IMG/VR virus record: IMGVR_UViG_2609459794_000001
Origin: a virus
Taxonomy: Duplodnaviria; Heunggongvirae; Uroviricota; Caudoviricetes
Length of the DNA stretch: 7,150 nt
Direction: 5' to 3' (one strand)
In this document: positions 1-7,150 of the stretch, in pieces
How positions within the stretch are numbered: the first letter of the stretch is position 1
Layout of the letters: each line of letters starts with the position of its first letter
The notes under the pieces: model-generated
The model's database searches: none
What the model saw: only the letters and a program-made list of their open reading frames with translations
Told to the model about the DNA's origin: nothing
Program-made: the position numbers and the translations under genes

Positions 1-271
1 GAAGGATATCGTTACTGCGGCGCAGTTCACGATTTTCACGTTCCAGCTCTTTCAGACGCTGACGTTCAGCGGTGGTGAGCCCTCCATCACCGCCCCCGGT
101 ATCCCGCTCATGCTGGCGAACCCAGACACGCAGAGTCTCCGGCGTACAGCCAATCTTTGGAGCAATGGAACAAATTGTCGCCCATTGTGAGTCATATTCG
201 CTCTGACTTTCCAGAACCATACGGACTGCCCGTTGACGGACTTCGGGGGAAAAACGAGTATTTTTAGTCAT
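1..271 (-). CDS. IS3-family transposase OrfA (helix-turn-helix DNA-binding subunit), N-terminal part; 3' end outside window
   Basis: Manual translation of the reverse complement from the ATG at 271..269 gives [30 protein letters not shown]..., continuing open to position 1. An SD-like AAAGAGG sits upstream of the ATG on the minus strand. Not in the ORF track because it is truncated by the window edge. Confidence 0.8.
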
Positions 272-325
272 CCTGTTTACCTCTTTCTCAGGAAGTTTAG
301 TCTCCAGGATTCCCGGGGCGGTTCA
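1..325 (-). mobile_element. IS629-like (IS3 family) insertion sequence, left end only; element continues beyond window start
   Basis: Reverse complement of 271..325 reads as the IS terminus followed by the transposase leader (TGAACCGCCCCGGGAATCCTGGAGACTAAACTTCCTGAGAAAGAGGTAAACAGG then ATG), matching my recollection of the IS629/IS1203 end. The encoded OrfA N-terminus ([30 protein letters not shown]...) is characteristic of that element. The boundary at 325 is placed where the IS-like sequence ends and the phage reading frame begins. Confidence 0.8.
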
Positions 326-734
326 GTACCGCGCTATCGACTTCATTTACGAAGGCAATCAGATAACGTGCGGCGATAAACTGGAGTCCGTGACCGGGAA
401 ATTGCAATTCGACATCAGCAGCCAGTACGACAAGCAACAGGAACATCTGCTGTTTACTCCTCTGTTCAAAGCGGATAACGCCAGAGTTTTCGACCTTGAA
501 GTTGAATCGTCAACTGGAGTTGCGCAGTATGCTGACCGCCTTTTTCTCTCTGCAACCACTGACGGCATCAATTACGGGCGTGAGCAGATGATTGAGCAGA
601 ATGAACCGTTCGTTTACGACAAACGCGTTTTGTGGAAGCGTGTCGGGCGAATAAGGAAAAATGTCGGCTTCAAATTGCGCGTTATCACTAAGTCACCTGT
701 CACTCTCTCAGGCTGCCAGATAAGGATTGAGTAA
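326..734 (+). pseudogene. C-terminal remnant of P22-like tail hub protein (gene 10 equivalent), 5' part separated by IS629 insertion
   Basis: The frame of the 390..734 track ORF (GTG at 390) stays open upstream with no stop all the way to the IS junction at 325/326, so the ORF is a fragment of a larger gene. Its stop overlaps the start of the tail needle gene (TAATG at 732..736), as gene 10 does with gene 26 in P22-like late operons. Assignment to gene 10 is by synteny; I cannot confirm it by sequence recall. Confidence 0.55.
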
Positions 735-1435
735 TGGTTGATTCATCACTGAATGATCCTGTCGTGGTTCAGGCTACGCGCCTTGATGCTTCAATTTTGC
801 CACGCAATATATTCAGCCAGTCTTACCTGCTGTATGTCATAAATCAGGGAGCTGATGTCGGCGCAATTGCCGGGAAGGCAAATCAGGCTGGTCAGGGCGC
901 TTACGATGCCCAGGTAAAAAACGATGAACAGGATGTCGAACTGGCTGATCACGACGCAAGAATCACCGCAAACACAAAAGCGATAAATCTCCTTGAGGTC
1001 AGGTTAACAACCGCCGAAGGGAAGATAGTCGTACTGCGTAGCGATGTTGATTACTTGCTGGATGAGGTTATCGATATTCAGGGGCATCTGGTCACTGTTG
1101 ACCAAAGACTGGATGACGTAGAAAACGATGTCTCTGGCATTAAGAGTGATTACGTATCGAAAACCGTAACAGAATCGCAGTCTCTTGCGTCACCGCTGGA
1201 TGTAAAAACATCATATTCAGTTGATGGAATTCAGGTTGTTGGAGCAAGAAATACCGGATGGACTGCAGCCACAGGTACACCTCTTCTTGGCTCATTCAAC
1301 GCTAACCAGTCATACACTGTCGGCACTACGTACACACAATCCGAAGTCGCAGCTATCGCTACAGGTTTGGAGCAGGCGCGGCAGCGTATTCTGGCGCTTG
1401 AAACAGCACTTAGATTACATGGGTTGATTGACTGA
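734..1435 (+). CDS. Tail needle protein (P22 gp26 family), 233 aa
   Basis: ORF of 233 aa, the same length as P22 gp26 as I recall it. The N-terminus ([35 protein letters not shown]...) resembles the conserved gp26 hub-binding domain. A heptad-like coiled-coil character runs through the middle and the protein ends ...[22 protein letters not shown] lies 7 nt upstream of the ATG. Position between the gene 10 remnant and gene 14 fits. Confidence 0.8.
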
Positions 1436-1890
1436 TGATTACATTCAAACCAACGCGAAACATCGACCTGATAGAAGCTGTCGGAAATCACCCTGACATT
1501 ATTGCCGGAAGCAACAACGGTGATGGATACGACTATAAACATGATTGCCGTTACTTTGAGGTGAACGTGCACGGGCAGTTCGGCGGCATTGTTTACTATC
1601 AGGAAATTCAGCCGCTGACATTCGATTGCCACGCCATGTACCTGCCAGAGATTCGCGGCTTCAGCAAGGAAATCGGGCTGGCGTTCTGGCGATACATTCT
1701 GACTAACACCACCGTTCAGTGCGTCACATCGTTCGCTGCACGCAAATTCCGCCACGGGCAGATGTACTGCGCAATGATTGGCCTTAAGCGTGTCGGAACC
1801 ATCAAGAAATACTTTAAAGGCGTGGATGACGTGACTTTTTACAGCGCCACACGCGAAGAACTAATCGACTTCCTGAATCACGGGAGATAG
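1435..1890 (+). CDS. P22 gp14-like virion assembly/ejection-associated protein, 151 aa
   Basis: ORF whose start overlaps the tail needle stop (TGATG at 1433..1437), indicating translational coupling. It occupies the gene 14 position between the needle gene and the gp7-like gene. Assignment is by synteny only. Confidence 0.6.
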   Translation: MITFKPTRNIDLIEAVGNHPDIIAGSNNGDGYDYKHDCRYFEVNVHGQFGGIVYYQEIQPLTFDCHAMYLPEIRGFSKEIGLAFWRYILTNTTVQCVTSFAARKFRHGQMYCAMIGLKRVGTIKKYFKGVDDVTFYSATREELIDFLNHGR

Positions 1891-1892
1891 CC

Positions 1893-2585
1893 ATGTTATA
1901 TGCATTTAAGCTGGGCAGAAAACTGCGCGGCGAGGAACCTTATTGCCCTGAAAAAGGCGGGAAAGGTGGTAGCTCTGATAAAAGCGCAAAGTATGCCGCA
2001 GAAGCTCAGAAGTATGCCGCAGACCTGCAAAATCAGCAGTTCAACACCATCATGAACAACCTGAAGCCGTTTACTCCTCTGGCTGATAAGTATGTCGGCA
2101 GCCTCGAGAACTTATCGTCTCTGGAAGGGCAAGGTCAGGCACTTAACCAGTATTACAACTCTCAGCAGTACAAAGATCTTGCTGGTCAGGCTCGCTATCA
2201 GAGTCTGGCTGCAGCGGAAGCAACAGGTGGATTGGGTTCCACTGCAACCGGTAATCAGTTAGCAACAATCGCACCAACGCTTGGTCAGCAGTGGCTGTCT
2301 GGTCAGATGAACAACTACCAGAATCTGGCAAACGTTGGGCTTGGTGCTCTGCAAGGTCAGGCAAACGCAGGGCAGACATATGCCAACAACATGAGTCAGA
2401 TTTCGCAGCAAAGTGCGGCTCTTGCAGCGGCAAATGCCAACAGACCATCAGCAATGCAATCTGCTATTGGCGGAGGTGCGTCTGGTGCTATTGCTGGGGC
2501 CGGACTTGCGAAATTAATTGGTTCATCAACTCCGTGGGGGGCTGCGATCGGCGGCGGTCTTGGTCTGCTTGGCTCGTTGTTTTAA
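1893..2585 (+). CDS. Ejection (DNA transfer) protein, P22 gp7 family, 230 aa
   Basis: N-terminus MLYAFKLGRKLRGEEPYCPEKGGKGG, a Q/N/A-rich middle and a Gly/Ala-rich hydrophobic C-terminus (...GGGASGAIAGAGLAKLIGSSTPWGAAIGGGLGLLGSLF) match my recollection of P22 gp7. Length is within one residue of P22 gp7 as I remember it (229 aa). SD GGGAGA lies 5 nt upstream of the ATG. Confidence 0.8.
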   Translation: MLYAFKLGRKLRGEEPYCPEKGGKGGSSDKSAKYAAEAQKYAADLQNQQFNTIMNNLKPFTPLADKYVGSLENLSSLEGQGQALNQYYNSQQYKDLAGQARYQSLAAAEATGGLGSTATGNQLATIAPTLGQQWLSGQMNNYQNLANVGLGALQGQANAGQTYANNMSQISQQSAALAAANANRPSAMQSAIGGGASGAIAGAGLAKLIGSSTPWGAAIGGGLGLLGSLF

Positions 2586-2595
2586 GGGGTAATCA

Positions 2596-3975
2596 ATGGC
2601 TACGTGGCAACAGGGTATTAATTCTGGTGGTTTTCTGGCTGGCATCGGTACGCAAAATGAGAATGCGCCAAAGGCAAGCGACATTAACGCAACGCTTGGT
2701 CTGATCCGCGAAAACAATGAACTGGCTCGCTCAGGTGTAAATAACGTTGGCCTGACCGCGTTACGTGGTCTGGCTGGAGTTGCTGATATTTACAATCAGG
2801 AACAGCAACAGAAAGCTATTAGTGAGTTCAATAAGGTTCACGCTGATGCATGGGCTTCTGGTGATCCATCGGGACTATTTAAGTTTGCCCAGGAAAATCC
2901 AGCGTTTGTTGCACAGGCACAACAGGCGTTTTCCGGTCTTAATGATCAGCAACGCAACGATATGGGCGATTTAGCCATGAGGGCTAACGTCGCTCTTTCT
3001 CAGGGGCCGGAAGCCTACAGTAAATTCATTACTGACAACAAGGACAGGTTAAATCGCGTTGGGGCTAATGCTGACTGGATGATTCAGACAGGTATCCAGA
3101 ATCCAGAGCAGCTATCACACATGCTGACTACTATGTCTCTCGGTGCACTTGGGCCAGAAAAGGCGTTTGCTGTTCAGGACAAGATGGCTGGTCGTGAAAT
3201 TGACAGAGGCAGGCTGGCAGAGACAATCCGCAGCAATCAGGCTGGCGAGGCGCTAACAGCACGTGGTCAGAATATCACGATGCGCGGTCAGGATTTATCG
3301 ATGCAGAGAGCATCAATGAAAGGGTCGGTTGGGAATAATGAGCGTACAGTTCAGTTAGCAGATGGCAGAACTGTAACGGTAGGCGGGAAGCTTCACGGCG
3401 CTGGGGCTAATGCGTTCTACGAAGGTATCGACAACGAGGGGAATATGGTTCGCGTCCCTGCTGGCTCTATTGCCGCTCCGGCTACATCGGCAGCAAGCGC
3501 GCAGAATTACGCAATGAAGAAAGATCTTGATGCAATTTCTGGTGCATCAATTGACGATCTTGGCTTCATGACTGGCATTACAGGCTCTTCAGGTTCTCCT
3601 GCTCTTGGTGCAGATATTCGTAGCCGTGCATCTGGTGGTGATCAGAGGAAACTATACAACGCTGCACAGCGAATCCAAGGAAAGATGCAGAATCAGGGCA
3701 TTGCAGCAGCCAGAGACATGGGGGCATCCGGTATCAACACCGTTGCAGAAGCAAAGATGTATTTTCAAGGTATGCCACAGGTTGATTTCTCAAGCCCTGA
3801 AGCACTGCAACAATCAATGCGCGACATTCAGCAATATACCGACAATTACAACCAGCAATATAACGTTAATGTCGGTAATGGAGGGAAGAAATCATCAATG
3901 CAACAGCCGCCTACTCAGCAATCAGCAGGAGGTAGCTACACGTCAAAATCAGGCATTCAATTTACGGTGGAATGA
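2596..3975 (+). CDS. Ejection (DNA transfer) protein, P22 gp20 family, 459 aa
   Basis: N-terminus [22 protein letters not shown]... and the size (459 aa; P22 gp20 is about 470 aa as I recall) fit gp20. SD AAGGGG lies 6 nt upstream of the ATG. It follows the gp7-like gene and overlaps the gp16-like gene start. Confidence 0.8.
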
Positions 3976-5813
3976 TGAAAGTAACTGCAAACGGTAAGAC
4001 ATTTACCTTCCCTGATGGTACGAGCACGGAAGATATTGGCACCGCCATTGATGAGTATTTTGCTGGTCAGGCTGTTCAGCAACAAACAGTTAATCAGGCC
4101 AATAATGAACCAGCACGTGAAGAACCATCATTGATGCAACAAGCTGGCGATTGGCTCACTGGTGGTCAAAGTGCAGGGCAAATTGCAGAACAGGCTGGTC
4201 GTGGTCTGGTAAACATACCATTTGACGTATTGCAGGGTGGCGCAAGTCTGATTAATGCAATCAGTCAGGGGCTTGGTGGGCCAAAAGTATTGGATGATGT
4301 TTATCGTCCAGTAGACAGACCGACAGACCCCTACGCACAAGCAGGTGAAACAATTGGTGGGTATTTAGTTCCAGGAGTTGGAACGGCAGGAAGCATGGCT
4401 ATTGGATCACTGGCAGAGGCCGCAAATCAGAAAGGCGATTTCGCACAAAATGCAGCTAAAAATGCCGGAGTTAACCTTGCCGCTCAGGGTGTTCTTTCCG
4501 CAGCAGCAAAGGGAATAGGGCGTGGAATAACGGCTATAAAAGGTGATATTGCGCCAGAAGTGGCGAAGAAAATTGCCACATCAGAATCGATGGGCGTGAC
4601 ACCAATGACATCTGATGTTATCCCGCCGAAAAATGCTTTCACTCGCGGCCTTACTCAGGATGCCGAGGGGGCTTTGCTCGGAACAGGCTCAAAGAGAGCG
4701 GAGCAATATGCAACGCGTAGTAAGCTGGTAAGCAATTATTTTGACCGTTTTGGTGAGTACAACCCTGATGATGTGGTGAAATCTCTGACCACCACGTTAA
4801 GGGGGCGGAAGGATGCCGCTGGCGCTGTTATCAATGACGTCACCAATAAAATGGGTAATGCCGCAGTTGATACCACAAATACCATGAATGCTCTGAATAC
4901 AGCGATCGCAAGACAGGAACGACTTGGGACGTCTGCCAATCAAAGCCTGCTTACATCCTTGCGTAACCTACGTGAAGAATTAGCAAACCCTGCAACTGAT
5001 TTGGATGTTACGTTTGATCTCTTGCGTCAGCACAGAACAGCATTTAGATCTAATGTTCAGGGAGATGCTATGGTCTTCCCCAACCAGGCAAAAGCAGCTA
5101 CCAATATGGTAGAGAATGCAATGTCAAAAGACCTTCGTAACGCAGTTGCAAAAAACCTCGGTGCATCAGACGCAGCAAAATACCTTAAAGCAAATTCTGA
5201 TTATGCAAACGTTTATAATAAGGTGCTTAATAAAAACATTGCTAACAAACTCAACAAGGCAAGCAGTGAAGCCAGCCCTGAACTTATAAATACCGTTGTA
5301 TTAAGCAGAAAACCATCTGACGTGAAACGAATATGGAGCGCGCTGGATGATAAGGGGAAAGATGCTATGCGTGCAGCTTACGTCAGCAAAATAGCGGAAA
5401 AGGCCGGGGACTCTCCAGCCAAGTTCATCACTGAAGTTAATAAGCTGAAATCTCAGTCAGGCGGTGAAATTTACAACACTATTTTTTCTGGAAAGCACAT
5501 GAAAGAGCTTGATGCTCTTCATGAAGTTCTACAGCAAACAGCAAGGTCAGACACCGCAAATGTAGTAACTCAGACGGGGCAATCGCAAGCCAACAGGATA
5601 AGGACGATTGGCGCAACTGCGACCCTTGGCGTATCAATGGGGCTTGAGGCTGGTTTTGGTGCAATGATGCGCTTGTATGAGTCCAAAGCAGCAAGGAATG
5701 CTCTCTTACGTCTGGCAAACACTAAAGCTGGAACGCCAGCTTATGAAAGAGCGCTAAATCAGGCTGCTACTGCCGTGCGCCCGCTCTTAGCTAACGAAGC
5801 GACCCGGCAGTAG
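3972..5813 (+). CDS. Ejection (DNA transfer) protein, P22 gp16 family, about 612 aa
   Basis: N-terminus (M)[31 protein letters not shown]... and the size (P22 gp16 is about 609 aa as I recall) fit gp16. There are tandem ATG codons at 3972 and 3975; the first overlaps the gp20 stop (ATGA). A GGTGG SD-like motif ends at 3970, which favours the second ATG (3975) as the true start. Confidence 0.8.
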
Positions 5814-5835
5814 CACTGTAAGCCAAGGACGGCAT

Positions 5836-6330
5836 TTATTTTATAGTTTTTATGAATTCTTTATTAAATCCCTTAGCTTCTCCGGGGTATCTTCCAAAGA
5901 CAATTTTTATAAAAACAGAAAAAATAAAGATAGCAACGCTTAACAACAGTTGCAGTATCATTGGAACCCAAAGAACTACAGGCTCTATATTCATGAAACC
6001 AAATATTCTTCCGGCGATCATGGCGAAGTACCACACTGTTATCAGCAAACTTAGTGGCATATGAATTACTGATATTACCAATCCAAGAGCATCAGTAATT
6101 CTATTTTCAAATTTTTCAGGAGAAAACTTTTCTTTAAGGTAATTCAGTGCGCAGGCCTCATTCTCTGGATTTTCAGCATTTTTCCCTATAGCAATAGAAA
6201 TCTCAGATATCCTTGATTCAATTCTTTTGCGTTTAATAAAACTAGAAAAAAAGAACCACGCAATCTGCAACCCTATCCCCATAAATAGAGTTGCGGCAAC
6301 TAGCACAGCGTAACTCATAGAATCAGACAC
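5836..6330 (-). CDS. Small inner-membrane protein with three predicted transmembrane helices; candidate SieA-type superinfection exclusion protein (by position)
   Basis: Minus-strand ORF in a strongly AT-rich segment. Three long hydrophobic stretches are visible ([25 protein letters not shown]; [26 protein letters not shown]; [28 protein letters not shown]) separated by charged loops. It is convergent with gene 16, 22 bp away, at the locus where P22 carries sieA. Start is uncertain: GTG at 6330 has AGAGG 5 nt upstream (preferred), ATG at 6318 has no well-spaced SD, and the track's longest version starts at GTG 6402. Confidence 0.6.
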
Positions 6331-6518
6331 ACCAACCTCTTTAGTTTTTCTAGTTACTTTGTCACGATAGGATATGCGAATTGATAAAACTAAATTGCGC
6401 ACATGATAACTCAGTAATAATTGTTAATGAAAACATGATCACCTATATTGCACAAGGCGAAACAGGAAGCATAATCTGGTTTCATGAGTGTGATCACGTT
6501 TGGGTAAATCAAAGTCAA

Positions 6519-6541
6519 GGTGATGCTGCCAACTTACTGAT
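6519..6541 (+). repeat. IS1 left terminal inverted repeat (IRL)
   Basis: Direct read of GGTGATGCTGCCAACTTACTGAT at the start of the IS1 copy. Confidence 0.85.
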
Positions 6542-6573
6542 TTAGTGTATGATGGTGTTTTTGAGGTGCTCCA

Positions 6574-6849
6574 GTGGCTTCTGTTTCTATCAGCTGTCCC
6601 TCCTGTTCAGCTACTGACGGGGTGGTGCGTAACGGCAAAAGCACTGCCGGACATCAGCGCTATCTCTGCTCTCACTGCCGTAAAACATGGCAACTGCAGT
6701 TCACTTACACCGCTTCTCAACCCGGTACGCACCAGAAAATCATTGATATGGCCATGAATGGCGTTGGATGCCGGGCAACTGCCCGCATTATGGGCGTTGG
6801 CCTCAACACGGTTTTACGTCACTTAAAAAACTCAGTCCGCAGTCGGTAA
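6574..6849 (+). CDS. insA: IS1 InsA (transposition inhibitor / N-terminal part of InsAB' transposase), 91 aa
   Basis: GTG-initiated ORF giving [91 protein letters not shown]. This matches IS1 InsA, including the zinc-finger Cys pairs and helix-turn-helix, with a few substitutions relative to the canonical sequence as I recall it. Confidence 0.92.
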
Positions 6850-7150
6850 CCTCGCGCATACAACCGGGCAGTGATGTGATTGTCTGCGCTGAAATGGACG
6901 AACAGTGGGGCTACGTCGGTGCTAAATCACGTCAGCGCTGGCTGTTTTACGCGTATGACAGGATACGGAGGACAGTTGTGGCGCACGTTTTCGGTGAACG
7001 CACTCTGGCCACACTGGCGCGTCTTCTGAGCCTGCTGTCGGCCTTTGAGGTCGTGGTATGGATGACGGATGGCTGGCCGCTGTATGAATCACGCCTGAAG
7101 GGAAAGCTGCACGTTATCAGCAAGCGTTACACTCAGCGCATTGAGCGACA
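6768..7150 (+). CDS. insB: IS1 InsB reading frame (C-terminal catalytic part of InsAB' transposase), truncated by window end
   Basis: Manual translation of the -1 frame from ATG 6768 gives [64 protein letters not shown]..., matching IS1 InsB. The frame is open to the window end. Not in the ORF track because no stop is reached. Confidence 0.88.
6825..6831 (+). promoter_or_regulatory. IS1 A6C programmed -1 ribosomal frameshift motif (insA to insB fusion site)
   Basis: AAAAAAC read directly at 6825..6831 within TTAAAAAACTC near the end of insA. In IS1 this slippery run is the established site of the -1 frameshift that produces InsAB' transposase. Confidence 0.75.

Follow-up and report, generated by a model that had tools for sequence, protein, structure and literature searches.

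The locus and its genes

The analyzed window of 7,150 bp is the whole of draft contig JNMG01000083.1 from E. coli 3-373-03_S3_C1 (assembly GCA_000700225.1; source proteins KDT59081-KDT59083) and holds the distal late genes of a P22/HK620-like prophage (Table 1). The contig ends within IS629 on the left and within IS1 on the right, assembly having halted in repeats on both sides, and the visible prophage DNA is a 6.2-kb block between the two elements. The same stretch, recognized by an exact match of the tail-needle protein, is carried by the Logan assembly of SRR1186753 (L003). No paper was found in a literature search for the contig accession. Isolates of the 3-373-03 series are mentioned in papers on pipolins, self-replicating elements that encode piPolB; the window is without a pipolin gene.

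Table 1. Features of the 7,150-bp window, with coordinates, strand, and basis of assignment
Feature	Coordinates	Strand	Basis
IS629 (IS3 family), left 325 bp	1-325	-	325/325 bases identical to copies annotated as IS629
IS629 left terminal inverted repeat, 25 nt, ending ...CGGGGCGGTTCA at base 325	301-325	.	Match to full copy in L009
Gene 10 3' fragment (P22-like tail hub, "packaged DNA stabilization protein")	326-734	+	Alignment, 135/135 identity, PF11134
Tail needle (P22 gp26 type), full length, 233 aa	734-1435	+	Annotated tail needle in related phages
gp14-like DUF2824	1435-1890	+	Pfam DUF2824
gp7	1893-2585	+	Pfam P22_gp7
gp20	2596-3975	+	Late-operon segment (Pfam basis for 1435-5813: DUF2824, P22_gp7, Inj_translocase, Phage_P22_gp16)
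gp16	3972-5813	+	Pfam Phage_P22_gp16 (precomputed)
sieA-like superinfection exclusion gene, 188 aa, intact	5836-6402	-	Precomputed Pfam SIEA; source name "superinfection exclusion protein A"
IS1 left end, contig stops inside	6519-7150	+	99.7-99.8% identity to E. coli IS1 copies, one named IS1X2 family; Pfam DDE_Tnp_IS1

Downstream of the gene 10 fragment, the order gp26, gp14, gp7, gp20, gp16, and sieA is that of intact relatives; on the upstream side, where gp4 would be expected next to gene 10, lies IS629. The tail needle start overlaps the gene 10 stop (TAATG), and the needle gene has 702 nt, as in the intact prophages L006 and L007. Across the late-operon segment 1435-5813, gene lengths are equal or near-identical to those in the prophage of strain YA-1. 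The exact sieA-like protein of the window was present on 796 contigs in the collection. The IS1 start is ambiguous by 1 bp (6518/6519), with the YA-1 homology ending at ...AAAGTCAAG, and the insertion site is intergenic in YA-1, 116 bp past the sieA-like gene. With IS1 at this site, the regions that come next in relatives, immI and the tailspike gene, are out of view.

The IS629 terminus inside gene 10

The identification of the left element as IS629 in the initial annotation was borne out. Positions 1-325 were identical (325/325) to hundreds of IS copies in E. coli, some of them RefSeq-named "IS3-like element IS629 family transposase", in a comparison that covers 325 of 1310 bp, at the left end only. 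The reference full copy, from enterotoxigenic E. coli (ETEC) 504239 (NZ_CP025859.1, L009:8016-9325), is 1310 bp long with 25-nt inverted repeats, and its left repeat, TCTCCAGGATTCCCGGGGCGGTTCA, equals window positions 301-325, which correspond to the right-hand arm of the repeat pair in L009; the 25-nt repeat beginning TGAACCGCCCCGGG that marks an IS629 end is thus found at the left end of the window. The transposase gene orfA is read from the minus strand, beginning with the ATG at 271-269; the contig stops before its end, and the visible first 90 codons match Pfam HTH_Tnp_1. The late genes lie on the plus strand, the opposite orientation that had been noted before. A programmed -1 frameshift between orfA and orfB is annotated in full IS629 copies elsewhere; the window holds only the 5' part of orfA.

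P22-like homology takes over at the next base. Matches to the phages EC.P3, E212, IME10, CUS-3, HK620, and Sf6 and to E. coli prophages all begin at base 326, and the terminus proposed at 325/326 is confirmed. Alignment to two intact gene 10 copies placed the break at ...GGTTCA/GTACCGCG, the window reading ...GGTTCA/GTACCGCGCT versus ...GATGT/GTACCGCGCT in the intact genes. Gene 10 of strain STEC383 is 1419 nt long (472 codons), and its nucleotide 1011 aligns with window base 326; IS629 hence adjoins gene 10 after nucleotide 1010 of 1419. What is left of the gene at positions 326-734 begins with the third base of codon 337 and continues through codons 338-472 to the stop, TAA. The break coincides with the very last base of the element and is therefore not a chance or assembly effect.

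The translation of 327-734 was identical at 135/135 positions to residues 338-472 of an intact 472-residue gp10 and scored 279.7 bits (cut-off 25) against Pfam PF11134 (Phage_stabilise), over profile positions 335-469 of 469. The gene 10 frame crosses the junction and stays open upstream as far as a stop at 234-236, in agreement with the earlier claim that the frame upstream of the tail needle is open to the IS terminus and that the element sits within a coding sequence. The break is inside gene 10, and the IS boundary is not intergenic. The first in-frame start codon of the fragment is a GTG at 390, with none earlier. A complete gene would have its own start and about 472 residues; in the window the upstream part is IS sequence, and 71% of gp10 is missing from the reading frame. 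Only the last 135 of the 472 gene 10 codons stay joined to the tail-needle and ejection-protein genes. The fragment is an unambiguous homologue of the C-terminal 135 residues of P22 gp10 and Sf6 gp8 (PF11134), and the downstream genes follow the P22 order; unlike these two hub proteins, it is a pseudogene fragment, as is the 114-residue "phage stabilization family protein" called on the contig.

No exact match to the observed junction was present in species-representative genomes or in viral contigs, and none of the complete E. coli genomes carried it. By exact-sequence look-up, the 46-residue open reading frame (ORF) spanning the junction occurred on the source contig alone, and the 114-residue fragment on the source contig and on L005 (Logan SRR16597624_1967) only. 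L005 is no second case of truncation: its bases 1-27 are a Nextera adapter (AGATGTGTATAAGAGACAG) joined to gene 10, so that the same 114-residue ORF arises without any IS, an artefact mimicking truncation.

Simple insertion or edge of a deletion

The window reaches 325 bp into the element, so that its view excludes the second IS end, the first 1010-1013 nt of gene 10, and a 3-bp duplication, if there is one. Ordinary transposition of IS629 into gene 10 would be the most likely origin, with about an even chance of being the true one. A simple insertion predicts an upstream junction ...GATGTGTA/TGAACCGCCCCGGGTTTCC, in which gene 10 nucleotides 1-1013 are followed by the right end of IS629 and GTA is duplicated; the 5' two-thirds of gene 10 and the GTA duplication of 3 bp would then lie on another contig, past the 1310-bp IS629. 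This predicted junction had no exact match in viral contigs.

The protein collection was searched for the missing partner with gp10 residues 1-337 and through the members of fragment clusters. Truncated gp10 proteins were numerous, coming from E. coli, Shigella flexneri, and Salmonella, but an N-terminal gp10 fragment of 3-373-03_S3_C1 was not among them. One candidate, P0186, fits the expected size with 347 residues and was rejected because its sequence continues as normal gp10. The protein collection also lacked all ten chimeric N-terminal products that were guessed by fitting three common N-terminal alleles with a 3-bp duplication, a 4-bp duplication, or contig-cut tails. This negative says little, because the nearest allele of the gene 10 fragment in complete genomes is only 97.3% identical in DNA. 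Contigs of about 5-12 kb from Shigella flexneri encode many gp10 fragments, C-terminal ones of 100-186 aa and N-terminal ones of 320-330 aa, which suggests that gene 10 or its surroundings are commonly interrupted in that species too.

The event looks recent, since the fragment protein does not differ from intact gp10 and the six genes beyond it are as long as in the intact prophage of YA-1. Protein identity and gene lengths argue for recency and do not separate insertion from deletion. The second origin, to which we give a real chance somewhat short of even, is that gene 10 and IS629 meet at the border of a deletion or rearrangement, arising by adjacent deletion or by recombination of one IS629 copy with another. 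In that case the window would show a prophage remnant lying between IS629 and IS1, and the 5' part of gene 10, perhaps with the upstream head genes, would be lost.

The closest parallel to such a deletion is the P22-like prophage remnant in the complete genome of E. coli AH19K002 (NZ_CP196258.1, L001). As in the window, an IS629 in the same orientation lies with its left end against gene 10, whose 3' part leads on to the needle and ejection genes. On the far side, the element meets a terminase gene without its C-terminus (L001 4229-6680), and the flanks are TAG and GCT, showing no target duplication; this is an IS-bounded deletion, to which the head genes and most of gene 10 were lost. Its junction lies 54 bp deeper in gene 10 (corresponding to window 379/380), the prophage is about 96% identical to the window, and its gp20 and gp16 genes are longer. 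From these differences (the 54-bp shift, the deletion, the level of identity, and the longer gp20 and gp16 genes), it represents an independent event.

The precedents point different ways, for in ETEC 504239 (L009 7703-10134) IS629 lies in a gene 20 homologue, with gene fragments on both sides, in an older P22-like remnant. The upstream part of this remnant is fused to a truncated dsdX beside intS and a tRNA-Arg, the IS flanks are ATG versus ATC, and its gene 20 is too divergent in DNA to tell whether the insertion is a simple one. This remnant with its dsdX fusion and the many truncated gp10 fragments recorded from Shigella and E. coli fit a deletion as well, as does the other end of the contig, which is likewise an IS (IS1). 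However, contigs from short-read assemblies are expected to break at IS copies, and such ends have no bearing on deletions. The IS1 copy is located in intergenic DNA, as a plain insertion would be, and the retained genes exhibit no decay. The elementary event is simple transposition, whereas a deletion requires an extra step. Under the deletion origin, the verdict of a defective prophage holds and is strengthened.

Consequences for the phage and for annotation

Gene 10 mutants of P22 fill their heads and then lose the DNA. In the solved tail structures of P22 and Sf6 (PDB 8tvr, 8eap, and 7sg7), the gp10 homologues form the hub, with six copies per tail. [quoted passage not shown] Six protomers assemble sequentially on the adaptor and bear the tailspikes, and the needle seals the structure; P22 gp10 is the orthologue of the Sf6 hub, with about 90% identity among P22-like phages (PMC9728967). 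According to a preprint, gp10 also templates the ejection channel (bioRxiv 10.64898/2026.09.03.749273).

A cut at residue 337 would part the two halves of the docking domain and open the propeller, and gene 10 split at this point would, judging from P22 and Sf6 biology, yield no working hub. Loss of gp10 function can therefore be safely inferred, with the essentiality of gene 10 taken from the P22/Sf6 literature and established P22 genetics. After induction, the prophage would produce at best filled, tailless heads that leak DNA, and no plaques would form unless gp10 were supplied in trans. It is quite likely that gene 10 is inactivated by a genuine IS629 junction and that this prophage copy therefore makes no infectious particles on its own. 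The earlier verdict of a probably defective prophage thus stands insofar as the intact tail hub is lost at this locus through the interruption of gene 10; beyond the locus, it presumes a single gene 10 in the genome.

A second P22-like prophage with an intact gene 10 might supply gp10 in trans and rescue phage production. The gene 10 fragment was matched in 913 of 5426 complete E. coli genomes (about 17%), in some at up to 3 places, and gp10 is highly conserved among P22-like phages (PMC9728967), but the median among genomes with any match is one matching place, the tail-needle allele of the window was found on the source contig and its Logan twin L003 only, and progeny from a rescue would still bear the broken gene 10; we consider this improbable. 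That the junction is an assembly chimera of an IS629 copy and an intact gene 10 is barely credible, for although the contig is short with repeats at both ends, the break coincides exactly with the end of the IS629 inverted repeat, alignment of the IS end with intact gene 10 revealed no common stretch across the break to mislead an assembler, and the Logan assembly of SRR1186753 has the identical junction with 27 bases of the IS.

The further claim in the initial annotation, that the element would be polar on late transcription, is weak. In lambdoid and P22-like phages, transcription of the late genes depends on antitermination by a Q-type antiterminator, and one such antiterminator is annotated in the related AH19K002 prophage. 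A scan of the full IS629 found two terminator-like sites versus 1.2 expected from shuffled sequence, which does not exceed chance, and no promoter-like site; at the IS end in the window, no outward promoter scored above shuffled controls. In E. coli O157:H7 FRIK1275, the terminase gene downstream of an IS629 copy in stx2 is still transcribed, and plaque-forming phage still bearing stx2::IS629 is produced (PMC7430833). The defect of the prophage stems from the broken gene 10, not from polarity.

The stx2::IS629 insertion of FRIK1275 resembles the window in that the same element lies in a late-operon gene of a lambdoid-type prophage (PMC7430833). There, however, stx2 is dispensable and plaques formed, whereas in the window IS629 disrupts the gene for an essential virion part, the host is a non-O157 isolate, and one side of the IS is visible. 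In the two O157 chromosomes that were compared, IS629 is the most numerous recognized IS, and its copy number and location vary by strain (PMC7430833).

The window and AH19K002 provide two independent IS629 junctions of the same orientation, 54 bp apart, in unrelated prophages. It is improbable that IS629 prefers to land in the final third of gene 10 in P22-like prophages, or that hosts repeatedly keep the block of needle, ejection, and sieA genes after IS-mediated loss of head genes. If the block is kept, superinfection exclusion useful to the host would be the reason for its retention. The chance of a second junction within 54 bp is about 9% under uniform insertion, a value that allows for the detection range, as a junction had to lie in the 1175 bp of prophage sequence in the query to be found; two junctions at this distance therefore do not exceed chance.

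IS629 is familiar and active in E. coli, and prophages that turn cryptic through IS insertions or deletions are textbook cases. The IS629-broken gene 10 is real but of an ordinary kind, and neither its parts nor their combination is new. Its value is one of annotation, in that the prophage is to be scored incomplete, and it is of little importance beyond that. Since a draft contig that stops within IS copies does not tell a merely interrupted prophage from a largely deleted one, calls of a defective prophage from a single contig need neighboring contigs or long reads. Even with the prophage dead, the retained sieA-like gene could still benefit the host.

Follow-up and report, generated by a model that had tools for sequence, protein, structure and literature searches.

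Recent insertion-sequence interruption of an ordinary P22-like prophage as the probable reason for intact ejection genes beside sieA in Escherichia coli

Introduction

Why should the genes for three ejection proteins and a neighbouring superinfection-exclusion gene remain intact in a prophage that has been damaged by insertion sequences (IS)? The question is raised by a stretch of 7,150 bp (hereafter the window), which is identical over 7150/7150 positions to the entire contig JNMG01000083.1 of E. coli 3-373-03_S3_C1. An earlier sequence-only reading of positions 1893-6330 had proposed that the preservation of the gp20/gp16 conduit next to a putative exclusion protein in a degraded prophage reflects either selection for a host-beneficial function or a very recent inactivation.

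In phage P22, the virion carries gp7, gp20 and gp16, which on release form a trans-envelope conduit for DNA injection and act only if delivered from a virion. P22 SieA is a protein of the inner membrane, expressed from the prophage, that blocks this conduit in superinfecting P22-like phages; its target is the ejection proteins of incoming virions, not the resident genes. The product of gene 10 is a head-completion protein that stabilises packaged DNA and is essential in P22.

Results and discussion

The window appears to represent the distal late (virion) operon of a Lederbergvirus-type E. coli prophage together with a convergent lysogenic-conversion gene, sieA, and is bounded by IS sequence on both sides. 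Its features are as follows.

1-325, minus strand: terminal 325 bp of an IS3-family element, 100% identical to E. coli copies
326-734, plus strand: 3' third of gene 10, from codon 337/338 to the stop (PF11134)
734-1435, plus strand: gene 26, tail needle, 233 aa, full length (PHROG 1219)
1435-1890, plus strand: gene 14, 151 aa, full length (Pfam DUF2824, PHROG 651)
1893-2585, plus strand: gene 7, ejection protein, 230 aa, full length (Pfam P22_gp7)
2596-3975, plus strand: gene 20, ejection protein, 459 aa, full length (Pfam Inj_translocase, PHROG 917)
3972-5813, plus strand: gene 16, ejection protein, 613 aa, full length (PHROG 770)
5836-6330, minus strand: sieA, predicted type A superinfection-exclusion inner-membrane protein, 164 aa, GTG start (PHROG 7745)
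6331-6519, minus strand: 189 bp upstream of sieA, kept before IS1 (0 mismatches to the complete prophage L004)
6520-7150, plus strand: left 631 bp of IS1, with insA at 6574-6849 (Pfam InsA domains)

The full-length open frames and the overlapping or closely spaced starts described earlier were borne out. In an ORF scan, the frames of gp26, gp14, gp7, gp20, gp16 and SieA were all open over their annotated coordinates, with overlaps of 1 nt at 734, 1 nt at 1435 and 4 nt at 3972-3975 and gaps of 2 nt at 1890/1893 and 10 nt at 2585/2596. Genes 7, 20 and 16 follow genes 26 and 14 and stand one after another at the late operon's distal end; their products match full-length family profiles and align end to end with the P22 proteins. 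Family matches covered gene 26 (PHROG 1219, 1-233 of 233, E 8e-113), gene 14 (DUF2824, E 2e-52), gene 7 (P22_gp7, 1-230 of 230, E 2e-133), gene 20 (Inj_translocase, E 2.5e-117) and gene 16 (PHROG 770, E 2e-280), and a protein identical to gp16, which would be 612 aa long if it started at 3975 instead of 3972, carries the precomputed annotation PF26808 (Phage_P22_gp16). The NCBIfam and PADLOC searches matched neither the ejection proteins nor SieA, Rfam gave no RNA, and a repeat scan of the window returned short chance repeats only.

The membrane gene had been put forward as a candidate exclusion gene, which understates the case: by its sequence it can be assigned unambiguously as a type A sieA orthologue. 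The encoded protein shares 150 of 164 residues (91.5%, no gaps) with P22 SieA and is covered from end to end by the 'SieA-like' family PHROG 7745 (1-164 of 164, E 1e-108), and an identical protein carries the precomputed annotation PF26849 (SIEA); the Pfam-A scan and the copies of the NCBIfam and PADLOC models used here gave no match to it. Residues 145-157 carry the motif FxRYPxEAxxFNK, as in P22, described as the conserved cytoplasmic motif of SieA at those same residues in a study of this protein (PMC10883804). Three hydrophobic regions at about 5-32, 78-113 and 112-150 (Kyte-Doolittle, 19-aa windows >=1.6, merged) are consistent with the three transmembrane segments that the same study gives for P22 SieA by TMHMM (PMC10883804). 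According to the same study, the type B SieA of E. coli prophage HS1 occupies the same position in a P22-like prophage and confers the same exclusion phenotype, although it is only about 24% identical to P22 SieA and has a 30-aa N-terminal extension (PMC10883804). The longest version of the sieA ORF in the window runs to 6402.

That gene 10 is disrupted, as stated earlier, was confirmed, since only positions 357-469 of the 469 in Pfam PF11134 (Phage_stabilise) remain (E 2e-69) beside the IS3-family element at 1-325. The ungapped match to L004 places the cut at codon 337, and the earliest possible start in the remaining fragment, which is 93% identical to residues 359-472 of P22 gp10, is a GTG at 390. 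Given the role of this gene in P22, its interruption amounts to the loss of an essential gene, as in a defective (cryptic) prophage, and would prevent the making of stable infectious virions. A homologue search with the first 337 aa of L004 gp10 found no fragment of the other half attributable to 3-373-03_S3_C1. The same search returned full-length gp10 clusters and anonymous fragments.

Comparison with Salmonella phage P22 (BK000583) revealed the same gene order and orientation, down to the 22 bp that separate gene 16 from the convergent sieA. Since 10-26-14-7-20-16-sieA is the canonical order of P22, the adjacency of the gp20/gp16 'targets' and sieA is inherited synteny. The SieA study places sieA between genes 16 and 9 in all the P22-like prophages that it examined (PMC10883804); here IS1 and the contig end intervene on the gene 9 side, and identical DNA in relatives leads on to mnt, arc, ant and gene 9. 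Protein lengths (window/P22, in aa) are 233/233 for gp26, 151/151 for gp14, 230/229 for gp7, 459/471 for gp20, 613/609 for gp16 and 164/164 for SieA. Apart from SieA and the C-terminus of gp10, identities to P22 are 93.9% for gp7, 92.7% for gp14 (151 aa), 85.3% for gp20, 77% for gp16 and 70% for gp26. Among the SieA-escape positions, gp16 G532 and gp20 T338, T341, A348 and G350 are kept as in P22. Unlike P22, gp16 has Ala in place of P546, gp20 is shorter by 12 aa, IS copies lie in gene 10 and upstream of sieA, and the DNA has no relation to the PsieA/orf59a region from 6349 onward, a point 18 bp upstream of the sieA GTG.

Both ends of the contig lie inside IS copies. The left segment matches, at 100% over 325 bp, elements annotated as 'IS3 family transposase' on many E. 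coli chromosomes and plasmids, and gives NCBIfam transpos_IS3 and Pfam HTH_Tnp_1 matches; the start of orfA is on the minus strand (1-271), where the IS end reads TGAACCGCCCC.... The PGAP and PLSDB annotations name it no further than 'IS3 family transposase' and a text search with its terminal sequence was empty; it may be IS629/IS1203. The homology of every prophage relative ends at 325/326 on this side and at 6519 on the other, where the IS1 segment, 99.8% identical to IS1 family elements, begins with a boundary ambiguous by 1 nt (6519/6520). Two IS have thus probably landed in the prophage, the IS3-family element in gene 10 and IS1 in intergenic DNA 189 bp upstream of sieA, and because both are repeats, the short-read assembly breaks at them and leaves the 7,150-bp piece as a separate contig. 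These breaks recur in the Logan assembly of the same run, where contig L022 corresponds to positions 299-6546 of the window.

The time of these insertions can be judged from complete P22-like prophages in other E. coli strains. L004 is 99.2% identical to the window over 326-6519 with no gaps, and across 1893-6519 (4,627 nt) a single difference separates the window from L004, L002 and L007, namely a private synonymous change at 4682 in gene 16. At the nucleotide level gene 7 is 100% identical to L004 and L006, gene 20 to L004, L006 and L007, and sieA to L004, and positions 6331-6519 are identical to the same region of complete relatives. The remaining 50 differences from L004 all lie in 326-1890, where pN/pS values of 0-0.21, computed against relatives, reflect phage evolution before the IS events, not host-level selection; such differences are what mosaic exchange of alleles between live phages typically leaves. 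Many complete E. coli prophages (e.g. L004, L002, L007, L009; strain MB53, L027) have the exact gp16 and SieA proteins in the same gene order. These prophages are free of IS, have gene 10 intact, with portal, scaffold, coat and gp4 genes upstream of it, carry a 193-aa ORF, mnt, arc, ant, tailspike and int on the downstream side, and differ in their gp10, gp26 and gp14 alleles in a mosaic manner. The gp26 allele and the gp10 fragment of the window were found only in this assembly and its read set. Neither of the 30-mers spanning the IS junctions occurred in an exact scan of GTDB species-representative genome contigs and JGI metagenomes, and megablast of the whole window against 5,426 complete E. 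coli genomes gave no match across either junction. In these scans the interrupted form is seen in one isolate, one substitution over 1893-6519 away from the nearest complete prophage, and not as a remnant that diverged strains share with frames open despite neutral change, as domestication would have it. A literature search under the strain name yielded papers on sister isolates only, e.g. 3-373-03_S1_C2 (pipolin work), and one under the assembly accession yielded none.

Other P22-like remnants in E. coli look different. They lie at ybhC-bioA (L001, L008, L012 and L014), at sbcB-dacD (L025), next to intS and yfdC (L026, L016 and L018) and next to intS, tRNA-Arg and yfdC (L024), and all except L024, which is without sieA and has an IS3-family element inside gene 20, still have the late operon at its sieA end. 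IS elements are often involved. Through large internal deletions or cuts by IS, these elements have lost gp7 together with gp20 and gp16 in whole or in part, whereas all three are kept in the window. Truncation, frameshift or deletion affects the ejection genes of five other independent remnants: gp7 is missing from 5/5 remnant types, and the breaks inside genes 20 and 16 fall at positions equivalent to 2895-3254/3943, 3748, 4514, 4658 and 4857. In L026 (strain 81) gp16 is frameshifted and sieA is split by ISSen4, whereas sieA is intact in the independent remnants L014, L016, L018 and L025.

Taken together, recent IS insertions into an ordinary P22-like prophage of canonical gene order, whose genes are intact by recency, are the best explanation, to which we give a probability of roughly 85%. 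The ejection genes and sieA would be intact because the insertions are very recent and the DNA, near-identical to that of complete prophages, has had no time to decay, and given this near-identity to working prophages, selection need not be invoked. 'Recent' is relative here, as a single substitution in 4.6 kb sets no more than a loose bound on the time. Of the two explanations offered by the sequence-only reading, very recent inactivation is thus favoured, while selection on the ejection cassette is unsupported. That the cassette and sieA were retained together as a host-beneficial unit is highly improbable: the co-occurrence of six intact frames beside IS damage is the one observation in its favour, and it is fully explained by a single substitution in 4.6 kb. 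The arrangement is the ancestral P22 order, also according to PMC10883804, and the other remnants break at five points within genes 20 and 16. Genes 10-16 have no annotated promoter within them in the P22 record, and in published P22 biology ejection proteins act from the virion and SieA acts on incoming proteins. The closeness of the 'target' genes and the excluder gene would therefore be inherited and without functional meaning for the host cell.

An idea with somewhat more substance, but still unlikely, is that sieA alone has been selected as a host defence against P22-like phages in the crippled prophage, with the ejection genes intact by linkage and recency. In the SieA study, P22 SieA with 85 bp of upstream DNA causes a drop in P22 plating of at least 7 orders of magnitude; one of the study's section headings states that the protein is functional in E. 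coli (PMC10883804). The gene also has the low G+C content of a moron (35%, against 49% for the late genes), and its intactness in L014, L016, L018 and L025, all with cut ejection genes, is also what one would expect of a sieA that benefits the host. Against this, intact sieA in these remnants is an ascertainment effect, as they were found by a SieA search; in L026 the gene is split by ISSen4; and this sieA type is present in only 35 of the 5,426 complete E. coli genomes. One isolate with zero sieA substitutions, moreover, offers no selection signal to test. Expression is a further difficulty, with IS1 only 189 bp upstream. From 6349 onward alignment gave no convincing homology to the P22 PsieA region, and the upstream DNA on the sieA strand held no consensus promoter at the scan threshold. 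Intact relatives have no terminator-like site between sieA and the upstream mnt operon, so IS1 may have removed part of sieA transcription. By eye, a putative sieA promoter can be drawn as TTCATT-17-TATCAT (6431-6403). It is doubtful, but conceivable, that the crippled prophage still expresses SieA from a promoter within the 189 bp or at the IS1 junction and that the host keeps its immunity.

The chances are about even, finally, that the two IS are simple insertions without further degradation, so that the rest of the prophage, including the 5' part of gene 10, the head genes, immI, tailspike and int, sits on other contigs of GCA_000700225.1 and the 'remnant' is an assembly artefact. The window is a whole contig ending in both IS copies, at breaks that recur in L022, and IS1 lies in intergenic DNA 28 bp beyond the stop codon of the 193-aa ORF next to it in intact relatives, which has the appearance of a simple insertion; the search for the missing gp10 half brought up no matching fragment from this strain, and nothing speaks directly against the idea. 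It is compatible with recent insertion and alters the word 'remnant' only. Should the rest of the prophage prove to be missing, 'remnant' would be the right word, albeit for a very young one. Since the contig ends in both IS, a simple insertion looks the same as a deletion, and the earlier statement that the downstream region is replaced by IS1 is confirmed as to where IS1 starts but not as to a replacement. For the same reason the terms 'degraded prophage' and 'remnant' go further than the data beyond gene 10.

Conclusions

The region is of an already known kind and is best annotated as a P22-like late-operon fragment with type A sieA, an IS3-family insertion in gene 10 and a flanking IS1, with little importance beyond that. 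A whole short contig bounded by IS copies should not be read as a 'remnant', intact frames are uninformative on selection as long as the DNA has not diverged from that of functional relatives, and gp20/gp16 next to sieA is simply how P22 is laid out. Proof that the crippled prophage expresses SieA would add another case of a defence gene that outlives its phage, a concept already well documented; the host would then be immune to P22-like coliphages and yet run no risk of induction, and the locus would show the domestication of an exclusion gene at an early stage.

Gene content and identity of sieA

A six-frame ORF list and profile searches gave the following map of the window:

1-325, minus strand: one end of an IS3-family insertion sequence (NCBIfam transpos_IS3; 100% identity to 'IS3 family transposase' elements in many E. 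coli replicons)
326-734, plus strand: the 3' third of gene 10 (matches Pfam Phage_stabilise at 357-469 of its 469 positions)
734-1435, plus strand: gene 26, tail needle (profile searches)
1435-1890, plus strand: gene 14
1893-2585, plus strand: gene 7
2596-3975, plus strand: gene 20
3972-5813, plus strand: gene 16
5836-6330, minus strand: sieA, encoding a 164-aa membrane protein
6331-6519, minus strand: AT-rich DNA upstream of sieA
6519/6520-7150, plus strand: IS1, up to the window end

The open frames are as the sequence-only reading described them, and each of the six complete genes can be aligned collinearly, over its whole length, with its P22 counterpart: gp26 (233/233 aa in window/P22, 70% identity), gp14 (151/151 aa, 93%), gp7 (230/229 aa, 94%), gp20 (459/471 aa, 85%), gp16 (613/609 aa, 77%) and SieA (164/164 aa, 91.5%), the last against an experimentally studied protein. 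The break in gene 10 was also read correctly, as only the end of its Phage_stabilise domain is left beside the IS3-family element.

According to published P22 work, gp7, gp20 and gp16 build the injection conduit once released from the virion, and SieA blocks it at the inner membrane. The targets of SieA are the ejection proteins of incoming virions, and resident genes are not acted on. The window protein has three hydrophobic stretches, matches the PHROG 'SieA-like' family (E 1e-108) and carries the motif FxRYPxEAxxFNK at residues 145-157, which Leavitt et al. 2024 (PMC10883804) single out in SieA. To call it a candidate exclusion gene was therefore an understatement: judged by full-length identity, PHROG match and motif, the membrane gene is sieA itself. 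The same paper places sieA between gene 16 and gene 9 homologues in every P22-like prophage examined, and locates SieA escape mutations in gp16 and gp20 (PMC10883804). At P22 gp16 residue P546, site of the escape mutation P546S, the window has Ala; the remaining escape positions (gp16 G532; gp20 T338, T341, A348 and G350) hold P22 wild-type residues. As the P22 record has the identical order 10-26-14-7-20-16-sieA and the same convergent placement of sieA and gene 16, the closeness of targets and excluder is the ancestral gene order.

The G+C content of sieA is 35% vs 49% for the late genes, the usual moron signature, and the slot beside it (window 6331-6519; 12432-13158 in the complete prophage L004) is a variable moron site. 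Between mnt and sieA, E. coli relatives have a 193-aa ORF lacking a Pfam match, whereas P22 has orf59a; in three other relatives (L011, L015, L018) the slot holds 59-aa and 121-aa ORFs. Gene 10 seems to lie in a hot spot for mobile DNA: several otherwise complete relatives have HNH/NUMOD4 homing-endonuclease-like ORFs inserted at or beside it, either on the gene 26 side or immediately upstream (L002 4526-5251; L007 6225-6770; L011 15692-16183; L027 6204-6749).

Near-identity to complete prophages

Proteins identical to gp16 and SieA of the window are encoded by many P22-like E. coli prophages that appear complete, flanked upstream by portal, scaffold, coat, gp4 and gp10 genes and downstream by the 193-aa ORF, mnt, arc, ant, tailspike and int. 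Window 326-6519 aligns with L004 ungapped with 51 mismatches, 50 of them within 326-1890. For the three gene segments in that range, namely gene 26, gene 14 and the 3' part of gene 10, pN/pS between window and relatives is 0-0.21, and these differences are the usual mosaic variation among alleles of live phages. In the 4,627 nt of 1893-6519, from gene 7 through the region upstream of sieA, a single difference is found, a synonymous change at position 4682 in gene 16, private to the window when compared base by base with eight of eight relatives (L002, L003, L004, L006, L007, L009, L010 and L013). No more than one substitution has arisen since the ancestor shared with functional prophages. Far fewer than one frame-breaking mutation would be expected over that time, and six open frames are the null expectation, uninformative on selection.

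Insertion-sequence junctions and singleton status

Both window ends fall within repeated IS copies, where the assembly broke. An exact look-up of the needle protein returned two records only, the 7,150-bp contig JNMG01000083.1 (assembly GCA_000700225.1, E. coli 3-373-03_S3_C1), which is identical to the window, and a Logan contig of run SRR1186753, whose 6,248 bp correspond to window positions 299-6546; both IS/phage junctions are real. As the window is a whole contig ending inside both IS copies, the earlier statements that IS1 has replaced the downstream region and that the prophage is degraded are not established. The IS1 site is intergenic in intact relatives, 28 bp past the stop codon of the 193-aa ORF preceding sieA, the placement to be expected of a simple insertion. 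A search for the 5' portion of gene 10 from strain 3-373-03_S3_C1 was negative.

Records of the gp26 allele and of the 114-aa gene 10 fragment come from this one isolate only. Neither junction 30-mer had a match in GTDB species-representative genome contigs or JGI metagenomes, and no place spanning either IS junction was found among 5,426 complete E. coli genomes. Its occurrence as a singleton is a further pointer to a recent event. Within its 90%-identity protein cluster, gp26 has Gly117 vs Ala in 14 of 14 other members read, and the nearest allele read differs by 4 residues; Gly117 may be private to this isolate or mark an allele that has not been sampled. The strain shares the prefix 3-373-03, which we take to denote one sampled person, with 3-373-03_S1_C2, a pipolin reference strain.

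Other P22-like remnants

Other remnant contexts in E. coli were collected via SieA, gp16 or IS searches. They include independent remnants whose left breakpoints lie at differing places within genes 20 and 16:

L001/L008/L012/L014: window 2895-3254 in frame with a piece of a lysis gene, then kept from 3943
L025: kept from window 3748
L026: kept from window 4514; gp16 frameshifted, sieA split by ISSen4
L018: kept from window 4658
L016: kept from window 4857; cut at an IS21-family element (IstB_IS21 and rve domains)

These remnants do not protect the ejection cassette. In L024, which is without sieA, gene 20 is interrupted by an IS3-family element. Intact sieA occurs in most remnants listed, an ascertainment effect because remnants were found by SieA search, and L026 runs counter to any rule of invariable preservation, as sieA can be lost. 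Among the 5,426 complete E. coli genomes, this sieA type occurs in 35 and P22-like ejection-gene DNA in 1,516.

The remnants differ in setting. The fusion ORF (525 aa, in frame, Pfam Phage_lysis and Inj_translocase; L001 8427-10004, L008 6159-7736, L012 and L014 both 12356-13933) joins the lysis-gene fragment to the 3' part of gene 20 and precedes intact gp16, sieA, mnt, arc, ant and tailspike; this ybhC-bioA remnant is widespread, its structure repeated in several samples including an NCTC strain. At the sbcB-dacD locus of E. coli Res13 pig isolates (L025 11913-19976), the remnant retains int, a LexA-family repressor and a cro-like gene, which directly abut a 228-bp piece of gene 20, followed by intact gp16 and sieA; from sieA to an Arc/Mnt-like repressor, the slot holds a Panacea-domain protein, a 139-aa ORF and a ClpP-like protease. 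L026 (9269-12306) belongs to E. coli strain 81, its gp16 truncated as well as frameshifted and ISSen4 being IS3-like. L024 (10703-13134), in strain 504239, adjoins intS, tRNA-Arg and yfdC, and its IS3-family element is 100% identical over 325 bp to that of the window. A retron-like pair, a reverse transcriptase (RVT_1) and a PRTase-CE protein, lies at L018 15709-18252, ~5 kb from the sieA-bearing remnant.

Expression of sieA

The SieA study reports weak sieA transcription in lysogens, up-regulation on induction, and exclusion with only 85 bp upstream of P22 sieA (PMC10883804). A consensus scan of 6331-6519 on the sieA strand found no promoter; by eye, TTCATT-17-TATCAT at 6431-6403 is the best candidate. 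Between sieA and the upstream mnt/193-aa operon of intact relatives no terminator-like site was seen, and therefore sieA may be transcribed partly from a Pmnt-like promoter, which IS1 would cut off here.

Selection or recent inactivation

Two explanations had been offered for intact ejection genes beside an exclusion gene, selection for a host benefit or very recent inactivation. Selection finds no support, given that intact frames are the null expectation, that target and excluder are neighbours by ancestry and that other remnants have their ejection genes cut. Very recent inactivation is favoured by the lone synonymous difference and by the singleton junctions and alleles. Considering the direct observations (gene identities, synteny, both IS junctions, a sequence nearly identical to that of complete prophages, and occurrence as a singleton), we regard the window as very probably (about 0.85) an ordinary, already known arrangement soon after IS insertion, on a contig bounded by repeats. 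The IS in gene 10 would abolish production of stable virions, and the ejection genes would be silent passengers.

Follow-up and report, generated by a model that had tools for sequence, protein, structure and literature searches.

The AT-rich island at positions 5814-6518 of the window, by which we mean the whole 7,150-nucleotide stretch of viral DNA analyzed here, consists of a type A sieA superinfection-exclusion gene with its initiation leader and part of its upstream spacer, and belongs to a P22-like prophage of the E. coli/Shigella type. The minus-strand gene converges on gene 16 and comes first in the variable region that separates genes 16 and 9 (the 'ant moron'), and we put the probability of this assignment at about 0.88. 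A sequence-only reading of the window had taken the island for a horizontally acquired moron cassette and for the accessory part of the window. Both views are supported: the segment encodes the superinfection-exclusion protein SieA beside virion genes, it is a discrete mosaic block relative to P22, its slot is variable, and the region is already named 'ant moron' in PMC2629481. Three qualifications apply to the moron interpretation. About 63% of the coding GC deficit comes from amino acids, the right edge of the island is an artefact of IS1, and the search for a promoter and a terminator of its own gave no more than weak candidates for this copy.

A P22-like virion module between two insertion sequences

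The window carries the 3' fragment of gene 10 followed by genes 26, 14, 7, 20 and 16, the order of a P22-like virion module. Gene 16 (3972-5813, plus strand) encodes a 613-aa DNA ejection protein (PHROG 770 'DNA transfer protein', E 2.4e-280). On the left, positions 1-325 are the end of an IS3-family (IS629-like) element, 98-99.7% identical to annotated IS3/IS629 family transposase, that truncates gene 10; homology to intact prophages starts at 326, within gene 10, and the gene 10 fragment matches Pfam Phage_stabilise over positions 357-469 only. On the right, IS1 runs from its left inverted repeat past the window end (6519-7150, plus strand), with insA at 6574-6849. The N- and C-terminal Pfam domains of InsA (PF03811 and PF12759; zinc ribbon and HTH) were recovered at E 2.7e-21 and 8.7e-31, the terminal inverted repeat GGTGATGCTGCCAACTTACTGAT is present, and the element is 98-99% identical to annotated IS1/IS1X2 copies. 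Its end at 6519 was set by aligning it with one intact prophage and with two IS1 copies that lie in other surroundings. IS1 matches that apparently start 15-19 nt to the left of 6519 were dismissed as chance similarity of AT-rich target flanks.

The phage segment (326-6518, 6.2 kb) therefore belongs to a prophage that is at least damaged, since IS elements bound it at both ends and gene 10 is truncated. This arrangement suggests that the prophage is degraded and that its host is rich in IS elements, as are Shigella and certain E. coli strains. Intact relatives, 98-99% identical over the shared segment, carry gene 16, sieA, a 193-aa ORF, an mnt-like gene, arc, ant and the tailspike gene. The whole window was found in no complete E. 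coli genome, the best matches covering 84%, and a species-representative genome collection held 0 copies of the exact phage/IS1 junction.

Mosaicism and rearrangement were also seen elsewhere in this group. Gene 16 has a mosaic patch that is 96.6% identical to JEP4 at 4119-4535 and 87% identical to Sf101 at 4072-4480, and the rest of the gene, outside 4072-4535, is unrelated or weakly related to the DNA of these two phages. At two loci (L008 and L014, 6427-8004) gene 20 is fused to a lysis-gene fragment, giving a 525-aa product with Phage_lysis and Inj_translocase domains; the head genes are missing, making these internally deleted prophages that retain genes 16 and sieA. HNH/NUMOD4 homing-endonuclease genes lie in or beside gene 10 of some relatives that are collinear apart from them (L009:2667-3251 and L010:4225-4770), and the window has none.

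The island encodes a type A SieA

The sieA gene occupies 5836-6330 on the minus strand and encodes 164 aa from a GTG start. PHROG 7745 ('superinfection exclusion SieA-like', in the category 'moron, auxiliary metabolic gene and host takeover') matches at E 1.2e-108, its full length of 164 positions covering residues 25-188 of the mechanically called ORF. Amino-acid identity is 91% to P22 SieA and 99% to the copies in E. coli prophages; at the DNA level, identity to the sieA genes annotated in 41 Salmonella phage records is 92.6%. Residues 145-157 carry the cytoplasmic motif published for SieA, FxRYPxEAxxFNK, and a Kyte-Doolittle 19-residue scan, a crude method, shows three blocks of hydrophobic sequence, near residues 5-32, 78-113 and 112-150.

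SieA had no match in the Pfam-A, NCBIfam and PADLOC libraries searched. The Pfam-A library used holds no gp16 or SieA model, although PF26808 and PF26849 occur in a precomputed table, where PF26849 (SIEA) is listed for identical products of relatives; because of that listing, we read the Pfam-A negative as a matter of library version and not as evidence against the identity of the gene. A SieA pattern search of genome contigs returned 162 pattern matches, 0 of which were confirmed.

Gene 16 and sieA converge, with 22 nt (5814-5835) between their stop codons, and each of the 30 type A loci examined has a gap of this length. The ORF is free of disabling changes, which is weak evidence of selection because the adjoining virion genes are intact too. 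Two plus-strand ORFs, at 5852-6064 (70 aa) and 6381-6545 (54 aa, running into IS1), were judged spurious; they match no family and lie antisense to sieA and in the spacer. RefSeq/PGAP annotation of relatives calls sieA a 'hypothetical protein', of 188 aa in one genome (L001:9511-10077) and 164 aa in another (L003:9511-10005).

Composition and edges of the island

Exact counts give the island a GC content of 0.355, as AT-rich as had been claimed from the letters alone, and a hand-counted sample described as about one-third GC (5881-5940) recounts to 0.317. The flanks are near half GC, also as claimed, at 0.487 for the virion genes (326-5813), 0.532 for the left IS element (1-325) and 0.536 for IS1 (6519-7150). 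The proposed sliding-window check finds the drop: 200-nt windows across 5801-6500 all fall at 0.35-0.37, and the remaining windows lie at 0.43-0.575 almost throughout. A milder dip (0.38-0.405) occurs inside gene 16 at 5101-5400, where the protein is Lys/Asn-rich. Non-island windows of 705 nt range from 0.426 to 0.525 (mean 0.487, sd 0.021), placing the island about 6 sd lower, and against the virion genes the binomial z is -7.0. The island and its coordinates are thus confirmed as correct, far beyond chance.

The edges had been called sharp, and this holds on the left, where the island begins at the gene 16 stop codon (5813), but not on the right as a native edge. The right edge is sharp because GC-rich IS1, with its first base at 6519, inserted there; homology to intact prophages is lost at 6519/6520, in agreement with the alignment to other IS1 copies. 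A two-state maximum-likelihood segmentation places the low-GC segment at 5834-6562, taking in the AT-rich first ~40 nt of IS1. In uninterrupted relatives low GC runs on and rises gradually, from 0.327 in the spacer to 0.387 in the 193-aa ORF and 0.40-0.44 in the immunity I genes.

The sieA gene has a GC content of 0.337 in P22, between flanks at 0.47-0.50, and of 0.358 in E. coli MS1657. As low GC is common to these copies, it is a trait of the gene module and not of this locus.

A mosaic block in a variable slot

Compared with P22, sieA falls in a block of about 94% identity (90-98%) that spans approximately 5750-6348, flanked on the left by sequence of about 72% identity (0.5-0.78) and on the right by unrelated sequence. 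Sliding identity to P22 puts the left boundary within the last ~60 nt of gene 16, at about 5750. On the right, a single point, 18 nt upstream of the start codon (6348), marks where the sequences of the window lineage, MS1657 and P22 part from one another. So discrete a block is the pattern expected of a horizontally exchanged module.

The sequence-only reading had proposed comparing this locus across related phages for different cargo. Behind related or near-identical copies of gene 16, the slot is either empty or filled by type A sieA, type B sieA or one of at least five unrelated ORFs. Among annotated phages with a related gene 16, sieA is missing from JEP4, L, Sf101 and APSE-2: JEP4 has a C2-like repressor in the slot, L has orf62, Sf101 has a 97-aa ORF and APSE-2 has nothing. 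Type A sieA is present in 18 of the 76 IMG/VR contigs in which gp16 is at least 98% identical to that of the window and at least 1.5 kb of downstream DNA is available. Across 88 loci with a related gene 16 and at least 700 nt downstream, seven cargo types, including sieA types A and B, are associated with a conserved leader, and the 10 loci without the leader have other arrangements. In the window sieA is the next gene after gene 16; the side toward gene 9 is seen only in collinear relatives, which read 16, sieA ... tailspike.

In the Juhala/Hendrix sense, the definition of a moron includes its own promoter and terminator. The segment is present in some close relatives and absent or replaced at the same position in others, and its composition is unlike its surroundings (GC 0.35 vs 0.49; GC3 0.31 vs 0.39-0.62). 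As to transcription signals of its own, there are weak sigma-70-like matches and one weak hairpin inside gene 16, and the P22 PsieA region is unconserved.

A conserved leader ahead of interchangeable cargo

The right mosaic boundary of the sieA module coincides with a short leader, AAAACTAAAGAGGTTGGTGTG (6328-6348, minus strand), which holds the Shine-Dalgarno sequence AAAGAGG and the GTG start; similarity to both P22 and E. coli MS1657 stops at its outer end, 6348. Allowing up to 3 changes, the leader as a 21-mer, AAAACTAA(G/A)GAGGTTGGTGTG, was found in 64 of 92 loci, ahead of five unrelated cargo ORFs; allowing 1 change, its 12-mer core, AAAACTAAGGAG, was found in 78 of 88, ahead of seven. 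The survey covers one gp16 lineage plus P22 (leader loci L001-L003, L008-L015 and L018-L097) and may include redundant contigs. Five of the cargo ORFs begin at the shared GTG and have their stop codons 17-24 nt from that of gene 16, and all seven end 13-24 nt from it.

The five that share the GTG are SieA type A (30 loci, 164 aa, GC 0.34-0.36), a signal-peptide protein (PHROG 2651; 18 loci, 129 aa, GC 0.40-0.415), a transmembrane and coiled-coil protein (PHROG 8100; 12 loci, 109 aa, GC 0.37), a hydrophobic peptide (PHROG 21338; 3 loci, 62 aa, GC 0.34-0.35) and an N-terminally anchored protein of no family (1 locus, 149 aa, GC 0.35). The other two, a lipoprotein (PHROG 6067; 161 aa, GC 0.44) and a SieA type B-like protein, start at an ATG 10 nt past the leader. 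The latter resembles the type B SieA of prophage HS1 in E. coli HS (PMC10883804) and is found in this slot, after the same leader, at four related loci (the L057 group). It shares the SieA motif, in the form FNRYPGEARKFNK, and is 29% identical to type A over 148 residues; it differs from type A in its length of 212 aa, in an N-terminal extension of about 30 residues and in its start codon.

All of the cargoes resemble envelope proteins, having N-terminal signal, lipoprotein or transmembrane segments, and all except the lipoprotein are clearly AT-shifted against gene 16 (GC 0.47). Upstream of the leader we found at least 11 unrelated sequences, which combine freely with the cargo types. Most of these upstream types share ATCATCTGGTATCCTGC, which overlaps the annotated -10 region of P22 PsieA; the type found in the window, U1, is without it.

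It is tempting to view the first position of the slot as a fixed 'expression socket', in which a leader of about 12-40 nt (AAAACTAAGGAGGTTGGTGTG, often after ATCATCTGGTATCCTGC) stays in place and whole ORFs are swapped behind it, five of them precisely at the same start codon. We offer this idea tentatively, and consider the odds to be somewhat against it. An earlier description of the leader and cargo pattern was not found, though one may exist.

The spacer and the signals around sieA

Between the leader and IS1 lies an AT-rich non-coding spacer of the U1 type (6349-6518), 170 nt long with a GC content of about 0.33-0.35 and truncated by IS1. E. coli YA-1 and loci L008-L015 carry an identical spacer as far as 6519; in intact relatives it is 28 nt longer and reaches the stop codon of the 193-aa ORF. 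IS1 thus sits 28 nt before that stop codon, and the 193-aa ORF is displaced or deleted in the window. By comparison with the intact relatives, the insertion at 6519 separates sieA from its same-strand upstream genes, the 193-aa ORF and the mnt-like gene. The 193-aa ORF (L011:10577-11158, minus strand; PHROG 23516; GC 0.387, GC3 0.314) always occurs with the U1 spacer type and has no Pfam, NCBIfam or PADLOC match.

A search of the whole window against Rfam (E <= 1) returned no RNA family, and an explanation of the spacer as an sRNA or riboswitch was dropped for that reason. The 188-nt interval between sieA and IS1 holds no convincing sigma-70 promoter, the best minus-strand matches agreeing at 8-9 of 12 positions with poor hexamers, and the P22 PsieA region is not conserved, as similarity stops 18 nt upstream of the start codon. 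An outward IS1 promoter, from a TTGGCA-like -35 in the inverted repeat, was rejected after a scan to 6560 gave no acceptable -10 at the right distance. The only terminator-like site near sieA is a 7-bp minus-strand hairpin, AAGCTGG-CGTT-CCAGCTT (5742-5725), which lies some 95 nt past the sieA stop and within the 3' end of gene 16. This hairpin has no T-run, and its region does not fold significantly better than shuffles (z -1.6).

Alternative readings

The product could be longer than we propose. The mechanical ORF (5836-6402, 188 aa) is open from a GTG at 6402, and both PGAP and metagenome gene callers annotate 188 aa in the U1 upstream context, so that the true protein would be an N-terminally extended SieA comparable to types B and C. 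We regard this as very unlikely. The 24 extra residues occur only where the upstream type is U1, neither P22 nor MS1657 has them, the PHROG profile begins at residue 25, and the added residues are basic and hydrophilic, bringing no further transmembrane segment of the sort described for types B and C. No Shine-Dalgarno sequence precedes the GTG at 6402, whereas the GTG at codon 25 has AAAGAGG ahead of it at the right spacing, an initiation site conserved among unrelated cargo ORFs. Because of this site, and because the 24 upstream codons are missing in P22 and MS1657, the gene was taken as 5836-6330 and the extension (6331-6402) as probably untranslated. A more general doubt attaches to the composition of the gene, as low GC might be a mere by-product of the protein encoded, a small and hydrophobic membrane protein with a high content of Ile, Phe, Lys and Asn, and so be silent on horizontal origin. 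When the SieA amino acids were re-encoded with the synonymous codon usage of the neighboring virion genes (5000 simulations), the expected GC was 0.400, compared with 0.350 observed and 0.487 in the virion genes. Amino-acid composition accordingly accounts for 0.087 of the 0.138 deficit (~63%), in keeping with an I+F+K+N+Y content of 36.6% in SieA vs 22.1% in virion proteins, and composition alone is for this reason weak evidence of foreign origin. The remaining 0.051 (~37%) is synonymous codon choice, and this AT shift is significant (z -3.9; 0 of 5000 simulations as low). The gene has a GC of 0.349-0.350 and a GC3 of 0.309, compared with 0.39-0.62 in neighboring genes, the non-coding spacer upstream is as AT-rich as the gene (0.346), and sieA is absent or replaced in near-identical gene 16 backgrounds, with sharp mosaic boundaries. 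As a sole explanation the by-product reading is largely refuted by the synonymous-site and non-coding composition, and we hold it to be very unlikely overall. The low GC would instead combine the amino-acid make-up of a small hydrophobic protein with a real AT shift at synonymous and non-coding sites, as is typical of prophage cargo exchanged laterally.

The identification of the island as sieA leaves aside the activity of this copy, which may be a silent relic: an intact gene that goes unexpressed and has no current function, in a decaying prophage, IS1 having cut off its transcription signals 188 nt upstream, such as read-through from the mnt-like/orf193 operon. IS1 does abut the spacer at 6519, two same-strand genes lie directly upstream in intact relatives, and gene 10 is truncated by the IS3-family element. 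The U1 type lacks (T)ATCATCTGGTATCCTGC, the element of most other upstream types that overlaps the annotated P22 PsieA -10 region, and the scans found neither a good promoter nor an IS1-hybrid one. However, the same U1 type accompanies sieA in 18 intact-looking loci and may therefore hold an unrecognised promoter. The ORF, free of disabling change, is 99% identical to the copies in intact prophages, and sieA of P22 is itself weakly transcribed in lysogens (PMC10883804), so weak signals may suffice. On balance we think it unlikely, if by no means far-fetched, that this copy is silent, and our reading of the island as a type A sieA concerns identity and stands apart from that question.

Relation to known systems and significance

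The window's gene closely resembles type A sieA of P22 (Susskind 1974; Hofer 1995; Leavitt et al. 2024, PMC10883804), having the same 164-aa length, Shine-Dalgarno sequence with GTG start and 22-nt convergent gap. The two proteins share the FxRYPxEAxxFNK motif and the pattern of three hydrophobic segments, at the 91% amino-acid and 92.6% nucleotide identity noted above. Unlike in P22, the sequence upstream of -18 is unrelated, the annotated PsieA is absent and IS1 lies 188 nt upstream; the prophage is of the E. coli/Shigella type, with a gp16 76% identical to that of P22.

The passages of Villafane et al. (2008, PMC2629481) that treat the region between genes 16 and 9 describe it as the 'ant moron', with ten types in sixteen genomes and sieA in P22. 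The window agrees with that account in location and in carrying a non-morphogenetic gene at a place where these differ from phage to phage. It departs from it in that only the first gene is left, orf193, the mnt-like gene, arc and ant having been displaced or deleted by IS1. A conserved leader with exact ORF replacement was not encountered in those passages. In a 2024 study, sieA homologues were always found between genes 16 and 9, in 22 of 66 P22-like phages, and were divided into types A, B and C (PMC10883804). Thus sieA, its position and the variability of the region were already published, and the island is a correct recognition of a known feature.

The SieA proteins of P22 and HS1 are inner-membrane proteins with three transmembrane helices, expressed from the prophage at a low level in the case of P22, and they block DNA injection by P22-like phages only (PMC10883804). 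Mutations that allow phages to escape fall in the C-terminal regions of both gp16 and gp20, the reported target, and P22 SieA is active in E. coli too (PMC10883804). By homology, the window's SieA should act as P22 SieA does, and it would stop the DNA of superinfecting P22-like phages from crossing the inner membrane, most likely through interference with the trans-envelope conduit of gp20 and gp16. In this it would be comparable to HK97 gp15, Tuc2009 Sie2009 and TP-J34 Ltp (PMC10883804), which are likewise small moron-encoded prophage envelope proteins that block DNA entry by related phages. Those proteins differ in having no sequence relationship to SieA and in targeting long-tailed phages through the tape measure protein, not the ejection proteins of short-tailed phages.

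The sequence-only reading was right to flag the one accessory gene among virion genes. The identification also has value for annotation, as sieA appears as a 'hypothetical protein' in several E. coli RefSeq genomes, sometimes with a spurious 24-codon extension. If the tentative socket model is true and has gone undescribed, the leader would be a recombination linker, and the slot a concrete example of linker-mediated ORF replacement. Five uncharacterised cargo families would then be predicted to be prophage-expressed envelope proteins, with candidate superinfection-exclusion functions interchangeable with that of SieA, and the leader may offer an inexpensive means of picking out new superinfection-exclusion candidates among the genes of P22-like prophages.

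Follow-up and report, generated by a model that had tools for sequence, protein, structure and literature searches.

The question that this locus raises is what is encoded by a small, AT-rich gene that faces the ejection gene 16 of a P22-like prophage, and whether its product may still act in the cell that carries it. The gene lies in a stretch of 7,150 nucleotides (IMG/VR record IMGVR_UViG_2609459794_000001, Caudoviricetes), the whole of which is referred to here as the window. A first-pass annotation, made without database searches, recognised the position as that of sieA and suggested that the gene may be a divergent or uncharacterised exclusion allele, of a SieA type that it could not name. 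Based on our comparisons, we give a probability of about 0.93 to the reading that this is an intact type A sieA in a P22-like prophage disabled by insertion sequences, with a product that would block superinfection by P22-like phages when it is expressed.

The locus in a P22-like prophage

The window covers that end of a P22-like prophage where the genes of the needle and of the ejection proteins lie, and the host of this prophage is probably E. coli or Shigella. The features of the window are:

1-325: end of an IS3-family element, with orfA on the minus strand from ATG 271
327-734: gene 10 fragment, matching P22 gp10 residues 338-472 only
734-1435: gp26 homologue (tail needle), full-length, 62% identical to P22 gp26
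1435-1890: gp14 homologue, full-length, 93-94% identity to P22 (range for gp14 and gp7)
1893-2585: gp7 homologue, full-length, PF25688, 93-94% identity to P22 (range for gp14 and gp7)
2596-3975, plus strand: gene 20 ejection protein, 459 aa, full-length, PF16928 (E 2.5e-117), 82-85% identity to P22 gp20
3972-5813, plus strand: gene 16 ejection protein, 613 aa, full-length, PHROG 770, 76% amino acid identity to P22 gp16
5814-5835: spacer of 22 bp separating the stop codon of gene 16 from that of the convergent sieA, near-identical to the P22 spacer
5836-6330, minus strand: sieA, assigned to type A, 164 codons and stop (GTG start 6330-6328, stop codon 5838-5836)
5857-5895, minus strand: motif FxRYPxEAxxFNK, codons 146-158, residues 145-157, seen in the translation
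6331-6402, minus strand: in-frame upstream extension that gives a 188-aa ORF (PGAP), probably a 5' untranslated leader
6336-6342, minus strand: AAAGAGG, ribosome-binding site placed 5 nt before the GTG start, read from the sequence
6349-6518, minus strand: upstream region of 170 bp, specific to a lineage of E. coli prophages, which replaces the P22 region holding the annotated sieA promoter
6519-7150, plus strand: left end of IS1, with insA at 6574-6849 (Pfam PF03811, PF12759), running off the window end

The IS3-family element, which we take to resemble IS629/IS1203, abuts gene 10 and truncates it, so the prophage is defective and no stable virions are expected from it. A similar junction between an IS3-family element and gene 10, with a deletion back to the terminase gene, is found in E. 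coli AH19K002. The tail needle gene is a mosaic allele, since gp26 at 62% identity stands beside gp14 and gp7 at 93-94%. The gene 9/tailspike side is hidden in the window by IS1 and by the window end; in uninterrupted loci that are 99.6% identical, the tailspike gene is found downstream.

On the minus strand the frame of sieA stays open from 5836 to 6402, and the 164-codon version begins at the GTG at 6330, with no frameshift or internal stop and with its ribosome-binding site kept. The distance from the end of gene 16 to the sieA stop codon is 22 bp, equal to the spacing in P22 (13313 to 13336). The frame and the spacing reported in the first-pass annotation were both verified, and its placement of the ORF at the sieA locus of a P22-like phage agrees with the convergent position in P22 and with a product that falls in the SieA family. 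A terminator-like minus-strand hairpin at 5725-5742, which lies within gene 16 and downstream of sieA, was considered as a terminator of the cassette and rejected, being absent from P22 and folding not significantly better than shuffled sequences (z -1.8). No RNA family was found by an Rfam scan of the whole window.

The GC content of sieA is 34.9% (GC3 30.9%) versus 47-52% in genes 26, 14, 7, 20 and 16, which bears out the earlier remark that its composition is unlike that of the flanking phage genes. Yet the same remark took this composition as a hint of divergence, and here the comparison with P22 goes the other way: P22 sieA is equally low (33.7%, versus 49.9% in P22 gene 16), and no other block of the window is as close to P22 as sieA. 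When the window and P22 are compared in sliding steps, nucleotide identity is 92-96% over sieA (~5767-6348) and 54-81% in gene 16, and these values point to sieA behaving as a cassette of the mosaic that is conserved, while the ejection genes around it vary more.

A type A SieA protein

The ORF product was aligned with P22 SieA (BK000583 13336-13830, DAA00996.1) without a single gap, with 151/164 residues identical (92%), 160/164 similar and E 5e-114. Beyond the alignment, the two genes share a length of 164 aa, a GTG start, the ribosome-binding site and the 22-bp spacing, together with three hydrophobic segments, the C-terminal motif and low GC. They differ by 13 mostly conservative substitutions (M/L, I/V, I/L, K/R), one of which, K153N, falls on a position of the conserved motif that varies, and in host lineage, which is of the E. 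coli or Shigella type for the window and Salmonella for P22. The dN/dS of sieA versus P22 is 0.26, which together with the conservative character of most substitutions indicates purifying selection. The product also matches PHROG 7745 ("superinfection exclusion SieA-like") over positions 1-164 of 164, with E 9e-109. At the nucleotide level, a megablast of 5700-6520 against phage genomes returned 45 records, P22 and 44 related phages, with 92.6% identity over 5712-6348; all of them are Salmonella or "Enterobacteria" P22-like phages in which the features at this place are annotated as sieA and gene 16.

No family in Pfam, NCBIfam or PADLOC matches the ORF, but SieA has no model in these three collections, so the misses say nothing against the identification. 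A sequence search of the PDB with the ORF product found no solved structure.

The type of the protein was assigned by comparison with the known SieA types. P22 SieA is type A, while in types B and C the N-terminus is longer by 30-40 residues (Leavitt et al., PMC10883804). As the type B sequence we used the SieA of prophage HS1 in E. coli HS (EcHS_A0321 / WP_000717773.1, 212 aa; 40465-41100 of the stretch compared), whose gene also follows gene 16. The two proteins are 29% identical over 148 residues and homologous over residues 14-159. Their alignment opens at HS1 residue 44 and window residue 14, which leaves the window protein without the N-terminal extension. The HS1 protein carries ~45 additional residues at this end and a reported fourth transmembrane segment (PMC10883804), and the window protein has neither. 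The motif RYPGEAxxFNK is common to both, and the motif region is aligned in HS1 as well (FNRYPGEARKFNK). The exclusion spectrum of the HS1 protein was reported to be the same as that of P22 SieA (PMC10883804). By its sequence, then, the window protein does not group with type B. Type C, found in Providencia, Morganella and Proteus, is set apart by its description, with a ~40-residue N-terminal extension and ~10 extra C-terminal residues; the window protein and P22 SieA are equal in length at both ends, which would place the former outside type C too. Because of the 92% identity to P22 SieA, the motif, the missing extension and the 29% identity to type B, we assign the window protein to type A, the same type as P22. 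This answers the question of type that the first-pass annotation had left, and does away with its suggestion of a divergent or uncharacterised allele, since the protein is 92% identical to P22 SieA and its exact sequence has already been named.

The 164-residue product is, by homology, predicted to be an inner-membrane protein with three transmembrane helices. A Kyte-Doolittle profile with a 19-residue window shows three hydrophobic peaks near residues 17, 92 and 131 that are superimposable on those of P22 SieA, in line with the three hydrophobic helices that had been noticed in the first reading. The distribution of charges suggests a short N-terminus facing out, a ~50-residue cytoplasmic loop that starts with KRKR, a short periplasmic turn and a C-terminus, carrying the motif, that would lie in the cytoplasm. 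This agrees with the literature, where FxRYPxEAxxFNK near the C-terminus is described as common to SieA types A, B and C (residues 145-157 in P22) and is predicted to be cytoplasmic (PMC10883804).

Similar genes are frequent in E. coli. In a public protein collection the exact 164-aa sequence is found on 314 contigs and the 188-aa form on 796 contigs; both fall in one 90% cluster, whose 300 members come from E. coli, E. fergusonii and Salmonella and mostly bear the name "superinfection exclusion protein A". Loci that are 99.3-99.6% identical across 5700-6519 are present in 11 complete E. coli genomes, and PGAP gives several of them this same label. The type A genes in P22-like prophages of the E. 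coli strains MB53, YA-1 and ETEC1716 (WP_257188113.1, WP_021538727.1) match the window at this level from the end of gene 16 through sieA and its 170-bp upstream flank, and an identical protein is on record.

Start codon, upstream flank and IS1

Two start codons are in use for this gene in public records. PGAP calls loci of the window type at 188 aa, from GTG 6402, and 164 aa is the length given to E. coli loci whose upstream sequence differs, so that the annotation at 5836-6402 is inconsistent: PGAP and other pipelines give 164 aa or 188 aa for members of the same 90% cluster. We favour GTG 6330, because its ribosome-binding site and start are conserved with P22, the similarity to P22 ends at 6348, GTG 6402 has no ribosome-binding site and the E. 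coli loci with other flanks are called at 164 aa; the 188-aa start was rejected on the same grounds. The equivalent site, AAGGAGG, is kept in P22 and in E. coli prophages whose sequence further upstream is divergent. The 24-codon upstream extension is not hydrophobic and, judging from these comparisons, is probably not translated. A start at ATG 6318 (codon 5) was also rejected: strain MB53 has ATA in its place, and its distance to the ribosome-binding site is 17 nt. For P22 sieA the start codon is itself uncertain, giving 162 or 164 aa (PMC10883804). A plus-strand ORF of 54 codons (6381-6545), antisense to the sieA leader and running into IS1, has no family match and is probably spurious.

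Upstream of the GTG start the similarity to P22 reaches no further than 18 bp, and the sequences beyond this point are unrelated. The annotated P22 sieA promoter is located 31-61 bp upstream of the start, so it is not conserved in the window. The P22 neighbour orf59a is also missing, and an IS1 is found 189 bp upstream. P22 and the E. coli strains elppa4 and Res13 share ~32 bp upstream of the start (TGGTATCCTGC...AAGGAGG) and then diverge; the lineage of the window diverges earlier. At 6348/6349, shortly before the sieA ribosome-binding site, lies a mosaic junction that recurs: in P22, elppa4, Res13 and the window lineage, different DNA is joined to the same sieA cassette within ~18-32 bp of the start. 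The upstream gene at this junction encodes a P63C-domain protein in elppa4, a Panacea-domain protein in Res13 and a 193-aa protein of PHROG 23516 in the window lineage. In MB53 (4849-5430 of the stretch compared) the gene of the 193-aa protein replaces P22 orf59a, between the mnt-like gene and sieA, and it may be another prophage-expressed accessory gene.

The start of IS1 was set at 6519/6520 by aligning the window with the prophages of E. coli MB53 and YA-1, where the locus is uninterrupted; this places it 28-29 bp beyond the stop of the 193-aa gene. In the uninterrupted relatives sieA is preceded by the gene of the 193-aa hypothetical protein, an mnt-like gene, arc, ant and the tailspike gene, where the window has IS1; the 193-aa gene and the mnt-like Arc-family gene are on the same strand as sieA. 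The exact IS1/sieA junction was found in none of 5,426 complete E. coli genomes and in no GTDB representative genome; for the terminal 80 bp of the query there are thousands of matching sites in E. coli.

This arrangement raises the option that sieA is intact but silent or strongly reduced in expression, a relic left in a decaying prophage after its promoter or read-through transcription was lost. IS1 separates the gene from the same-strand genes of its relatives, the region with the annotated P22 promoter is not conserved and gene 10 is cut by the IS3-family element, so that virions cannot be made. If sieA depended on read-through from upstream, IS1 would cut off its expression; if the promoter lies within the retained 188 bp, expression would be unaffected. 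A consensus promoter scan of these 188 bp on the minus strand, from the sieA start codon to IS1, found no site of at least 9/12. A looser scan of the same 188 bp gave TTCATT-17-TATCAT at 6431-6403, an 8/12 match and the best promoter-like match on the correct strand, as well as a 9/12 match with a 19-nt spacer. However, the best match at P22 sieA, the annotated promoter included, is equally weak against the consensus, so a weak match in the window is not evidence of absence. P22 sieA is, moreover, reported to be transcribed at a low level in lysogens (PMC10883804). The upstream 170 bp are 99.3-99.6% identical to those of the 11 uninterrupted E. coli prophages, and therefore any promoter native to this flank is retained; the open frame and its ribosome-binding site are preserved as well. 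We consider a silent gene unlikely, and the window copy may be transcribed and active.

Function and biological meaning

What the intact type A gene would do is taken from work on P22. A single chromosomal copy of P22 sieA with 85 bp of upstream DNA is sufficient for exclusion, lowering the plating of P22 by at least 1e7 and lysogenisation by 1e5 (PMC10883804). The P22 protein was found only in the inner-membrane fraction, by fractionation and immunoblot; it abolishes the K+ efflux that accompanies infection and blocks DNA injection (PMC10883804). Escape from SieA needs combined changes, G532W and P546S in gp16 with T338I, T341I, A348T and G350D in gp20 (PMC10883804). The authors of that study proposed that SieA disturbs the building or the working of the gp20/gp16 conduit at the inner membrane or, as an alternative, that it occludes a host factor such as YajC (PMC10883804). 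HK97 gp15, Tuc2009 Sie2009 and TP-J34 Ltp are membrane exclusion proteins of other phages and are discussed beside SieA in that study (PMC10883804). They are not related to SieA in sequence and are directed against long-tailed phages; their likeness to SieA would be an analogy of mechanism only.

Because of the 92% identity, the P22 mechanism can be transferred to the window protein, and with it the predicted inner-membrane localisation, the block of injection and the specificity for P22-like phages. Once expressed from the prophage, the window SieA would block the DNA of superinfecting P22-like phages at the inner membrane, most likely by disturbing how the gp20/gp16 ejection-protein conduit assembles or functions. 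The resident gp20 keeps the equivalents of all four escape sites (T338, T341, A348 and G350). The resident gp16 keeps the equivalent of G532, and the equivalent of P546 is Ala550 (5617-5622 region). Among the gp16 escape sites only G532 was conserved in the five phages compared in the P22 study (PMC10883804), so we give no significance to the resident Ala.

Another hypothesis is that the sieA lineage has become a domesticated host defence gene with rewired regulation, or that its substitutions extend exclusion to phages such as HK620. Its basis would be the new 5' flank that begins 18 bp upstream of the start, the adjoining IS1 and the survival of the gene in a defective prophage riddled with insertion sequences, and we consider it improbable. 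Even less should be expected of a functionally distinct allele, in which the 13 substitutions change the target range, for example towards efficient exclusion of phages with HK620-type ejection proteins; P22 SieA in E. coli works against CUS-3 and only weakly against HK620 (PMC10883804). This allele circulates in E. coli rather than Salmonella and carries K153N inside the motif, but the exclusion spectra of types A and B could not be told apart, with the two proteins only 24% identical (PMC10883804), so that a difference of 8% is unlikely to alter specificity. Most of the substitutions are conservative and the dN/dS gives no sign of diversifying selection, so such an allele is highly improbable. 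Finally, the view that the frame is open by chance, or that it encodes some unrelated membrane protein with a housekeeping role, for which only the lack of a match in Pfam, NCBIfam and PADLOC would speak, can be dismissed. An open frame of 164-188 codons in AT-rich (35% GC) DNA has a chance probability of ~2e-6 to 4e-7; none of 1000 shuffles gave a frame above 159 codons, versus 195 observed; and the product shows near-identity to the experimentally characterised P22 SieA, along with its full-length PHROG match.

The reading of an intact type A sieA makes this an ordinary, catalogued gene that is already known, being a standard copy of the well-studied P22 sieA whose protein is named in hundreds of E. 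coli genomes. The questions of expression and of prophage decay do not make the finding surprising. The locus serves as an example in three respects: an intact type A sieA persists in a prophage that has lost the ability to make virions; its cassette behaves as a mosaic unit and is better conserved than the ejection genes thought to be its targets; and automated annotation of the same gene is split between a 164-aa and a 188-aa start. If the gene is expressed, its host would be protected against P22-like phages, which is the behaviour expected for sieA and which may bear on phage typing and phage therapy for E. coli or Shigella.

Follow-up and report, generated by a model that had tools for sequence, protein, structure and literature searches.

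The locus analysed here raises the question of what an insertion sequence has done to the phage DNA beside it: whether it has removed the genes expected at this position, and whether it has changed the expression of the membrane protein gene next to which it stands. In the initial annotation, an IS1 end was recognized about 190 bp upstream of that gene, in the place of the immI and tailspike genes of P22-like genomes, and it was suggested that the insertion may have deleted phage DNA and may alter expression of the membrane gene. The window, i.e. the whole stretch of DNA that was analysed, is the entire 7150-bp contig JNMG01000083.1 from the draft assembly GCA_000700225.1 of E. coli 3-373-03_S3_C1. 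It consists of three blocks, namely the end of an IS3-family element (positions 1–325), a P22-like late region (326–6518) and an IS1 copy (6519–7150). Both contig ends thus lie inside repeated IS copies, with 325 bp of the IS3-family element on the left and 632 bp of IS1 on the right.

The left block (minus strand) is an IS end with the 5' part of orfA (1–271). Many E. coli genomes have copies annotated 'IS3 family transposase' that agree with it at 100% of its 325 bp, and it matches NF033516 (E = 6e-10); we take it to be of the IS629/IS1203 type. Matches to IS-free prophages begin at position 326, where the 3' remnant of a homologue of P22 gene 10 (packaged-DNA stabilisation protein) is found on the plus strand (326–734; PF11134). 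Only the last 114 codons are left of this gene, which is intact in relatives and there codes for a 472 aa protein. It is followed on the same strand by the homologues of genes 26 (734–1435), 14 (1435–1890), 7 (1893–2585), 20 (2596–3975) and 16 (3972–5813), all assigned on the basis of Pfam matches and synteny. The late-region segment displays 95–96% DNA identity to E. coli chromosomal prophages and ~84% identity to P22. Because the IS3-family element sits inside the essential gene 10, the prophage is defective whatever lies beyond the IS1.

A Logan contig (L025) with a 114-aa truncated gp10 ORF was considered as a second carrier of the IS junction. It was rejected, since its first 27 positions (1–27) are a Nextera transposase adapter, AGATGTGTATAAGAGACAG, which an assembly artefact has joined to gene 10 and which thereby imitates the truncated ORF. 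As a separate observation, E. coli strain 504239 has the same IS3-family end (NZ_CP025859.1, ~1300186–1300510) beside a gene with the annotation 'phage DNA ejection protein'; this site may be another IS-disrupted P22-like prophage.

The membrane gene at the other side of the late region proved to be sieA, which codes for a type A superinfection exclusion protein of 164 aa (5836–6330, minus strand), and the IS1 does lie upstream of it. When translated from the GTG at 6330, the protein shares 151 of its 164 residues with P22 SieA (92%, no gaps; BLASTP, E = 5e-114), and it matches phrog_7745, 'superinfection exclusion SieA-like' (E = 9e-109). Near its C-terminus it possesses the 13-residue sequence FxRYPxEAxxFNK, a conserved cytoplasmic motif of SieA proteins (PMC10883804). 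The SIEA family, which is present in a precomputed Pfam table, was not returned by the Pfam scan, nor was any SIEA match obtained in the NCBIfam search; the identity of the gene is settled by the PHROGs and BLASTP results. As in P22, sieA adjoins the gene 16 homologue, which is on the opposite strand; the gene 9 side is cut by the IS1 and the contig end.

The ribosome binding site AAAGAGG precedes the GTG at 6330 by 5 nt, and the whole RBS/start region, AAAGAGGTTGGTGTG, is common to P22. DNA homology to P22 ends 18 nt upstream of this GTG, a limit that marks a mosaic boundary just ahead of sieA. An alternative start, the GTG at 6402, gives a form of 188 codons (567-nt CDS), which is annotated in RefSeq relatives and is also the one called on JNMG01000083.1. 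RefSeq records differ on the length of SieA, with 188 aa in some and 164 aa in others, and the P22 literature gives 162 or 164 residues. The 188-codon form is probably too long, to judge from its sequence, since it extends into spacer DNA that is non-homologous to P22. The choice of start determines the distance of the IS1 from the gene, which is 188 bp with the GTG at 6330 and 116 bp with the start at 6402; the initial figure of about 190 bp therefore holds if the P22-type GTG 6330 is used.

The right block (6519–7150, plus strand) is the first 632 of the 768 bp of an IS1 of the IS1X2 type. Its first bases, GGTGATGCTGCCAACTTACTGAT (6519–6541, plus strand), read directly from the window, are the IS1 left terminal inverted repeat (IRL); in an alignment with an IS1B copy annotated on plasmid pMCR-SCNJ07, they agree at every base. 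Over the full 632 bp, the block is 99.7–99.8% identical to E. coli copies annotated 'IS1-like element IS1X2 family transposase'. InsA (6574–6849) matches NCBIfam NF033558, 'IS1 family transposase' (E = 1e-25), and the InsB frame, which runs to the contig end (6768–7150), matches the same family (E = 5e-35), with PF03400 found on the InsB part. The A6C frameshift motif AAAAAAC is located at 6825–6831, and insB' follows insA in the -1 frame. A consensus promoter scan returned the promoter-like CTGCCA-16-TATGAT at 6526–6553 on the plus strand, which fits the known insA promoter in IRL. The transposase genes are oriented away from sieA and from the phage DNA.

The terminal repeat, insA, the A6C motif and the insB' frame are all as in the IS1X2 isoform of E. 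coli and Shigella IS1, and this copy stands apart from known ones solely by where it is inserted; the window stops short of the last 136 bp, of the right repeat and of the target duplication. Some plasmid matches seemed to extend 18 nt past the IS1 into the phage DNA. On alignment, this turned out to be a chance similarity of the flanks (13/18).

An IS1 end is thus present at the position where it had been reported, and the phage/IS1 boundary at 6518/6519 is a genuine transposition junction at the exact terminus of IS1, not a chance match. The source is a 2014-era short-read draft and the contig terminates in repeats, which could suggest that the join of phage and IS1 DNA is an artefact of draft assembly. 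However, the IS1 DNA at the join begins with the very first base of its canonical inverted repeat. This is predicted by transposition and not by random misjoining, and we regard the probability of an assembly chimera as very low. IS1 makes a 9-bp target duplication; from this and from the position of the junction, the target is presumed to be CAAAGTCAA (6510–6518, no strand assigned).

The DNA between the sieA start and the IS1 (6331–6518, minus strand) is the native upstream spacer of sieA, with the hexamers TTGACT and TATCAT, and is conserved in IS-free relatives. Of 5426 complete E. coli genomes, only 21 contain it, each time with 97–100% identity, and it was absent from the sequenced phage records searched; from 6349 to 6518 it is non-homologous to the PsieA region of P22. 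Over the 49 bases that lead up to the junction (6470–6518), 22 IS-free loci, taken from E. coli genomes and metagenomes, have exactly the sequence of the window. Past 6518, the IS-free loci continue with GAGGAAATACTTG..., and the stop codon of a gene termed orf193 is reached 29 nt later. The insertion point is intergenic, between the orf193 stop, which it follows by 29 nt, and the sieA start, which lies 188 nt away.

The gene order beyond the junction in the IS-free loci is a minus-strand gene of 193 codons (orf193), then mnt, arc, ant and a variable tailspike gene. The expectation that immI and the tailspike gene come next is therefore borne out in the IS-free E. coli relatives, where orf193 precedes them. 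This gene (phrog_23516) has no Pfam or NCBIfam match. In the E. coli lineage it overlaps the end of mnt by 4 nt (14223–15055 in the IS-free locus L001) and is likely co-transcribed with it from Pmnt.

Compared with P22 (16, sieA, orf59a, mnt, arc, ant, 9), the order on the gene 16 side is the same here, as are the RBS and the GTG start of SieA, whereas the E. coli lineage has orf193, overlapping mnt, in place of the PsieA region, orf59a and the mnt terminator. This contig differs in turn from its IS-free relatives in that the spacer is interrupted by IS1. A canonical terminator was looked for between orf193 and sieA in the IS-free relatives and none was found. The spacer also contains two TGATCAC heptamers (6436–6442 and 6491–6497), 55 bp apart, each with a palindrome and a Dam GATC site. 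This pair was tried as a terminator, given that it could form an 11-bp RNA stem followed by the U-run UUUUCAUU, and was rejected, as the structure is no stabler than those of shuffled sequences (z = −1.3).

Are the missing genes deleted? Short-read assemblers stop in repeated IS copies, and a contig that ends in IS1 is the expected outcome for any IS copy. The immI and tailspike genes are missing from the window through the contig boundary, and this is not evidence of deletion: because the contig terminates in a repeat, their absence carries no weight for it. The methodological lesson is that, where a whole short-read contig has IS ends, the absence of expected neighbours says nothing on deletion; from JNMG01000083.1, nothing can be inferred on what flanks either the IS3-family element or the IS1.

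Two arrangements of the far side have to be weighed. We give an even chance to a simple insertion, in which the right end of IS1 would be followed immediately, on another contig of the assembly, by orf193, mnt, arc, ant and the tailspike gene. Such an insertion predicts that the right end of the element (…AAGTTGGAGTCATTACC) is followed by CAAAGTCAA-GAGGAAATACTTGAAATT, i.e. by the 9-bp duplication. Most E. coli IS1 copies keep their target duplications, and the junction coincides exactly with the IS1 terminus, at a site that is intergenic and AT-rich; the end of the contig within IS1, an ordinary short-read result, fits this arrangement as well. However, the window does not extend to the far side, and none of the collections searched yielded the junction. 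Somewhat less probable than an even chance, in our estimate, is an adjacent deletion of the kind that IS1 makes, or recombination between IS1 copies, by which immI and the tailspike gene would be gone or moved and a 6.2-kb phage remnant would be left between two IS elements. In favour of such an event, the prophage was already decaying, with an IS3-family element inside the essential gene 10, and for some E. coli chromosomes a single record contains at least 40 matches to this type of IS1, a copy number that favours IS–IS recombination. Yet nothing in the window separates a deletion from a simple insertion, and the absence of genes at a contig end is, again, without weight.

The searches for the junction were as follows. 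Megablast of 6330–6710 against the 5426 complete E. coli genomes gave no match spanning the junction. The exact 38-nt junction pattern was absent from the GTDB representative genomes and the JGI metagenomes, and the plasmid collection yielded no junction, only IS1 copies and one IS-free prophage match. Exact look-up of the 54-aa ORF that spans the junction gave no match, and exact look-ups of the SieA and gp16 proteins returned IS-free loci only. The truncated gp10 ORF led back to JNMG01000083.1 itself, and a search of the literature with the accession gave no result.

The second part of the question concerns the expression of sieA. P22 sieA with 85 bp of upstream DNA and HS1 sieA with 106 bp each confer full exclusion from a chromosomal single copy (PMC10883804). 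Since the 188 nt of native upstream DNA retained here exceed the lengths sufficient for these two other sieA genes, sieA is probably still expressed. By the same analogy, it probably has its own proximal promoter. In P22, the annotated PsieA lies 31–61 nt upstream of the sieA start, and a terminator follows orf59a. The argument for a proximal promoter is one of position and not of sequence, because the spacer from 6349 to 6518 lacks homology to the P22 PsieA region. The best -10-like hexamer in the spacer is TATCAT (reverse complement of 6403–6408), which is accompanied by weak -35 candidates.

As the relatives showed no canonical terminator between orf193 and sieA, read-through from Pmnt may normally contribute part of the sieA transcription. 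IS1 is known to be polar, and the insertion would remove such a contribution. As far as can be judged from sequence, the insertion site itself is without detectable regulatory consequence.

The initial annotation had also drawn attention to a TTGACT hexamer at the junction on the minus strand. Its placement was correct: TTGACT is the reverse complement of 6513–6518, abuts the IS1 and has 5 of the 6 consensus bases of a -35. It does not, however, owe any significance to the junction. The hexamer belongs to the 49 bases that are identical in the 22 IS-free loci, and it is therefore ancestral and unchanged, not made by the junction; no usable -10 accompanies it, and no promoter site was called there. 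Its best -10 partners at 17–19 nt are GATCAC (3/6) and TCACAC (2/6), both without T at position 6.

The IS1 itself offers a further candidate, the outward-facing TTGGCA (6532–6527). It, too, has 5 of the 6 consensus -35 bases, and it faces sieA at a distance of 8 nt from the tip of the element. IS1 ends are said to form hybrid promoters, reportedly in work by Prentki et al. 1986, and the likeness to such promoters consists in this outward -35-like hexamer near the tip, directed at the neighbouring gene. However, the defining -10 in the flanking DNA at 16–18 nt is missing here, as the only partners at that spacing are GATTTA, ATTTAC and TTTACC, with 2–3 matches out of 6 and without T6. The consensus scan called no minus-strand promoter at the junction or in 6331–6518, and no pair of hexamers reached the threshold.

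A role of the junction in driving or altering sieA transcription, with TTGACT or the TTGGCA of IS1 as the -35 of a hybrid promoter, thus has two good -35 matches in its favour, one abutting the IS1 and the other close to its tip. Against it stand the ancestral nature of TTGACT, the poor quality of the best -10s (GATCAC, TCACAC and TTTACC, at 2–3/6 and without T6), the lack of any minus-strand site in the scan and the distance of any such transcription start from the start codon, ~150 nt or more. With no acceptable -10 and no minus-strand site called, a hybrid or junction promoter appears unlikely from the sequence, and we lend very little credence to an effect of the junction on sieA of this kind.

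The explanation that we consider highly probable for the locus as a whole joins an insertion of IS1X2-type IS1 into the spacer, a defective prophage, an absence of immI and tailspike that is due to the contig end, and a sieA gene that is likely expressed. The IS1 transposed into the sieA upstream spacer of a P22-like E. coli prophage and would cut sieA off from transcription that may reach it from Pmnt by read-through of mnt and orf193. The gene would most likely still be expressed at a low constitutive level from its own proximal promoter, putatively near TATCAT (6408–6403), and the strain would then keep the predicted SieA-type exclusion of incoming P22-like phages. With a sieA gene that probably still works, the strain could resist P22-like coliphages though its prophage is dead.

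All of the parts are of known kinds (a P22-like late region, a type A sieA, an IS3-family element and an IS1X2-type IS1), and the locus is an ordinary one, a P22-like prophage in a draft E. coli genome that is defective and has received yet another copy of IS1. Its only particular feature is the site of the IS1 insertion. Conceivably, the IS1 was kept for an effect on sieA, by uncoupling the gene from the immI (Pmnt) unit or by changing its expression in some other way, leaving a stand-alone exclusion gene in a decaying, IS-bounded remnant. If true, a phage defence gene would here have been domesticated, on a small scale, with the help of an IS; we give this reading a shade less credence even than the hybrid promoter.

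Some further open reading frames and prophages were encountered in the course of the comparison. In P22 (BK000583, 11041–11418, plus strand), a 125-codon ORF that is unannotated in the record lies between sieA and orf59a, divergent from sieA; it matches phrog_1365 (E = 8e-40) and contains a HECAH (HExxH-like) motif. In the IS-free relatives, a plus-strand ORF of 69 codons is present (L001, 14056–14265), which the IS1 cuts to a 54-codon hybrid in the window (6381–6545). This junction ORF has HECDH at about the place of the motif in the P22 ORF. It was considered as a relative of the P22 HExxH ORF and was rejected, as the similarity is not significant (E = 0.19) and it has no PHROG or Pfam match; the plus-strand ORF at 6381–6545 is probably not a gene. 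Finally, several E. coli genomes (L003, L007, L011, L013 and L020) carry a prophage at bioA/ybhB in which a 525-aa product combining Phage_lysis and Inj_translocase (gene 20) domains is encoded beside replication genes. These prophages look like a shared deletion derivative in which the head genes have all been lost and gene 16, sieA, immI and the tailspike gene have been kept.
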